From IMG/VR virus record IMGVR_UViG_3300008740_000001, positions 139,860 through 203,859 of that record: 64,000 nt of DNA. One strand, written 5' to 3'. Positions 1 through 64,000 of the stretch are shown piece after piece; position 1 is the first letter of the stretch; each line of letters begins with the position of its first letter. This DNA comes from a virus. Its lineage: Duplodnaviria > Caudoviricetes. Position numbers and translations under genes: made by a program. The notes under the pieces were generated by a model, which was given only the letters and a program-made list of their open reading frames with translations, made no database searches and was not told where the DNA came from.

Positions 1-19
1 GGGCAAGGACATATCAGAA

Positions 20-1030
20 GTGTGTCCCGAAGGATTAAGAGAGGAGTGGGCTTTGTCTTCTGAACGCATGCGCGCTTATCTGAAATCCTTTACAATTGCA
101 AAGATATCCCTAGACGACAATTGTTTTTTCGACCTGATCCCGAAACGTCATTTAATGGAATTGTGCGAAGTTAAGAATAAGATAGCAGAGCATGTTTTCC
201 AGACATATGAGAGGCCAAGGAATTATGAACATCTCTTGGCAGTCACGAAACTTGTGGAAGACATCGCGCAACAGCCGTTGAAAGTAAACTCCGCGAACAT
301 AAAACACCTCAGAGCCAGCTTGCAGGCTCGAAATTTTTTAAAGAAAATTCAACGATCATCGTCGTATTGTAAATATGTCGTCGACGGAACTAAAACCGGC
401 AGGTTGACCGTAAGGCCAAACAGCTTTCCTATTTTGACAATGAATAAAGATTTTCGCTCTGTCCTAGAGCCTCAAAATGATTGGTTTGTCGAATTAGATT
501 ACAATGCCGCCGAATTGCGAGTATTGTTGGCCTTGCTTGAAAAGGAACAGCCAAAAGGCGATATCCACAAGTGGAACTTGGAAAATGTGTTCAAAGGAAT
601 GAATACCAGATCTGGGGCGAAAAAGAGGGCCTTTGCTTGGCTGTATAACCCAAATTCAGAAGATACGCTTATGGATCACTTCTACGAAAGAAACGTGGTT
701 GTGGATAAATTTTGGGACGGCTCTAACGTAAACACCTGTTTTGGCAGAACTATTCCGGCTGACTCCTTTCACGCACTAAACTATATTGTCCAAAGCACCT
801 GTGCGGATATGGTCTTGGAGCAAGCATGCAAAATACATCGATTGCTGGCTCATAAACGCTCCTCAATCGCGTTTGTGGTTCACGACAGTATAGTGCTCGA
901 CTTTGCGGACGAAGACCGTCAGACGCTAGCTGAGCTTGTTAGTGAATATTCCACTACAAGGTTAGGTCAGTTCATGGTAAACTTGAACGCAGGAAAAAAC
1001 TTTGGCAACCTTAAACCATTGAGGACGTAA
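20..1030 (+). CDS. polA: Family A DNA polymerase, polymerase domain (5' end probably outside the window)
   Basis: Motif A ELDYNAAELR, motif B RSGAKKRAFAWLY, LNYIVQSTCAD, motif C VHDS; frame is open back to base 2. Confidence 0.85.
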   Translation: MCPEGLREEWALSSERMRAYLKSFTIAKISLDDNCFFDLIPKRHLMELCEVKNKIAEHVFQTYERPRNYEHLLAVTKLVEDIAQQPLKVNSANIKHLRASLQARNFLKKIQRSSSYCKYVVDGTKTGRLTVRPNSFPILTMNKDFRSVLEPQNDWFVELDYNAAELRVLLALLEKEQPKGDIHKWNLENVFKGMNTRSGAKKRAFAWLYNPNSEDTLMDHFYERNVVVDKFWDGSNVNTCFGRTIPADSFHALNYIVQSTCADMVLEQACKIHRLLAHKRSSIAFVVHDSIVLDFADEDRQTLAELVSEYSTTRLGQFMVNLNAGKNFGNLKPLRT

Positions 1031-1876
1031 ATGGATAAAATCATCGGCCTAGGCGCCGCCGGCTGCAATGTGGTCAAAGAATTTCAGAAATTCCCACAAT
1101 ATACTGGATATCAGCTTGACGTTGGCCTTAAAGGTCTAAAGAAAAATGGAATATATTCTATAGAACCGCAGGAAACCCCAGAAGCATACGAATCTGGTTG
1201 TCCTTCTGTTAAAAATTTTCTGAAAGAGGCGAAGCCTACAGTAAAGTTCGTACTTGCTGGATCTGGCAAAATTGCAGGTGCGACACTTTCAATTTTAGAG
1301 CAAATCAAGGATAGAGATATCCACGTTTTGTTTGTGAAGTCTGACGAGCGGCGCCTGAGTGAACACGCACGGCTTACTGAACGTGCAACTTTTGGAATCT
1401 TGCAGGAATACGCCAGATCGGGGCTTTTGGGCTCTATTGAACTTGTTAGCAACAAAGCGGTCAGTGGTATTTTGGGGAAAGTTCCGGTTATGGGATATTA
1501 TCCAGCGATTAACGAACTAATGATCAACACCATGCACATGATTAACGTATTTGACAACTCAACTCCTATTATATCGGACTTTTCCCCGGTTTCAGAGATT
1601 AATAGAATTGCAACGTATGGGGTCTGCCCGTTCGAAGAAAAAAATAAAGAAAATTTGTTTTTTCCACTTGACAACGTTCGACAAATGAGGTATTATTTTG
1701 CTATAAATCAAAAACAATTAGAAGAAGACACAGAATTAAACTATAAAATTAATGAGTTTTTGGACGACTCACAAGAAGAAGAAATCGACACTTCATACGG
1801 AATTTATTCTACAAATTATGAACAAAATTTTGTATACTATAAACTATACACTAACGCAATACAGGAGTACAAATGA
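1031..1876 (+). CDS. Divergent tubulin/FtsZ-family protein
   Basis: N-terminal KIIGLGAAGCNV matches the FtsZ/tubulin T1 loop; signature-loop position reads AGSGKIAGA instead of GGGTG(S/T)G. Confidence 0.6.
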   Translation: MDKIIGLGAAGCNVVKEFQKFPQYTGYQLDVGLKGLKKNGIYSIEPQETPEAYESGCPSVKNFLKEAKPTVKFVLAGSGKIAGATLSILEQIKDRDIHVLFVKSDERRLSEHARLTERATFGILQEYARSGLLGSIELVSNKAVSGILGKVPVMGYYPAINELMINTMHMINVFDNSTPIISDFSPVSEINRIATYGVCPFEEKNKENLFFPLDNVRQMRYYFAINQKQLEEDTELNYKINEFLDDSQEEEIDTSYGIYSTNYEQNFVYYKLYTNAIQEYK

Positions 1877-2157
1877 AAGCGTATACGGGAACTTTTACCA
1901 AGGTGGATGGTAGCAAACGAACAATGAATTTTGTTCGCTTGACAGACTTGCCAGACAGCTTCCTCGCCGCGCAAATTAAGGGGCGAAATCTCTCAGAAAC
2001 ACGAATTCGAGCCAAGGCTAGGATGGTTGCTGAGGGGAAGGAGACTGTATGGGATCTAGAGAAGAACACGTTTCGTATTTTTAACTGGAAAACGACCACC
2101 GGTGAGGTTACAGAAATCGAGATCGAAAATAAAAACTTTTTTGAAAATAATACTTGA
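1873..2157 (+). CDS. Conserved phage protein, WYL/SH3-like (DUF2693-like)
   Basis: GTFTKVDGSKRTM and WDLEKNTFRIFNW pattern; ATGA-coupled to upstream gene. Confidence 0.5.
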   Translation: MKAYTGTFTKVDGSKRTMNFVRLTDLPDSFLAAQIKGRNLSETRIRAKARMVAEGKETVWDLEKNTFRIFNWKTTTGEVTEIEIENKNFFENNT

Positions 2158-2182
2158 CTTTTATATAAAGCGGTGTTATATT
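2154..2182 (+). promoter_or_regulatory. sigma70-type promoter
   Basis: TTGACT-17 bp-TATATT with TG extension, upstream of the SSB gene. Confidence 0.75.
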
Positions 2183-2248
2183 TAATAACAGAGGATCGGA
2201 ATATTTGCCGATTCTACTATAGCCAAGAGCAAAAAGGAGAAAAGACTA

Positions 2249-2989
2249 ATGGCAATTGATATGAAGGCTATGCGCGCCAAGTTAAGCGCACTCAAGAACG
2301 GGGGTCAGAGGAACACTTTCTGGCGCCCACAGGATGGGGATCAGACGATCCGCATTGTTACCCCGGAAGACGGAGATCCCTTTAAGGACTACTTCTTCCA
2401 CTATAACGTGGGCAACAATAGTGGGTTTTTGTGCCCAAAGAGAAACTACGGAGATGACTGCGCAGTTTGCAACTTTGTTCGTGCCCTTTATGATGAAGGC
2501 ACGGAGGAATCTGTAAAGATGGCAAAGTCCCTCACAGCCCGTCAGCGTTTCTTCAGTCCCGTCGTTGTACGTGGCGAGGAGAAGGAAGGGGTCCGCATTT
2601 GGGGTTATGGCAAGACCGCATATGAGACTCTTCTGAATCTGGTCCTTAACCCAGATTACGGTGATATCACCGATGTTGATGAGGGCACAGATCTTTCCGT
2701 TAACTACGGAAAGCCCGCCGGAGCTTCGTTCCCGCAAACGAAGATCCAACCTCGCCGTCGCACTAGTGCACTTGCGGATTCACCAGAGTTCGTGGCTGAG
2801 TTACTCAGCAATATTCCTGAGTTTGAAAGTCTCTTTGAAAAGAAGAGCACACAGGATGTTGAAGGACTCCTAGACGCTTTTTTGTCTGACGATGAAGATG
2901 TTGAAGAGCGCTCTAGTGAAACTGTTCGCTACACTTCAAAGAGTGAAACCTCAAGTGTTGATGAAGCGTTTGACTCGCTTCTAGCTTAA
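2249..2989 (+). CDS. Single-stranded DNA-binding protein, T4 gp32-like
   Basis: FWRP..G..IRI, H..CP..C..C zinc site, RIWGYGKT, acidic C-terminal tail; AGGAG RBS. Confidence 0.8.
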   Translation: MAIDMKAMRAKLSALKNGGQRNTFWRPQDGDQTIRIVTPEDGDPFKDYFFHYNVGNNSGFLCPKRNYGDDCAVCNFVRALYDEGTEESVKMAKSLTARQRFFSPVVVRGEEKEGVRIWGYGKTAYETLLNLVLNPDYGDITDVDEGTDLSVNYGKPAGASFPQTKIQPRRRTSALADSPEFVAELLSNIPEFESLFEKKSTQDVEGLLDAFLSDDEDVEERSSETVRYTSKSETSSVDEAFDSLLA

Positions 2990-3003
2990 CGACAGCGCCC
3001 ACA

Positions 3004-3034
3004 GGGAGGCACAGGGTTATCAGGTGCCTCACCC
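3004..3034 (+). other. Hairpin between SSB and tRNA-Met (terminator or processing site)
   Basis: GAGGCAC 3006-3012 pairs with GTGCCTC 3024-3030; weak T tract follows. Confidence 0.45.
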
Positions 3035-3069
3035 TTTATAGTAAATAGTATTGTAATTACCAATTTTAT

Positions 3070-3145
<76 letters not shown>

Positions 3146-3167
3146 TTTTTTTAAGGCCGGAGATAAC

Positions 3168-3449
3168 ATGTTTAAGAAAATCGCAATTTTGATTATGCTC
3201 ACCCTCACCGCCAGCAGTACTGCTATGGCTGCCGGGTTTGAAGCCGACACAAAGTTAACACGCGCTGAGGCAGTCAGTGGCTTGCACTTGCACCATCATC
3301 ATCCACCTCCACCAAAGCCTCGTCCACATCGAGCACCGCCACCGAAATACGTGGCACCAGTGGTTACTGCCGCAGTCGTCTTGGCTGTGGGAGCAATTAT
3401 CCTTGTGGATTCGCTCAATCACCACCCAACACACGCTCACGTACATTAG
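3168..3449 (+). CDS. Exported His/Pro-rich membrane protein
   Basis: Signal-peptide-like N-terminus (..AMA), HHHHPPPP tract, C-terminal hydrophobic helix; GGAG RBS. Confidence 0.6.
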   Translation: MFKKIAILIMLTLTASSTAMAAGFEADTKLTRAEAVSGLHLHHHHPPPPKPRPHRAPPPKYVAPVVTAAVVLAVGAIILVDSLNHHPTHAHVH

Positions 3450-3452
3450 GAA

Positions 3453-4580
3453 ATGCTTAGAATGGCGAAAAGAAAGAAGAGTGGCGCCGGCAAGATGTCT
3501 ATTGCCGATATGCGTTCAATTATCAACAAAAAGGCTGGAATGGAAGTCGCCCACAGCCTAGCCGGTGAGAATCCAACCGAAGTAAAAGATTGGATTCCCA
3601 CCGGTTCTCGTTGGCTGGATTCAATTATTGCCCGGGGCAAACGAGCCGGGATCCCCGTAGGCAAGGTCACGGAGATCGCAGGTCTCGAAGCTTCTGGCAA
3701 GTCTTTCTTGGCTGCACAAGTTGCCGCCAACGCGCAGAAGATGGGCATCGACGTAATCTATTTTGATTCTGAGTCTGCCATCGACCCAATGTTTTTGACA
3801 CGGGCAGGGTGTGATATTAATGATCTTCTATATGTTCAAGCCTCTTCTGTTGAGTTTGTTCTGGAGACTATCGAAGATTTGCTGGCCAATAATGAGAACA
3901 GGATGCTTTTCATCTGGGACTCTCTAGCACTGACGCCGGCTATATCGGACGTTGAAGGCGACTTTAACCCACAATCTTCTATGGCTATGAAGGCGCGCAT
4001 TCTCGCCAAGGGCATGAGTAAACTAACAGTTCCGATTGCCAACTCGCAGTCGACGTTTTTGGTCCTGAATCAGCTTAAGTCTAATATTACGCGCTCACCA
4101 TCTGAAGCCCTTGTTACGCCTTATATGACACCGGGCGGCAAGGCTATGATTTACGCCTATTCGCTTCGGATTTGGCTAACTCGCCGGAAGGCAAAAGCCA
4201 GCTTTATTACAGACGACAAGGGGTTCCGCATCGGTTCAGAAGTAAAGGTAAAGTTGGAGAAATCACGCTTTGGAACACAGGGCCGTCAGTGCAACTTCAA
4301 AATTTTGTGGGGCACGGAAGATGTTGGTGTGCAAGACCGGGAATCATGGTTTGAAGCCATCAAGGGATCAGAACATATCAAGCAGGCCGGCGCATGGTTT
4401 ACACTAATGTACGCTGACGGCACCGAAGAACGTTTTCAGGCGTCAAAGTGGGCGAAAAAGCTAGAAAATGAGAAGTTCCTTGCTAGGGTAGAAGAGCTTA
4501 TGGATATCGAAGTTGTGAGAAAATTCGATGCACGCGAAGGCACTGCCGAAGAATTTTACGGGGAAAAAGAAGAAAATTAA
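3453..4580 (+). CDS. recA: RecA recombinase (start may be 3462)
   Basis: WIPTGS..LD, Walker A GLEASGKS, FDSESAID, WDS, NQLK, TPGGKAM. Confidence 0.95.
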   Translation: MLRMAKRKKSGAGKMSIADMRSIINKKAGMEVAHSLAGENPTEVKDWIPTGSRWLDSIIARGKRAGIPVGKVTEIAGLEASGKSFLAAQVAANAQKMGIDVIYFDSESAIDPMFLTRAGCDINDLLYVQASSVEFVLETIEDLLANNENRMLFIWDSLALTPAISDVEGDFNPQSSMAMKARILAKGMSKLTVPIANSQSTFLVLNQLKSNITRSPSEALVTPYMTPGGKAMIYAYSLRIWLTRRKAKASFITDDKGFRIGSEVKVKLEKSRFGTQGRQCNFKILWGTEDVGVQDRESWFEAIKGSEHIKQAGAWFTLMYADGTEERFQASKWAKKLENEKFLARVEELMDIEVVRKFDAREGTAEEFYGEKEEN

Positions 4581-4589
4581 AAAAAACAC

Positions 4590-4618
4590 TTGACTACTTA
4601 TTGCAAAAGTGTTATATT
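4590..4618 (+). promoter_or_regulatory. sigma70-type promoter
   Basis: TTGACT-17-TATATT. Confidence 0.75.
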
Positions 4619-4639
4619 ATTAATACAAAAGGAGAAAAA

Positions 4640-4975
4640 ATGAGATTTTCATTAGTAGCACTGCTTGCGCTCCTAACTAGCGGCTGCGCAGCGCATGCCC
4701 ATCGACCCGTTTCTACGGTATATGTGGCAACCCCGCCTCCCACAACGAAGGTTGTGTATGTGGCGCCATCCCCGACAATCCGATACCACTACGTGTATAC
4801 AAACAGTACTTGGGTCCGTCGCACAGGCGCACCACCTGCAGGATCGCGGTATCATGCTCATCCAAGGCACAGTCACAGTGTGATTGTTCACCGTTCAACC
4901 AGCCCTAGGGCTAGCCATGGACACCAACCTCGTGCAAAGAGCACAACGAAGGTTGTCCGCCGCTCTACACGATAA
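4640..4975 (+). CDS. Lipoprotein, His/Pro/Thr-rich
   Basis: MRFSLVALLALLTSG-C lipobox; AGGAG RBS supports start at 4640. Confidence 0.65.
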   Translation: MRFSLVALLALLTSGCAAHAHRPVSTVYVATPPPTTKVVYVAPSPTIRYHYVYTNSTWVRRTGAPPAGSRYHAHPRHSHSVIVHRSTSPRASHGHQPRAKSTTKVVRRSTR

Positions 4976-4988
4976 CCAAGAGGTGTAT

Positions 4989-5513
4989 ATGCGCCACATC
5001 AGCGCTCTTTTCACGGCAGCTATTTTTTCAGGTTGTACTTTCCATGCCGACGCAGACGGCTGGATTTCACCCGGATACCCAGAAGACACCGGTACGACAA
5101 TTGTCGATACCAGCGGCCATTCTGGCAATCATTCTATGATCGTCGATACATACGCCGAATGCTGGCTTATGCAGAACAACACTAATGGAGAGTATGGTTG
5201 GTACTTTGAAGCAGTGGTGGACTACGCCAACCATCACTTGGAGGCAATTGACGAGGTGTGGGTTGATGTCTACGACGGCGGAGGCCTTCTATTTTCTCAA
5301 CTGATGTACGACGAGGTTGACTACGAAGCTTGGCTCCGACCACCTGCAGCAGCAACTTTCGGATATCAGACCGACGAGTTGGACGGTGTGTTCATGTACG
5401 CAAATGTTGAACAAAATGTAAACCTTAAGTGCAACTCTAACATCCCTTATGATGTGTATACTACGGTTTATGATATTTATGGGAATTACGAAACAACTGT
5501 AGAATATCTTTAA
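4989..5513 (+). CDS. Lipoprotein, acidic beta-rich
   Basis: MRHISALFTAAIFSG-C lipobox; GAGGTG RBS supports start at 4989. Confidence 0.65.
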   Translation: MRHISALFTAAIFSGCTFHADADGWISPGYPEDTGTTIVDTSGHSGNHSMIVDTYAECWLMQNNTNGEYGWYFEAVVDYANHHLEAIDEVWVDVYDGGGLLFSQLMYDEVDYEAWLRPPAAATFGYQTDELDGVFMYANVEQNVNLKCNSNIPYDVYTTVYDIYGNYETTVEYL

Positions 5514-5521
5514 ACTACTGC

Positions 5522-5567
5522 TTGACTCAGGCCCCTGTATCTGTTATATTATATGATATAGGGGCCT
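5522..5567 (+). promoter_or_regulatory. sigma70-type promoter overlapped by a 13-bp inverted repeat
   Basis: TTGACT-17-TATATT; AGGCCCCTGTATC / GATATAGGGGCCT flank the -10 box. Confidence 0.7.
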
Positions 5568-5589
5568 TTGTGTATATAAGGAGAAGACT

Positions 5590-6069
5590 GTGAATATCGG
5601 AATAGACTTTCATGATACAATTTCGTATGCACCCGAGTTTTTTAAAAAACTGATCAGAGATTGGCGCGGAAATGTTTATATTGTAACTGGTACCCCGCCT
5701 TCAAAGTCGAACGAACTAATCCGAGATTTAGAAAAATATGGTTTCACTCCAGATGATTTCAAAGGCATTCTTATGGGCTTTGAATACGACAAGAATAAAA
5801 TGAACTTGTCACACTTCAGGAAGATGGCTAAACACAAACTAAAACTCTTGCAAGAAAACGATATTCGGGTTTATTTCGACGATAATCCTTTTTATGTAGA
5901 CTATGTTAGAGACCACGGCATAGTCGCTATGCAGCCAATTTTGAATAAAGAGTACCTTGCACGCTTCGAAGAAGCCGACCCCTTTTTTACTTGTAACCTT
6001 CAAAAGATGCAATTCGATTATCTAGAGGATCTGGAAAATGATACCATGGTCCGATCAAAACACGAATGA
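5590..6069 (+). CDS. HAD-superfamily phosphatase-like protein
   Basis: IGIDFHDTI (motif I variant), IVTG, YFDDN (motif IV). Confidence 0.6.
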   Translation: MNIGIDFHDTISYAPEFFKKLIRDWRGNVYIVTGTPPSKSNELIRDLEKYGFTPDDFKGILMGFEYDKNKMNLSHFRKMAKHKLKLLQENDIRVYFDDNPFYVDYVRDHGIVAMQPILNKEYLARFEEADPFFTCNLQKMQFDYLEDLENDTMVRSKHE

Positions 6070-6299
6070 GGCTTGTAGATTGCGAAACTCCAGAAGTAAA
6101 ACACTTAAAGGTGGGAGACTTAGTAACCTTTGACCCAAAACACTGCGGCCCCGAGTGGGCCGAAAAGATTGCAATTATTCTCGATATTGACATGGATATG
6201 TTGACACTTTGGTGCGAATATGATATATTTGATAGACAACCATGGTGGGCCGTAACCATATTAAGCAAGGCAACAAATGAAACGAGTATTGATTATTGA
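6066..6299 (+). CDS. Small SH3/KOW-like family protein
   Basis: LKVGDLV...AIIL...W pattern shared with the 41-63 kb paralogs. Confidence 0.55.
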   Translation: MRLVDCETPEVKHLKVGDLVTFDPKHCGPEWAEKIAIILDIDMDMLTLWCEYDIFDRQPWWAVTILSKATNETSIDY

Positions 6300-7242
6300 C
6301 GCACTAAATATGTTTTTTAGAGCGTACATTGTAGACCCAAGTCTTTCCACTAACGGCCAACCCATTGGTGGTCTTAAAGGCTTTCTTAAGATTTTGCAGA
6401 AGCAGATCCGCGAGACAAAGCCAGACGAAGTGGTGATTGCTTGGGACGGCCAAGGTGGTTCCCGCAAGCGTAAGTCGGTTAACAAGAATTACAAAGAAGG
6501 ACGCAAGCCAATACGTTTGAATCGTTCCATTCGGAACATGACCGAGAACGAAGAAATGGAAAACAAGGTGTGGCAACAAACACGCCTATTCGACTATCTA
6601 AACGAGATGCCGATCTCTCAGGTGGTCTTGCCAGAGGTGGAGGCTGATGACGTGATTGCCGCTGTAAAGATTCTCGATTATTATCGCGGCTGGCAAAAGG
6701 TTATCGTTTCCAGCGATAAAGACTTTCTGCAATTGTGCGATCACGAAACCGTTTTGTTTCGTCCAATTCAGAAGGTGGTGATGAACCGAAATGATGTTGT
6801 GGAAGAATATGGAATCCACCCAGAGAATATGGCCCTCGCCCGCGCTATCGTTGGTGACAAGTCGGACAACTTGGCTGGCATTTCTGGCATTGGTTTGAAA
6901 ACTGTTGCTAAGAGATTTCCATTTTTGGCAAACGAGGAAAATTGTACAATCGATAACTTGATTGAACACTGCGAAAACCACGAAGAATCAAGCTTGAAGG
7001 TATACACTTCGATTGTTGAAAATAGAGAACTAATTGAGGAAAACTATAAGCTTATGCAGCTTTATGTTCCATCGATTTCCGTACAGGGAAGACAGAAGGT
7101 AAAGTACGCCGTAGAAAACTCCGAAAAGAGCTTTAATCAAACAGAAATTAATGTTATGATGCTACAAGATGGTATGGGAGTCTGGGATTGGACGACCCTA
7201 TTTACCACCATGAAACGAATCGTAGCAAACTCAAAGGAATAG
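6277..7242 (+). CDS. 5'-3' exonuclease / flap endonuclease (Pol I N-terminal-like, T4 RNase H-like)
   Basis: LIIDALN, AWDG, EADDVIA, SSDKDFLQL, GDKSDNLAGISGIGLKT. Confidence 0.92.
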   Translation: MKRVLIIDALNMFFRAYIVDPSLSTNGQPIGGLKGFLKILQKQIRETKPDEVVIAWDGQGGSRKRKSVNKNYKEGRKPIRLNRSIRNMTENEEMENKVWQQTRLFDYLNEMPISQVVLPEVEADDVIAAVKILDYYRGWQKVIVSSDKDFLQLCDHETVLFRPIQKVVMNRNDVVEEYGIHPENMALARAIVGDKSDNLAGISGIGLKTVAKRFPFLANEENCTIDNLIEHCENHEESSLKVYTSIVENRELIEENYKLMQLYVPSISVQGRQKVKYAVENSEKSFNQTEINVMMLQDGMGVWDWTTLFTTMKRIVANSKE

Positions 7243-7251
7243 GGGCGCCCA

Positions 7252-8610
7252 ATGGAAGAAAAGGTGGATTTCGGCCGCTACGGTAAGAGGTTTCAAGAGG
7301 GACTGTGCCAGCTGGTTTTGCAAGATAGGCCCTTTGCTGATCGTATCACTGAAGTGCTGGATTTAAACTTTTTGGAACTGGCATATTTGCAGACTTTCGT
7401 TAAGAAGATTGTAGAATATCGTGACAAGTATGGTGTTCACCCCGAATACGAAACCATGCTTACGATCTTGCGAACCGAAATAGAAGACGAGCCAGAAGTT
7501 GTCCAAAAGCAAGTACGCAGCTTCTTTGCGCGCATTCACAAGTCCGACGTTGAAGGGCCAGAGTATATCAAAGAAATTTCTCTAGATTTTTGCAGGAAGC
7601 AGAAATTGAAAGAAGCTATGTTGGAATCTGTGAAGCTTCTGAAGTCATCCTCATATGATGAGATTTCGCAAGTTATCAACGAGGCTCTTAAGCTCGGATC
7701 TGACAATAATTTTGGATATGACTATGTTGCTGATTTCGAGGAACGCTTTAAGTTTAAGGCCCGGGATCCGATCTCAACAGGCTGGGCCGAGATCGACGCG
7801 ATCTGTAAGACCGGTCTCGGCAAGGGCGAACTGGGCGTCGTCATTGCTCCCACGGGTACTGGAAAGTCGATGGTATTGGTACATTTAGGCGCGGAAGCCT
7901 TACGACAAGGCAAAACGGTAGTGCAGTATACATTGGAACTTCAGGACACAACCATCGCCACGCGCTATGATAGCTGCTTAACCAACATCCCACTAGATGA
8001 ACTAGTGGGGTTCAAGGAAGAGATCTTTGAATTGGTTCAAGATATCGAAGGGAAGTTAATTATTAAGGAATACCCGACAAAATCAGCCTCTCTTAAGACG
8101 ATTAACAACCATCTCGATGGCCTGAAGAAGAGAGATATTGATGTTGATGTGGTAATCGTTGATTATGCAGATCTTTTGCGACCAATTAATTCTCAAAGAG
8201 AGAAAAGAATGGAACTGGAGGCTATTTACGAAGGACTACGCGCAATTGCACAAGAGCGCAAATGCGCAGTATGGACGGCCTCGCAGACAAATCGCGGAGG
8301 TCTGAACGCAGAGGTGATTACAATGGAGTCAATTTCAGAGGCTTTTAACAAGTGTTTTGTTGCAGACTTTATTTTTTCGGTTTCTCGCACAGTGCAAGAC
8401 AAGGCCACCAATAGTGGGCGAGTATTCATTGCAAAAAACAGAAATGGCCCTGATGGTTTGATTTATCCTATATACATGGATACTAGCAGAGTCAAGATAA
8501 AAGTATTTCCCAGCCAAAACGAAACCATTGAGGGCATCGCTGCCGTATCAGCTAAAGAACAGCAACAGTCTCTAAAGGACAAGTACAAAAAATTTAAAAG
8601 GAAAGATTAA
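7252..8610 (+). CDS. DnaB-like replicative helicase
   Basis: Walker A APTGTGKS, TLE, IVDYADLL, WTASQTNR, KNRNGPDG. Confidence 0.9.
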   Translation: MEEKVDFGRYGKRFQEGLCQLVLQDRPFADRITEVLDLNFLELAYLQTFVKKIVEYRDKYGVHPEYETMLTILRTEIEDEPEVVQKQVRSFFARIHKSDVEGPEYIKEISLDFCRKQKLKEAMLESVKLLKSSSYDEISQVINEALKLGSDNNFGYDYVADFEERFKFKARDPISTGWAEIDAICKTGLGKGELGVVIAPTGTGKSMVLVHLGAEALRQGKTVVQYTLELQDTTIATRYDSCLTNIPLDELVGFKEEIFELVQDIEGKLIIKEYPTKSASLKTINNHLDGLKKRDIDVDVVIVDYADLLRPINSQREKRMELEAIYEGLRAIAQERKCAVWTASQTNRGGLNAEVITMESISEAFNKCFVADFIFSVSRTVQDKATNSGRVFIAKNRNGPDGLIYPIYMDTSRVKIKVFPSQNETIEGIAAVSAKEQQQSLKDKYKKFKRKD

Positions 8611-8614
8611 TACA

Positions 8615-10585
8615 ATGAGAGAGAACACAACAGTTAGAAAATTCCGGCTCTCCGATACTTTTATCGAGCCGTACAAAACAGCAGAGGTGCCGTGGGGCCC
8701 TTTAGGTTATGTAACCTTTAAAAGAACCTATTCGCGGCGCCTAGATGAATTTGATTCAAGTGCCACGGGGACTGAAGAGTGGTGGCAGACATGTCGACGT
8801 GTCATAGAGGGCATGTTTACAATCCAGAAGCGCCATGTTTATATGCTCGGATTAGAATGGAACGACGCCAAAGCCCAGCGAACGGCAAAAGACGCCTACG
8901 ATAGACTCTTTAGTCTTAAGTGGACCCCTCCCGGCCGTGGCCTGTGGATGATGGGCACAGATTTCGTTGAAACTCGCACTGGCGCTGGCTTGTTCAACTG
9001 CGCATTTCGTTCCACCAAGGAACTCTCGTCAAAGGGTGGATACCTTTTTAAGTGGATTATGGACGCTTTGATGGTAGGCATTGGTGTGGGTTTCGACACG
9101 CTCGGCGCCGGTTCAGTTACGATCAAGGAGCCAACATGGACAGACGAGATTTATCACATCGCAGATTCCAGAGAAGGTTGGGTCGAGAGTGTTGGCATAC
9201 TCCTCAATGGTTACTTTTTCGGAGAAAAGGTACCAGAGTTTGACTATTCGCGAATCCGCCCTCTTGGCGCCAAGATACGCGGCTTTGGAGGCACCTCCTC
9301 CGGTCCCGCACCGCTCATCGAACTACACAATAATCTTAAAATTATGTATTCAAACAGAATTGGGAAAACAATCACTTCTGTAGATATCGTGGATACAGAG
9401 AATCTTATTGGCCGCTGTGTTGTTGCTGGGAATGTCCGCCGGAGCGCAGCACTAGCGCTTGGCCAATATGATGATCGCGAATATCTTGAAATGAAGAACG
9501 ACGAAGACGCTCTCTATCACCACCGATGGGGTTCAAACAACTCTTTTGTGGCCGAAGTTGGTATGGACTATACTTGGCATGCCGAACAATCTCAAAAGAA
9601 TGGTGAGCCGGGATACATCTGGCTTGATCAGGCACGCTCAAAGGGGCGCTTTAAGGATCCGAATCGGTATGACGACAAAAACATTATGGGGTTCAACCCA
9701 TGCGTAGAGCAACAGCTTGAAGATGCGGAATTGTGCTGTTTGGTAGAAACATATCCAGCAAAGCACGACAGCTATGAAGATTATGTTAAAACGCTAAAGA
9801 TTGCGTATCTATATGGCAAAACAGTAACCTTGGTGAACACACACTGGCCAGAGACTAACGCAATCATGCTCAAAAACCGGCGCATCGGCCTCTCTCAAAG
9901 TGGCGTGATTCAGGCGTTCAACAAGCATGGTCGTCGACAAATGTATAATTGGTGCGACCGGGCCTATGATCACGTACAGGATTTGGATGAGCAGTATTCC
10001 GACTGGTTGTGTATCCCCAGATCTGTACGTATGACTTCGATTAAGCCATCAGGAACAGTATCTCTGCTGAACGGATCTACTCCCGGGATACACTTTCCAG
10101 AGGACGAATATTATATTCGGAGAATTAGATTTTCGAAAACTTCGGAATTAATTAAAACTTTGGAAGAAAACGGTTATAATGTAGAGGATGACAAGTATTC
10201 GCCTAATACTGTAGTCGTAGACTTTCCGGTACATGAGCCGTATTTTCATAAAGGCAAGAGGGATGCTAGCATGTGGGAACAGCTTGAAATAGCTGCACAA
10301 TATCAGCACTATTGGGCCGACAATTCGGTTTCAGTAACTGTATCGTTTAAGCCCGAAGAGGGCCCGCAAATTAAGTCTGCGTTGGAAATGTATGAAACGC
10401 GACTCAAGGCTGTCTCGTTTTTGAAGTATGAAAAGACGGGCTATGTCCAAGCGCCCTACGAGCCAATATCTAAAAAGAAGTATGAAAAGTTAATGGCGAA
10501 AATTACCCCATTCCAGCGGGCCGAAACAACCGACGCAGGCGCCGGAACCAAATTCTGTGATGGGGATACTTGTGTGATCAATTAG
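8615..10585 (+). CDS. nrdJ: Class II (adenosylcobalamin) ribonucleotide reductase, monomeric type
   Basis: PPGRGLW, FNCAF, GNVRRSA, FNPCVEQ, TSIKPSGTVS, C-terminal FCDGDTC. Confidence 0.92.
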   Translation: MRENTTVRKFRLSDTFIEPYKTAEVPWGPLGYVTFKRTYSRRLDEFDSSATGTEEWWQTCRRVIEGMFTIQKRHVYMLGLEWNDAKAQRTAKDAYDRLFSLKWTPPGRGLWMMGTDFVETRTGAGLFNCAFRSTKELSSKGGYLFKWIMDALMVGIGVGFDTLGAGSVTIKEPTWTDEIYHIADSREGWVESVGILLNGYFFGEKVPEFDYSRIRPLGAKIRGFGGTSSGPAPLIELHNNLKIMYSNRIGKTITSVDIVDTENLIGRCVVAGNVRRSAALALGQYDDREYLEMKNDEDALYHHRWGSNNSFVAEVGMDYTWHAEQSQKNGEPGYIWLDQARSKGRFKDPNRYDDKNIMGFNPCVEQQLEDAELCCLVETYPAKHDSYEDYVKTLKIAYLYGKTVTLVNTHWPETNAIMLKNRRIGLSQSGVIQAFNKHGRRQMYNWCDRAYDHVQDLDEQYSDWLCIPRSVRMTSIKPSGTVSLLNGSTPGIHFPEDEYYIRRIRFSKTSELIKTLEENGYNVEDDKYSPNTVVVDFPVHEPYFHKGKRDASMWEQLEIAAQYQHYWADNSVSVTVSFKPEEGPQIKSALEMYETRLKAVSFLKYEKTGYVQAPYEPISKKKYEKLMAKITPFQRAETTDAGAGTKFCDGDTCVIN

Positions 10586-10594
10586 GAGTATATT

Positions 10595-10840
10595 TTGCGT
10601 CTTACAAAATTAAATCATCTTCTGGATGAGAGGCAGGCAACTGGTAGGTGCCCAACGGGTAAACAGCACTGCTGGGTAGCGAGCGGGGAAGTCCGGTCGA
10701 CCGCAGGAGGACACGTTGTATTGCATTTGCGTTGCAACAACTGCAACAAGAGAGAAACGACCTTCTTAACCAACGAAGATTATAGAATACAAGAAACTGT
10801 TATCAACAATTCAATTAAAGAACACACCCATAGGAGTTGA
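10595..10840 (+). CDS. Small Cys-rich (zinc-ribbon-like) protein
   Basis: C..HC and CNNC motifs; AGGAG upstream. Confidence 0.5.
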   Translation: MRLTKLNHLLDERQATGRCPTGKQHCWVASGEVRSTAGGHVVLHLRCNNCNKRETTFLTNEDYRIQETVINNSIKEHTHRS

Positions 10841-10841
10841 G

Positions 10842-11159
10842 ATGAGTGATACAACCTTCATACCGTTCAACCGGTATATTTTAGTAAAGAGGCCTCCGCC
10901 TCTTGAGTCATCGGATTCAACAGGAATCCTTCTTCCAGACGAATACAAGAAAACACAGAGTCTTTATGAAACTGTGACTGTGGTGCGTACATCGCCAAAC
11001 TGCGCCTTCAAAGACAGGATCAAGCCGGGATCTCAGATCGTGGTTCTTACAAATTTTTTGGAAGAAATCGAAATAGCTGGCGATATTATCACAGTTGTTC
11101 TCGAAAATCATGTTTTTGGCAAGTTGTCTTGCCACCTAGGTGAGCAGCATGGACAGTAA
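10842..11159 (+). CDS. groES: Co-chaperonin GroES-like
   Basis: PFNRYILVKR, GILLPD mobile loop, KPGSQIV, V.E.HVFG pattern. Confidence 0.75.
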   Translation: MSDTTFIPFNRYILVKRPPPLESSDSTGILLPDEYKKTQSLYETVTVVRTSPNCAFKDRIKPGSQIVVLTNFLEEIEIAGDIITVVLENHVFGKLSCHLGEQHGQ

Positions 11160-11367
11160 CCAACGTGCCTCGCTAGACGACAATCAGATGCTTTTTACGC
11201 TTTTGGCTGCGCTTGTCAAGCGTTCTGGCGGCGAGATTCGAATTCCCGAAAACGAAATGGACGGGGTGACGAAGAAGGACATGGTGATGTTGTACTATGA
11301 TCAAGAACAGAAAGAATTGATTTTGGCTACACATTTCCTCACAAATAGAGAAGAGACAGAGCACTAG
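11140..11367 (+). CDS. Hypothetical protein
   Basis: In-operon ORF. Confidence 0.5.
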   Translation: MSSMDSNQRASLDDNQMLFTLLAALVKRSGGEIRIPENEMDGVTKKDMVMLYYDQEQKELILATHFLTNREETEH

Positions 11368-11376
11368 GGAGTAAAA

Positions 11377-11940
11377 ATGAGTAATGATTTGCCTTTACCA
11401 AAGGCTCGAAATCTATATTTAGCAAAGCAGGTAGACCAAGCATCTATGAATGCGCTGACAAAGGGCATTCTTGAAATTAATGATGACGATGAATATCTCA
11501 AAAAGCTATATGCAGTACATGACTTGGAATACAATCCAAAACCTATAAAAATCTATATTGATTCTTATGGTGGGGCAGTGTACCAATGTTTTGGTTTGCT
11601 CGGCGTGATCGAGAAGAGCGGAACTCCCGTTCACACTATTGTCACGGGAGCAGCAATGTCTTGCGGATTTATGATTCTCATCAGTGGCCACCATAGGATG
11701 GGATATCCGCTATCTACCCCTCTTTATCATCAGGTTTCTTCTGGATTTTGGGGGAAGGTGCAGGACATAGAAGAAAAGCTAGAAGAGACCAAGAGATTGC
11801 AGAAAAAGATTGAAGAGATAACAATTTCTAAAACACAGATTTCAAAGAAAAAGTTAACTGATATTCTAAAGAAAAAGACCGATTGGTACATGACCGCAGA
11901 GGAGGCTTTGGGTTTAGGCGTTATTGATGAGATTGTCTGA
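11377..11940 (+). CDS. clpP: ClpP-family protease subunit 1
   Basis: IYIDSYGG, GAAMSCG (Ser), LYHQ (His), TDWYMTAEEA (Asp). Confidence 0.9.
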   Translation: MSNDLPLPKARNLYLAKQVDQASMNALTKGILEINDDDEYLKKLYAVHDLEYNPKPIKIYIDSYGGAVYQCFGLLGVIEKSGTPVHTIVTGAAMSCGFMILISGHHRMGYPLSTPLYHQVSSGFWGKVQDIEEKLEETKRLQKKIEEITISKTQISKKKLTDILKKKTDWYMTAEEALGLGVIDEIV

Positions 11941-12775
11941 TAAGCACGTTTATCATTATGACAAGGTAATTGTTGGCAATTCTTTATCGGCATTATTATG
12001 CGGTTATCATACGGCCACACCGGTTCTTTCCTTGAATCCTCGACTGCCTCTGTTCTTTGAGAGATTCGAGCCAAATGTAAACTTGGAATTTTTGGGAATC
12101 AAAAACGAATCGCGTCAAATTCAAACCAATGTGGGTGAAGAAACTGTTGGAATAGAGAAAAGTAAAGTTTACCGCCGGCTCATTATGATTATGTCAATGG
12201 CCGGCCTGTTACCAATCGGCGCTAAAGCAAAATCGATGCGCCTCATGGAAGAAAAAAAGATAAGAGTAGTTTTGGACCATGCCAGAGCAGCCAACTTCGT
12301 TTGCGAGAATATAACAGTATTCGGAGATAATCTGTTAGAGCCAGAAATCCCTCCAGAACAATATATGGTTTTAGATTGGATGAATGTGCGCTCTGGCATG
12401 GTTCACCCTTATGACCGCATAAGTTCAGATTCAGACTTTGTTAACTGTATACATTTTTACCCTTCTAAGCGGATTGATGGCAGTCATTTGGACAAGAAAG
12501 ACTTGGTGTGCGTATCATATCTCACAAGAGAGCAAATGGAGAATTACGAGTACTCAGACACTTATGCAAGATTCGAGATATCTGATCGCATGAAGGCTTT
12601 AGGCATTCGTGGAGCCCGCAATGGCAGGGATCCATCCAACCCAGAGAGATACAAATACTATGCGCTAAAGATCGAATCTGACCGACGAGAAGCAATGCGA
12701 GTGCCTCGTTCCGTCATCTTTGAACCAAAGGCAACCACGGATTCATACTTGCAGTATTTGACAGAGAACTTGTGA
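11924..12775 (+). CDS. Hypothetical protein with degenerate Rossmann (FAD-binding-like) N-terminus
   Basis: YDKVIVGNSLSALL resembles the dinucleotide-binding beta-alpha-beta unit. Confidence 0.45.
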   Translation: MMRLSDKHVYHYDKVIVGNSLSALLCGYHTATPVLSLNPRLPLFFERFEPNVNLEFLGIKNESRQIQTNVGEETVGIEKSKVYRRLIMIMSMAGLLPIGAKAKSMRLMEEKKIRVVLDHARAANFVCENITVFGDNLLEPEIPPEQYMVLDWMNVRSGMVHPYDRISSDSDFVNCIHFYPSKRIDGSHLDKKDLVCVSYLTREQMENYEYSDTYARFEISDRMKALGIRGARNGRDPSNPERYKYYALKIESDRREAMRVPRSVIFEPKATTDSYLQYLTENL

Positions 12776-13653
12776 GATTACGCCAAAGACACATCGCTGG
12801 CATCATCCCGGTGGCCGGCCGCGAAGATATTTTCGGTTTCGAATGGCCAGACTGTGTAATGCCTTTATCCGAAGATTATACTTGCGTCGAACGAAGTGTG
12901 CTTGAGTGCGCTTATGCTGGTTGTAAGACAATTTGGGTAATTTGCAACGACGATGTGGCTCCCGTGTTAAAACACCGCATAGGCGAATATGTAAACGATC
13001 CAGTTTGGCAACATAGAAAAGACAAATATCCAAGTGATAGTCGCCGCATTATACCAGTCTTTTATGTCCCGACACATCCAAAAGATGTCAACAAGAGAGA
13101 TTGTATGGCTTGGAGTATTATCTATGGTGCCCTAACTGCTTTTAAGATTGGTTCATCTCTTAGTAAATGGGTGGCTCCGTATCGATATTACGTGTCTTTT
13201 CCATACGGGATATATGATCCTTCTGTTATCCGAGAGCACAGAAATAGTATTAAAAAAGAAGAGGTTTTCGCCCTATCTTACGAGCAAAACACAGCAAAAG
13301 AGAATAAGTATTTGGGCTTTACCTTTGGGAAAGAAGAATGGCTAGAGTTTAGGCGGGTCATCCGCTCGGGAACGGGCATGTTCACGTCAGACAACATGGC
13401 AGAGGGCAAGTATCCCAGAACATTGTTGCCACTAGCTGAAAGATATTCCGCCAAAAATTTTTCACTTAGTAAAGTTCTGGCAGCCCTACAACCTACAAAT
13501 TTAGTCGAGATTGATAGTTATAACTCAATAGACAGTTGGCAGGATTACGTCGATTATATGGCGTCCGAAAATATTTTAAAAAAACCACATAACTACTTGA
13601 CAAGTGGTAAGAAATTGAATACAATATATAAAGAAGATAAGGAGTCTCAATGA
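12772..13653 (+). CDS. Sugar-phosphate nucleotidyltransferase-like (GT-A fold) protein
   Basis: AGIIPVAG, ..MPL, VERSVLECAYAGCKTIWVI pattern. Confidence 0.55.
   Translation: MRLRQRHIAGIIPVAGREDIFGFEWPDCVMPLSEDYTCVERSVLECAYAGCKTIWVICNDDVAPVLKHRIGEYVNDPVWQHRKDKYPSDSRRIIPVFYVPTHPKDVNKRDCMAWSIIYGALTAFKIGSSLSKWVAPYRYYVSFPYGIYDPSVIREHRNSIKKEEVFALSYEQNTAKENKYLGFTFGKEEWLEFRRVIRSGTGMFTSDNMAEGKYPRTLLPLAERYSAKNFSLSKVLAALQPTNLVEIDSYNSIDSWQDYVDYMASENILKKPHNYLTSGKKLNTIYKEDKESQ
13597..13625 (+). promoter_or_regulatory. sigma70-type promoter for dnaE
   Basis: TTGACA-17-TACAAT. Confidence 0.65.
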
Positions 13654-16600
13654 AAACAAACCCCAACAGGAAGAAGGGAAGTCTTCCCTTCGTAAACCTT
13701 CATGCTCACAGTGTGGCCGGATCGATCTTCGATGCGATTGGGTACCCGCAAGATCATATGGATTTCGCATATGAAAACGGGCTTAACGCCTTGGCACTCA
13801 CAGATCATGGAAACATGAATGGATTGGCATATCAGGTCTTGCATGGTAAGAAAATGGCAGAAGAAGGAAGGGACTTCAAACCGATTTATGGTGTTGAGGC
13901 GTACTTCGTTCCGTCCCTTTCGCAATGGAGAACAGAGTATGAGAAGGTCATGGAGGATAAGAAGAAGGCACGCTCTTCTGCCAAGGGTCTTCAATCCGGC
14001 GCAACCGTAGAGGACTCTCATGAGTCGAAGCGAGCAATGAATAACGTTCTAAAGCGCCGCAGTCATTTGGTCCTGTTGGCTCAAAACCAAGAGGGCTTGA
14101 ATAATATTTTCAAACTTATTTCTGAAAGTTATAAGGCAGAAAACTTTTATCGATATCCGCGTATTGATTACGCGCTTCTGGAGAAATATAGTGATGGCAT
14201 TATTGCCTCATCTGCATGTCTGGGAGGTATTTATGCCGGAGATTACTGGCGTGCTAGCACCTATGACGAGGAGGGAAATCGCACCGGCGTCGACACTGAT
14301 GCTGCTTTGGAATCCATGAGGGAAACGACGCAGCGTATGCAGTCGATTTTCGGAGATAGGTGGTACGGAGAACTGCAGTGGAACAACATCAAGGAACAGC
14401 ATGAGTTGAACAACATGATCATTCAAATGGCTACAGAGTTTGACATGGACTTGATTTCTACGGCAGATAGTCATTATCCAAATCCCGATGCTTGGAAGGA
14501 TCGTGAACTCTATAATCGCCTAGGCTGGCTTGGCAAGGGGCGCCCATCGTGGGCCGAAGAAGATTCGGATCTACCTGTGGATGTCGATGAGATCGGGTAC
14601 GAACTATATCCCAAGAATGGTGATCAGATGTGGGATTCGTATAGAAAGTACTCCAAGCACTGCAATGTAGAATACGATGATACTGTGGTTCGCAACTCTA
14701 TTACAAACAGTTACGCCATTGCAGAGGAACGCATTGAGCGCTTCTTTCCCGATAACACAGTTAGGCTTCCAGACTTTGTTGTTCCGGTTGGAATGACCGC
14801 AACTCAAGCATTAGTAAAGTTGTCCATGGATGGCCTTAACGAACTTGGCTTGGCTGAAAATGAAGAGTATCTTGGAAGACTTAAGTCGGAACTAAAGGTC
14901 ATCGATGATCGAGGCTTCTCAAAGTACTTCTTGACTATGAAGGCGATCTCTGATCGTGCTACTGAGACGATGCTCACCGGGCCCGGTCGAGGCTCCGCTG
15001 CTGGCTCATTGGTGGCGTATGCTTTGAAGATTACACAAGTTGATCCGATTAAACACGGCTTGTTGTTCTCTAGATTTCTGCGTTCAGACGCAACGGACTA
15101 CCCAGATATTGATTACGATGTGGCCGATCCGATGGCCCTTAAGGAGCAGCTAATTGAAGAATGGGGAGAGGATACCGTTGCTCCAATCTCTAACTGGAAC
15201 ACGCTGCAGCTTCGCTCCTTGATCAAAGACATTTCCAAGCTGTATGGTGTCGAATTTACCGAGGTTAATAAGGTGACATCTACAATGATGTCAGAGGCAA
15301 CACCTGCTGCAAAGCAAAAGCATGGAATCAAGGCCGGCGTATACGCGCCAACTTGGCAAGAAGTTGTCGAGTTCAGTCCTACGTTGCGTGATTTTCTAAA
15401 CAAGTATCCAGATATCCGCACACACGTTGAAACTTTGGTTGGACAAGTCCGCTCGTGTTCCCGGCATGCCGGTGGTGTAGTGGTAGCCGAAAATCTTGAT
15501 CGGCATATGCCGCTGATCAACTCGGGAGGAGTTAGGCAGACCCCGTGGTCTGAGGGACAGAATGTCAGGCACCTTGAGCCCATGGGGTTCATTAAATTTG
15601 ATATTCTGGGTCTGGCTAGTCTTCGGATGATCGACGGAGCTATTCGCCACGTTCTCAAGAGGCACCATAACATAGAACAGCCCACATTCTCAGATGTGAA
15701 GGACTTTTATAATAAGCATCTCCATCCTGACACAATTGACTTTGATGATCAGGCAGTATATGAAAATGTTTTTCATGCAGCAAAGTGGGCCGGCGTGTTT
15801 CAGTTTACAGAGACTGGCTCACAGAACTTCTGTGTACGTGCACAGCCACGCAGCATTATTGATCTGTCTGCAATCACTTCGATCTTTCGACCGGGCCCAC
15901 TCTCGGCCGGCGTGGATACTGATTATGTGGACGCAAAAACTTCCCCGCAGTATATTAAGTATGCGCACCCGCTCGTGCAAGAGGTCACCGAGGAAACTTA
16001 TGGATTTCTGATCTTTCAAGAGCAGATTGCCCTCTTGGCACATAAGCTTGGCAAAGATTTGAGTCTGGATGAGGGCAACAAGTTGCGCAAACTCCTTACC
16101 AAGAAGGGCACTGGCAGTGCGGCCCGCGAGAAGAAGCGAATTCACAAGAAGTTTGTAGACGGTTGCACCGAAAAGGGAATGAAGAAGGATGTGGCGCAGA
16201 GACTCTGGGAGACATTTGAGTACTTCTCGGGATATGGCTTCAACAAGTCGCATGCAGTTTCATATAGTATTCTATCGTTCCAGTGCGCATGGTTGCTGAA
16301 CTACTACCCGTCTGAGTGGGTGGCAGCATTTCTTGACAAGGAGCCGGAGTCTCGCAAGGAAAAGGCAATTGGTATTGCCAAGAGTCTTGGCTTTGAGATT
16401 GAGCCGCTGAACGTCAACACATCTGGCAGGGTGTGGGAGATTACGGAATCTGGTACAACACTAGTCCAGCCGTTTAACTCGATTAAGGGTCTTGGTGATG
16501 CTGCGATTGATCAGATTTTAAACAATAGACCGTTTAATAACATTGAAGAGTTTTTGTTTAACGAAGAGATCTCTTATTCTAAGCTGAACAAGAAGGCTCT

Positions 16601-17129
16601 GGACGTATTGATCAGAAGTGAGGCCTTGGATACTCTCATGGATGAGCGCTTTACCGGGGCGAAGCACTTCTGGTCTGCGGTGGCTGTGGACCGACCGAAG
16701 AATAAGAAGAAGTTTCTAGAGAACGTTGAGCTTTATCGACCAGAGGGAGATTTTACAGAAGAAGAGAAGATCCAGTCTATTGTTGATTTGACAGGATCGT
16801 TCCCTATGAGTCGAGTCATCGACGAAGATGTGATGCAAAGGCTTGAGGAAAAGTGTATCCCGCCCATCGCGGAATACGATTCAGACTTGCAAGTAACTTG
16901 GTTCATTCCTCGCAAGGTTACAGCTAAGAAAACAAAGAACGGCAAGCTCTATTGGATTCTAGAAGTTATTGATTCAACCAATTCGCTTACCAAGATTCGT
17001 TGTTGGGGCGTAAAGCCGGAGCAAGATCGTATTCTTATGAACCGGCCCTATCTTGCTAGGTTGGACCACAATCAACAGTGGGGGTTCAGCACGCGCTCTA
17101 TTCGATACAATTTTCGACTACTGGGATAA
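13650..17129 (+). CDS. dnaE: DNA polymerase III alpha subunit (family C)
   Basis: PHP motifs LHAHS, LTDHG, GVEAY, TADSHY; GPGRGSAAGS; catalytic PDIDYD; GFNKSHA; C-terminal OB fold. Confidence 0.96.
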   Translation: MKTNPNRKKGSLPFVNLHAHSVAGSIFDAIGYPQDHMDFAYENGLNALALTDHGNMNGLAYQVLHGKKMAEEGRDFKPIYGVEAYFVPSLSQWRTEYEKVMEDKKKARSSAKGLQSGATVEDSHESKRAMNNVLKRRSHLVLLAQNQEGLNNIFKLISESYKAENFYRYPRIDYALLEKYSDGIIASSACLGGIYAGDYWRASTYDEEGNRTGVDTDAALESMRETTQRMQSIFGDRWYGELQWNNIKEQHELNNMIIQMATEFDMDLISTADSHYPNPDAWKDRELYNRLGWLGKGRPSWAEEDSDLPVDVDEIGYELYPKNGDQMWDSYRKYSKHCNVEYDDTVVRNSITNSYAIAEERIERFFPDNTVRLPDFVVPVGMTATQALVKLSMDGLNELGLAENEEYLGRLKSELKVIDDRGFSKYFLTMKAISDRATETMLTGPGRGSAAGSLVAYALKITQVDPIKHGLLFSRFLRSDATDYPDIDYDVADPMALKEQLIEEWGEDTVAPISNWNTLQLRSLIKDISKLYGVEFTEVNKVTSTMMSEATPAAKQKHGIKAGVYAPTWQEVVEFSPTLRDFLNKYPDIRTHVETLVGQVRSCSRHAGGVVVAENLDRHMPLINSGGVRQTPWSEGQNVRHLEPMGFIKFDILGLASLRMIDGAIRHVLKRHHNIEQPTFSDVKDFYNKHLHPDTIDFDDQAVYENVFHAAKWAGVFQFTETGSQNFCVRAQPRSIIDLSAITSIFRPGPLSAGVDTDYVDAKTSPQYIKYAHPLVQEVTEETYGFLIFQEQIALLAHKLGKDLSLDEGNKLRKLLTKKGTGSAAREKKRIHKKFVDGCTEKGMKKDVAQRLWETFEYFSGYGFNKSHAVSYSILSFQCAWLLNYYPSEWVAAFLDKEPESRKEKAIGIAKSLGFEIEPLNVNTSGRVWEITESGTTLVQPFNSIKGLGDAAIDQILNNRPFNNIEEFLFNEEISYSKLNKKALDVLIRSEALDTLMDERFTGAKHFWSAVAVDRPKNKKKFLENVELYRPEGDFTEEEKIQSIVDLTGSFPMSRVIDEDVMQRLEEKCIPPIAEYDSDLQVTWFIPRKVTAKKTKNGKLYWILEVIDSTNSLTKIRCWGVKPEQDRILMNRPYLARLDHNQQWGFSTRSIRYNFRLLG

Positions 17130-17166
17130 GTTATGCTCTAAATAAAGGTACGATTCTCTAAAAATT

Positions 17167-17182
17167 TACTATTTATAAATGC
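17167..17182 (+). promoter_or_regulatory. Candidate late-promoter motif (CTANTTA class)
   Basis: TACTATTTATAAATGC, identical to 31987-32002. Confidence 0.55.
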
Positions 17183-17203
17183 GAACCTGCAGGAGTCCCA
17201 AAT

Positions 17204-17650
17204 ATGTTTTTAACAGAAGACCTTTTGAAGAAGCTGATTTCAGAAATCAGAGATGAATATTTAACACAATTACCATCCACAGCGGATGCACCCATAAGCG
17301 ATACGGAAGCCTCAATGGATGCTTTCACTGCCGAACTGGAAGAGATTGAGATCGATCCCGGCGAAGGCGTGCACTTTATGGGCAAAGCTATGAATTATGA
17401 TGAGTTTTTGGCAATTCTTGGAAACTACATAGCAACCAGAGAGCAGCGTCGTCACGGAGGCCAGCCTGATAAGTATCTCCGAAAGGAAATTAAGGCTGCT
17501 GTGAGAGACGCCCTTGTTAGAGTCCCCCAGATGATAGCTGATGCTATCGCAGAAGTGCTCGAAGACCGTCTTGAAGATGACAGTTGGGAGTATGGCCCAG
17601 AATCTAGACGACCCATGACGCCCGAAGAGAAGGAGGATTGGGGATTATGA
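17204..17650 (+). CDS. Acidic putative virion internal protein
   Basis: N-terminal LTEDLLKKLISEIRDE motif. Confidence 0.55.
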   Translation: MFLTEDLLKKLISEIRDEYLTQLPSTADAPISDTEASMDAFTAELEEIEIDPGEGVHFMGKAMNYDEFLAILGNYIATREQRRHGGQPDKYLRKEIKAAVRDALVRVPQMIADAIAEVLEDRLEDDSWEYGPESRRPMTPEEKEDWGL

Positions 17651-18438
17651 AAATTACCAGAACAAGACTTAAGGAGATTCTCGCAGAGGAAATTACTCTT
17701 TATGAAAATTTCCGTGGCACTGCTGGTGGCTTACAATCACCGAGTGGGCTTACTCCGGAAGATATCGCCAATGAATTACTCCAGCAAGGAGTTAGCGACG
17801 AGGATGCCATAACGCAAGCAATCCTCGATGCCGGCGTCCAAGACGACAGCATACCAGATTTTGAAGATGCCGTTTGGGGAGAACTTGACAAGGCACAGAA
17901 TTTACCAGAGTCACTAGAAGCTGCAGCCGGCCTGATGTCACAAGCAGGTGTGTATACCAAACACCCCAAGGTACAGCAGCGACTGATGCGCGTGGTTCAG
18001 CAAGCGCGAGAGGCCGGATTGACCGACGAGGAAATCTTAGAGTTGACGCAGGGCCTTCTTGGGGCGGATATGATGCAGACTGCTGAAGAGGCACCCGATG
18101 AGGTGGGACTCGAAGAAGAACGCTTTATGGGCGGCCAAATCGATATCGAGCCTTTGTCCGACGAAGAGCAAGCTGCATCGACCGAGGCGTATTATGAGTT
18201 GTTTAACGTTCTCTTAGGCTCCAATCTTCCCGGCGACAAACCTTCGGAGAAGCTAAAGTATGCGCTCCGCTGGATTGCAAAATTTGAACAGAGTGGAGAG
18301 GAGGATAGAGCATATCGAGCCAAGCTTGATGATGCGCCTGCGATGGGCCGCTTCGTTCGTGGACTCAAAGAGGTAGAAGGGCGCAAGGAACAATTAATTG
18401 ATATTATTACGGAAGTGGTTCGAGATGAAATTTACTAA
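17647..18438 (+). CDS. Acidic putative virion internal protein
   Basis: MKITRTRLKEILAEE N-terminus; KEQLIDIITEVVRDE C-terminus. Confidence 0.6.
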   Translation: MKITRTRLKEILAEEITLYENFRGTAGGLQSPSGLTPEDIANELLQQGVSDEDAITQAILDAGVQDDSIPDFEDAVWGELDKAQNLPESLEAAAGLMSQAGVYTKHPKVQQRLMRVVQQAREAGLTDEEILELTQGLLGADMMQTAEEAPDEVGLEEERFMGGQIDIEPLSDEEQAASTEAYYELFNVLLGSNLPGDKPSEKLKYALRWIAKFEQSGEEDRAYRAKLDDAPAMGRFVRGLKEVEGRKEQLIDIITEVVRDEIY

Positions 18439-18832
18439 ATCGGACATAAGAGAAATCATCGCGGAAGAAATCGACAATATGCTGGCCGAAAGTCATGACG
18501 AAGAAAATGAAGGAGCTATGGCAGTTAACCAGCTGAACCAGATTGGACAAATGTCTGCAGAGTTGGGAGATATGATTTCCGATGCTACAGACTTGGAAGA
18601 ATGGGCAGAAGCGAAGATAACAAAGGCTCACGATTATCTCAATACGGTATTGAATCATCTCGCCTCCTCACAGGAGCTTCACTCTCAAATCCCCGAAGAG
18701 CCAGATCCACTGAAGGCAGATGATGGTGCTGTGGAACCAGATGCGGTTGAACCCCTGCGCTTAAAGACACCTACGCGTCAGAAAATTAATAGACTTAGAA
18801 GAAACTTGGCAACTGGGGATTGGTCAAGATGA
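18425..18832 (+). CDS. Putative virion internal protein
   Basis: MKFTKSDIREIIAEE; EGAMA..QL and LEEWAEAKITKAHDYL segments. Confidence 0.6.
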   Translation: MKFTKSDIREIIAEEIDNMLAESHDEENEGAMAVNQLNQIGQMSAELGDMISDATDLEEWAEAKITKAHDYLNTVLNHLASSQELHSQIPEEPDPLKADDGAVEPDAVEPLRLKTPTRQKINRLRRNLATGDWSR

Positions 18833-19785
18833 GGGTCTCCATGTCGCAACTGCAGAAGATTATTAAAGAAGAGCTTGACGAGGCCACCGCTCTGGGTACC
18901 TCTTGGGCGGACAAGATGGCTCGGGAGTATGGCGCATCGAGTCGCAAAGAAAAAGAGCGCGGCCGGAAGAGAAAAAAGGGCGACAAAGAAAAAGTCAAGG
19001 AAGAAGTCGAGGAACCGACCAGCTTTGCTCCAACAGCGGCAGAAGAGGCTCAAAAGATCAACGATCAAACTGGCTTGACTTATGTTACTGATCAATCGTA
19101 TTGGGAGAGCATGGGTGTGAAGACGGGTGAAGACTTGGCAAGAACGGTTTTGTTTCAAACATATTCAGATACATACAAAGAATTATACGGGCACCGGCCC
19201 AGAGGCATGCCGTGGAAAGAAATGACACCTCAAGAGATTCAAGACGCTCAGGCTGCACTTGACGATGAGTGGATGGAACATCGCCATCATGATGATCAAG
19301 CTTGGAAAGACGACGATCCCGAATATATTGCACGCGCCAAAGAAATAGAAGCAGAATACGAAGCAGAGAAAGAAGCAGCCGCCAGCGCCGCCGAAGAAGA
19401 GAGAATGAAAACTCCCGAACAAGGCGAAGAGTTTCCCAAACGCGCCGGGATGGGCAAAAGAATGAAGGAGACTAGCACAAGGAGAGGCACAGTGAAGATT
19501 ACAACAGCAAAGTTAGACGAGATTATCAAAGAAGAGACAGACTCGGCCATTAAAGAATGGGAAAATACCCGAGATTACCGCGAGGGCCTATATTCCGGCT
19601 TGGGCGAACCAGAACATGAAATGAGCGACGAGGGCAACAATGTATTTGTAACCTCTGGTGATACGCCACCAGAGAGAGAAGGTTACCTTGAAGCGCGCAT
19701 TATTGATGCGGTAACACTTTTGAAGCAGGGACACTCTGAAGAGGCGTTAGAAGAATTGATGAACGCCTTGACAACCAAGTTATAA
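18829..19785 (+). CDS. Putative virion internal protein
   Basis: MRVSMSQLQKIIKEE and internal VKITTAKLDEIIKEE. Confidence 0.6.
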   Translation: MRVSMSQLQKIIKEELDEATALGTSWADKMAREYGASSRKEKERGRKRKKGDKEKVKEEVEEPTSFAPTAAEEAQKINDQTGLTYVTDQSYWESMGVKTGEDLARTVLFQTYSDTYKELYGHRPRGMPWKEMTPQEIQDAQAALDDEWMEHRHHDDQAWKDDDPEYIARAKEIEAEYEAEKEAAASAAEEERMKTPEQGEEFPKRAGMGKRMKETSTRRGTVKITTAKLDEIIKEETDSAIKEWENTRDYREGLYSGLGEPEHEMSDEGNNVFVTSGDTPPEREGYLEARIIDAVTLLKQGHSEEALEELMNALTTKL

Positions 19786-19796
19786 TCTGTTATATT
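19768..19796 (+). promoter_or_regulatory. sigma70-type promoter (leaderless start at 19803)
   Basis: TTGACA-17-TATATT, 6 nt before the GTG. Confidence 0.7.
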
Positions 19797-19802
19797 ATAT
19801 AA

Positions 19803-20066
19803 GTGAAATACAAAGTAGGCGACATTGTACTAGTCGAGTCTTTTGCTGGGCCCCAAGTGCGTGTCCGACTAAAGACACGGATCATAAAGCCAAACAATGG
19901 CTGGGGTGCAGACGGCTGGGATGCTGTGATAATTTACAAGAAAGATGTAGACGCTCTCATTAGCAGTGGTGTGCCGTATAAGCGCGGCAGCAAACCCACT
20001 ACTTTTGTATTTGATGAAGACATCATCAAAAAGGTGATAAAAAAAAGACGCACAAAGCGTAAATAA
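19803..20066 (+). CDS. Small SH3/KOW-like family protein
   Basis: YKVGDIVLV N-terminus. Confidence 0.55.
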   Translation: MKYKVGDIVLVESFAGPQVRVRLKTRIIKPNNGWGADGWDAVIIYKKDVDALISSGVPYKRGSKPTTFVFDEDIIKKVIKKRRTKRK

Positions 20067-20069
20067 ATG

Positions 20070-20098
20070 TGGACAAACTACGATAAATGTAGTATATT
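20070..20098 (+). promoter_or_regulatory. sigma70-type promoter
   Basis: TGGACA-17-TATATT. Confidence 0.55.
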
Positions 20099-20120
20099 AA
20101 TAGAATAGCAAGGAGAAAAA

Positions 20121-20393
20121 ATGCTAAATCTAAATGATGACAAGAGGGCCAAGATTGTTGAATTCATTCGGTCACTTAAGGCTCTTGAAGATGCGATGGA
20201 ACCATATAAGGAACAGCGACGAGAATTGCGCTCTGAGTTTAAGCAACAGGGTTGGCTAAACGTTGATGAGCAGCGTCTGGCTGTAAAGGCTTACCGTCTC
20301 ATGCGCACTGACGTTAATTTGGACGACCTGTACGATGTCTATGAGACTCTTGTCAAGCCGCCCACTCTGCCTGCAGCGACGAGCGGAGAATAG
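20121..20393 (+). CDS. Small helical dsDNA-binding protein (T4 DsbA / GapR-like)
   Basis: IVEFIRSLKALED..EQRRELRSEFKQQG..LAVKAYRL coiled-coil pattern. Confidence 0.5.
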   Translation: MLNLNDDKRAKIVEFIRSLKALEDAMEPYKEQRRELRSEFKQQGWLNVDEQRLAVKAYRLMRTDVNLDDLYDVYETLVKPPTLPAATSGE

Positions 20394-20855
20394 ATGTTAC
20401 TTGAATACTACAAAGTCAGAGGGGATGCCGTATCTCCAACCCGCGCAAACCCCTCAGATGCAGGCTTAGATATTTATTTTTGCCCAGAAGATTCGATCCT
20501 TACTGGGAAGTGGCTTGAGCCCGGGGAATCTGGCCTTTTCCAGACCGGTCTCAAGTTTGGTGTGCCTCATGGATATATGCTAGAAGTAAAGAACCGATCA
20601 GGAAACGCTGCCAAGCGGCATCTTCTGGTCGGCGCATGCGTAATTGATTCTGGTTATGATGGTGAGGTGTTTGTTAACCTACACAACGTGGGCCATGACC
20701 GGCAGCTTATTGAGAAGAACATGAAGATTGCACAAGTAGTTCTTGTGCCCGTGGTCCATTTCCGGACAGCCGAGGTACAGCAGGATAGCCTGTATGCAGA
20801 TTATCCTATTACGATCAGCGGCCGAGGAGATGGGGCCTTGGGGAGCACCGGATGA
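20394..20855 (+). CDS. dut: Trimeric dUTPase
   Basis: AGLDIY, NRSG, VIDSGYDGE, KIAQ, RGDGALGSTG. Confidence 0.95.
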   Translation: MLLEYYKVRGDAVSPTRANPSDAGLDIYFCPEDSILTGKWLEPGESGLFQTGLKFGVPHGYMLEVKNRSGNAAKRHLLVGACVIDSGYDGEVFVNLHNVGHDRQLIEKNMKIAQVVLVPVVHFRTAEVQQDSLYADYPITISGRGDGALGSTG

Positions 20856-21343
20856 ACGATTCAACATTGAAATTGATGTTTTCGAGCAAAAAGGGCACAT
20901 GGTCGACTCCTCAAAAATTTTTCGACAAACTAAATTGGAGATTTGGGCCTTTTACATTGGATCCCTGCGCAGATTGCGTGAGTGCCAAGTGTGAACTTTA
21001 TTATACAGAAGCGGATGATGGGCTATCCAAGGACTGGGCGGGACACACAGTATATGTGAATCCGCCATATGGTCGTGGAATTGACAAGTGGATCAAGAAG
21101 GGCTTTGAAGAGGGCAAAAAGGATGACACAAGAGTTGTGATGTTGATTCCGGCCCGTACAGATACAAAATATTGGCACGATTATGTGATGAAAGCTGCAA
21201 GAGTCTACTTTGTGAAGGGTCGTCTTAAGTTCGGAGACAGCACTAACTGTGCTCCCTTCCCATCAGCAGTGGTAGTTTTTGATGGCTTGGCGAAGAAATA
21301 TGATTATGGACCCCTTCAGGTGTTTGCAGGGATGAATCGATAG
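20852..21343 (+). CDS. Phage N6-adenine DNA methyltransferase
   Basis: WSTPQ, LDPC, NPPYG, LIPARTDT, GRLKF, APFPS. Confidence 0.9.
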   Translation: MNDSTLKLMFSSKKGTWSTPQKFFDKLNWRFGPFTLDPCADCVSAKCELYYTEADDGLSKDWAGHTVYVNPPYGRGIDKWIKKGFEEGKKDDTRVVMLIPARTDTKYWHDYVMKAARVYFVKGRLKFGDSTNCAPFPSAVVVFDGLAKKYDYGPLQVFAGMNR

Positions 21344-21352
21344 AGGTAAAAG

Positions 21353-21580
21353 ATGACATTAGAAGAAAAAATGATTAACAGCTTGTTGGCTCGATACCAA
21401 GCACAGAAGCAAGAAGCGGCAGCAATGATAGAGCTTTACATCAAGAAAGCAGTTGGTGTTGGGGAGCATTCTCAAATTCTCGATGAAATTGATAAGTGGG
21501 TTGCTCTTGCTACTGAGGCGGACGATAAGCACGAAACGTTGTTATCGATGATAAACGTGGAAATTGTTGATGAACCGTAA
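21353..21580 (+). CDS. Conserved phage hypothetical protein
   Basis: AVGVGEHSQIL motif; GAGG RBS. Confidence 0.55.
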   Translation: MTLEEKMINSLLARYQAQKQEAAAMIELYIKKAVGVGEHSQILDEIDKWVALATEADDKHETLLSMINVEIVDEP

Positions 21581-21857
21581 AGACCGAAGAGCCCAGTCAG
21601 CCAAATACAGAAAAACAGTAAAGAAGGCCAAGGGCGCCGAGACACCAATCGGTGCCAAGATGTTGCTTTTCGGCCTTATTCCCGAAGAGTGCACTGCCTG
21701 CAGCGCGGCATTTGACAAAACAGATCGAGAAATGGTCATGTCGTGGAACGTCGTTGTGCGCGAAGAAGAAGAAAAAGTAAACTTATATTGCCCACCTTGC
21801 TGGCAGCAGGCGTTGGACGTTATTAATGGATTTTACGATAGAGTAGAGGAAGAATGA
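21564..21857 (+). CDS. Zinc-finger-like protein
   Basis: CTAC...YCPPC. Confidence 0.55.
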   Translation: MLMNRKDRRAQSAKYRKTVKKAKGAETPIGAKMLLFGLIPEECTACSAAFDKTDREMVMSWNVVVREEEEKVNLYCPPCWQQALDVINGFYDRVEEE

Positions 21858-22882
21858 AGCAGGCTCTCTCATATGACGATATCTTATTGGTTCCGCATTA
21901 TAGCGACATTTCAAGCCGGAAGATGATCGACATCTCAAACTCCCTAGACAAAAGCTTAAAACTAGAACTACCAGTGATTGCTAGCCCAATGGACACGGTG
22001 AGTAGTTTTGAAATGGCCACCGCTATCACGAAATTTGGCGGAGCAGCCATTATTCACAGATATATGGATGCCTTGGAACAGGTTAGAATTGTTGGAGATT
22101 TAAAAAATCAATTCGGCTCTATCGTTGGTGCCGCAATCGGCACCGGTTCTGATGCGAAACTCCGATCCCAGATGCTAGCCGCCGTTGGCGTGGATATCTT
22201 GTGCATCGATGTTGCGCACGGCCATCACGCACTGGTAGAGGAGACAATCAAGGAAATTAGGCAGATCCCGTCTGTTTCCAACATACACATTATGGCTGGA
22301 AACGTGGCCACCCCCCAAGGCGTAGCAGATTTACACGCATGGGGGGCCGACTCTATCCGCGTCGGCATTGGCGGCGGCTCGATTTGTTCAACTAGGCTTC
22401 AAACGGGCCATGGTATACCAACGTTGCAGTCTATTATGGATTGCGCCGCAGTTGCCGATGACCTCGGTGCGAAGCTAATTGCTGATGGTGGTATCAGAAA
22501 TTCGGGTGATATAGTAAAGTCCTATGCAGCCGGCGCCGACTTTGTTATGATTGGTTCGTTACTGGCTGGCACCACGGAAGCACCGGGCAAAATCATAACG
22601 ATGAACGGAAATAAATACAAAGAGTATAGAGGAATGGCGTCAGCCGAAGCACAGATGGATTGGCGTGGCCGAACCGCCTCTTTAGAGGGCGTCTCTACGA
22701 TGATACCATATAGGGGCTCCGTCGAGCCAATCTTGGAACAAATCGAAAACGGCATACGAAGCGGCTTTTCTTATTCAGGTGCCAGAACGTTCTCAGAATT
22801 TCAAAACGCCAGCACCATGATCCGCCAAACTTCAGCCGGCCAGTTGGAGAGTTCAACGCACATCCGAGTGCGATATGGATAA
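21854..22882 (+). CDS. IMP dehydrogenase / GMP reductase (no CBS domains)
   Basis: ASPMDTV, IDVAHGH, AGNVAT, RVGIGGGSICSTR, ADGGIR, YRGMAS. Confidence 0.92.
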   Translation: MKQALSYDDILLVPHYSDISSRKMIDISNSLDKSLKLELPVIASPMDTVSSFEMATAITKFGGAAIIHRYMDALEQVRIVGDLKNQFGSIVGAAIGTGSDAKLRSQMLAAVGVDILCIDVAHGHHALVEETIKEIRQIPSVSNIHIMAGNVATPQGVADLHAWGADSIRVGIGGGSICSTRLQTGHGIPTLQSIMDCAAVADDLGAKLIADGGIRNSGDIVKSYAAGADFVMIGSLLAGTTEAPGKIITMNGNKYKEYRGMASAEAQMDWRGRTASLEGVSTMIPYRGSVEPILEQIENGIRSGFSYSGARTFSEFQNASTMIRQTSAGQLESSTHIRVRYG

Positions 22883-23201
22883 TGTTAAAAACGAAAAAAA
22901 GATCATTTTTTATGATACAGAGAAAAGACACGCAAACTTAAAAGTGAGGTTGCAGCATGATAGTCTTTCCCAATCTGCTTTCTTCAGGATGATGATCACT
23001 GGATATTTAGAAAACAATGCAGGCATTTTAGAATATATGGATGAATACAAGGCAAATAACAATGTTCAGTCGAAGGCTCACCGAAAGGCGTCTAAGAAGA
23101 ACATAGAGGCTGGCAAGGTATTAGAAAATGCTTTGGGCCTAGGTAACGAAGAAGTAGAGAACATATTTGATTTAATTGAACAGGAGCATCCGGAATTATG
23201 A
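22875..23201 (+). CDS. Hypothetical protein (possibly ribbon-helix-helix-like)
   Basis: IIFY...SQSAFFRMMI; translationally coupled. Confidence 0.5.
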   Translation: MDNVKNEKKIIFYDTEKRHANLKVRLQHDSLSQSAFFRMMITGYLENNAGILEYMDEYKANNNVQSKAHRKASKKNIEAGKVLENALGLGNEEVENIFDLIEQEHPEL

Positions 23202-23476
23202 AAACAATAAAAAACAATATCGGAAGAGTAGTTTTACAAAACAAGGACGGGGTAACCAGATATGGCGTAATTACATTTCAGAGAATGCGTGAAGATTGGA
23301 TGTACTATACCGTTTACTGGATTAGCAGTGTACCGTCTGATTCACCATGGATCTCACAAATTGAGTGGCGATGCGATAAGGTCAAGATCATTGATGAGAA
23401 AACTCATCTAGCTGATCTACAGAGTGCCATCAACTTTCGTAATTCGCGCAAATTCAAGGAGGCGATGATGCCATGA
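23198..23476 (+). CDS. Hypothetical SH3-like protein
   Basis: IGRVV..YGVI..VYW pattern. Confidence 0.5.
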   Translation: MKTIKNNIGRVVLQNKDGVTRYGVITFQRMREDWMYYTVYWISSVPSDSPWISQIEWRCDKVKIIDEKTHLADLQSAINFRNSRKFKEAMMP

Positions 23477-23733
23477 AGAAACGACAAAATGCGGCGCCCT
23501 GCGGTGCGTGGATGAAGCTGATAGAGTGTGATAAGATATGCCACAAGGAAGACTGCCGATTATGGCAGAATTATCCAGAAGACAGAAACTGCACTAATGT
23601 GACGGTTTACGAGCACGGACCATTAACTTTGGCAGAAACAGCAAAAAGGGTTGGGTTGTCACTATCTAGAATTAAACAGATTGAACAAAAGGCCTTGGAG
23701 AAGTTGAAGAAAAATAAGAATTTCGATTTTTAG
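23473..23733 (+). CDS. Stand-alone sigma70 region-4-like HTH protein with Cys-rich N-terminus
   Basis: LTLAETAKRVGLSLSRIKQIEQKALEKLK matches sigma 4.2 (TL.E.G....SRERVRQIE.KAL.KL); five Cys upstream. Confidence 0.7.
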   Translation: MKKRQNAAPCGAWMKLIECDKICHKEDCRLWQNYPEDRNCTNVTVYEHGPLTLAETAKRVGLSLSRIKQIEQKALEKLKKNKNFDF

Positions 23734-23846
23734 ACCACATTAAAGCATTTAAAAAAAGTGGATACTATTTATTAATGTTGATTTTGGTACAAAACCAAAA
23801 ATGATTTAATTCATCAATTTTTTAAAATATGGGAGATTTGTAAAAG

Positions 23847-24449
23847 ATGAGCAAAAAGACACTTTTAAATGAAACACAGGTTAGGCGCTTCATGAAGTTG
23901 GCCAATGTTGGCACACTGTCAGACGGTTTCGTCGACGGACTTGAAGAGGCAGGATATTTTAGACCGGTAGCTGAGCAAGGCGAGGATGAGTTGGGCGAAC
24001 TGCCCGGCGACGAGGGTCCTGTTGAGGACGAAGTTGCCCTCGATGCGGAAGTTCCGGTTGAAGATGAGTTGGGCGACGATCTTGGAGGCGAAGAGGATCT
24101 TGGGCTGGACGATGCAGCCGGCGGAGCCGAGTTACCTCCCGAAGTTGTTGCACAAGTTGAGGACGCCCTTGCTAGCGCTTTAGGCGCAATGGAGCAAGAG
24201 CTTGAAGCCGCAATCCCCGAGTTGGACCTTTCGGTTGAGAGGGAAGGCGAAGAGGAATTGGGCGGCGAGGAAGACCTAGGTGGTGACGAAGAGTTGGCAG
24301 ACCTAGGCGGTGAAGAAGAGTTGGCCCCCGAGGATGACCTTGGTGGCGATGACTTAGGTGGCGACGAAGAGTTGGCCCCCGAAGATGAGCTTGTCGAGCG
24401 TATTGCTCGTAAGGTTGCCCTTAGATTGCGTAACGCAGTCAAAAAGTGA
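23847..24449 (+). CDS. Highly acidic putative scaffold/core protein
   Basis: LLNETQVRRFMKLA N-terminus, (E/D)LGG(D/E)E repeats, amphipathic C-terminal helix. Confidence 0.6.
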   Translation: MSKKTLLNETQVRRFMKLANVGTLSDGFVDGLEEAGYFRPVAEQGEDELGELPGDEGPVEDEVALDAEVPVEDELGDDLGGEEDLGLDDAAGGAELPPEVVAQVEDALASALGAMEQELEAAIPELDLSVEREGEEELGGEEDLGGDEELADLGGEEELAPEDDLGGDDLGGDEELAPEDELVERIARKVALRLRNAVKK

Positions 24450-24478
24450 TTTAATCCCTCCCATATGTGACCTGCTCC

Positions 24479-24506
24479 AAAGGCCGCTTCTGCGGCCTTT
24501 GTTTTT
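24479..24506 (+). terminator. Intrinsic terminator
   Basis: AAAGGCCGC-TTCT-GCGGCCTTT followed by GTTTTT. Confidence 0.8.
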
Positions 24507-24565
24507 ATGTGTGAAAACTTTTCTAAAAACTAGTTATAATATACAGACATTTATAAATAAGCGAG

Positions 24566-25240
24566 GTGTATATGAATGGAAAAAAGCCACATTTTGAAGA
24601 GGAATCTTCGGATAAAAACGAGGCTGAAAACAGCAAGATAATCGTTTTAGCCCAGCGTCCACCCTCAGACAATGCGACCTCTCGCAAGGTCAGGCTTTTC
24701 GGAGAAGTGACAGAAGAGAAGTCTGAAGAACTAATTGGCGAAATGTTGTCAATGGCAGATGAAGCCGAAGAGATGGTGCCTAAAAATCCTGAAGATCCAG
24801 AATGCAAAGAAACAGAACGAGTGGTTCACGGGATTGACTTTTTAATTTCAACATACGGCGGCAACGCGGATGACATGTTTGGTATTTATGATATGATGAA
24901 ACACGTTCAGCAGCAGTGCCCTATTTCTACGTATGGAATTGGTAAAGTTATGTCCGCAGGAGTGCTCTTGTTAGCCGCCGGAACGAAGGGAGAACGCAGA
25001 ATTGGAAAAAATTGTAGAGTGATGTTGCATCATGTGGCCGGAGGCCTTGAGGGTTCTTTACCTTCGATGGAGACAGACCTCGAATCTTTGAAGGTTATGG
25101 AAAAAAGATATTTGGAAATTATGGTTGAGGAAACCAAGTTTACAAAAAGATCGCTACAAAAACTGCTAGATAAGAAAGTAAACGTCTATTTAAATGCAGA
25201 GGAAGCGATTAAGCAAGGTATCGCGGATAAGTATATTTAA
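24566..25240 (+). CDS. clpP: ClpP-family protease subunit 2
   Basis: ISTYGG, GKVMSAG (Ser), MLHHV (His); Asp position reads VNVYLNAEEA. Confidence 0.85.
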   Translation: MYMNGKKPHFEEESSDKNEAENSKIIVLAQRPPSDNATSRKVRLFGEVTEEKSEELIGEMLSMADEAEEMVPKNPEDPECKETERVVHGIDFLISTYGGNADDMFGIYDMMKHVQQQCPISTYGIGKVMSAGVLLLAAGTKGERRIGKNCRVMLHHVAGGLEGSLPSMETDLESLKVMEKRYLEIMVEETKFTKRSLQKLLDKKVNVYLNAEEAIKQGIADKYI

Positions 25241-25254
25241 GAGAGAAACAGAAC

Positions 25255-25878
25255 ATGGCTAAAATAAGAGGTTTCCATGCGGAACTTATAAAAGAAAGGT
25301 ATCGTAAAATTTTAGAGAAAAAGGGCTATAAGTTCTTTGACAAGAATTTGCCGTACAATGTCAACATAATAGGCGTTCGAAATTCTGATGGAAAGGCGAA
25401 CGTGTTTGATGATATGATTTTGGTAATTTATCGTGACAGCTATAAGAGGTGGCTTGTCGAGACCTATCAGATTACAACCGATCCCGGCCTTTATTATTTA
25501 AAAAAGCCAATGAATGTTAACGGCACAGCAATCTTGTGCCCAGACCAGTATCGCAGCGCATATCAGATTGACAAGCATCGCGGTAAATATGACGCACTTT
25601 GCCAGCGCGGCGCAGAGGTTACTGTTTGGCGCGACACTAACCGGGATTCCAAGCATGATATGATCGACGAAAGTAAGATCACTGGCTGGTTTGGTATCAA
25701 TATCCACAAGGCCGGCAAAGAATCGACTCGTGTTGATAAATGGTCCGCCGGCTGTCAGGTTTTCAAAAACGATAGTGATTTCAAACAGTTCATGTCGGTA
25801 ATGCACGAAGCAGCCAAGCGGCTAGGAAATGGATTCACTTATACATTGATCGAAAGTGACGATCTAGAAGAGGATTAA
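25255..25878 (+). CDS. YkuD/L,D-transpeptidase-like protein (peptidoglycan hydrolase candidate)
   Basis: TTDPG, GINIHKAG...WSAGCQV (His...SxGC). Confidence 0.55.
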   Translation: MAKIRGFHAELIKERYRKILEKKGYKFFDKNLPYNVNIIGVRNSDGKANVFDDMILVIYRDSYKRWLVETYQITTDPGLYYLKKPMNVNGTAILCPDQYRSAYQIDKHRGKYDALCQRGAEVTVWRDTNRDSKHDMIDESKITGWFGINIHKAGKESTRVDKWSAGCQVFKNDSDFKQFMSVMHEAAKRLGNGFTYTLIESDDLEED

Positions 25879-25879
25879 A

Positions 25880-27559
25880 ATGTCAGATTTTGACAAACTA
25901 GTAGAAAGTTTTTTAAAGCCACGAAGCACATTAGACTTTGGAACTTTAACATCGTTAGTAGAGGAGGTCCTTGACGAATGGCCATTACGGCAATTAAACG
26001 AAGAGGACATACCAGATGGGTCTTCCGGTGGGCGCTTCAGTGTGCACATCCCCATCCCCAAATTAGTCCCCACGGAAGCGTGGGGAGATCCCAGTTCGAT
26101 GGCTCGCCAAGATATCGACAAGGTTTTCTCGGCAATTCGCCGTCAGGGATCGATTAAGGATCGCATTGCACATGTTAATTCTTTTCTAGATCCCGAACAG
26201 GCCCTAAAGAAAGCCCCCGGTGGAAAAGTAAACACCCTGCTTAGCATGATGCAGATCATTGAGTCTTTGCAAGCTACACTAAATGACTTCAACGAATCCT
26301 CTGCTGGGTTCGTTTTTGAAGGTTTTATGGCTGCGCTGACACAGGGCCGACAGGAGGCCGGCCGCGTCGGCGGCACCCTGCCAATTGAAGATTTCATTAC
26401 CAGTGATAACCGAAATGTAAGTTTGAAGCTGCTGAGTCCTAAGACTGCAATTCATGGCAGCTTTACCAACTTAGTTGACTATCTTTTTATTCGTGGAGGA
26501 TCGGGGGTTGATTCTATTGACTATCTGGTTGCCTACAAAGATAAGGAGGGAGATGATGTTTCACGTCTAGGAATTTGGGAATTTAAAATCAATCGTAAAA
26601 ACCTCGTACCCATGCTGTCCAATTCAGGTAAGAAGAATGAAGGATTGCTGGGCGATCAGGCCGAAGCCTTGAAGACACACATCGCCAACTGGCAGGACTC
26701 TCCAGAGTGGCGCGTCGGCATGGCCAATATTCTGGAACAGACCCCGGGCTATACATGGCAACGAGGCATGTTCAACAAGAACCTTGACTCTGCAGGAGCA
26801 TTCGACGCCGGCGAGTCAGTTGAGGTTGGCGATGAAGAAGCTGATGACAAGATCAGTCCGTTCGATGCTATGGTCGGACGCGGTGAAACAACTTTAAAAA
26901 TAAGACAGTTAGCAAACACAGCAGGCTTTGAACATTCTAGAGAAAACGGTCCAGATTTCGATGCATGGTGGGCAAGCATACCCTATGAAGAGAAATTGAA
27001 TGCAGGTTTCGCGTCAAAGAGCACTAAGATGACCGACGCTGCCCGCGCAAGGTCGGATAAGAAGTATGGCGAGAGGCTACGCCCGGACTTCGATAGGGGG
27101 GTCAAGAAGGCAGAGGATACAATGGCTGGTAACGACGAAATGGAGCAGGCGCCAGTTAGCGAATCTTATTTTGGCGAATTTCATGAAAGAGAAAAGCGGC
27201 TGATGGCTGAAGAGAACGCTTTGATGGAAAGCAACAAGGATGGCACCGAGGCCGGTTCACAGTGGGGCTTGTCTGGCACTCACATTGTTTCATTATCGTC
27301 CGTACTAGAAACAGATTTTTACGGGCAACTCAATTTGTCTAGCAAGAATATCGAAGCAGTTGCTAAGATCTACATTGAAAAGCTCGGCAAAGACATGATT
27401 ACTTTGTTACAGACAACCAAGGAATTTGCAGAGAACATCGGAGTTTACTTTACAGCAGAAGACCGCACAAGGGGCGCGGAAGCTAGTCGCCAAGCGCAGG
27501 ACCAAGGTACCGCGATTGTTACGGCCCTCGCACAACGCCCAGAAGAAGACTCGGAATAA
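25880..27559 (+). CDS. Putative virion protein with restriction-endonuclease-like segment
   Basis: GFVFEGFMAAL...IEDF...VSLKLL; N-terminal LVE/LNEE motifs. Confidence 0.55.
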   Translation: MSDFDKLVESFLKPRSTLDFGTLTSLVEEVLDEWPLRQLNEEDIPDGSSGGRFSVHIPIPKLVPTEAWGDPSSMARQDIDKVFSAIRRQGSIKDRIAHVNSFLDPEQALKKAPGGKVNTLLSMMQIIESLQATLNDFNESSAGFVFEGFMAALTQGRQEAGRVGGTLPIEDFITSDNRNVSLKLLSPKTAIHGSFTNLVDYLFIRGGSGVDSIDYLVAYKDKEGDDVSRLGIWEFKINRKNLVPMLSNSGKKNEGLLGDQAEALKTHIANWQDSPEWRVGMANILEQTPGYTWQRGMFNKNLDSAGAFDAGESVEVGDEEADDKISPFDAMVGRGETTLKIRQLANTAGFEHSRENGPDFDAWWASIPYEEKLNAGFASKSTKMTDAARARSDKKYGERLRPDFDRGVKKAEDTMAGNDEMEQAPVSESYFGEFHEREKRLMAEENALMESNKDGTEAGSQWGLSGTHIVSLSSVLETDFYGQLNLSSKNIEAVAKIYIEKLGKDMITLLQTTKEFAENIGVYFTAEDRTRGAEASRQAQDQGTAIVTALAQRPEEDSE

Positions 27560-27643
27560 TTTTAATAAACTTAGTTGCAAGTCATACAATACTAGGTTAT
27601 AATAAAAGCAGACACTTCAAGTGATTAAAACAATAAAAAATAC

Positions 27644-27672
27644 TTGAAAGTCGACTGATAACGTGTTATATT
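27644..27672 (+). promoter_or_regulatory. sigma70-type promoter for groEL
   Basis: TTGAAA-17-TATATT. Confidence 0.6.
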
Positions 27673-27693
27673 AAATTAAACTCGGAGGACTGA

Positions 27694-29271
27694 TTGTCAA
27701 CGTTTAAATATGATTCAAATACTTCTCTTCACCAGAAGATCTTAAGAGGAGTTAATACTCTGGCCGACAATGTGGCCACAACTCTTGGACCCAAGGGACG
27801 CAATGTAATCTTGAAAGAAAAAGACAAGGCGCCATTCATCACCAAAGATGGAGTAACAGTGGCCAGATTCGTCCATTTAGAAGACGCTTTTGAAGATGCG
27901 GCTGCACAAGTGATCAAGCAAGCCGCAATTGAAACAAACACTCATGCTGGCGATGGCACCACCACCGCTACCGTTCTATCGCGTGATATGCTCATGGAAG
28001 CGCAGAAGTATCTCATGGCAGGGTGCAGTCCTGTTGAACTCAAGCGCGGCATGGACAAGGCTTCTAGGGCGGCTATTGAGCATCTTAGGGAGGCAGCAAC
28101 TCCTGTCAAGACGATCAATGATGTAGAACAGATTGCAACAATCTCCGCAAACAATGACAAGTTCATAGGTAAGCTTATTGCCACCGCCGTTGATAAGGTG
28201 GGCAACGATGGCTCGATTACGATTGAGGAGTCTCGAACGATGGAAACTCATGTTGATATCATGGAGGGCTTTCGGTTTGATTCAGGTTATCGCGCCAACG
28301 CCTTTGTTACTGATGAGCGCCGAGCCACAATGAACTATAACGATCCTTTGATCTTGGTGACAGACTATAAGATTGAAATGGTAGATGATATCTTACCAAC
28401 ACTTGAATTGGTTGCCAGAGAATCACGCCCGCTTATTATTGTTGCTGATGATATCGAAGGTCAAGCTCTCGCCGCACTCATCATGAATACGATGCGCGGG
28501 ACCATGAAGGTTTCGGCAATCAAGGCGCCGAGATACGGCCAAGAGCGCCGAGATATACTGGGAGATCTGGCTCTGTCTGTGGGCGCCACAATGATTAGTC
28601 GCGCTTCAGGACTGAAACTCCGTGACGTTAAATTAACTCACTTGGGCGCCGCCAAGACTGCTGAAAGTAGCAAGACCCACACCACCATTGTTGGCGGGCA
28701 TGCCGATTACGCTGGAATTGAAACAAAGATCCAGTCCTTAAAGGCCGAGATGGAAGCAACCGAATCCCTTCCGGTATGCAAGACCATACAGGAGCGAATT
28801 ACAAGACTCTCAAGCGGCGTCGGCGTTATCTATGTAGGTGCTCCCACACAGGTTGAGATGATCGAGAAGAAGCACAGAATTGAAGATGCGCTGGAAGCTG
28901 TCAAATCAGCACAGGTCGATGGCATCGTCACCGGAGGCGGCACTGCTCTCCTTCGCGTTGCCAACGAGATCGCAGGCCAAATTGAGGTAGACAATGACGA
29001 TCAGCGCCTAGGCGTTGACATTGTGCTGAAGGCGATGACTGCTCCTATTAGGCAAATGGCTCTTAATGCAGGGGTATCTCCAGATTTGATCGTAGAAAAG
29101 GTAACGTCTGCCTCGTATACACACGGCTACGACTTCAGAAGTTTGAAGCAGGTTGATATGATGCAGAGTGGGATTATTGATCCCGTGAAAGTGACCACCA
29201 CTGCGCTGCAAAATGCAGTTTCGGCTACGGGCACGCTCATAACAACAAATTATGCCATTATTCAACGTTGA
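27694..29271 (+). CDS. groEL: Chaperonin GroEL
   Basis: TLGPKGRNV, ITKDGVTVA, AGDGTTTATV, GGGTAL, GIIDPVKV. Confidence 0.96.
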   Translation: MSTFKYDSNTSLHQKILRGVNTLADNVATTLGPKGRNVILKEKDKAPFITKDGVTVARFVHLEDAFEDAAAQVIKQAAIETNTHAGDGTTTATVLSRDMLMEAQKYLMAGCSPVELKRGMDKASRAAIEHLREAATPVKTINDVEQIATISANNDKFIGKLIATAVDKVGNDGSITIEESRTMETHVDIMEGFRFDSGYRANAFVTDERRATMNYNDPLILVTDYKIEMVDDILPTLELVARESRPLIIVADDIEGQALAALIMNTMRGTMKVSAIKAPRYGQERRDILGDLALSVGATMISRASGLKLRDVKLTHLGAAKTAESSKTHTTIVGGHADYAGIETKIQSLKAEMEATESLPVCKTIQERITRLSSGVGVIYVGAPTQVEMIEKKHRIEDALEAVKSAQVDGIVTGGGTALLRVANEIAGQIEVDNDDQRLGVDIVLKAMTAPIRQMALNAGVSPDLIVEKVTSASYTHGYDFRSLKQVDMMQSGIIDPVKVTTTALQNAVSATGTLITTNYAIIQR

Positions 29272-29299
29272 ATCGTTTCAGAAGACTACTTAAAGTGCC

Positions 29300-29596
29300 A
29301 TGCCAGATTTTAATGATCCAAATAACAAAGAAATCGAAATAGATCTTGTCCAATTGGGCGCCCAACTCCAGCGTTTAGTTGACGCAGTTGAGGTTGTCAA
29401 AGACCGGCAAGAACAGATGGCTGAAGACATAGGAAAGATAAAAGAGGCTGTGTACAATCCCGACCAAGGTCTCTACGCACGTCTAAAATCTTTAGAGGCT
29501 TGGAAGGAAACTAGCACGCGCTTAACGTGGATTATTGTTACCACTCTTGCTGGCCTTGCAACCGCCACTTTGTGGAATATGGTTATTAATCAATAA
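29300..29596 (+). CDS. Coiled-coil protein with C-terminal membrane anchor (holin/XhlA-like)
   Basis: Heptad region followed by LTWIIVTTLAGLATATLW. Confidence 0.5.
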   Translation: MPDFNDPNNKEIEIDLVQLGAQLQRLVDAVEVVKDRQEQMAEDIGKIKEAVYNPDQGLYARLKSLEAWKETSTRLTWIIVTTLAGLATATLWNMVINQ

Positions 29597-29602
29597 AAAG
29601 GC

Positions 29603-29631
29603 TTGACGCCTTGTTAACAATGTGTTATATT
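29603..29631 (+). promoter_or_regulatory. sigma70-type promoter
   Basis: TTGACG-17-TATATT. Confidence 0.7.
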
Positions 29632-29648
29632 AAATATTAGGAGTATAT

Positions 29649-30059
29649 ATGTCAACAAAACAACAAAGAGTCAATGTACAGTACTCGGTAAAACTGGAAG
29701 AAGTTCCTAAGTTGGTGTTGGAGTTACTTAGAGAAGTCCATTCTAACTTGGAGCAAGCCATCCCAGCCGATTGGTTTGAGGCAATTCAAACTCAGGCGAC
29801 AGATTATCAGAATTATTCATATGGAGCATCGAAGATCAACGAACTTAGGCTTTTGTTAGCAGAGGCCGATTACCGCTTGTCTGATTGTCAGGCAATGCTT
29901 ACGGGATTGGCCCAGCTAGAAGCCTCTGGAGACGCAGCCCAGCCTGAGCTACCAGACATCGAGAATCGAGTTTCGGATCTAGAAGCCGCTACTGCGGTAA
30001 CGGCTGAATATACGCAGCCGGGCGAGTTGGAAACCCACTCTGGTGATCTCAATGAATAG
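29649..30059 (+). CDS. Hypothetical protein
   Basis: AGGAG RBS. Confidence 0.55.
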   Translation: MSTKQQRVNVQYSVKLEEVPKLVLELLREVHSNLEQAIPADWFEAIQTQATDYQNYSYGASKINELRLLLAEADYRLSDCQAMLTGLAQLEASGDAAQPELPDIENRVSDLEAATAVTAEYTQPGELETHSGDLNE

Positions 30060-30342
30060 ACCACAGTGGACCACGGGTGATTTAGTATACATTCCCTCGA
30101 AGACTAGCTTAGTGAGCCTGACTCAAACTGCTGAAACGGGCATGCAGTCGGTCGAGACGTTTAAAGAGCTAGCGGTACCAGCAACAGTCTTGGTCACGGG
30201 CTATTCTACGCGCCACGATATGTACGAGGTGGTTTTTCAGGGTGCAAAGTGGCTTGTGGGGACCAAGGACACCTATCCCGCCCCAGAAATTAACAAGATT
30301 AAGGAACAGCATGATGGCAGCACAAATTGTCAAGTTCGTTGA
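30043..30342 (+). CDS. Small SH3/KOW-like family protein
   Basis: TGDLVYIP..YEVVF..W. Confidence 0.5.
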   Translation: MISMNRPQWTTGDLVYIPSKTSLVSLTQTAETGMQSVETFKELAVPATVLVTGYSTRHDMYEVVFQGAKWLVGTKDTYPAPEINKIKEQHDGSTNCQVR

Positions 30343-30610
30343 AATAGTACAGAATCATTCGGCAGTGGGGGACAGTTATAATCTGCGTGAAGTGTTCATC
30401 AACCCAAACCATATCGTATATATCCGAGATGAGCCGCATATGAAGCAAAGGCTAGCAGAGGGTAAGCTTGAAGGAATTGATCCGAGACAAGAGTTTACTC
30501 GGATTCATCTTAATCGAGGCAATTCGGGCCTAGACATCACAGTTGTTGGGGATGTAGCTGCTGTTAATGAGAAGATTCGACCCGGCCAGCAAGAATTGTT
30601 GCGAGGGTAG
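30311..30610 (+). CDS. Conserved phage hypothetical protein
   Basis: LREVFINPNHIV..ITVVGD; start inferred at 30311. Confidence 0.55.
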   Translation: MMAAQIVKFVEIVQNHSAVGDSYNLREVFINPNHIVYIRDEPHMKQRLAEGKLEGIDPRQEFTRIHLNRGNSGLDITVVGDVAAVNEKIRPGQQELLRG

Positions 30611-30905
30611 TGTGCTATATCACTATCATATATATGCAAAAGCCAAGTGTCCATACTGCGTAAAGGCAATTAACCTGTTACACGAGATGGGCTACGAGTT
30701 TGTATTAACATTAGTTGATAACTCCCCCGAATACTATCACAAGCTTAAACAGAAGTATGAACATCCGACTGTGCCAATGATAGTAGAGCGCTCCGTCGCG
30801 GGCGATGAGTGGTTTATTGGCGGTTGGTCGGATCTAGAAAAACATTTTGCGGATTACCTAAATGACGATAGCGATACAGAAGTCTCCCCTAACATACCCG
30901 TATGA
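30567..30905 (+). CDS. Glutaredoxin (real start probably 30612)
   Basis: CPYC, PTVPMI, FIGGWSDL. Confidence 0.9.
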   Translation: MRRFDPASKNCCEGSVLYHYHIYAKAKCPYCVKAINLLHEMGYEFVLTLVDNSPEYYHKLKQKYEHPTVPMIVERSVAGDEWFIGGWSDLEKHFADYLNDDSDTEVSPNIPV

Positions 30906-31638
30906 TCGCCCCCGCGTGGGCACTTTGTTATCCGAATATATTCCGACAGGCACAGCTAATATCATAACCCCATTTCTGGGTGGTGGCTCGCTAGAACTTT
31001 CGTTGGCCCATAGGGGCTACAGGGTCACTGGATGCACTGATTTTCGATTACTGTATGACTTTTGGAAGTGCGTGCAAACAGATCCTGAAAGGGTCTATGA
31101 GATGGCAAAGAACTTTCATCCTTTTGAGGATAGCAAGTTATTTTACGCACTCCAAAAGAAAGTGTATCAGCCGCATGATGAATTTCTCAGATCGGCTATT
31201 TTCTGTGTTTTGAATCTGTGCACAATAGAAGGCACTGCCACGTCCGGAGTGTTGGAAAAAAACACGCCTAGATTTAATGATTTGCGACTGATGCAGCTGG
31301 CCCAATATGCGTGTGAGAACTTTCAGGTCCGGTTTAGCCATTATGAAGAAACAATTTCTGCCACGGCAGAGCTTGCTAACACATATTTAATAGCTGCTCC
31401 TCCGCCACTAATATTGGGTGGGATGCCTGCAGCAGTCACAGTGCCAGAAAAGCCACAAATAGATCATATGAAGTTGTTTGAGTTATTGTCAAGCAGGAAC
31501 AACTGGCTTCTCTTATATGATTATCACGAAAAGCTTAGTAAACTCTACAAAGATCACAAGATCATTCTATTGAATGACGGCTACCGCGTTGTAACAAATC
31601 CACAGAAAGCAACGGGAGCCCTGATTGTTGGATCCTAG
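30862..31638 (+). CDS. Dam/D12-class adenine methyltransferase-like protein, catalytic motif degenerate
   Basis: PFLGGGS SAM-binding motif; DPPY position reads AAPPP; W.L.Y. Confidence 0.65.
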   Translation: MTIAIQKSPLTYPYDRPRVGTLLSEYIPTGTANIITPFLGGGSLELSLAHRGYRVTGCTDFRLLYDFWKCVQTDPERVYEMAKNFHPFEDSKLFYALQKKVYQPHDEFLRSAIFCVLNLCTIEGTATSGVLEKNTPRFNDLRLMQLAQYACENFQVRFSHYEETISATAELANTYLIAAPPPLILGGMPAAVTVPEKPQIDHMKLFELLSSRNNWLLLYDYHEKLSKLYKDHKIILLNDGYRVVTNPQKATGALIVGS

Positions 31639-31975
31639 AATAATTTATGGTATGCTGTGCTTTGTCGCAGGCCACACAATAGCGTGGTTCCAAATCAATT
31701 CTCAGTTTGTATGGGGCTGGTGGAAAGACCGGCCCTTATTGGCAGTTTGCCTCTACTCGATTCCAGCCGGCATTTGTTTCTGGCATGGAGCCAAATTCAT
31801 TTTTGAAGCTACGGATGAACTCTGGAGCGCTCGCTTCTTGGCGTTCACGGCATCTTATGTAAGTTTTCCGTTATTGACATGGTATATGTTGGGCGAGTCT
31901 TTTTTTACGCCAAAGACAATCGTTTGTAGTTTGTTGGCATTGACCATTGTATTACTTCAGGTCTTTTGGCGATAG
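31625..31975 (+). CDS. Four-TM membrane protein (DMT/SMR-like)
   Basis: Four hydrophobic helices. Confidence 0.55.
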   Translation: MLDPRIIYGMLCFVAGHTIAWFQINSQFVWGWWKDRPLLAVCLYSIPAGICFWHGAKFIFEATDELWSARFLAFTASYVSFPLLTWYMLGESFFTPKTIVCSLLALTIVLLQVFWR

Positions 31976-31986
31976 TTGACAAATTG

Positions 31987-32002
31987 TACTATTTATAAAT
32001 GC
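31987..32002 (+). promoter_or_regulatory. Candidate late-promoter motif (CTANTTA class)
   Basis: TACTATTTATAAATGC, identical to 17167-17182. Confidence 0.55.
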
Positions 32003-32026
32003 AGATTTATATCGGAGTTGCATTAG

Positions 32027-35000
32027 ATGAAAAGTATGAAGAAGATCCTCGCTGAGTTTCGCGAGTATACCCAAAAAGTAAACTCTCTTGAGAAAGTAAT
32101 CGAAGCCAGAAAAGCGAAACAAAAGCAACTGGGCGAAGATCGAGAAATTCTAGATGAAATTAGTTCGCAGTCCGCTGAGAAGATTTATGATTGGATGCGT
32201 GACACCGATGGCATGCCTTATGATTTCGAGGAGTTGTTTGACGGCGCCATGCGGGTTTACTTTCCGCTAGCCTCCGATGACCAGATGAAGCTGGCTAAGG
32301 TAGTAAAAGAACTGAAATCGGCAAACTGGGGAGTTCCAGAGATCGATATCGGCTATGGTCCACACAAGGCTTTCGAGACAAAAAAGGTAAAGCAAAAACT
32401 CCAGCGCCTTGCTGCAGATGGCGGCGGCGAATACGAAATTGAAGTCGATGTTGCTGACTTACGACTGGTGAGAAAGACGCAAAAAGTGATTCCTGCGGGC
32501 CCAAGAGCCGGCGAGACAGTTGAAAAGAAAGAAGAAACCACTATGAGCAAGGCAATCGCTCGCTTAGTAAAAGGCGGCCAGCTTGATAAGGGAATGTATG
32601 AGTGGTGGCAAGCTAAGCAGGTTTTGTACACTCGCGATGGCCAACACAAGCAGATTGAAAAGGCTTTCAGCGGTGAAGATGGTTCGTCATATTCGGTGGT
32701 CGTTTCACGTCATCCGATTGATGTACTCCGCATGTCTGACATCAGTAACATTCGCTCATGTCACTCTGAAGGCAGCGAATACTTCCACTGTGCGATTGCA
32801 GAAGCCAAGGGTCACGGCCCTATCGCGTATCTGGTGAAGACGGAGGATCTGGAGAATCACTTGATGGACAAAGCGGACGATAGGAATCCGGTTCAGCAGC
32901 TTGGTCATGACCTCACATATTTAGACAGAGATGAATACCGAGAAAAGATCACAACAGAATATGATTTGGATTCCGTTCAGGGCCGCATGTTATACTTGGA
33001 AACATGGGCGCACACTACAGAGGGTGCAAGATGGCTAGCTATGTTCGAACGAGATGTGAAAATGGCGTCTAAGCCAGATCAATTTCGTACTCAGAAATAT
33101 CAGGCTATGACAATAAGGCTGGGCATTTTTGATGGAGGCGAGGCATTACGCGCCTATCACAAGTGGTGGAAATCAGACCGCGCACCCGGTGGGGTTGCAA
33201 TTCATCTTGGTATGAACCAGCCTCCACCCGGCGTCTCAGAAAAAGATTGGAAAGAAGCATATGACGCGGTTTATAACAAGCCGGAAGAAAAGGATACCGG
33301 ACTTAAGCCCTTATCGAATTTCGATGATCAAGAACTGTTCCGAGACAGAGACAGGAGAATTCAAGGCATCGGTGCAGCAGCACGAGTGCGCCTTCGCAAG
33401 TTTGAAGAGCCTATGCGATTCGGCACCTTTGCTGTGCCCGAGGTTCGTGTGTATGGCGCAAATGTGCCCGGCTTTGTTGATTCTGTCAAGGAATGGGCGG
33501 TCGAAGGTCAGCGTGATCAGTTCGTTGGTGACGATGGAGACTTGGCATTTCCCCGCCGAGCAGATTTAACTCGACGCGGGGGCTCTTATGGAGATAATAG
33601 GGATGGAGATATCCTCAATAGGTTCTTTCGGAAAATGGCCAGCGCCGACGACGACGATAGCTGGCGGGAACCATACGATCCACATCAAGACGTATACAAA
33701 GACGACGACGATGAAGAGAACGAAATGGAACAGCGCTGGGAAGAATATGAGCGAGAAACAGAAGAGCTTAACGAGCATGCAAACAATACTCTTAAGCATT
33801 GTTACGCTAGCGGTCATGTTGACGGTGATGAAGAGCCCTATGTCCATGCTGATGGCGGAGTTGAATATGAAATTGATCTAGGCTGGAAGAATTATGTTGA
33901 GGAAGATGGCAAGTATTATCCGGCCGACGCGAATGAAAACATTATAGATGGCTTCGAGATCCCAAAGAGTTGGGGTGGAGACTGGGCAATCCGAAACGCT
34001 TTTGATGGCGCCCTTACAGATCCGGTGGATTATTACCCAGAGGAAACGGATTGGGAAATTGATTCCGGTGGAGATGGAGTGACTCTTCGCGTTCGCCATC
34101 GAATCTCCTGCGATGAATGTACCAATCCGCAGGAATTTGAGTACTTCATTGATATGATGGAGTCTGATATTGACGCCAACTATCGAGAAAATCTAGAGAA
34201 GATTCGCCGTAGCTTGGTCGAGGCAGAATATCTTGCCCCTAACGATTGGGATAATTTAGAAGATGACTTTTCCGAAATGGAAGAATCGCTGAAGAACTGG
34301 AGTGTCATTGGGGTTGGCGATGAAGATGGAGAGGTGATTTTCTCACTTAATCCTGTTGATAGTCTCCCGGGCAGCAATAAGCTATTCACTGGCATCAAGT
34401 GGCCATATCCTTCTGGCTCACACATGTCGAACTTAACCACCTTACAGGGCTTGTTTGGTGGAACAACGGCAACTTTTGGAATCGAAAGGTATGTAAGCCT
34501 CAGTCCAAACGCTAACGAAAGAGGGGGATACTCCAGTGGGCAACAGGGACGAGGCGGCATGTTGTTCGCAAAGCGATTCAGGGGCTTGCAGCAAGCAGCC
34601 AATGAATATGCAAAACGTCAGCTAGATTTAGATTTTGGTCCAGAATACGAGAGAAAGGCGGATCCTTTAGTTGGCCTAGCCAAGAATATTGAACTGGGCA
34701 TTACGCTGGGAACAAACGCTGCGAGCTATACTGAGTCAGACGAGACGCTAGAGCTAGCCTTTCACATGAGGGTCAAGGTGTTCTCAGATCACACATCTGA
34801 TGAGATTGAGGCCGCCTTTAATTTTGTGAAATATATTGATGCCAACATGTCTCTTCTAAAAGAGGTAGTTGTTGCTGCTTTTGACGACGAGATCATAGCA
34901 TGGCACGAACAGCGTAAGGCTGACGAACGTGCGATGACAGACGGCACAAAAATGAAACAACACGCTCGACAGATTAGGTTGCGATGGGATGAAGCCGCCT

Positions 35001-36277
35001 ACGCGGGCAACCAAACTGCCGAAGCTCTCATTATCTTAGTTGATTGGATAGAACAAAACTTTGAAAAGATGAAGACTGAAGCAGAAAGATGGGTGGCGAC
35101 AGATACACTTAGAGAACAAGCTGCGTCTCCCCGTGCAGGCATATGGGACCTTGATAAAGATTTGCCTCACGAATGGACCCAGAGAGTCAAACGCCAGATG
35201 GTGAACTTAGGCGCTACTTTTAGTCAAAAAGAAGCATACAATCCTAATTATCTAAAAGGCAGTCCCAATCCAGAGATTAGCTCTGATGAGTATGCGGCTA
35301 GCCGAGGTATCGATAGCGATGCAGAGATCAATGATGTGCCAGAATTGAAAGAAGAAATTTATAAGAGACTAGATAAAATTGTTATGAAGAAAAAAATAAA
35401 GTCACACCTCGAAGAGAAGTTCAGGCTTCGAAAAGATGAGCAGAGGGAAAAAGTAAAGTCTGAGCTGCAGAAAAAGCTCAGACTTCAGAAGGAAAAGCAG
35501 AAGCAAGATGTCCGGCAGCTGATCAAGAGTAAACTTACTGAGCTTGACACCGGATACACGCAGCGTACTTATAAAATTACGATGCGAATCGCTATGGCAA
35601 AAGAGCACGGCGGCAAGCGCGACGAGACGGAGAACGAGATCCGTGGCGTCCTCGGCGTGGGTACGGTAAAAATTCTTCCGGGTACCACTAGGCAGGACGG
35701 CAGCAACTACTACGCCGATGTTTTGGTCAAGTTCTCACTCCTTGGAAAACATTCAGTGACTCAATACATTCGAAGCCAACTACTTCCCTCAATGCGCAGT
35801 ATCGAGGGCCTTAGTGTGTTGCGGATGGATCGTTATGAGGAAGTAAACCCTCAATCACCGATAGCAGAAACCACTTCAACAAGATTTGCCTATTCCTCCG
35901 ACGCGCCTGACCGGTCCTCGGTGCGACCAACGCCTACGCCAACAATCGATCAGATCGCCCAAGATTGGATGACAACCGGAGAAGATCGAATGGGGATCAA
36001 TGTAAGTAATTTGGCAGCACAGGTGAGACAAGAGACGATGATTCCCGTGGAAGAGTTAATGAGATATTTGGGTACGAATTATTATAGCGCGACCATGACA
36101 GAGTTCGAGGATGCTAAAGAAAAATTGATTAATTATGGCCCCAAAGAGCCTGTTATGATAGCTGTGGGCCGAAATGGTCGAGTTAAGATAATTTCGGGCG
36201 ACGACATCGTAATGGCTGCAAAAGACATAGGCTTAGAAGAGTTGCCAGTTGTGTTCAGCCTGCAGTTACAAGTTTAA
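32027..36277 (+). CDS. 1416-aa multidomain putative virion protein, ParB/Srx-like C-terminus
   Basis: Long ORF; N-terminal ILAE/LEKVIE; C-terminal EPVMIAV..KIISGDDI..AAKDIGLEELPV. Confidence 0.7.
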   Translation: MKSMKKILAEFREYTQKVNSLEKVIEARKAKQKQLGEDREILDEISSQSAEKIYDWMRDTDGMPYDFEELFDGAMRVYFPLASDDQMKLAKVVKELKSANWGVPEIDIGYGPHKAFETKKVKQKLQRLAADGGGEYEIEVDVADLRLVRKTQKVIPAGPRAGETVEKKEETTMSKAIARLVKGGQLDKGMYEWWQAKQVLYTRDGQHKQIEKAFSGEDGSSYSVVVSRHPIDVLRMSDISNIRSCHSEGSEYFHCAIAEAKGHGPIAYLVKTEDLENHLMDKADDRNPVQQLGHDLTYLDRDEYREKITTEYDLDSVQGRMLYLETWAHTTEGARWLAMFERDVKMASKPDQFRTQKYQAMTIRLGIFDGGEALRAYHKWWKSDRAPGGVAIHLGMNQPPPGVSEKDWKEAYDAVYNKPEEKDTGLKPLSNFDDQELFRDRDRRIQGIGAAARVRLRKFEEPMRFGTFAVPEVRVYGANVPGFVDSVKEWAVEGQRDQFVGDDGDLAFPRRADLTRRGGSYGDNRDGDILNRFFRKMASADDDDSWREPYDPHQDVYKDDDDEENEMEQRWEEYERETEELNEHANNTLKHCYASGHVDGDEEPYVHADGGVEYEIDLGWKNYVEEDGKYYPADANENIIDGFEIPKSWGGDWAIRNAFDGALTDPVDYYPEETDWEIDSGGDGVTLRVRHRISCDECTNPQEFEYFIDMMESDIDANYRENLEKIRRSLVEAEYLAPNDWDNLEDDFSEMEESLKNWSVIGVGDEDGEVIFSLNPVDSLPGSNKLFTGIKWPYPSGSHMSNLTTLQGLFGGTTATFGIERYVSLSPNANERGGYSSGQQGRGGMLFAKRFRGLQQAANEYAKRQLDLDFGPEYERKADPLVGLAKNIELGITLGTNAASYTESDETLELAFHMRVKVFSDHTSDEIEAAFNFVKYIDANMSLLKEVVVAAFDDEIIAWHEQRKADERAMTDGTKMKQHARQIRLRWDEAAYAGNQTAEALIILVDWIEQNFEKMKTEAERWVATDTLREQAASPRAGIWDLDKDLPHEWTQRVKRQMVNLGATFSQKEAYNPNYLKGSPNPEISSDEYAASRGIDSDAEINDVPELKEEIYKRLDKIVMKKKIKSHLEEKFRLRKDEQREKVKSELQKKLRLQKEKQKQDVRQLIKSKLTELDTGYTQRTYKITMRIAMAKEHGGKRDETENEIRGVLGVGTVKILPGTTRQDGSNYYADVLVKFSLLGKHSVTQYIRSQLLPSMRSIEGLSVLRMDRYEEVNPQSPIAETTSTRFAYSSDAPDRSSVRPTPTPTIDQIAQDWMTTGEDRMGINVSNLAAQVRQETMIPVEELMRYLGTNYYSATMTEFEDAKEKLINYGPKEPVMIAVGRNGRVKIISGDDIVMAAKDIGLEELPVVFSLQLQV

Positions 36278-36355
36278 AGTTTTTTACCTATTCTCCTGAA
36301 AAACCGTTTTAAGCTCATAGTTACTTATGGGTAAAGAGGCTTTTGTCTCGATGGT

Positions 36356-37186
36356 GTGAGGGAGGATCTATTTTTGAAATGGGTAAAATATTTCGTAAGA
36401 ACAATAGTGTTGTCACTTCTAGCAGTGTTGGTTCTGCCAGTTGCAATACAAAACGACGGCCCGGGCCGCGTAATCGAAAGTGCGAGAGAGAGAACGTTTG
36501 AGACGGTAGAACAGACTACACGAGATCTTACAACAGCACAGATAGCAAGCTTGAGTCGATCACAGTTGGTGTCTAGAAGGACCGCTGTAAAAGTGTGGTG
36601 CGCAAACCCACTCAGCGATGACGTGCGCGGCAGCGGAACATATGTAAAATACAAGGGACGATACTTGGTCATCACGGCAGCACACGTCGTCTCGCCATCC
36701 TTTCTTCCGCCAGAATTGCAAAGCGCAAATGAGATATCTGTAGAGCCATCTTCGGGCCAGACTTTTGGCGCTGAAGTTGTCTATGTGGATAAGGATCAGG
36801 ATATTGCTATATTGTTACTGCCAAATCGCTTACCGGATATGATTCCCGTGAAGCTTGACTTGGCCAGTCCGTTTGATGTGAAGATCGGAGATCCAATTGT
36901 TTATACCGGCTCGCCTTCGCATCATGATAATTTAACTATTTTTGGCAGAGTCGCAGGAAATACCGATGGAGGCGACTTCTTAATGCATTCATACGCATGG
37001 CCCGGCGCTTCCGGCGCAGGAGTCTTCGATTCCCGAGGTCGCTTAGTAGGCGTATTATATGGCATAGATATGGGTGTCGGCCCCGGAGGTATTCCAACAA
37101 TGGTCGAGGATATAGTATACTTTACTCCTATTTGGAGAATCGCTCAAGATTTATTGAACACTAAGTTGGAGGAACAAGGTAAATAG
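36356..37186 (+). CDS. Trypsin-like serine protease with N-terminal membrane anchor
   Basis: ITAAHVV (His), QDIAIL (Asp), PGASGAGV (Ser). Confidence 0.85.
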   Translation: MREDLFLKWVKYFVRTIVLSLLAVLVLPVAIQNDGPGRVIESARERTFETVEQTTRDLTTAQIASLSRSQLVSRRTAVKVWCANPLSDDVRGSGTYVKYKGRYLVITAAHVVSPSFLPPELQSANEISVEPSSGQTFGAEVVYVDKDQDIAILLLPNRLPDMIPVKLDLASPFDVKIGDPIVYTGSPSHHDNLTIFGRVAGNTDGGDFLMHSYAWPGASGAGVFDSRGRLVGVLYGIDMGVGPGGIPTMVEDIVYFTPIWRIAQDLLNTKLEEQGK

Positions 37187-37203
37187 CTAGGAGGTGTGAG
37201 ACC

Positions 37204-38238
37204 GTGAAAAATATCATAAAATCAATTTTGTTCGCTATGTTGGCTGGGGTTACGACTACCGGCTGCATGCAGCCCGATTATGCCATAGTAGGCAAGGGCG
37301 AAACAGTATACGTAGAAGTACCGGGTGACGAGGTGATCGTCGAGGTAGAAGTGCCGGTGTATATTGAAGTAGAAGTGCCGGGTGAAACTGAGTACGGGGA
37401 GATATGGGTTGATCACTTTACTCAGCCTCTCAGTGTTGACGGAGTAGACATACTTTGGGTCATCGATACTTCTGGCTCAATGTATCGGTACGAAGATGAA
37501 CTAATGGCGGGGATCGAAGCAATGCTCGGAGCCTTGCCGGAATCAGGCTGGCGATTGGCCATGATTTCTAACGACCCCAGCAAAGCATTGATCGAAGCAC
37601 AATTTCCACTAGTGCCCGGAGATGATATTGACGACGCGACCGACATGTATAATGCAATGGGTCGCGGAGGATTTGAAGAAGGCTTCGACGCAGTGTACGA
37701 ATACATCGTTAATAATTCTTATGCAGCGACTTGGATGCGAACCGATGCGGCCCTACTAGTCGTGTTTGTATCAGACGAAGAAGAACAGAGCAACCAATAT
37801 ATGATCAATGTCAGTGACTTTACATCATGGTATGGTAGCTTGCGCGGCGGTTCTGCATTTACCTCTAGTATAGTAAATGTTGAGGCTGCAGACTCCGTGT
37901 GTCCTGCACCGCCTTCCACTATAAACATTGGACATCGCTATATGGAAGCCACCAATCATTTTGGCGGCATTATTGTGGATATCTGCGCCGAGGACTGGTC
38001 ACCGGGGGTTACAGACGCTTCCGCGCAAATAGAACCTCATGAGTTTTGGGAGCTTACCCATGTGCCTGCGCACGAAGCCACTATCCGTGTCTTTCATGAT
38101 GGAGTGCTGAATTGGGATTGGTACTATGAAGCTTCAGACAATACGGTTCAATTTACCGTTGTTCCATCGGGGAACGTGTTAGTTGAGATCGCTTATCATT
38201 ATGAGCCCGAGGAAGAAGACACGGGAGATACTGGGTAA
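37204..38238 (+). CDS. vWA-domain lipoprotein
   Basis: Lipobox TTTG-C; MIDAS DTSGS in DILWVIDTSGSM; FVSDEEE; EVPV/EVPG repeats. Confidence 0.8.
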   Translation: MKNIIKSILFAMLAGVTTTGCMQPDYAIVGKGETVYVEVPGDEVIVEVEVPVYIEVEVPGETEYGEIWVDHFTQPLSVDGVDILWVIDTSGSMYRYEDELMAGIEAMLGALPESGWRLAMISNDPSKALIEAQFPLVPGDDIDDATDMYNAMGRGGFEEGFDAVYEYIVNNSYAATWMRTDAALLVVFVSDEEEQSNQYMINVSDFTSWYGSLRGGSAFTSSIVNVEAADSVCPAPPSTINIGHRYMEATNHFGGIIVDICAEDWSPGVTDASAQIEPHEFWELTHVPAHEATIRVFHDGVLNWDWYYEASDNTVQFTVVPSGNVLVEIAYHYEPEEEDTGDTG

Positions 38239-38258
38239 ACCACTAGTTACACAATGTC

Positions 38259-38546
38259 ATGGAATTCTTTGTCCTCACTACTCTCTTTGGAGCCGGCGCA
38301 CTTTACTGTTTGGCTTTGTTCTTGATGGCCAAGGAGCGTGATCGTCGTGTCGAAACTTTGTTAACGAGTTATGCAAGAGATCTGGACGAGGTATATGCTC
38401 GCTATAATCACCCAGTAGTCATTGATAAAAATAACGTCATAAACGTGGATTTTACCGAAGTAGAGCCGTCAGATATAGAGTCCGCTTTAAAATACAAGCT
38501 GGTATATGACGAAGTTCTAGGCATCTACTATAAGACGCCGAGATAA
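38259..38546 (+). CDS. Membrane-anchored hypothetical protein
   Basis: N-terminal TM helix. Confidence 0.5.
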   Translation: MEFFVLTTLFGAGALYCLALFLMAKERDRRVETLLTSYARDLDEVYARYNHPVVIDKNNVINVDFTEVEPSDIESALKYKLVYDEVLGIYYKTPR

Positions 38547-38595
38547 AGATTAACCGTTTAGCGTACTATTTATTGCTGTACTTTGGGAGATTATT

Positions 38596-38823
38596 ATGTT
38601 ACAATGGTTAAGAGTAGATTCCAAAAGAATCCTGAAACTAGAATCTGAAGTTGAGGATCTAAAAAAAGAAGTGGACTATCTCAGGAATCAGAATAAAGCG
38701 ATGCTGGAGTACATCGAAAATATTAGTAAGTACGAAAAGCAATTGATAAACACAATAGAACAATTAACACAAGAATTATCAGGTAAATTAAATGATGCCG
38801 CAGGAGAAAAGTATGTCGGATGA
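38596..38823 (+). CDS. Coiled-coil hypothetical protein
   Basis: Heptad pattern; GGAG RBS. Confidence 0.5.
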   Translation: MLQWLRVDSKRILKLESEVEDLKKEVDYLRNQNKAMLEYIENISKYEKQLINTIEQLTQELSGKLNDAAGEKYVG

Positions 38824-39160
38824 GCCGAAATCAACAGAGGATGAGGTGCCCACCGATCCTGAAGATCTTAAACCAAAGCGCCCCTCCAAACGCGCTCCCG
38901 AGGGAATTCGTATGTTTACTGTGTGTAGGCAAAGCGACGAAACCGGAATTTCTGGAGAGGGCGTGGTGATCGAAGGCGTAACTTTCGCCACGGGACACAC
39001 GGTTATTCACTGGCTAACACCGGCTCCTCGCGGGTCTATCGCTTTCTTTGATGCTTACGATGATTTCATCAAGATACACGTCACTAGTCACCCGTCCAAC
39101 AATACGATCATCACTTTCGAAGACGGGGAGCAAACTCTGTATGAAGGGAAGGAGTTGTAG
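38792..39160 (+). CDS. Conserved phage hypothetical protein
   Basis: DETGISGEGVVIEGVTF..G..VIHW motif. Confidence 0.6.
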   Translation: MMPQEKSMSDEPKSTEDEVPTDPEDLKPKRPSKRAPEGIRMFTVCRQSDETGISGEGVVIEGVTFATGHTVIHWLTPAPRGSIAFFDAYDDFIKIHVTSHPSNNTIITFEDGEQTLYEGKEL

Positions 39161-40570
39161 ATGGCATACGGCTTTCGACATGGCCACCTTGATATTTCCG
39201 GTTCAGTGGCTTCCGATGACATATCCTACATGGACGACTCGGATACCCTCATCGACTTTGGCAGTGACAGGATCAAGCTTAAGACGAACAATACTAGCCG
39301 ACTAGAGGTTGGAAACAATCGAATATCGATTAAAGACCAGCTAGTTGTTGGCTCAGTTGACGTAGGTACATGGGCGCTAACTCCCCCAAGCGAAGATGTT
39401 CTTCACGTTCAAGATGGTACGGTCGTTTTTCAACGGAATAGTGCAGATGCTTTTGGCCTGACTCTAGCTTTTAACAAAAGTCGCAATGCCACAGACGGCT
39501 CCAACACCATTGTTCAAGACAACGACGCGATTGGATATATTCACTTTATGGGAAATGATGGCGCAGGGTACGAAGAACTAGCCTGCATCCAAGCGTCAGT
39601 CGATGGCACCCCCGGCAGCGATGACATGCCCGGTCGCCTTGAATTCAGCACCACACCAGATGGAGACAACGAGGTTGTCGAGAGAATGAGGATTGATTCA
39701 ACAGGTAAGGTTGGAATTGGTACGACTAACCCGACTAACAAACTTCACGTATACGGTAATTCATCAAACGAATATGTCGCGCTTATTGATAACGACCAAT
39801 CTGGTCAAGGACATGTCCTAAAGATTTCTTCAGATGGAGTGGGCACTGACACTGATATTTTCTTAGCGGAATCTGGAAACGGCACAGTATTCAAAATCAG
39901 AGGTGATGGAAGGGTTGGTATCGGTGTAGCCACCCCCGGCTCGACATTATCTGTAGATGATGAAATAGCCGTTGGCGAAAAACTGATTCACAGAGGAGAT
40001 CCTGACACATACCTCCAGTTTCCGGGGCAAAATCAAATAAACTTGGTTGCTAATGGACACTCTTTCCTAAAGTATGACGGCAACATTAAAATAAATAACG
40101 CAAATCGAGATCGCGACACACAAATCATGGCGGACGATGGCGCAGTTGTATTGCATGTTGACGCTGGAGATAACACAGTTGGTATCGCAACGACTTCCCC
40201 GAAGTCTACTTTGTCTGTCGCTGGCTCACTAGCAATAAACGTTACTGGTATAAACTCTAGCAATGATCCCGGCACCACGTATTCAATGGCGGCTACCGAC
40301 TGTGTATTGCTGATCAACACTCGCGCCGCCAACGAGGGCGGGATTGACAGCGCGATAACAGTAACCTTGCCGGCGGCCGCAAGTTTCCCCGGCAGAGTGG
40401 TTACGATCAAGGATGCGGCAGGCAACGCAGACAATAATGCCATCACCATTTCCCGTGCTGGAAGTGACACGATCAATGGAATCGATCAGACTGTTACTTT
40501 ATCTACGCCATCTAGTTATAAGACACTTATATCGGACGGCGTGGATTCATGGCAGGAAATTGGAAGCTAA
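39161..40570 (+). CDS. Tail-fibre-like structural protein
   Basis: Three VGI(G/A)(T/V)(T/A).P repeats; C-terminal VTLPAAA..IKDAAG..DTING domain. Confidence 0.65.
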   Translation: MAYGFRHGHLDISGSVASDDISYMDDSDTLIDFGSDRIKLKTNNTSRLEVGNNRISIKDQLVVGSVDVGTWALTPPSEDVLHVQDGTVVFQRNSADAFGLTLAFNKSRNATDGSNTIVQDNDAIGYIHFMGNDGAGYEELACIQASVDGTPGSDDMPGRLEFSTTPDGDNEVVERMRIDSTGKVGIGTTNPTNKLHVYGNSSNEYVALIDNDQSGQGHVLKISSDGVGTDTDIFLAESGNGTVFKIRGDGRVGIGVATPGSTLSVDDEIAVGEKLIHRGDPDTYLQFPGQNQINLVANGHSFLKYDGNIKINNANRDRDTQIMADDGAVVLHVDAGDNTVGIATTSPKSTLSVAGSLAINVTGINSSNDPGTTYSMAATDCVLLINTRAANEGGIDSAITVTLPAAASFPGRVVTIKDAAGNADNNAITISRAGSDTINGIDQTVTLSTPSSYKTLISDGVDSWQEIGS

Positions 40571-40587
40571 CAAGGATACTTATAGAT

Positions 40588-41547
40588 ATGGAAGACTGGA
40601 ATGATTTTAAGCGCATGATACGAGAGGTGGCGGAACCTACCCCCTTCAAGAGCGCAGCACAAAAGAGATATAAGAAGCTAAGAAAGAAGAACGATATTTA
40701 CTCGTCACCGGCTGGACACAAGAATCTGAGCAGTGGAAGTCCGTTTAGCGGAAAAACCCAACGAGCCGGAACTGACAGGCTGCGCTTCGAAGAAGAAGTT
40801 GATCCAAGCAGTATCGACTTGTCTAGCTTTGAAATTCAGGATGATTTGGAACGAAACTTGTGGTCTGCGAAAGATGAACTTAAACCACTGATGCGCGAGT
40901 ATATGCTGAAGATCGCACTAGACTTTATCGAAAGTTTGGATATCCCAGTCAAGGTTACTGATATAAGGCTGACTGGTTCTATCGCAAATTTTAACTGGTC
41001 AAAGTATTCTGATGTTGATCTTCACATTATTGTAGACTTTTCAGATTATGGCGACGAGGAAGAACTTGTGCGAGGCTATTTCGATGGCAAGCGCATTGTC
41101 TGGAACAACAATCATGATATTAAATTAGCTGGCTATGATGTCGAACTTTACGTTGAAGGCGACGACGATGTGCATATTTCAACCGGCATGTATTCGGTTA
41201 TTCACAACAAGTGGTTAACGAAGCCAACAAAAGAAGAGAAGGCTATAGAGTATGACTTGATCCGACAGAAGGCTGCTGGCTTAATGGATATGATCGAAGC
41301 TGCACAAGAAACCTTGCAGCGCAAAGATTACAAAGCCGCACATTTGTTTTCTGAAAAACTAAAAGAGAAGATTCGCAATATGAGAAAGTGCGGCTTGGAA
41401 AAGGCTGGCGCCTACTCCGTTGAGAACTTGTCTTTCAAGGTACTAAGAAGAAACGGATACCTAGGCATGCTATCGGATGTTAAGAATAAGGCGTATGATG
41501 GACTGCACACGCACGATCCCCAAGGGGGCATAGTGATTAAGGTGTGA
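40588..41547 (+). CDS. DNA-polymerase-beta-superfamily nucleotidyltransferase
   Basis: LTGSIANFNWSKYSDVDLH (GS..DxD) and DVELYVE; start inferred at 40588. Confidence 0.75.
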   Translation: MEDWNDFKRMIREVAEPTPFKSAAQKRYKKLRKKNDIYSSPAGHKNLSSGSPFSGKTQRAGTDRLRFEEEVDPSSIDLSSFEIQDDLERNLWSAKDELKPLMREYMLKIALDFIESLDIPVKVTDIRLTGSIANFNWSKYSDVDLHIIVDFSDYGDEEELVRGYFDGKRIVWNNNHDIKLAGYDVELYVEGDDDVHISTGMYSVIHNKWLTKPTKEEKAIEYDLIRQKAAGLMDMIEAAQETLQRKDYKAAHLFSEKLKEKIRNMRKCGLEKAGAYSVENLSFKVLRRNGYLGMLSDVKNKAYDGLHTHDPQGGIVIKV

Positions 41548-41819
41548 GGTATAGCTATAAAATTGGCGACTTAGTAGAGATTCGGCACCCTTACGGTAGT
41601 GAGGAGTGCAGCTATACGATAGGGCTAATTTTAGCTGTCAATAGAATACCTATTGAGTCGCCTCTTAATTCCGAGCGTACAAAATATAAAATTTATTGGT
41701 TGACAAGTGCCGGAAAATATGTTAAAAATTGGATAGACGCTGAAAAGATTTCACTGATTGTTGCCGTGGAGGGCAACGAAGCAAGATACGCACAATATAG
41801 AGCAAAAGATGAGCGATGA
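41544..41819 (+). CDS. Small SH3/KOW-like family protein
   Basis: YKIGDLVEI..IGLIL..IYW. Confidence 0.6.
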   Translation: MRYSYKIGDLVEIRHPYGSEECSYTIGLILAVNRIPIESPLNSERTKYKIYWLTSAGKYVKNWIDAEKISLIVAVEGNEARYAQYRAKDER

Positions 41820-42147
41820 ATTTACAGTAGATGATAGACTCCTGACAATACAATTCTTGGGCGTACTACACACATGGCTGCAAGAGACGAAAGCAGAAAA
41901 AGAAAGAGAATTGGAACTATTGCAGTTGCAAGAGGGAATAGTAAAGATCATGTTCGCAAGAATTTCAAGGCCGGAGGATTTCCACACCGAAGAAGTCATT
42001 GAGGCCGGCGAGAAAGTATTCTCAGAGAACTGGGAAGAAATGCTAGAGCAAGAAATAAAGAAGCTGAATGAATCAGAGCCTCTCCCCGAAACCGAGAGGG
42101 ACAACATTATTGATTTTTCAGCATGGAAAAAAAAGGATGAGGACTGA
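41809..42147 (+). CDS. Hypothetical protein
   Basis: C-terminal NIIDFSAWKKK; start inferred. Confidence 0.55.
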   Translation: MSDEFTVDDRLLTIQFLGVLHTWLQETKAEKERELELLQLQEGIVKIMFARISRPEDFHTEEVIEAGEKVFSENWEEMLEQEIKKLNESEPLPETERDNIIDFSAWKKKDED

Positions 42148-42380
42148 TGACAATTAGAATAGGCGACTTGGTAGAGCACTGTGAATATCCGGGCTACCGA
42201 GGTATAGTGAGAGAGGTTCTCGCAACACGCGGGAATGGCAAGGCTCGTACCATAAAGGTTAGTTGGTTCCCTCCCCTGTCTGATGCATCTCCTAAGCAAC
42301 GCTGGCAAACAATGCACGTTGAAGGCACAACAAGCGTGTCGGTGTTGGATGTAAGGCAGATTTCAGCCTTGGGCACTTAA
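42147..42380 (+). CDS. Small SH3/KOW-like family protein
   Basis: IRIGDLV..RGIV..VSW. Confidence 0.6.
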   Translation: MTIRIGDLVEHCEYPGYRGIVREVLATRGNGKARTIKVSWFPPLSDASPKQRWQTMHVEGTTSVSVLDVRQISALGT

Positions 42381-42664
42381 TGATGGCTGGCATCGTCGGC
42401 GCCCTAGTACAACTTAAGAACTGGCAATCGTCAAAAGACGGGAAGTCTCAAAGTGGGATAATCCTCTCAAAGCCTTTGCCTGCATCGCGGTTGTATCATC
42501 ATGACTTTCTGGATGGTTATCGTCCAGATTGGGATCGATTTGGGTTCATGGAGCCGCACCACCCGGCCAACACTATGGATAACATGGTGCTTGTTTATTG
42601 GCCAAGCAATTCAACTGAGCGTTGGCACTTGATGAAAGATTTAGAATTTTTAAGTATGCCGTGA
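42380..42664 (+). CDS. Small SH3/KOW-like family protein
   Basis: VGALV..SGII..VYW..LEFLS. Confidence 0.6.
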   Translation: MMAGIVGALVQLKNWQSSKDGKSQSGIILSKPLPASRLYHHDFLDGYRPDWDRFGFMEPHHPANTMDNMVLVYWPSNSTERWHLMKDLEFLSMP

Positions 42665-42674
42665 TAGTTACTAT

Positions 42675-42971
42675 GTGGGTGACTGTGAGACTATCAAGCC
42701 AAAGAAGGGCGATTTAGTAAGGTGGATTTATGATTATGCTTTGTATGCAGCTGACGACAAAGGCAACGCTTGGCCTCACGATCCACAATATGAATACGGC
42801 GTGATCATGGAAGTTTCACACTCAGACCCACATGCCATAATAGTTTTTAGTACAACGACTAAGATGTGGCATGTTGCTCATATGGTTGACGACGACATCG
42901 AAATCATCAGCGAGTCCAGAAACAAGGTGGTGATTCCCACCGCCGAGGAGATCAAGAAGTATGAAAAGTAA
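42675..42971 (+). CDS. Small SH3/KOW-like family protein
   Basis: KKGDLV..YGVI..IEIISESR. Confidence 0.6.
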   Translation: MGDCETIKPKKGDLVRWIYDYALYAADDKGNAWPHDPQYEYGVIMEVSHSDPHAIIVFSTTTKMWHVAHMVDDDIEIISESRNKVVIPTAEEIKKYEK

Positions 42972-43047
42972 ACTTTTCGACGAGATCAGGGGCGAGAATG
43001 AGTTAAAAACTTTGCGCCAAAATTTTCCTCTTTGGCAGACAGGTAGG

Positions 43048-43076
43048 TTGACATGAACGCACAGGCGGGTTATAAT
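43048..43076 (+). promoter_or_regulatory. sigma70-type promoter (leaderless start at 43083)
   Basis: TTGACA-17-TATAAT. Confidence 0.75.
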
Positions 43077-43082
43077 AATGGT

Positions 43083-43271
43083 ATGAATTGGGATAGAATC
43101 ATAGAAGTGGGTGATTTGGTGAAGGTTGTGCCAAGCAGTTATACGCTTAGGGATGAAATACTTACAGGCATCGTGATAAAAAAGATGAAAACCTGCGGGT
43201 TTTTTATCGTTTATCATAATGGTATTTATCACCAAAACGTCCACCTTGAAGAAATGGAGAAGTATCCTTAA
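43083..43271 (+). CDS. Small SH3/KOW-like family protein
   Basis: EVGDLVKV..TGIV. Confidence 0.6.
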   Translation: MNWDRIIEVGDLVKVVPSSYTLRDEILTGIVIKKMKTCGFFIVYHNGIYHQNVHLEEMEKYP

Positions 43272-43456
43272 TGTGGGAAGAAGTGTTTTACAAAGTAAAG
43301 TATCTAGACAAGAGCACAAACGCTTCTATGCAGGCACTCATAAGTGCACCACCATCAAAAACTATTGAGAGAGTACGCGAAATATTATCAGAAGTATATC
43401 CTCGATGGGAAATCGAGAGCATTACGGTGACTCTATATACGCCGATAGACAAGTAA
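43271..43456 (+). CDS. Hypothetical protein
   Basis: TAATG-coupled ORF. Confidence 0.45.
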   Translation: MWEEVFYKVKYLDKSTNASMQALISAPPSKTIERVREILSEVYPRWEIESITVTLYTPIDK

Positions 43457-43483
43457 AATCGTTCCCGCGCCTCTACTTAGTGC

Positions 43484-43801
43484 GTGGGCGATTCAAACAT
43501 AAAAAAGGGCGTGCTTGTGCGCCCTGTGGTATTTTTTAGTCAATGGCTGGGAGTAGTGTTGACCGACCCTGTGCAGTATGTGCCAACCGATAATGAACTG
43601 GAAATGGCCGGTTACGCGCCAACTCAAGAGTTTTATTGGGAAGGGGTCGAAGTTGTCAACGTATATTGGTTTACTGAGGGGATGGCCTCCGAAGAATTTA
43701 TAGACTTTCTGGAGGTAGTGTCGCCACCTGTTGACCACCTCGATGACCCCGATTTTGCTGAAAAAATGTTCAATTTTTACTGGACAGACGACGATGATTA
43801 G
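43484..43801 (+). CDS. SH3/KOW-like family protein
   Basis: KKGVLV..LGVV..VYW..LEVVS. Confidence 0.55.
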   Translation: MGDSNIKKGVLVRPVVFFSQWLGVVLTDPVQYVPTDNELEMAGYAPTQEFYWEGVEVVNVYWFTEGMASEEFIDFLEVVSPPVDHLDDPDFAEKMFNFYWTDDDD

Positions 43802-43834
43802 GTTATAATATACTATGTAATCTAGGAGAGCTTT

Positions 43835-44323
43835 GTGAAAATTGTTTTTTTGCATGGACTGGAATCAAGTCCCAACTCGGCAAAGGTAAAATTTCTGCGC
43901 GAACAAGGTCACGAGGTGCTGGCACCCCGTCTTGATCGAAACGATTGGGAACAGTCTGTTATGGCGGCTCGTGATGCTATCACTGCTTTCCAACCCGATG
44001 TGGTCGTTGGCTCGTCTAGGGGCGGTGCTGTTGCTATGGTCGCAAGAGTCTCACCCATTCCAACAATCCTAATCGCACCTGCATGGAAGAAATACGCGCC
44101 TTGGGCCACCATCAGCGGGAGCACAGTGATTCTTCATTCTTCACAAGACTGGATTGTGCCCTTTGCAGACTCGGAAGAACTCGCCCGTACTTTCGGTGCT
44201 AAACTTTATGACGTTGGCGAGGACCATCGCATGAACGACCCAGAGGCACTTAGTGCCTTGGCTGTGGGCCTTGATTGGCAGGGACATGGCTGGTTTAGTA
44301 AAAATCTTCAAGATAACACTTGA
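43835..44323 (+). CDS. Alpha/beta hydrolase (YqiA-like esterase)
   Basis: FLHGLES, GSSRGG nucleophile elbow, D..VP, DH. Confidence 0.85.
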   Translation: MKIVFLHGLESSPNSAKVKFLREQGHEVLAPRLDRNDWEQSVMAARDAITAFQPDVVVGSSRGGAVAMVARVSPIPTILIAPAWKKYAPWATISGSTVILHSSQDWIVPFADSEELARTFGAKLYDVGEDHRMNDPEALSALAVGLDWQGHGWFSKNLQDNT

Positions 44324-44348
44324 CATTTGAATCTATCTGATATATATT
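44320..44348 (+). promoter_or_regulatory. sigma70-type promoter
   Basis: TTGACA-17-TATATT. Confidence 0.7.
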
Positions 44349-44356
44349 ATAGGTGA

Positions 44357-44623
44357 GTGACAAAAGATATGTCTGACCAACTGATAAATCACGCTAGCGG
44401 ATCGATGCCGCAGCTTACCCTTTTTGAGAGTGCCCAACTAGGACTAATGGCCTTCGTCGGAGGGCTAGCGATGGATGCCCAACTCGATGCCATTATCCCG
44501 ACTATCCGCGAATCAGAGCGTTTGAAGTTGGATGGCACTGTAACCCAACATGAAGTAGCTTTGCTAGACGCCTTTATTGCACAGGCGCTGCGCGATCTGC
44601 CTCCCGTTGCAGAGGATGTATAA
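44357..44623 (+). CDS. Hypothetical protein
   Basis: Downstream of promoter. Confidence 0.5.
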   Translation: MTKDMSDQLINHASGSMPQLTLFESAQLGLMAFVGGLAMDAQLDAIIPTIRESERLKLDGTVTQHEVALLDAFIAQALRDLPPVAEDV

Positions 44624-44898
44624 TGAAAACCGTTATTGTCGTTGACACTGACGATCCAAAGGGGATGGAGAGTACCCGGCGTATTGTGGACAACCTGTTG
44701 ACCACCTATCATCACCGCAGTATTGAAGCCGGTGATCCATTCTCTGGCAAGATCCAGTTCATCAAGCACTTGCGAGCATATGTAAAGTTCTGTGAGGAAA
44801 ACTGGCCCGATGACTGGCAAAATCAGATCGGCAACCTTAAGACCTCGAAGGGATACGCGGATACCCTCAAACTTTTCCAACGTGCAGGTAACCTGTGA
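44623..44898 (+). CDS. Hypothetical protein
   Basis: TAATG-coupled; GAGG RBS. Confidence 0.55.
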   Translation: MKTVIVVDTDDPKGMESTRRIVDNLLTTYHHRSIEAGDPFSGKIQFIKHLRAYVKFCEENWPDDWQNQIGNLKTSKGYADTLKLFQRAGNL

Positions 44899-45116
44899 GT
44901 CAGAGCCAGCACTACTATAATCCGCAAGTGGGCGATTTGGTGCGAATCATCGAGGGTACACACGATCCGAGCATGCCCGAAGATCGTATTGGTCTGATCG
45001 TGGAGATTCTGCAACAGGAACCGGGAGACGCCCCGCGCAGTCACGATACTTTTATGGTCAAGTTTGGCACCCGTACCTTGAAGTTCCACAAGATGTGGCT
45101 TGAAAAAGTCTCTTGA
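44895..45116 (+). CDS. Small SH3/KOW-like family protein
   Basis: QVGDLVRI..IGLIV..LEKVS. Confidence 0.65.
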   Translation: MSQSQHYYNPQVGDLVRIIEGTHDPSMPEDRIGLIVEILQQEPGDAPRSHDTFMVKFGTRTLKFHKMWLEKVS

Positions 45117-45167
45117 CATCTTTTTGACAAAAAACCCCTTGCACCTCGCGCTAGCCTGTGCTATATT
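45113..45167 (+). promoter_or_regulatory. Triple-box promoter copy 1
   Basis: TTGACA-5-TTGACA-9-TTGCAC-17-TATATT. Confidence 0.8.
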
Positions 45168-45192
45168 ATATACATGATTTACGGAGAGTGTC

Positions 45193-45525
45193 ATGTCTGA
45201 TTTTTATGTGAGCCGAATCGACGTTCGGGCTGGTGATCCTACTGCTGGCGAGCCCGCTGTTGTTGCAGAGGAGGTCGTCCTGACCCTCAAAGCGCCATAT
45301 CATGCTGCGGAGCGTAGTTACCAAAAGTTCCGCGCTTTGGGCATTGAGAACATTGGGCTGTACGAGTATTCTTTGAACAAAAAGTCTTACGCGGCTAGCC
45401 TCAAAGCGCAGAAGCGCAGGAAGTTCAAGAAGATCACGCTGGCTGACGTGGCAAAGGATTTGCAAGAGTTTATGGAGGAAGGCAAGCCCGATGCCGATCA
45501 AGAAACACACACTGAAAAGGGGTGA
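45193..45525 (+). CDS. Hypothetical protein
   Basis: GGAG RBS. Confidence 0.55.
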   Translation: MSDFYVSRIDVRAGDPTAGEPAVVAEEVVLTLKAPYHAAERSYQKFRALGIENIGLYEYSLNKKSYAASLKAQKRRKFKKITLADVAKDLQEFMEEGKPDADQETHTEKG

Positions 45526-45715
45526 TCTTGTTCGGCTTCGCACAGGCTGGCCCGAACATTGGCGTTATGGAATCGTGTTGCGAGTGAACAACCACAACCC
45601 TGAATGGCCACACTGTGATATACACTTTTTTCAAACACCAACATCAGAATCAAAACAATCTAACATCAATCAATATCTAACTGGACTGGAGAAGATAAAT
45701 GAGCAACACATTTGA
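45491..45715 (+). CDS. Small SH3/KOW-like family protein
   Basis: KRGDLVRL..YGIV. Confidence 0.6.
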   Translation: MPIKKHTLKRGDLVRLRTGWPEHWRYGIVLRVNNHNPEWPHCDIHFFQTPTSESKQSNINQYLTGLEKINEQHI

Positions 45716-45929
45716 AATCGGTGAGGCTGTCGTGGTCGATACCCGCAACTATTTGCAACACACAGAAGGCATCGTGATTGACGCATCATCGTCGGTCGAT
45801 GGGTGCAGCGAGGATATGTATACGGTCGAGGTCGAAAACCACGGTACGCATTTCTTCTATGGGTCTGATCTCCGAGCGGCAGCACCGGATGAACCTGAAG
45901 AAGAACCGGAGTGGAGGATTGCACTGTGA
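45699..45929 (+). CDS. Small SH3/KOW-like family protein
   Basis: EIGEAV..EGIV..YTVEV. Confidence 0.55.
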   Translation: MSNTFEIGEAVVVDTRNYLQHTEGIVIDASSSVDGCSEDMYTVEVENHGTHFFYGSDLRAAAPDEPEEEPEWRIAL

Positions 45930-46183
45930 AGTTGTCAAGCAAACAGATGCGCTCGCTCCACCAGCTTGTAAAGCACGAGGTGGAAACAATGGGCGCAGCG
46001 TGGAACATTGACGAGGAGGAGTACCAGCAGGACATTCGGGAAGTGTTGGGAGTGATCGAGGCTACGCAATCGCAAAGTAAACTTGTAGCTCAGGCTGCTG
46101 AGACAAGACGAGCCAGAGTTAGTGCAACGTCTGCACCCGAGCAGGTGTGGCCCAAACCAATAAATGATCCCGCCGACTGGTAG
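45911..46183 (+). CDS. Hypothetical protein
   Basis: GGAGG upstream of an internal GTG. Confidence 0.45.
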   Translation: MEDCTVKLSSKQMRSLHQLVKHEVETMGAAWNIDEEEYQQDIREVLGVIEATQSQSKLVAQAAETRRARVSATSAPEQVWPKPINDPADW

Positions 46184-46505
46184 GAGGCAAAAGAATATGC
46201 CAATGTGGAAACTAAACGAGAAGGTTGTTTGTCGTGATGGGTTTGAAGCCAGCATCCAAGCAAATGAAGGTGCATACTGTACGCCAAGAGTCACAGATGC
46301 AGATAACTATACAGCAGTCGAGATCGGCTTTCCAAGCCAGCGAGAAGAACTGATTATAGAATGGGCCGAAGATCCTCACCGCCCGACCGAGACTGTGTAT
46401 GGCTGGGTTCCTGTCGATAGGGCCTCGCTTATGATCGCCAAACATGGAGGCATCGTATCTGGTGAGGTTCCACCCGGTGTCATTCGACTGGAGGCCAAAA
46501 AGTAA
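46164..46505 (+). CDS. Conserved phage hypothetical protein (start probably 46197)
   Basis: C.DGF..SIQA..YC.PR..VEIGFPS..TVYGWVP. Confidence 0.65.
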   Translation: MIPPTGRRQKNMPMWKLNEKVVCRDGFEASIQANEGAYCTPRVTDADNYTAVEIGFPSQREELIIEWAEDPHRPTETVYGWVPVDRASLMIAKHGGIVSGEVPPGVIRLEAKK

Positions 46506-46541
46506 ACTTTGGCATTTCTCAAAGTTGTGAGATTAGATTAT

Positions 46542-46626
46542 GGCGCGGTGGTGGAATCGGTATACACAGCAGACTTAAAATCTGCCGCTTTTTAGCTTGC
46601 GGGTTCGAGTCCCGCCCGCGCTACCA
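46542..46626 (+). tRNA. tRNA-Leu(TAA)
   Basis: Acceptor GGCGCGG/CCGCGCT, anticodon arm GCAGA-CTTAAAA-TCTGC, long variable arm, T arm GCGGG-TTCGAGT-CCCGC, CCA. Confidence 0.95.
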
Positions 46627-46631
46627 TTTTT

Positions 46632-46730
46632 CGCTGCCCTGTTCAGCGGCGGGACTTGCGACCCGCCTTGAAGTGCAGACCGTCACTAGGAGCAGAGGCG
46701 AAGTCTACGGGCTTCGACCTAACCGCTGCT
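46632..46730 (+). ncRNA. Structured RNA in the tRNA-Leu 3' trailer (HDV/theta-ribozyme-like candidate)
   Basis: CAGCGG/CCGCTG, CGGG/CCCG, C(UACG)G-capped 10-bp hairpin, CUAA junction. Confidence 0.5.
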
Positions 46731-46801
46731 GCCACGAATCGGTGCTGGGGGTTTCTTTTTATTCGCTTCTAGTTATTATAGTATAGCTTGGAGGCTTTAT
46801 C

Positions 46802-46984
46802 ATGATTATCATTCCACTTGACAAACTTGAAAAACTACGAATCGAACAAGGCAAGGAGAGGCCAACCGACCGGCCCGCGCTGCAGTTGCCCGTGCCGGAG
46901 CATATGCCAGAAGCAATACACAGCGGGTCGGTTGAGCCGACCGAGGACGAAACCGGTGCTGCAATCATAGATTTCACCCTTTGA
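46802..46984 (+). CDS. Hypothetical protein
   Basis: GGAGG RBS; CTAGTTA upstream. Confidence 0.55.
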   Translation: MIIIPLDKLEKLRIEQGKERPTDRPALQLPVPEHMPEAIHSGSVEPTEDETGAAIIDFTL

Positions 46985-47035
46985 CATTCTCTTGACAACT
47001 TGGCTATTGACGCCACACCTCTCGCATGTTATATT
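46981..47035 (+). promoter_or_regulatory. Triple-box promoter copy 2
   Basis: TTGACA-5-TTGACA-9-TTGACG-17-TATATT; ATG 6 nt later. Confidence 0.8.
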
Positions 47036-47041
47036 ATATAC

Positions 47042-47212
47042 ATGAAACGAAGAAAGACAAAGGCACCGAAGTCGCGCAACTGGCTTGCGGTACATGCACG
47101 AATGGACTTGGCCACTGGTGGCGAGCGCAAAGGCGCTGGACCGCACGGAGGCCGGAAGCAGCGTTATAGCCGCAAGGTAAAGCACAAGGGGCGTACTAAT
47201 GAAAGTCGGTGA
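47042..47212 (+). CDS. Small basic protein
   Basis: K/R-rich; leaderless start at 47042. Confidence 0.55.
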   Translation: MKRRKTKAPKSRNWLAVHARMDLATGGERKGAGPHGGRKQRYSRKVKHKGRTNESR

Positions 47213-47360
47213 TCTGATCATGTCGAAAGACGGATACCATACTGCGCTAGTGGTGAGTATTGTCGGAGCCGCTGCTTTCAACCGCATCAAAGTGCTGGTT
47301 GTTGGCAGCGACACGCCCGAAATGTGCGATCCGAGAATGTGGGAGGTTATAAGTGGATAG
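47199..47360 (+). CDS. Small SH3/KOW-like family protein (53 aa, not in ORF track)
   Basis: MKVGDLIMS..ALVV..WEVISG. Confidence 0.65.
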   Translation: MKVGDLIMSKDGYHTALVVSIVGAAAFNRIKVLVVGSDTPEMCDPRMWEVISG

Positions 47361-47481
47361 CCTGCCTCAAACTCCCTTGGTGGCTTTTCTTTACATCTTT
47401 GCCTTCATAGGTCTTGGCATATTGATTAGTCAGGCCAGTCATATTTTATACGACATTTGGGAAGATTGGAGGAAGAAGTGA
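47353..47481 (+). CDS. Small membrane peptide (42 aa)
   Basis: Hydrophobic core; GGAGG upstream; overlaps both neighbours. Confidence 0.45.
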   Translation: MDSLPQTPLVAFLYIFAFIGLGILISQASHILYDIWEDWRKK

Positions 47482-47561
47482 GAAGTATATTGGTAACTAT
47501 TGGAATCGTGGTAACGATTTTCGTGCTTTCGTTTGCTATTACATTGGCGCTAACAGCATGA
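47478..47561 (+). CDS. Small membrane peptide (27 aa)
   Basis: GTGA/ATGA coupling; GGAGG upstream; almost entirely hydrophobic. Confidence 0.45.
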   Translation: MRSILVTIGIVVTIFVLSFAITLALTA

Positions 47562-47758
47562 AAGTCGGTGATTTGGTGCGCCCAACAGACAGAAACCTTC
47601 TATCGGGAAGCCGACGAGTTGGCATTGTTGTGCATGTGGATACCGGATGGGATAACAAACAAGTAAGAGTAAAGTGGGACATCCCCTCGTGGATGGACGA
47701 TGAGGGTTTGGCGTCTGAATCTCCCGAGAACCTAGAGGTGATCAGTGAAAGTCGGTGA
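47558..47758 (+). CDS. Small SH3/KOW-like family protein
   Basis: MKVGDLV..VGIV..VKW..LEVISESR. Confidence 0.75.
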   Translation: MKVGDLVRPTDRNLLSGSRRVGIVVHVDTGWDNKQVRVKWDIPSWMDDEGLASESPENLEVISESR

Positions 47759-47906
47759 CTTGGTTCGACATTGGTTGACAGAACAACTCGGTATTATCCT
47801 CGATGTTGGGTTTCACAATATCAGGGTTCAGTGGCTAGATGAGATCGTCTTTGGTGTTGAAGAACTTGATCCTCGCAACGTGGAGGTGGTCAGTGAAGCC
47901 CGGTGA
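47745..47906 (+). CDS. Small SH3/KOW-like family protein (53 aa, not in ORF track)
   Basis: MKVGDLVRH..LGII..VQW..VEVVSEAR. Confidence 0.7.
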   Translation: MKVGDLVRHWLTEQLGIILDVGFHNIRVQWLDEIVFGVEELDPRNVEVVSEAR

Positions 47907-48081
47907 TCTGGTAAGGCATTCCGAGCCTGTGGACCGGGCTGAGTTTGATGCTGTTGGTGTTGTTGTTGAGATTCAAGAAGATTGGATGAAGAACTGGTCA
48001 AAAGTAAAAGTAATGTGGACCGGCCTTCAGGTTCCAGTATGGGAACCAATCCGCTGCGTCAAACTCTTTACATCCTCTTGA
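47893..48081 (+). CDS. Small SH3/KOW-like family protein
   Basis: MKPGDLVRH..VGVV..VMW. Confidence 0.7.
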   Translation: MKPGDLVRHSEPVDRAEFDAVGVVVEIQEDWMKNWSKVKVMWTGLQVPVWEPIRCVKLFTSS

Positions 48082-48121
48082 CAAGATTCTTGTTGACAGC
48101 CACAAACCCTTGTGCTATAAT
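48067..48121 (+). promoter_or_regulatory. Triple-box promoter copy 3
   Basis: TTTACA-5-TTGACA-9-TTGACA-17-TATAAT. Confidence 0.8.
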
Positions 48122-48146
48122 ACATAGGTAAATCGGAGAACACACC

Positions 48147-48485
48147 ATGAATATCGAACTAACCGAAGATGAGATTATCATGATCCTTGACTGCATTGGA
48201 GCACGGATTGAGGATCTTCAAGAAACCTTGGCATGGACACCTGATTGCGGCGAATCTGCCGATCAGCTATCCGCATTGGCCGATCTGGATATGGACTTGC
48301 GCGAGCAGTCCAACCGGCGGGACGATGGCTGGAATGACGAAGTGACTGAAACCTTTACGACGAACCTAGTCCAGTCTGCCATCGACGACTGGCAATCAAA
48401 AGTAACCTCTAGCTCGAAGGCCGCCAGCAGGCGGCAGGCCCGGTGGCTAGGACTGAACCGAACAACCAACAAAGGGAATGAATAG
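48147..48485 (+). CDS. Hypothetical protein
   Basis: GGAG RBS. Confidence 0.55.
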   Translation: MNIELTEDEIIMILDCIGARIEDLQETLAWTPDCGESADQLSALADLDMDLREQSNRRDDGWNDEVTETFTTNLVQSAIDDWQSKVTSSSKAASRRQARWLGLNRTTNKGNE

Positions 48486-48486
48486 C

Positions 48487-48681
48487 ATGGCGATTTGCAT
48501 CGAATGTGAAGAAGAATACAACGACAAGCGGAAAGCCTTGGGCTACCGCACTTGCTTGGACTGTGGAGGTCGAGCAGCAAACAGGACCATCCGGGCCCGA
48601 AACGCTGCCAGCTTGCGGGCTATGACCCCGAACCACTACGAAGGCAGCGTGGAGGATATGTTTGACAAGCGCCCCTCTTGA
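48487..48681 (+). CDS. DksA/TraR-type C4 zinc-finger-like protein
   Basis: CIECEEEY..KRKALGYRTCLDCG. Confidence 0.55.
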   Translation: MAICIECEEEYNDKRKALGYRTCLDCGGRAANRTIRARNAASLRAMTPNHYEGSVEDMFDKRPS

Positions 48682-48685
48682 AGCC

Positions 48686-48740
48686 TTGACATTTACTTGA
48701 CAAGAAATGCCTTGCCATCTAGTGCAGGGCATGATATATT
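48686..48740 (+). promoter_or_regulatory. Triple-box promoter copy 4
   Basis: TTGACA-5-TTGACA-9-TTGCCA-17-TATATT; ATG 6 nt later. Confidence 0.8.
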
Positions 48741-48746
48741 ATATAC

Positions 48747-49031
48747 ATGAGCCAAAGGAGAAATCTCATGATGCCTGACTACGATCCAGATTTTCAAGTC
48801 TACACCGATATGGAGCAGTGTAACCGCTTTGAAGCCTCGTACTTTGATCACGAGGCCGAGTTGGTTGTTGCAGCATCTACCCTTCTGGAGTCGAAAGGAC
48901 CGGGCGGCTATGATGCTTCGCATACCGAGTTTTTGTCACAGTTTGGTTCAGGCACACTGGTGCTTCGTCGCACTAGCGAACAGTGCCCCGGCTGGTGGCG
49001 TGTTCACAACTTTATCCCGACGAGGTGGTAA
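48747..49031 (+). CDS. Hypothetical protein
   Basis: Downstream of promoter. Confidence 0.55.
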   Translation: MSQRRNLMMPDYDPDFQVYTDMEQCNRFEASYFDHEAELVVAASTLLESKGPGGYDASHTEFLSQFGSGTLVLRRTSEQCPGWWRVHNFIPTRW

Positions 49032-49337
49032 ATGGAACTTTGGGTCATGACAGGTACATATAACGGCGAACATTTCGCCACAACCCACTTGACCGAAGTC
49101 GGAGCATTGAAATCAATGATCTTCGACGTACTCCAGTTTCTTGGCATCGAGGAAGAAGAACATGCGAGAGCAGATCCCGACGCAGCAGAAAAGCCAGACT
49201 TGGAGTGGAGCCCGCAAGTGATTGGAGAAATGGAAGTTGATGAACTGCGGTCCCTAATGCGTAAGTACCACCAATACACTTGGGACAACTGCGAAGGGTA
49301 CTCCATAGAAATATGCCGGTGCCAACTGGAAGCATGA
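49032..49337 (+). CDS. Hypothetical protein
   Basis: GAGGTG RBS. Confidence 0.6.
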   Translation: MELWVMTGTYNGEHFATTHLTEVGALKSMIFDVLQFLGIEEEEHARADPDAAEKPDLEWSPQVIGEMEVDELRSLMRKYHQYTWDNCEGYSIEICRCQLEA

Positions 49338-49564
49338 TTAGTAAACTTAGCCGACAACCACGGCGCAGCTTTGCGCCCCGACGCAGCAAGGCCCCGAGAA
49401 TGGGGGATGTGGTGATCCATAAAGTTGATAAGTCTCTCGGTGTGGGTCTGGTTATGGAATGCTGGGGGATCGATTGCTTGGTTCAATGGGCCAAAACAAT
49501 CGTGGAGCCAGATCCATGCTGGCATCGCCGCGTCAAGCTAGAGGTGATTAGTGAAAGTCGGTGA
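49334..49564 (+). CDS. Small SH3/KOW-like family protein
   Basis: MGDVV..VGLV..VQW..LEVISESR. Confidence 0.7.
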   Translation: MISKLSRQPRRSFAPRRSKAPRMGDVVIHKVDKSLGVGLVMECWGIDCLVQWAKTIVEPDPCWHRRVKLEVISESR

Positions 49565-49748
49565 TTTGGTGATTATGCCGGGGTCGGGTATTGTTCCTGA
49601 AAGGCCAGCAATCGGCATTATAGTAACGCCCCGTGTCAACAGGGGAAAGACCCGCAGGACTGCCCGAATCGGTGTCATGTGGTCGGATGGCGATGGCGTG
49701 GATATGGAACCTTGTCACTGGCTGGAGGTGATTAGTGAAAGTCGGTGA
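49551..49748 (+). CDS. Small SH3/KOW-like family protein
   Basis: MKVGDLV..IGII..VMW..LEVISESR. Confidence 0.75.
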   Translation: MKVGDLVIMPGSGIVPERPAIGIIVTPRVNRGKTRRTARIGVMWSDGDGVDMEPCHWLEVISESR

Positions 49749-50019
49749 TTTAGTGGTTCAAGGCAATCGAGTCTTGATGATAAAGGGCAGTAAGCGCAAG
49801 TCGAAAATGATTGGTGTTGTTGTAGCGATCCGTGACATGCCGCCCGCCCGACCGGAAGAAACTGAAGTGTTGAGACAAATGATGGCTATGCTAGGGCGTC
49901 AGGTTGATGTGCTTTGGCCTAATGGCCATGTGTCTAAAAACTTTGCCGAGAACGGTTTAGAGGTTGTAACGTCCAAAGAAGAATGGCTGGAGGCTGTTAG
50001 TGACGTACAAGAAGGGTGA
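49735..50019 (+). CDS. Small SH3/KOW-like family protein
   Basis: MKVGDLV..IGVV..VLW..LEVV. Confidence 0.75.
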   Translation: MKVGDLVVQGNRVLMIKGSKRKSKMIGVVVAIRDMPPARPEETEVLRQMMAMLGRQVDVLWPNGHVSKNFAENGLEVVTSKEEWLEAVSDVQEG

Positions 50020-50206
50020 TTTGGTCGAAGTTAGGCGTATTCTGGGTGTGGGCGATGGGTTTCATCCACGGCGACGGGGCATAGTTCTGCAAACGACAGC
50101 GGCGATTTCTGACAACGATCCCAAAGGTGTTCTGGTGATGATCAACGACGGAGTTGAGGCTAGCGAGTGGTATGCTTGGCAACTTGAAATGATTAGTGAA
50201 AAGTAA
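50000..50206 (+). CDS. Small SH3/KOW-like family protein
   Basis: KKGDLVEV..RGIV..LEMISEK. Confidence 0.7.
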   Translation: MTYKKGDLVEVRRILGVGDGFHPRRRGIVLQTTAAISDNDPKGVLVMINDGVEASEWYAWQLEMISEK

Positions 50207-50260
50207 ACTTTGACATCTGAGTTTCTCCGCCGAGACTACTTACAAGCGACGAGGTGAAAA

Positions 50261-50437
50261 ATGAAAGAAGTTGATGTAAAGCTGAACACCGGGCAGATTG
50301 AGATGATCGAAGAAGCCTTGCAGCTATTGCGAGTAACTTATGACGGCAGCACTATCATTGGCAAGATCCGCCTGCGCGATGTGAAGTCGCTAGCAAGGAA
50401 GATGCACGAGGCGAAAGAGGACGCAGAAACGCCTTGA
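50261..50437 (+). CDS. Small hypothetical protein (58 aa, not in ORF track)
   Basis: GAGGTG RBS; CTACTTA upstream; stop inside the next promoter. Confidence 0.55.
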   Translation: MKEVDVKLNTGQIEMIEEALQLLRVTYDGSTIIGKIRLRDVKSLARKMHEAKEDAETP

Positions 50438-50488
50438 CACACTCTTGACAACTGAACTCTTGACAGGCTAGCCCGCAGATGGTATATT
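50434..50488 (+). promoter_or_regulatory. Triple-box promoter copy 5
   Basis: TTGACA-5-TTGACA-9-TTGACA-17-TATATT; ATG 6 nt later. Confidence 0.85.
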
Positions 50489-50494
50489 ATAGGC

Positions 50495-50725
50495 ATGATG
50501 ATTGGTGATCTAGTGCTGGTTCATTGGGGCAACAGCGACTATTCCGGCGCAGAGGGTGTCGATTGGGGTCGTTCCCCCGGCATCGTCATTGGCGAGGTCC
50601 GGTACTGGAATGAGGACGCCCGAGCCAGCAACTCGCCCGTGTGTGGCGATGTTGATCTATGGTTTCGTAACGAAAGAATCTCATACAATATCGGACGATG
50701 CGAGGTGATCAATGAAAGTGCCTAG
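50495..50725 (+). CDS. Small SH3/KOW-like family protein
   Basis: MIGDLV..PGIV..CEVINESA. Confidence 0.7.
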   Translation: MMIGDLVLVHWGNSDYSGAEGVDWGRSPGIVIGEVRYWNEDARASNSPVCGDVDLWFRNERISYNIGRCEVINESA

Positions 50726-50894
50726 CCTAAAGATTGGTGATCTGGTTGTTCGCACCTATGGAGAAGGACAAAGGCCGATGGCGCTCGTCGTTGGCCGGTT
50801 CAATGCGTTGATCGTAAAAGTAAAGTGGCTGGGCTCTGACATGATCGAAGATGTGAACAGTCAATATCTGGAGGTAATCAATGAAAGTCGGTGA
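50712..50894 (+). CDS. Small SH3/KOW-like family protein
   Basis: KIGDLV..VKW..LEVINESR. Confidence 0.75.
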   Translation: MKVPSLKIGDLVVRTYGEGQRPMALVVGRFNALIVKVKWLGSDMIEDVNSQYLEVINESR

Positions 50895-51078
50895 CTTGAT
50901 AACTCTCACATATGAGGGTGAACCACTTGATGATCGGGCTGTGGGCATTGTTACCTGTATTGATCCCGAAGAACTTGGCGACGACGAAGAAGTTGAAGTA
51001 TGGTGGATCGGTCATTTCACCGGCCACAGCAATCACTCAACATGGAATCTGGAGGTTATTAGTGATGCAAGTAGGTGA
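50881..51078 (+). CDS. Small SH3/KOW-like family protein
   Basis: MKVGDLI..VGIV..VWW..LEVISDASR. Confidence 0.75.
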   Translation: MKVGDLITLTYEGEPLDDRAVGIVTCIDPEELGDDEEVEVWWIGHFTGHSNHSTWNLEVISDASR

Positions 51079-51295
51079 CATAGTTCAGGGCGAAGCATGC
51101 AGCAACTTGGATGCTGTTGGCATCATTATATCGAAATCAACATCACCACCGTGGGCTGGAGGTCCAGACCGAATCGTGGTGTGCATAACAAAGAGCGCCG
51201 CGAACAATCATACAGACAAGTTTCAAGCAGGTAGTCACGCATCAACAAAGGTCAGTTATAATCTTTGGAAGGTCATTAGTCATGCAAGTCGGTGA
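51065..51295 (+). CDS. Small SH3/KOW-like family protein
   Basis: MQVGDIV..VGII..WKVISHASR. Confidence 0.7.
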   Translation: MQVGDIVQGEACSNLDAVGIIISKSTSPPWAGGPDRIVVCITKSAANNHTDKFQAGSHASTKVSYNLWKVISHASR

Positions 51296-51494
51296 TTTGG
51301 TGAGAAACTACATGACGGAACAACTGGGTACTGTTGTTGCTGAGTCGTGTCGCGTTACTGGTGGTAACGATACTGACGAGCCTCATAGTTTTCAAGTGCT
51401 GTGGACTACTACGGGCGATTTTGGAGGCGAAGTTGGGTCTAAAGAATGGACAGGCCCGACGTTTGTGGAGATATTGGATGATGATCGGTCTTGA
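51282..51494 (+). CDS. Small SH3/KOW-like family protein
   Basis: MQVGDLV..LGTV..VLW..VEIL. Confidence 0.75.
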   Translation: MQVGDLVRNYMTEQLGTVVAESCRVTGGNDTDEPHSFQVLWTTTGDFGGEVGSKEWTGPTFVEILDDDRS

Positions 51495-51545
51495 CATTTA
51501 CTTGACAAAGAACCTCTTGACAGCGACCGAGGCATATGGTATATT
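51491..51545 (+). promoter_or_regulatory. Triple-box promoter copy 6
   Basis: TTGACA-5-TTGACA-9-TTGACA-17-TATATT. Confidence 0.85.
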
Positions 51546-51569
51546 ATAGGCACAATCAAGGAGATCCCT

Positions 51570-51917
51570 GTGGGTTATAGATCAGAAGTTTTGCTAGCAG
51601 TCAGCGCGAAGGCTTACGCGCTGCTTACCACCAAAATCGCCAAAGGCGGGCCATTCGCGGAGTTGTTTAGTGATGAGTGCACATCGGACCAGCGCGATTA
51701 TGACAACGATGGCAGCAAGATGTTTCTTTGGGGAAGTGTCAAGTGGTACGACAGTTATCCAGAGGTCGCTGCCGTCGAGCAGTTTATGTCAACTCTTGAT
51801 GAAAACGATATGGAAGAAGAATACAAGTTTGTCCGTGTCGGTGAGGACATGGACGACAACGAAGGACGAGGCTGGGGTTTTGATGACATCTATATCACCC
51901 GCTCAATCAACTACTAA
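51570..51917 (+). CDS. Conserved phage hypothetical protein
   Basis: MGYRSEV..KWYDSY..FVRVGED; AGGAG RBS. Confidence 0.7.
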   Translation: MGYRSEVLLAVSAKAYALLTTKIAKGGPFAELFSDECTSDQRDYDNDGSKMFLWGSVKWYDSYPEVAAVEQFMSTLDENDMEEEYKFVRVGEDMDDNEGRGWGFDDIYITRSINY

Positions 51918-52106
51918 TCGAGGCTGTCACGCGAGACACCAATAACTATAAGTGAGGGCTCATTGTCTCTAACGAGCCCATGCGTCAGGATAGGCTCACT
52001 AACTATGAGCATGGCGCGAACCCGCAAGGGAGTGATAGAGAGACTAGCGAGGGCAACGCGGCGAGAACAGCGCAGCCTGTGGTGTCCGTGATGGGCAACC
52101 TCGATT
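51916..52106 (+). ncRNA. Candidate structured non-coding RNA (~190 nt)
   Basis: Three-segment closing helix plus internal hairpins and a possible pseudoknot. Confidence 0.6.
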
Positions 52107-52142
52107 AGTAAACTTTATAGCAACCAAAAACAGGATCATAAC

Positions 52143-52397
52143 ATGACCGACGAAACTTATTCACACGTTGACTTGACACCCGAAGAACTCCGATTTTTGC
52201 TGATGATGCGCGAACTGGCAACTAACTGGGTTGAACTAGATTTGACTGAACGTGGCCGCGCATGTATTGACATGCTGGTGCTTGAAGGCTTGGCAGAACG
52301 CAGGAGTGAACAAGGCGCATGGGTGAACCAATGGCGTCTGACCCCATATGGTCAGATCGAAGCAGATAACCGTACTTGGCCTTCGGCGTTTGCTTGA
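52143..52397 (+). CDS. Small winged-helix-like hypothetical protein
   Basis: L..EGLAE...WRLTPYG pattern. Confidence 0.5.
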   Translation: MTDETYSHVDLTPEELRFLLMMRELATNWVELDLTERGRACIDMLVLEGLAERRSEQGAWVNQWRLTPYGQIEADNRTWPSAFA

Positions 52398-52448
52398 CAA
52401 ACACTTGACAATGATTCCGTTGACAACTGTACTCACAGATGCTATATT
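52394..52448 (+). promoter_or_regulatory. Triple-box promoter copy 7
   Basis: TTGACA-5-TTGACA-9-TTGACA-17-TATATT; ATG 6 nt later. Confidence 0.85.
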
Positions 52449-52454
52449 ATAGAT

Positions 52455-52634
52455 ATGAAGGTCGGAGATTTAGTCAAAAGCTATTCTGATGGTCGTATCG
52501 GAATGGTAATGGAAGAAGAAATATATCAAGGGCTTCCCGGTCAGTGGGTCGAATACTTTGATGACCGAAATGATTGGAAATGGTATTCTTATGATGAGCG
52601 TTTCGACGTGGAGGTGATCAGTGAAAGTCGGTGA
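52455..52634 (+). CDS. Small SH3/KOW-like family protein (59 aa, not in ORF track)
   Basis: MKVGDLVKS..IGMV..VEVISESR. Confidence 0.7.
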   Translation: MKVGDLVKSYSDGRIGMVMEEEIYQGLPGQWVEYFDDRNDWKWYSYDERFDVEVISESR

Positions 52635-52836
52635 TCTGATTGCATGGACTTGGCAACTCAAAGCGGATAGCTGGGAGTCTCACAGGTTCACAGGAGTAGT
52701 CTTAGAAGTGGAAGAAATCACCGACTCTATTGACGAGTTTCTGTATACGATCCTCCGCGTGGTGGATAACACAGGCATGGCGACTACTGTTCGTAGCGAT
52801 ACGACGAATCTGGAGGTGGTCAGTGAAAGTCGGTGA
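52621..52836 (+). CDS. Small SH3/KOW-like family protein
   Basis: MKVGDLI..TGVV..LEVVSESR. Confidence 0.75.
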   Translation: MKVGDLIAWTWQLKADSWESHRFTGVVLEVEEITDSIDEFLYTILRVVDNTGMATTVRSDTTNLEVVSESR

Positions 52837-52999
52837 TTTAGTACAGATTAGAGGCACTAGCATCGTGGATCTTGTTACGCGGGTTGAGACTGTCCCTAAC
52901 TTTTACAAGACGCTGCCACCTACATTATGGGTGATTCTGAATGGTCAGCCCGTGCCGTACAAAGCTAGCAAGCTAGAGGTCATCAATGCAACCCGGTGA
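52823..52999 (+). CDS. Small SH3/KOW-like family protein
   Basis: MKVGDLVQI..LEVINATR. Confidence 0.7.
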   Translation: MKVGDLVQIRGTSIVDLVTRVETVPNFYKTLPPTLWVILNGQPVPYKASKLEVINATR

Positions 53000-53249
53000 T
53001 CTTGTCGAAATCACGCGAGCATCGGTCGGCATCCCAGCCGGAACGGTTGCTCTGATCATTGAGAAGTACGAAACAGGCGCGTCATTGGATGACTGGCAGG
53101 CGACGATCTTTGTCGTTTGGCCGACTGGCGAAGTTGGCAAGCGTGGAGCGCGACGATACCTTGCGCGGGATCTAGATGTGATCAGCAGACCCTTGAAAAG
53201 TAAACTTGTAGCTCCGCTTCAGACAGAGGTTCCGGGCAAAAATGCTTGA
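52986..53249 (+). CDS. Small SH3/KOW-like family protein
   Basis: MQPGDLVEI..ALII..VVW..LDVIS. Confidence 0.7.
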   Translation: MQPGDLVEITRASVGIPAGTVALIIEKYETGASLDDWQATIFVVWPTGEVGKRGARRYLARDLDVISRPLKSKLVAPLQTEVPGKNA

Positions 53250-53300
53250 CATTCTCTTGACACCATTTTCCTTGACAAACGCCCCCCAGCATGATACATT
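53246..53300 (+). promoter_or_regulatory. Triple-box promoter copy 8
   Basis: TTGACA-5-TTGACA-9-TTGACA-17-TACATT. Confidence 0.85.
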
Positions 53301-53323
53301 ATAGATGTAGCAACGGAGAAGTA

Positions 53324-53452
53324 ATGCTTGAACTTATGACCCCCCTATTTTGGATGTGCGCTTGCTGGGCATGCGGCATCTTTACTGGCCTTGGCCTTGG
53401 TGCCGCGATGGGCCGCGAACAGATGGCTCGCGTTATGCGAGAGGAGTGCTAA
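53324..53452 (+). CDS. Small membrane peptide (42 aa, not in ORF track)
   Basis: GGAG RBS; hydrophobic core. Confidence 0.5.
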   Translation: MLELMTPLFWMCACWACGIFTGLGLGAAMGREQMARVMREEC

Positions 53453-53453
53453 A

Positions 53454-53798
53454 ATGGCATATTTGACAAAAGACGATATTGTGATCATCAAGAACGGATC
53501 TGACACTTTGCAATCGCGGGTGATGGATGTTCGCTTTCGCCGCTACCGTAGTAGCTACAAGGATCGCAAGACCGGCAAGAAGAAAACTCGAATGAAATCA
53601 ATGCCTTACGCTGTTTGTTCAGTGTTCATTGGCACATCCGTCCCGGCTGGGACCGAGTTTCTGATCCCCGGCTACAAGCTGCGGAACGAGGTCAAGGATG
53701 GAGAAAAGCTGTTGCTGCTCCGCGACCAGTACGCCGCCGAGTTTGATGGCGCATGGGTCGAGAAGATTCTGACCGAAAGCAAGGAAAAGCGAGTATGA
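53454..53798 (+). CDS. Basic hypothetical protein
   Basis: GAGGAG RBS supports start at 53454. Confidence 0.6.
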   Translation: MAYLTKDDIVIIKNGSDTLQSRVMDVRFRRYRSSYKDRKTGKKKTRMKSMPYAVCSVFIGTSVPAGTEFLIPGYKLRNEVKDGEKLLLLRDQYAAEFDGAWVEKILTESKEKRV

Positions 53799-54007
53799 TC
53801 GTCGGTGGCTTGTATAAGTTTGAGTGCACTGCTGCGGTGACCGTGAATGGTCGGATGGCTCTTTACTTGGGCGAGGATTTCATCCATCGAGACGATGGCG
53901 TAACTGTCGAGAATCACAAGGTTTTGTTGGTTGGCGAGTCAGGCCCCACAATCATTGATCGTGGCCTGTTGAAGCACATGAGTCCAATCGCACGGGAGCA
54001 AGAGTAA
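53795..54007 (+). CDS. Small SH3-like protein
   Basis: ATGA-coupled; MIVGGLYK. Confidence 0.55.
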   Translation: MIVGGLYKFECTAAVTVNGRMALYLGEDFIHRDDGVTVENHKVLLVGESGPTIIDRGLLKHMSPIAREQE

Positions 54008-54011
54008 ACTT

Positions 54012-54305
54012 ATGAGATGTTGCAACGATGCCGTCATCGAGAAATGGGCCAATGGTTTGCCCGCGAAGAACCATCGAGGTAGCCTGACCGCTGACGAGGA
54101 TGGAGCACTGTGGAGTTACGATCTGAAGATCGGCCAACGTACCGGCGATGCCTGTATCGTTGCAGACTTTACCGCGCCCGCTGGCGGGTTTCGGAGTATG
54201 ACCACAAGCCAGCACATCGGCAAGGCTCGTTTCCATGCGGATCTGGTGATGCACCCGACCGTATGGGCCACCTCGCCTCTGTCCAACAGGTTCTATCAGG
54301 CTTGA
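54012..54305 (+). CDS. Conserved hypothetical protein
   Basis: LWSYDLKIG..SMTTSQH. Confidence 0.6.
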   Translation: MRCCNDAVIEKWANGLPAKNHRGSLTADEDGALWSYDLKIGQRTGDACIVADFTAPAGGFRSMTTSQHIGKARFHADLVMHPTVWATSPLSNRFYQA

Positions 54306-54356
54306 CATTCTCTTGACAAAGAACCTGTTGACATGATGCCTCCTGCATGGTATATT
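54302..54356 (+). promoter_or_regulatory. Triple-box promoter copy 9
   Basis: TTGACA-5-TTGACA-9-TTGACA-17-TATATT. Confidence 0.85.
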
Positions 54357-54386
54357 ATAGGGGTAAATGAGGCAAAGGAGTAAGCC

Positions 54387-54593
54387 ATGAACGAGAACGT
54401 ACCGACCCCGACCCCCTTTGAGGCGACCGCACTGGCGTGCGAGAACATGATCACGTCGTTTGGTGTGCTGTCTAGCATGCTCGCAGCGCAAGAAGGTGCT
54501 CGCAGTAATGTGGAGGTTCAGACGATGATCTCAACCATGCTTGAAGCCTCGGCTAGCATCTTCGCCGCGATGGGCGCGGCAGCGGAGGCATAG
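54387..54593 (+). CDS. Hypothetical helical protein
   Basis: AGGAG RBS. Confidence 0.55.
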   Translation: MNENVPTPTPFEATALACENMITSFGVLSSMLAAQEGARSNVEVQTMISTMLEASASIFAAMGAAAEA

Positions 54594-54636
54594 AGTGTAC
54601 TCAAAATCAAGATATGTAGTACCCGAAGCGGTAGGC

Positions 54637-54804
54637 ATGATCGGAGCATTGGTCAAGCCGAAGATCGCATCGAAGGGTTGTCGCACCGGGATCCATATCG
54701 TGATGGAATACCGGGTCAGCAAGTCAGGCGAGCGAGTAAACTTTGCCGGGAACCCCGACGAGTGGCACAACCTAGAAAACTTTGAGATCGTGAGTCGAAA
54801 GTGA
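54637..54804 (+). CDS. Small SH3/KOW-like family protein
   Basis: MIGALV..FEIVS. Confidence 0.5.
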   Translation: MIGALVKPKIASKGCRTGIHIVMEYRVSKSGERVNFAGNPDEWHNLENFEIVSRK

Positions 54805-54807
54805 TGC

Positions 54808-54862
54808 TTGACATTCTCTTGACAAAGATTCTGTTGACATTGAAACAACCACCTGCTATAAT
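54808..54862 (+). promoter_or_regulatory. Triple-box promoter copy 10
   Basis: TTGACA-5-TTGACA-9-TTGACA-17-TATAAT. Confidence 0.85.
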
Positions 54863-54905
54863 GTATATGTAAGGTTGAGAAACACCCGAGACTAGAGAGG
54901 TAATC

Positions 54906-55772
54906 ATGGGAAACTACGCTGGAACCGTCCGATGTGGACACTGCTATCAACGAGGCCACAACAAGGCTGGCTGTCCAAAGCGCAAAGAGCGCGTGGAGAA
55001 ACTTCGGGAGACTGACCCCGGTAACTGGCAGGTTCAGCGTGCTGATCAAGAACGAGAAGCGCGGGTTGCGCGAGCAAAGAAGCCTCGGACCTGCACCTAT
55101 TGCAAGGCTAACCGGAAAACTGTTTCTTACTATCGTTATGACGATCTGGATGACGCCGAGAAAAACGCACTGGTCCGTGCCAGTGAAGATTCATACGATG
55201 ACTGGATCGAGAAAGACACGCTCTATGGCACAGGCAGCGAGCGCGGCCTAAGCCACTCAATCCGTGCGTGTAAGTATCGGAAGCGCGACCTTGCCGAAGC
55301 TACCGAGAGCACGGCAAAGATGCGTCAGGCGATTCTGGAGCGCATGAAGGCGACCGGGCTGGGCCTAGGCGCAGGTATCGACTTTGCGGAAGATTCCCAC
55401 GCTGCTAGCAGCTATGGTCAAGGTGGACAGATGGTTGTCACTGGAATCCAGTGGGATCGAATCACCAGCGTCATCGAGAGCAGTATCCACAATCAAGAAC
55501 TTGTAGACCTGACTAATGTTCGCTATCTCATGAGCCACAACAAGCCATACGATGCGGTCTGCCGCGCCATCCTACCGAACAATGTCACGGGTTCCGACAC
55601 CCAGCACAGCCGCTACTCTGAATACATCGACCGGGTTGCACATCCGGTCAGTGCCGAGAAGATCGATAGTCAAGTGCCCGATGGTTGGCTTGAAGCAACA
55701 TCTGATGCCACTCAATCGTTCATCGGTCAGTACCTTGATCGGAACGTCAAGAGTCGGCACCGTAACAACTGA
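54906..55772 (+). CDS. Zinc-knuckle-containing protein
   Basis: CGHCYQRGHNKAGC (CX2CX4HX4C), plus CTYC and H..RAC. Confidence 0.65.
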   Translation: MGNYAGTVRCGHCYQRGHNKAGCPKRKERVEKLRETDPGNWQVQRADQEREARVARAKKPRTCTYCKANRKTVSYYRYDDLDDAEKNALVRASEDSYDDWIEKDTLYGTGSERGLSHSIRACKYRKRDLAEATESTAKMRQAILERMKATGLGLGAGIDFAEDSHAASSYGQGGQMVVTGIQWDRITSVIESSIHNQELVDLTNVRYLMSHNKPYDAVCRAILPNNVTGSDTQHSRYSEYIDRVAHPVSAEKIDSQVPDGWLEATSDATQSFIGQYLDRNVKSRHRNN

Positions 55773-55790
55773 TTAGTAAACTTTCACAAT

Positions 55791-55812
55791 GCTCGCCCCG
55801 AGAGGGGCGGGC
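55791..55812 (+). terminator. GC-rich GNRA hairpin (terminator or processing element)
   Basis: GCTCGCCCC-GAGA-GGGGCGGGC. Confidence 0.5.
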
Positions 55813-55867
55813 TTGACATTCTCTTGACAAGAAATCTCTTGATCTTTCAGACTGCCTATGGTACTAT
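55813..55867 (+). promoter_or_regulatory. Triple-box promoter copy 11
   Basis: TTGACA-5-TTGACA-9-TTGATC-17-TACTAT. Confidence 0.8.
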
Positions 55868-55894
55868 GTATAGGTAATCGAGAGGAACACACAC

Positions 55895-56737
55895 ATGGCC
55901 CGAATCACCTACCGCACTCGCCTTCAAGACTTGCTAGCCAAGCCCTACCTGCCTTCGGGCGAACGGCGCTTTGCCCAATCGTTGCTCGACCACTACAATC
56001 GCAAGGGCTACATGAGCGCAGGCCGCGCCCGTTGTGTGCGTCAGATGGAGGAGCGTTATGCGACTGCGCCTGTGGTCAATAGTAACCTTGTGGCGGAACT
56101 CGATAATCTGCGGAATCGGATCGAGGCTGGCAATCCGGGCTACGAGGCTAGCTGGGATCACAACTTTGTAAAGTCTCTGACCGAGCAGGCGCAAGCTGGC
56201 CGCGATCTGTCCGAACGTCAGAAAGAGATTCTTGAAAAACTCAAAGGTCGGTGGAGCGAGGAGGCAACCGCTAGCGCAGCAGCATGGCGCACCGGGTTCA
56301 CCTCCGAGCAGCGCGAGCGATTCAACGTGATGGTTGACTACTACGCGACAAGTGGATATTATGGGAGCATTGTCGAGGCTAGCAAGAGTAACCCTAGCTT
56401 CACCCCGACCGAGAAGCAGTATCGCGCTGTGACCGAAAACAAGTACGCGATGAAGATTCTCGCAGGTTGGGAGGGCGCTCAAAAGTACGCGACTGGCAGC
56501 ATGGTTGCAGTCCGTAAGGGTGCGCCAATGGCTCTCAGGCTGGCTTGTGGCGGGAACGCGGCACCTAACCCGGTCGTCATCGTAGGAGCCAACACAAGGG
56601 CCCCCACCAGTGCTTGCCGAGGCAACAAGATTTACAAGGTGCTGCCGGTTGGCAACGCCCAGACTTTCGAGGTAGAGGAACGCCATCTGAAGCGCGTCCC
56701 AGCTTCAATCACCAAGCGGAAGAAAAAGAGGGCTTGA
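55895..56737 (+). CDS. Conserved phage hypothetical protein with C-terminal SH3-like domain
   Basis: FVKSLTEQ..LSERQKEIL; C-terminal TGSMV..YKVLP..EERHLK; GAGG RBS. Confidence 0.7.
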   Translation: MARITYRTRLQDLLAKPYLPSGERRFAQSLLDHYNRKGYMSAGRARCVRQMEERYATAPVVNSNLVAELDNLRNRIEAGNPGYEASWDHNFVKSLTEQAQAGRDLSERQKEILEKLKGRWSEEATASAAAWRTGFTSEQRERFNVMVDYYATSGYYGSIVEASKSNPSFTPTEKQYRAVTENKYAMKILAGWEGAQKYATGSMVAVRKGAPMALRLACGGNAAPNPVVIVGANTRAPTSACRGNKIYKVLPVGNAQTFEVEERHLKRVPASITKRKKKRA

Positions 56738-56788
56738 CATACTCTTGACAAGAAACCCCTTGATCTTTTCCCCCCCGCATGCTATATT
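56734..56788 (+). promoter_or_regulatory. Triple-box promoter copy 12
   Basis: TTGACA-5-TTGACA-9-TTGATC-17-TATATT. Confidence 0.8.
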
Positions 56789-56845
56789 ATATATGTAAGG
56801 TGAGAGAACGCCTCCCACCCACTTCAACAAAGAGAGAGAGAAAAA

Positions 56846-57919
56846 ATGGCTGTTGACTTCAAAACCTTCCTCGCGTGTGTCCGTCCTGTGATTGATGCTC
56901 GCTTCCCTATCCTCGTTCGCGGTCGTCATGGCGTCGGCAAGTCGCAAGTCGTCTATCAAGTGGCTGGCGATCTTGGCCTGCCTGTGGTCGAGCGACGAGC
57001 CAGCCAGATGACCGAAGGCGACCTGCTGGGTCTGCCCGACAATCGTGATGTGCTGGTGAATGGCCGCAAGGCTACCACCTTCAACCCGCCGGAGTGGTTC
57101 CTGACCGCTTGTACCGAGCCTGTCGTCCTGTTCTTGGATGAGGTTGATCGTGCGACCACGGAGGTCCGTCAGGGTATCTTTGAGTTGTGCGACAGCCGCA
57201 AGATTGCGGGTAACTCGCTGCACGAGGGTACGATCATCATCGCAGCCGTCAACGGCGGCGAGCACGGTGCCCAGTATCAGGTGGGCGAAATGGACCCTGC
57301 CGAGTTGGACCGCTACACGGTGTTTGATGTTGAGCCTTCCGTCGAGGACTGGCTGACATGGGCAAAGGATAATGTTGATTCTGTCCTGTGGGACTTCATC
57401 AACACCAACCGCCCTCACTTGGAGCATGGCGGCGACTTTGAGCCAAACAAGGTCTACCCTTCCCGACGCTCTTGGGACCGTCTGAACCAGACTGTGACCC
57501 CGCTGGGCGTGTTTGAGGAAGGTGGCGACCTTGATGTGCTGTTCAACCTCTCTAGCGCGTTCTGCGGCTTTGAGGCTGCGGTAGCGATTCGTGACTTTGT
57601 TGCTTCCTATGACCGTCAGGTGACTATCGAGGACATTCTTGACGATGGTAAGATCGACAAGACTACTGATTGGACGATCAACGAGCACTCTGCACTGGTC
57701 GAGAAGATGGAAGCATCTGAAACCTTCAAGGCAGAACTGACCGACGATCAGATCGTCAACCTTGCCCGCTGGTTTGTAACCTTGCCGAGTGAGGTAGCCA
57801 TGAAGCTGTGGACCGTCCTTGGTGATGGTGATGTTCAGAACGTCATCCGCACCCACCAGTCCACCACTCCCGAAGGTGTTGCGATCAGCGATCACCTCGT
57901 GACCATCCTTGGGGGCTAA
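56846..57919 (+). CDS. MoxR-like AAA+ ATPase
   Basis: Walker A GRHGVGKS, EGDLLGLP, Walker B LFLDEVDRA, AVN, DPAELDR, PSRRSW. Confidence 0.9.
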   Translation: MAVDFKTFLACVRPVIDARFPILVRGRHGVGKSQVVYQVAGDLGLPVVERRASQMTEGDLLGLPDNRDVLVNGRKATTFNPPEWFLTACTEPVVLFLDEVDRATTEVRQGIFELCDSRKIAGNSLHEGTIIIAAVNGGEHGAQYQVGEMDPAELDRYTVFDVEPSVEDWLTWAKDNVDSVLWDFINTNRPHLEHGGDFEPNKVYPSRRSWDRLNQTVTPLGVFEEGGDLDVLFNLSSAFCGFEAAVAIRDFVASYDRQVTIEDILDDGKIDKTTDWTINEHSALVEKMEASETFKAELTDDQIVNLARWFVTLPSEVAMKLWTVLGDGDVQNVIRTHQSTTPEGVAISDHLVTILGG

Positions 57920-57933
57920 ACACCCCCGTAAGG

Positions 57934-58017
57934 GCCTCAAGGTGGTCGTTCAGGGCTCTCTCTCTCAACAACCATACCCTGACACCACCTTGAGGCTCCT
58001 TGCCCTAGAAGGGCAAA
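57934..58017 (+). other. Long intergenic hairpin with CU-repeat loop plus second hairpin
   Basis: 13-bp GCCTCAAGGTGGT/ACCACCTTGAGGC + 6-bp TCAGGG/CCCTGA; TTGCCCT-AGA-AGGGCAA. Confidence 0.65.
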
Positions 58018-58052
58018 GAGTAACCTTTCTGAGAACTGAGAGAGAAAAACGC

Positions 58053-58107
58053 TTTACACATTCTTGACAACTTTTCCCTTGATCTTTGCTCCCGAGCATG
58101 CTATATT
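58053..58107 (+). promoter_or_regulatory. Triple-box promoter copy 13
   Basis: TTTACA-5-TTGACA-9-TTGATC-17-TATATT. Confidence 0.8.
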
Positions 58108-58146
58108 ATATATGTAAGGTTGAGCTACACCCTCTAGGAGATTTCT

Positions 58147-59442
58147 ATGACCACGCCCGCGAAAACTACTGCCCTTCCAGACGCCATCGACGCGGAGATC
58201 AACGCGGAGAACGAGGAAACTCCCGTGTTTGATCTCAACATGCACGCGGCAAGGCTGCTGATGAAGGAACCTTTCTTTGCTGCCCTCTCACGGCGGATCA
58301 ACAAGAAGGCAACCCGTGCGATCCCGACTGCTGGCGTGACTGTCACTGAAGATGGTCAGTTTGAGTTGCTTTATAACCCCGACTTCATGGGCAAGCTGGA
58401 AGATCCTCACAAGCTGGGCGTGCTGAAGCACGAGTTTTACCACTTGATCTTTGAGCATGTGACGGGCAACCGCTTCGCACACTTCCGCGACTTGTCTGGT
58501 CCCGAACGTCGCTTGCACAATATCGGTATGGATCTTGCGATCAACAGTCACCTTCGCGGCGAGTTGCCCAAAGAGTGCTGCATGCCCGGTGAAGGCCCAT
58601 TCGCAGAGTATGAATCTTTCTTGTCTGCCGAGCAGTATATTGCGAAGCTGCGCGAGAAGCAGGAGGAAAATGAAGGCGGCGAGGGTGACGAAGGCGAGGG
58701 CGAAGGACAGCCCGGTGATGGCGAGGGATCTGGTCAAGGTCAGGGCGACGGTCAGTTTGACAGCCATGACGGTTGGGGCGAAGCAGGATCGGGCTCCGAG
58801 CAGATCGCACAAGAGCGATTGAAGGACACGATCCGCAAGGCTGCCGAGGAAGCTGATCGCTCGCGCTCTTGGGGCACGGTGTCTAGCAGTGTCCGAGAGG
58901 AGATCCGTAAGGCTCTCTCGACTCATGTAGACTGGAAAAAGGTTCTTCGATACTTCATCAAGACCAGCCAGCGAGCCAACAAGCGGAGCACGGTGCGCCG
59001 ACTCAACCGACGTTACCCACGCATCCACGCTGGCAGCAAGGTCAACCGTCAAGCGAAGATCGCGATCAGCATCGATCAGTCTGGTTCTGTTGATGACGCT
59101 ATGCTCTCCGCTTTCTATGCCGAGCTTGATAAGCTGGCGCAGCTTGCCGAGTTTACTGTGATCCCATTCGATACCGAGGTTGCAGTGGATCATGTATACG
59201 TCTGGAAGAAAGGCGAGCGTCGGAAGGCCGAGCGTGTGCGCTACGGTGGCACCGACTTCAACCCGCCAACGAAATACGTCAACGAACTGAACTTTGACGG
59301 TCACATCGTGCTGACTGATCTTTGCGCTCCGAAGCCGATTTCTTCCACTTGTCAACGGATGTGGATGACCACTCGCTACTATGCCGAACACCCCTACTTC
59401 AAGACCAACGAAATGATCGTTGCGATTGACACGGAACAGTAA
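58147..59442 (+). CDS. Metallopeptidase-like (DUF2201-type) plus vWA domain protein
   Basis: TAGV, HEFYH (HExxH), DLAIN, acidic Gly linker, DSHDGW, MIDAS IDQSGS, GGTDF, LTD. Confidence 0.88.
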   Translation: MTTPAKTTALPDAIDAEINAENEETPVFDLNMHAARLLMKEPFFAALSRRINKKATRAIPTAGVTVTEDGQFELLYNPDFMGKLEDPHKLGVLKHEFYHLIFEHVTGNRFAHFRDLSGPERRLHNIGMDLAINSHLRGELPKECCMPGEGPFAEYESFLSAEQYIAKLREKQEENEGGEGDEGEGEGQPGDGEGSGQGQGDGQFDSHDGWGEAGSGSEQIAQERLKDTIRKAAEEADRSRSWGTVSSSVREEIRKALSTHVDWKKVLRYFIKTSQRANKRSTVRRLNRRYPRIHAGSKVNRQAKIAISIDQSGSVDDAMLSAFYAELDKLAQLAEFTVIPFDTEVAVDHVYVWKKGERRKAERVRYGGTDFNPPTKYVNELNFDGHIVLTDLCAPKPISSTCQRMWMTTRYYAEHPYFKTNEMIVAIDTEQ

Positions 59443-59812
59443 AGTGTCGAGAACAGAGATCGAGACGTTTATGACACCGGGCAAGTTATATATGCTTCGC
59501 GGTGTCAACAAAAACAAGAAATGGAACAGAATGGTGGTACATAAGGGATACGGCGACAAGGCCCAGCTATTCCTAGGCGAGTATCGTAGCTACCACAACT
59601 GTGACTTTTATGGTGATGGCGAGGTATTTCTTTGTGTATCAGTCACCCCGTCCGAAAAGCTGTCAGGCTCTCCGAGCAGCTATACACAGTATTGGACACA
59701 GGCATATGCAGACCTGCTAGCACCGAACGGGAAGATCGTCACCCTGCAACTAGCAGGAAACAAGACAAAGTTCCGAGAGGTCAAGAGCAAGAAGCCGAGG
59801 ACACAAGAGTAA
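59420..59812 (+). CDS. Hypothetical protein (start probably 59471)
   Basis: MTPGKLY..GEVFLCV. Confidence 0.55.
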   Translation: MRLTRNSKVSRTEIETFMTPGKLYMLRGVNKNKKWNRMVVHKGYGDKAQLFLGEYRSYHNCDFYGDGEVFLCVSVTPSEKLSGSPSSYTQYWTQAYADLLAPNGKIVTLQLAGNKTKFREVKSKKPRTQE

Positions 59813-59818
59813 ACTTAT

Positions 59819-60076
59819 ATGCAAGTTGGAGACTACATCGAGGACAGGTATAGAAATGAATCGGGTGAGATTGTATTGATCACCAGTGGTTTTATTGTCG
59901 AGACTAATGATAATGAAATAACATATTTTTGTACCAGTCATTCCGACGAACGCTATGCCATGTCAGGTAAAGTAGTCACACGCAACAAGAGAGCGTGTAG
60001 AGTCATATCAGATATTGGTGGTAAAGTGGATCGTAGTGGAGTAGAGTGGGATAAGGTGGATTTACAAAATGAGTAA
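59819..60076 (+). CDS. Small SH3/KOW-like family protein
   Basis: MQVGDYI..GEIV. Confidence 0.55.
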   Translation: MQVGDYIEDRYRNESGEIVLITSGFIVETNDNEITYFCTSHSDERYAMSGKVVTRNKRACRVISDIGGKVDRSGVEWDKVDLQNE

Positions 60077-60328
60077 ACAGTCTGCCCGCCTGCAAGTGCC
60101 TGTAATAAGTGATAAATATGACACTAAACAGAGGATGTACCTTATATACCCTCCCTGCTCGTGTGTCAATAACGCAAATATCATGCCAACTATTGCAACC
60201 GGACATATAATGACCGTAACAAATAGATGTGACAGATGTGACAGGCGTGAGCCCGTAACTCCCTGTTATCACTAAGGAAACCCGACCGTGAGTCACGTTG
60301 TAGCATATAGTGTTACACAAAGTAATGC

Positions 60329-60357
60329 TTGACATTGAGTTGTAAATGTGTTATATT
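60329..60357 (+). promoter_or_regulatory. sigma70-type promoter
   Basis: TTGACA-17-TATATT. Confidence 0.7.
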
Positions 60358-60368
60358 AGGAGTATAGG

Positions 60369-60527
60369 ATGAGTGATGTAGAGTTGTTATACCATTGTAG
60401 TGCTAAGTTGTTTACCTACTGGTGGCCCTTGCTGCTAGTGGCAATGGGTTATTGCGTCTACGAGTCGCAAGTATTGACACCAAGATGGAAAAAGGCCAAG
60501 ATCAAAAAGGACAATGATTTCAGGTAG
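60369..60527 (+). CDS. Small membrane protein (52 aa, not in ORF track)
   Basis: AGGAG/AGGA upstream; TM segment then basic tail. Confidence 0.45.
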   Translation: MSDVELLYHCSAKLFTYWWPLLLVAMGYCVYESQVLTPRWKKAKIKKDNDFR

Positions 60528-60557
60528 TTAGTTCAACTATCGCTTAGGGAAGATAAA

Positions 60558-60890
60558 ATGAAACAAGGAAGGATGTACCGGATCAAGAATCTGGACACGA
60601 ATAAAGTAAACACTTGCATGACTGTGTGTGAGCGTTACGTTTCAAACCAACCTAACTACCAAGAGTTGGCAACACAAAACCCACGTTACCTATCGTATAG
60701 AAACAATATGGGTACACGTCATAACGAAAGCTATGAGAATGGTGCACTAGTTGTCTGCGTTGGCAAGGTCATGCGTGAGACTCATCACTACGAACTGCAG
60801 CCATTCTATAGGGTGCTCCTACCTAATGGGACAGTGGCCGAGGTGAGCAAGGGCACAAGAGGTAAGTACTTTGAACTGGTCCGACCGTAA
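60558..60890 (+). CDS. SH3-like hypothetical protein
   Basis: MKQGRMY..GALVVCV..YFELV. Confidence 0.55.
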   Translation: MKQGRMYRIKNLDTNKVNTCMTVCERYVSNQPNYQELATQNPRYLSYRNNMGTRHNESYENGALVVCVGKVMRETHHYELQPFYRVLLPNGTVAEVSKGTRGKYFELVRP

Positions 60891-60931
60891 CACTCACGAT
60901 ACTCACGCGAGAGTAATAATATATAAATGTA

Positions 60932-60960
60932 TTGACTAGGTTACCAGTATGTGTTATAGT
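60932..60960 (+). promoter_or_regulatory. sigma70-type promoter
   Basis: TTGACT-17-TATAGT. Confidence 0.55.
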
Positions 60961-61078
60961 AATAGAGTAAGAGTAGTAAACAAACTAAGGAGTGTAGCAT
61001 GGAATGCAACTGACAAAGTAGGTAGTGTAATATATTGGGTGCCTATTGTAACATTATTGTATGGAATGATACTACTAA

Positions 61079-61263
61079 ATGTGACAAATGTGACAAGGAA
61101 ACCTCAATGATTACAGACACTTAGGGGTGGTCCCCCTACCCCCCTACTACCCCCGGAGAGTATGTCCCATAGGCAGGAGTGGCACAAATCTTGCCCAGAT
61201 ACATTCACGCTACACACAGAAAAATCGCAGATTTAAAAAATACGCAGATAATTATTTGCAGAT
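61079..61263. repeat. Non-coding repeat cluster
   Basis: ATGTGACA x2, C5/C6/C5 tracts 61132-61154, GCAGAT x3 in AT-rich DNA. Confidence 0.55.
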
Positions 61264-61422
61264 ATGAAAGAGGCAGACTGGGCTTATACGATGGTTGAGT
61301 GGTTGTGGAGCAACGTCCCGGGATTGAGAAGGATGCCAGATGATTCGAAGGCAATTGCGTCACTACTAGCGCTTAACGCGGCCCTATTGGCTGGGTTGGC
61401 GTTAATTGCGTATGGGATCTAG
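61264..61422 (+). CDS. Small membrane protein (52 aa, not in ORF track)
   Basis: C-terminal TM helix. Confidence 0.4.
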   Translation: MKEADWAYTMVEWLWSNVPGLRRMPDDSKAIASLLALNAALLAGLALIAYGI

Positions 61423-61431
61423 TTACAGTGT

Positions 61432-61665
61432 ATGGTCAAGAAGCTGTATACTATAGAACCCGGTCAATTCCGCTGCCCAAAATGCGCGGCGGTAATTCAA
61501 TGGCAATGTGGATTTGGTCGAGGCGAGAGAGGTTATGCGTATTGTAGCCGGTCAATATATGCTTCCCAGCAATTTAAGAAGGGTAGCCGTAGGTTTTTTT
61601 GTACATGGAAAGGAAGGTCAGTTCGTAAAGACAATAATTCGATAGAAATAAGCTATATGGAGTAG
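61432..61665 (+). CDS. Zinc-ribbon protein
   Basis: CPKC..C..C..C; CTAGTTA 6 nt upstream. Confidence 0.5.
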   Translation: MVKKLYTIEPGQFRCPKCAAVIQWQCGFGRGERGYAYCSRSIYASQQFKKGSRRFFCTWKGRSVRKDNNSIEISYME

Positions 61666-61675
61666 TAATGTTAAT

Positions 61676-61924
61676 ATGCCAATGGACAAACTGTACGTAA
61701 AGATTAAATGTTCCATGTGCAGTGGTACCCGGGTATTCAACCATAATGGTTATCATGACCCGTTAAATCCACTTAAATGGAAAAGTTGCCCGTACTGTGA
61801 CCATGACGGCTTAATTCTTATCGAGGCTGTAGCTCAGACAATAGTAGAACACATAAATGAAGCCGATGAAGAAACAAAGAAATACATATTGGATAACATT
61901 GCCAACAGGGGTGAGGGAAGCTAG
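61676..61924 (+). CDS. DnaJ-type zinc-finger-like protein
   Basis: CSMCSGT..CPYCDHDG. Confidence 0.55.
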   Translation: MPMDKLYVKIKCSMCSGTRVFNHNGYHDPLNPLKWKSCPYCDHDGLILIEAVAQTIVEHINEADEETKKYILDNIANRGEGS

Positions 61925-62198
61925 CGACGAATTTGGCGGCTTTCCACCGGTGTCAAGTTACTACTTTTATGGAGGCGGAGGGAAGACGGCTTCCTATATT
62001 CGTCGAGAGCAAGTAGTTGAACTTCTGGGAGAGGATTCTAATCTTATTGGCCTTCTCAACCCTGCTATGGAACTAACACTGCCTGCCTGCGCGCTAACGG
62101 AAGAAGTAGAGCGCGTTCCGGTCTACGATTGGCAAGACGTATTTAAATTACTCACGGATTTAGGACGTGTTGCTACTACAAAAGAAGAGCTATTATGA
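61857..62198 (+). CDS. Hypothetical protein (start uncertain)
   Basis: In-operon ORF. Confidence 0.4.
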   Translation: MKPMKKQRNTYWITLPTGVREASDEFGGFPPVSSYYFYGGGGKTASYIRREQVVELLGEDSNLIGLLNPAMELTLPACALTEEVERVPVYDWQDVFKLLTDLGRVATTKEELL

Positions 62199-62419
62199 GC
62201 ATAGTCTACGTGAAAACAGGAAAAAATTTAGGTAAAAATTTTGGCGGAAATAATTTTCGCGATTTTGAGGGTCTTATTATGAAAAAGCGATTTCAATACA
62301 CATGTGCTCACTGCATGACCGGTATGGTTGCCGATTTGCCTGCTCGGTGTCCTGAGTGCCATCGGCTTTTATCGGTACCGGTTGAATCTAAAACAAAAAG
62401 GATGCCTAAAAAGACCTAA
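62195..62419 (+). CDS. Zinc-ribbon protein
   Basis: CAHC..CPEC. Confidence 0.5.
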   Translation: MSIVYVKTGKNLGKNFGGNNFRDFEGLIMKKRFQYTCAHCMTGMVADLPARCPECHRLLSVPVESKTKRMPKKT

Positions 62420-62774
62420 TTTCTCTCTATTTAAAAATGTGAGTGGGTCATGTGATATATCGGGTAGTCAGAAAAGTGCGTGGACGTTCCGTCAGGGCGA
62501 CCTAGTGGGCTTTGCTCCCAGTCGAGTGCGTCACTGGAATTATGATGATGGTTATATGTCATATGGATTGCCAGTGGTGCCCGGACCTAATCGTTCTAAA
62601 ACCAGCAATAAAGAATGTGTTGGCATCATTATCGAAGTATATGAAAAATATGGATATTATTCTTCTCGGTATTACAAGATCAAGTGGTCAGATACAGCAT
62701 ATTTTTCAAACGAAAAGCATGAAGATTTAATATTAATTTCTCACGGATATCAGCATAAGAAGACAGAAGATTAA
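62328..62774 (+). CDS. SH3/KOW-like family protein (start probably downstream)
   Basis: RQGDLV..VGII..IKW..LILIS. Confidence 0.6.
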   Translation: MPICLLGVLSAIGFYRYRLNLKQKGCLKRPNFSLFKNVSGSCDISGSQKSAWTFRQGDLVGFAPSRVRHWNYDDGYMSYGLPVVPGPNRSKTSNKECVGIIIEVYEKYGYYSSRYYKIKWSDTAYFSNEKHEDLILISHGYQHKKTED

Positions 62775-62794
62775 ATTTGCAAGCTAGTTAGTAT

Positions 62795-63037
62795 ATGGAC
62801 AACTGTATACCATCTGAGCAATATGCGAACTCATATCGAGTGGGCGATCTAGTGCAAAGTACTGTCAAGGGATTAGTAGACTTTGAATATAATTCTTATG
62901 GCAAAATTGGTATATTACTTGAATTGATTGCTTCGAAAGGCGCCGCTAAAGTTTGGTGGATCGGGGAATCGGGCTCAAAAACCGTTTTATGCCACACTTT
63001 TAAACTATTATCGAGGACAAATTCAGTAAAAAGCTAA
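62795..63037 (+). CDS. SH3/KOW-like family protein
   Basis: RVGDLV..IGIL..VWW. Confidence 0.6.
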   Translation: MDNCIPSEQYANSYRVGDLVQSTVKGLVDFEYNSYGKIGILLELIASKGAAKVWWIGESGSKTVLCHTFKLLSRTNSVKS

Positions 63038-63046
63038 TTAACGGGT

Positions 63047-63337
63047 ATGAGGCCAATTGGTGGGTGCCCTAGTGTTAGATTAGGGATTGGCGATTTGATC
63101 GTTAACCGAAAAACAAAAGAAATGGGAATTTTGCTACAAAAACACAAAGTTTTAGCAAACACTCCTCCAGATCAAGAACCAGACGAAAGGTGGTTCTGGG
63201 CTTGGAGAATCAAATGGAGTAAGGCCGGCCAGAAGACCGGAAACAAATGGGTCGATCAGTTGGATAAAACTAGGCCTGAAGAAACTATAATATCTGATAT
63301 CATGGAAGGAATTGTAGAACACTATAGTGCAGAATAA
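63047..63337 (+). CDS. SH3/KOW-like family protein
   Basis: IGDLI..MGIL..IKW. Confidence 0.6.
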   Translation: MRPIGGCPSVRLGIGDLIVNRKTKEMGILLQKHKVLANTPPDQEPDERWFWAWRIKWSKAGQKTGNKWVDQLDKTRPEETIISDIMEGIVEHYSAE

Positions 63338-63734
63338 TATGGATCTTATATCGACTCACATTTGCAAAGCCAGCAATTTAGGAGTCTCTGGTAATTTATT
63401 TGGCGGCACAATGTTAGGATGGTTGGATGAGGCCGGCGCAGCGTTCGCAGCGCAGTTTTGTGACACACCTCGCATGGTAACAGTCAAAATGTCCGAAACT
63501 TTATTCAAGAAGCCGGTCCGTCAGGGGCATTTGATCAAGATTTATGGCAAAATACAGGATGTAGGCACATGTTCAGTAACAGTTTTACTGGAAGCTCGGC
63601 GTCATTCAGTGTATAATGGTACTCAGAGAACTGTCTGCACCACTGAAATCACTTTTGTTCGTGTAGACGGCGATGGAGAAGCAATCCCCATCGGTGAAAA
63701 AGTAAAGAAGAAAATGAAATTCCCAAAGGAGTAA
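63327..63734 (+). CDS. Hotdog-fold acyl-CoA thioesterase (YciA-like)
   Basis: GNLFGGTMLGWLDEAG, FKKPV, VGTCS, FVRVD. Confidence 0.85.
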   Translation: MQNNMDLISTHICKASNLGVSGNLFGGTMLGWLDEAGAAFAAQFCDTPRMVTVKMSETLFKKPVRQGHLIKIYGKIQDVGTCSVTVLLEARRHSVYNGTQRTVCTTEITFVRVDGDGEAIPIGEKVKKKMKFPKE

Positions 63735-63736
63735 CA

Positions 63737-63967
63737 ATGGGTGATAATAACAACAAAAACATGAATCCAGCGCACTTTGAGGCTTGGATTAGAGAGTTAG
63801 CCTCTAGAATGGGCGAACTTGAAGTTAGTAACGCACAAACTGTTGATTTTTTCAACGAAGCGATTAGGCACCTCAACCTAACCAACCCTGAAGTTGAGGA
63901 TATTGAGGAACTTGAGGTACCCGAAGAAGAGGACCGTCCGTGGATTACTCAAGAAAAAGAAAAATAA
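63737..63967 (+). CDS. Hypothetical protein
   Basis: AGGAG RBS. Confidence 0.5.
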   Translation: MGDNNNKNMNPAHFEAWIRELASRMGELEVSNAQTVDFFNEAIRHLNLTNPEVEDIEELEVPEEEDRPWITQEKEK

Positions 63968-63970
63968 TGC

Positions 63971-63999
63971 TTGACTATTGAACTAAAGTAGGTTAATAT
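63971..63999 (+). promoter_or_regulatory. sigma70-type promoter at window end
   Basis: TTGACT-17-TAATAT. Confidence 0.5.
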
Positions 64000-64000
64000 A

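Follow-up and report, generated by a model that had tools for sequence, protein, structure and literature searches.

Sequence comparison points to a previously uncatalogued pseudoknotted RNA family in uncultured marine T4-like phages

RNAs C and D of bacteriophage T4 (species 1 and 2, encoded by rnaC and rnaD) are small stable non-coding RNAs whose function is unexplained. They share a transcript with tRNA-like genes and occupy the 3′ part of the T4 tRNA gene cluster, rnaC ending in a tRNA-like T arm, and their ends depend on tRNA-processing enzymes. GOLLD and ROOL, orphan RNAs of phages and prophages that are supported by covariation and often located beside tRNA genes, are likewise unexplained in function; they are 400 to 800 nt long and consist of many domains. 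Structured RNAs in promoter-proximal or intergenic positions inside operons include HK022 put and Bacillus EAR, a pseudoknotted RNA of about 120 nt found between genes of an operon. Among marine phages, a glutamine riboswitch has been reported beside the tmRNA gene in OM43 phage Melnitz and pelagiphage Mosig, and the Melnitz tmRNA is placed behind an early promoter (PMC9004378).

Here, we describe an RNA that, judged by sequence comparison, is a member of a previously uncatalogued family from uncultured marine T4-like phages. Like T4 RNAs C and D, the family is small and non-coding, occurs in T4-type phages, and in most copies lies close to tRNA-type genes. Unlike them, it is built around a pseudoknot core and occupies the 5′ end, and the copy flagged in the first-pass annotation adjoins no tRNA gene. 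It differs from GOLLD and ROOL in being 110 to 190 nt long with a single pseudoknot domain. The glnA RNA (RF01739) is also small, pseudoknotted, and located next to a phage tmRNA behind an early promoter in marine myophages, but the RNA described here consists of a closing stem, an H-type pseudoknot, and a terminal hairpin, with no expression platform, and was not reported in the study of Melnitz (PMC9004378). Its location inside operons recalls put and EAR, but there is no sequence or model match to either, and several copies lie upstream of promoters.

The window analyzed here is a 64-kb stretch of DNA that constitutes the final part of a viral record, 203,859 bp long, whose ends are direct repeats. 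The RNA element fills a 225-nt gap (51918-52142) between an open reading frame (ORF) of 115 amino acids (51570-51917) and one of 84 amino acids (52143-52397), neither of which was assigned to a family. A near-consensus promoter precedes the first ORF, and the next promoter of the same type is located at 52420-48. No terminator was found between the promoters at 51517-45 and 52420-48, RNA element included; thus, ORF 51570-51917, the RNA, and ORF 52143-52397 would form one early transcript. The features of the locus are as follows.

51517-51545, + strand: putative sigma-70-type early promoter, TTGACA-17-TATATT with TG (extended −10), assigned by consensus match only
51912-51941, + strand: 5′ strand of P1, interrupted (51912-23, 51927-31, and 51935-41), complementary to 52080-52110
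51942-51955, + strand: J1/2, A-rich single-stranded linker ATAACTATAAGTGA
51956-51979, + strand: P2 hairpin GGGCTC/GAGCCC with the 12-nt loop ATT-GTCTCT-AAC
51965-51970, + strand: pseudoknot 5′ strand GTCTCT in the P2 loop, pairing with 52039-44
51980-52038, + strand: variable P3 region (fold constrained by the comparative helices), with compound hairpin GCGTCA (51982-87)/TGGCGC (52012-17) around GCTCA/TGAGC (51994-98/52006-10), then CCC-GCAA-GGG (52021-30), then purine-rich GTGATAG running into the pseudoknot
52039-52044, + strand: pseudoknot 3′ strand AGAGAC
52045-52050, + strand: conserved joiner TAGCGA (family consensus C-U-R-(A)-G-C-R-A)
52051-52078, + strand: P4 hairpin GGGC/GCCT plus CGC/GCG with loop GGCGAGAACA (52060-69), from the constrained fold
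52080-52110, + strand: 3′ strand of P1 (52080-86, 52087-91, and 52099-110)

The first-pass annotation had proposed a candidate novel phage ncRNA with a pseudoknot, or a ribozyme, and its hand-drawn core, namely the closing stem, the GGGCTC hairpin, the loop-to-downstream pseudoknot, and the GNRA hairpin, coincides with the family consensus that is kept by covariation. The closing helix AATCGAGG/CCTCGATT is found at 51916-23/52099-106 and extends to 12 bp (TACTAATCGAGG, 51912-23, with CCTCGATTAGTA, 52099-110), so that the first bases of P1 overlap the final codons and the TAA stop of ORF 51570-51917. The inner helices TCACG/CGTGA (51927-31/52087-91) and GACACCA/TGGTGTC (51935-41/52080-86) lie where they had been drawn, as do hairpin GGGCTC/GAGCCC (51956-61/51974-79) and the CCC-GCAA-GGG hairpin, and the element adjoins a AGTAAACTT site (52107-15) that the 3′ end of P1 overlaps. 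Two other proposals fared differently. The repeat AACTAT(A/G)AG is present, as AACTATAAG at 51944 and AACTATGAG at 52001, but is not conserved in the family. The AGTGA/TCACT helix (51951-55/51996-52000) is not supported: no relative shows an equivalent helix, and a local hairpin, GCTCA/TGAGC at 51994-98/52006-10, competes with it.

The folding energy of the element is −78.4 kcal/mol, compared to −59.9 ± 4.4 kcal/mol for shuffled controls (z = −4.2), and none of 200 shuffles was as good. The minus strand of the element folds equally well (z = −4.35); therefore, energy alone cannot give the strand. In the minimum-free-energy fold, GUCUCU/AGAGAC is drawn as a nested helix and P2 is lost. Since a minimum-free-energy fold cannot represent a pseudoknot, we preferred the comparative model.

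Relatives of the element were collected by several routes. A search with nhmmer of loci fetched via the flanking proteins yielded one weak match (L042), in which P2 is changed in a compensatory manner from GGGCTC/GAGCCC to GGGTTC/GAACCC and the altered pseudoknot strands are still complementary (GTCCC/GGGAC). About 45 distinct members, nearly all of them marine, came from scanning viral, metagenome, and genome collections for the hairpin pattern. In the homologs found by nhmmer and by pattern scans, the sequences of P1 and of the pseudoknot differ, while the layout is the same. An exact 24-mer scan of viral contigs gave no match. A looser pattern, GGNNTCANNGTCNCNAACGANNCC, produced mostly chance matches in GC-rich coding DNA that were removed by the stem and pseudoknot tests, and 10 of 11 matches in the genome contigs (genome_contigs) were due to chance. 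As MAFFT could not align the 3′ halves across all subtypes, covariance-model alignments took its place. A model built from subtype B alone finds the window copy with 29.8 bits (E of about 1e-4); model R2, for which the window copy was one of the building sequences, scores it at 57.6 bits. The second model added members that lie outside the search pattern (L040/L041 and L155), as well as a second copy in the genome of the window.

A sample chosen independently of the RNA was used against selection bias. It consists of 80 viral loci (L174-L253) fetched via a 121-amino acid protein that is often encoded upstream of the RNA. The RNA is present in about 46 of the 80, right after the gene for this protein, and the sample includes AT-rich minimal forms of roughly 110 nt without P3. 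The family was seen in roughly 90 marine viral or metagenomic loci. Among 50,697 cultured phage records, blastn with the region and three subtypes left the element unmatched and detected only tmRNA 3′ ends, and tblastn with the 121-amino acid protein found nothing. No description of the RNA was found in the literature searched. The RNA may be among the more than 8,000 unnamed candidates from IMG/VR (PMC10690425).

All members share one order of elements: P1, an A-rich linker, P2, an optional P3, a purine-rich run, the 3′ strand of the pseudoknot, a joiner, and P4, which abuts the 3′ strand of P1. The total length ranges from about 110 to 125 nt in minimal forms to about 190 nt in the window copy. 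P1 is 10 to 15 bp in the family and is longer and interrupted in the window, where its innermost 7 to 10 bp align with P1 of all relatives. The J1/2 linker is A-rich or AU-rich in every member and varies from 11 to 30 nt. P2 has 5 to 6 bp and a loop of exactly 12 nt, of which positions 4 to 9 pair downstream. The number of hairpins in P3 varies from zero to three. Short relatives have at most one, and that is small. The window copy and its closest subtype combine a compound hairpin with a GNRA hairpin, a layout of two hairpins that recurs, with GAAA as the loop, in the long type C relatives. The sequence CT(A/G)GC after the pseudoknot is near-invariant in all subtypes. The P4 loop is GNRA-like and purine-rich in all members, its consensus G(A)GC-N-A-R-G-R-A being kept across subtypes. 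In the window, a single G (52079) separates P4 from the P1 3′ strand, and P4 stacks on P1.

Compensatory changes in the relatives preserve P1, P2, P4, and the pseudoknot. In an alignment of 47 sequences (a 34-sequence version was also run), 96.6% of helix cells are paired, compared to 37 to 49% when partners are slid, and changes on both sides occur in 26 of 31 pairs. The covariation score, with the pseudoknot counted, is 0.611, while shuffles score 0.195 (0 of 500 reach the observed value) and slid partners reach at most 0.116. Because the nested helices guided the alignment, they are favored in these figures; the covariance model never contained the pseudoknot. P1 shows both-side changes in 10 of 10 pairs and P4 in 5 of 5. 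P2, in which 100% of stem cells are paired, has stem variants that include GC to AU, UA to CG, and G.U, while its loop length is invariant. The proposed pairing of GTCTCT with AGAGAC proved real: 94.7% of the cells in this helix are paired and five of six pairs covary, although it lies outside the covariance model. At least 10 distinct complementary versions exist, among them GUCUC/GAGAC, GGCUC/GAGCC, GACUC/GAGUC, GUUCG/CGAAC, GCCGC/GCGGC, GUCAC/GUGAC, and GUCCC/GGGAC. P2 and the pseudoknot stem are thus both supported, as is characteristic of an H-type RNA pseudoknot. Across the helices, G.U cells outnumber A.C cells (82 versus 20). The pairing therefore works only on the plus strand, which places the RNA on that strand, and the RNA always has the same orientation as the flanking genes. 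The pseudoknotted fold is conserved on the plus strand.

We compared the element with known RNA classes. None of the 4227 covariance models of Rfam 15 matched over it at gathering thresholds, leaving the window copy without a known family. When the limit was relaxed to E values up to 10 for the window copy and the L044 copy and up to 5 for 11 further loci, no family appeared either, the only scores at the tested loci being those of neighboring tmRNA and tRNA genes. The element is not a tmRNA or a piece of a two-piece tmRNA, since ARAGORN and RF00023 match the true tmRNAs and nothing at the element, and the RF04321 match in L044 comes from the 5′ half of a true tmRNA. Insertions and deletions occur throughout the members, so there is no conserved reading frame. 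Neither glutamine riboswitch model, RF01739 (glnA) nor RF01704 (Downstream-peptide), matched, and no terminator or alternative that sequesters a ribosome-binding site was seen. Homology to T4 rnaC/rnaD was also rejected: cmsearch with R2 and filters off over 70.7 to 71.4 kb of T4 gave a best hit of 9.9 bits located outside the annotated RNAs. By gene arrangement, co-transcription with tRNA-type genes is predicted for about 30 relatives and, roughly, for the second copy in the same genome, but not for the window copy.

Covariance models of known ribozymes (hammerhead, twister, twister-sister, pistol, hatchet, HDV-like, and glmS) gave no match. The bacterial Y RNA model (YrlA, RF02553) matched weakly over the 3′ domains of tmRNAs and tRNAs, never over the element, and no Rsr-like protein was seen among the neighbors scanned. 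The strings GACUGGCGA and GACUAAGC resemble consensus strings of the ZTP riboswitch and of tmRNA. This likeness was set aside since the Rfam models of those families do not match.

In most relatives, gene order would make the RNA the first element of a tRNA/tmRNA transcript, and the same is true for the second copy in the genome of the window. In subtypes A and B, a dedicated TTGACA/TATATT promoter stands directly upstream of the RNA and a tmRNA follows downstream. Subtype A ends 8 to 25 nt ahead of the phage tmRNA (113 to 128 bits to RF00023), and in subtype B, one conserved small ORF lies between the RNA and the tmRNA. In about 30 of the 80 protein-anchored loci, tRNA-Gly(UCC) or tmRNA starts 6 to 30 nt past P1. 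With the RNA ending so close to the next RNA gene, RNase P cleavage there would release it.

The genome of the window encodes a tmRNA at 19518-19938, followed within 5 nt by a tRNA. The second, divergent copy of the RNA is found about 300 nt upstream of this tmRNA, at G000:C1:19070-19206 (= L151:1053-1189, + strand; full P1 at L151:1040-1196), with a TCGACA-17-TATATT promoter ahead and, between RNA and tmRNA, the small ORF also seen in subtype B. The flagged copy is its enlarged, solitary paralog, located about 31 kb away across the genome ends. Solitary copies in related phages (subtype C, L040) follow a protein gene and precede triple promoters, and in genome G001 the tmRNA is 29 kb from the solitary copy. 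Phages such as G005 and L159 have a tmRNA and no copy of the RNA; thus, tmRNA function does not depend on it. That a single genome has two diverged paralogs, of which one is tmRNA-linked and the other solitary among early-gene cassettes, suggests a function beyond tmRNA expression.

The genes next to the RNA gave few leads. Pfam and PHROGs returned nothing informative for the flanking ORFs (P0001 and P0002), the 121-amino acid protein, the 268-amino acid proteins, or the 79- to 80-amino acid ORF, and Atlas look-ups returned viral hypothetical clusters and a weak HTH_8 lead only. A covariance-model search showed that the element is missing from loci L002-L039, which carry relatives of P0001; therefore, the adjacency of gene and RNA seen in the window is not conserved. 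The sequencing runs listed as containing the sequence include no RNA-seq run. DNA contigs of four runs, which cover the element in part, contained no variant inside it.

What could such an RNA do? Our leading interpretation, which we hold tentatively, is that it is a stable trans-acting small RNA that presents loops to a partner linked to translation. Judging from the sequence of the loci, host-type promoters would drive its early synthesis within a longer transcript. In the fold supported by covariation, P1 joins both ends, with P4 stacked on it and the H-type pseudoknot formed by P2 and its loop pairing in between. In the linked copies, which lie 6 to 30 nt or one small ORF before tRNA-Gly or tmRNA, the RNase P cut at the 5′ end of the downstream tRNA or tmRNA would set the 3′ end of the RNA and free a discrete molecule. 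Solitary copies such as the flagged one, which have no adjacent RNase P site, would have to be cut out through the long P1 instead, for example, by RNase III or RNase E; this step is conjectural. Once freed, the RNA could work in trans, its rigid pseudoknot core offering conserved loops to a protein or ribosomal partner, which is a guess. Conserved purine-rich single strands of the fold are the A-rich stretch ahead of the pseudoknot, the joiner CUrGC, and the GNRA-like loop of P4. The putative partner would be connected with translation or RNA metabolism during takeover of the host. A bolder reading, to which we give little credence, makes the RNA a partner of the rescue module that steers trans-translation or protects phage tRNA and tmRNA during takeover, or else a new class of ribozyme or ligand sensor. 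As a rescue partner, it would be freed by RNase P from the tmRNA/tRNA precursor and bind the ribosome or a rescue or defense factor. If true, either version of this reading would amount to a new functional RNA class with a defined biochemical activity.

The position of the RNA is also what a cis-acting transcript element would have. Such an element could cause antitermination, as HK022 put and Bacillus EAR do, protecting long untranslated tRNA/tmRNA transcripts from Rho, or could cap the 5′ or 3′ end against nucleases. In about 46 of the 80 protein-anchored loci, the RNA is transcribed first after a strong promoter and before untranslated RNA genes, a start-of-operon position that would suit a role in cis; no terminator follows the element; and EAR is likewise pseudoknotted, about 120 nt long, and located within an operon. 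The solitary type C copies, however, close a transcription unit just upstream of new promoters, which weakens this explanation. The window copy precedes a single 84-codon gene and then a promoter, and polymerases starting there never transcribe the element. No Rfam cis-element matched at E values up to 10 in the window or up to 5 at eleven loci, and we consider a role in cis rather unlikely. A catalytic RNA, self-cleaving or otherwise active in processing the polycistronic transcript, would fit the location between transcript units, and small pseudoknotted RNAs with conserved nucleotides at their junctions, as exemplified by the twister, pistol, hatchet, and HDV-like theta ribozymes, are often encountered in phages and near tRNA genes. 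But no Rfam ribozyme model matched, nothing in the comparison speaks for self-cleavage, no candidate cleavage site is evident, and the variable 6- to 30-nt spacer means that the RNA cannot make the exact 5′ end of tmRNA or tRNA, an end that RNase P makes anyway. We regard catalysis as very doubtful.

The compact pseudoknot and highly conserved unpaired nucleotides are typical of aptamers, and the glutamine riboswitch beside the tmRNA of cultured marine myophages (PMC9004378) is a precedent for a riboswitch-like sensor of a metabolite or ion that tunes the maturation or expression of the downstream tmRNA, tRNA, or small ORF. Several features make this improbable. P1 is linked neither to a terminator nor to sequestration of a ribosome-binding site, which leaves the RNA with no expression platform; the gap to the next gene ranges from 6 to more than 300 nt; promoters come after the solitary copies; and the glnA and Downstream-peptide models do not match. 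The last alternative is that there is no RNA and that the element is a site acting in DNA (a recombination junction or a signal for replication or packaging) or an inverted repeat that arose by chance. In favor of this, the two strands fold equally well, the window copy is located in a region of cassette shuffling, and it abuts the repeated motif AGTAAACTT. Against this stand the fourfold excess of G.U over A.C cells, with pairing that works on the plus strand only, the compensatory changes in the pseudoknot, which would be meaningless in duplex DNA, and the dedicated promoters ahead of most copies. These observations largely refute a DNA-level site and make it hardly tenable.

Whatever its role, a compact pseudoknotted RNA with strong covariation support is now defined as a companion of phage tmRNAs and tRNAs. 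Its members are widespread among the uncultured marine T4-like phages of an abundant group, sharing transcripts with tmRNA and tRNA-Gly as judged by gene order, and the 110- to 125-nt forms provide a small, tractable RNA. It may illuminate the half-century-old puzzle of why stable small RNAs are kept in the tRNA operons of T4-type phages.

Several further observations concern the tmRNA-linked loci. The small ORF between the RNA and tmRNA is conserved and encodes 77 to 80 amino acids (L151:1298-1540 in the genome of the window, L078:2255-2494, and L155:3126-3359), begins with MWKLWRENNGYIQGEL or MWQFWKWNGRYIQGDL, and has its stop codon 27 to 40 nt (9 to 13 codons) inside the tmRNA gene. An RNase P cut at tmRNA +1 would remove the stop codon from the mRNA of this ORF and so turn the message into a trans-translation substrate, as in the case of ArfA in E. 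coli. The relatives of the ORF in the Atlas have 68 to 70 amino acids and no overlapping tail. The slot just downstream of the 121-amino acid HTH-like gene (about 2340-2600 in L174-L253) contains RNA genes that vary by lineage: this RNA, tRNA-Gly(UCC), tmRNA, or combinations of these. In L200, the RNA is separated from tRNA-Gly by an inserted cytidylyltransferase-like gene. In L221 (1622-2099), L222 (2629-3096), and L229 (1500-1970), ARAGORN calls a tmRNA of about 470 nt with the atypical tag VDTKLGKDCYSKLNEL after tRNA-Gly; each of these unusually long calls is either an odd tmRNA or an erroneous call on some other structured RNA. A subtype A copy is also present in CP070664.1 (L144, a bacterial metagenome-assembled genome labeled “candidate division WOR-3”), where the RNA, a phage tmRNA, and phage genes lie at about 250-2900 beside a run of N. 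The gene order is identical to that of viral contigs L127 and L139, and the locus is probably not a host gene but a phage fragment, mis-binned or chimeric.

The 9-mer AGTAAACTT occurs 13 times in the window, always on the plus strand, compared to 0.5 occurrences expected. The sites are at 21776, 35528, 42967, 46076, 46501, 49340, 50202, 52107, 53199, 54003, 54735, 55775, and 59808. As the P1 stem of the RNA ends in one of them, the RNA may be bounded like the neighboring gene cassettes. The motif contains TAA and is often found at gene ends, and GATTAGTAAACTT is common to three of the sites.
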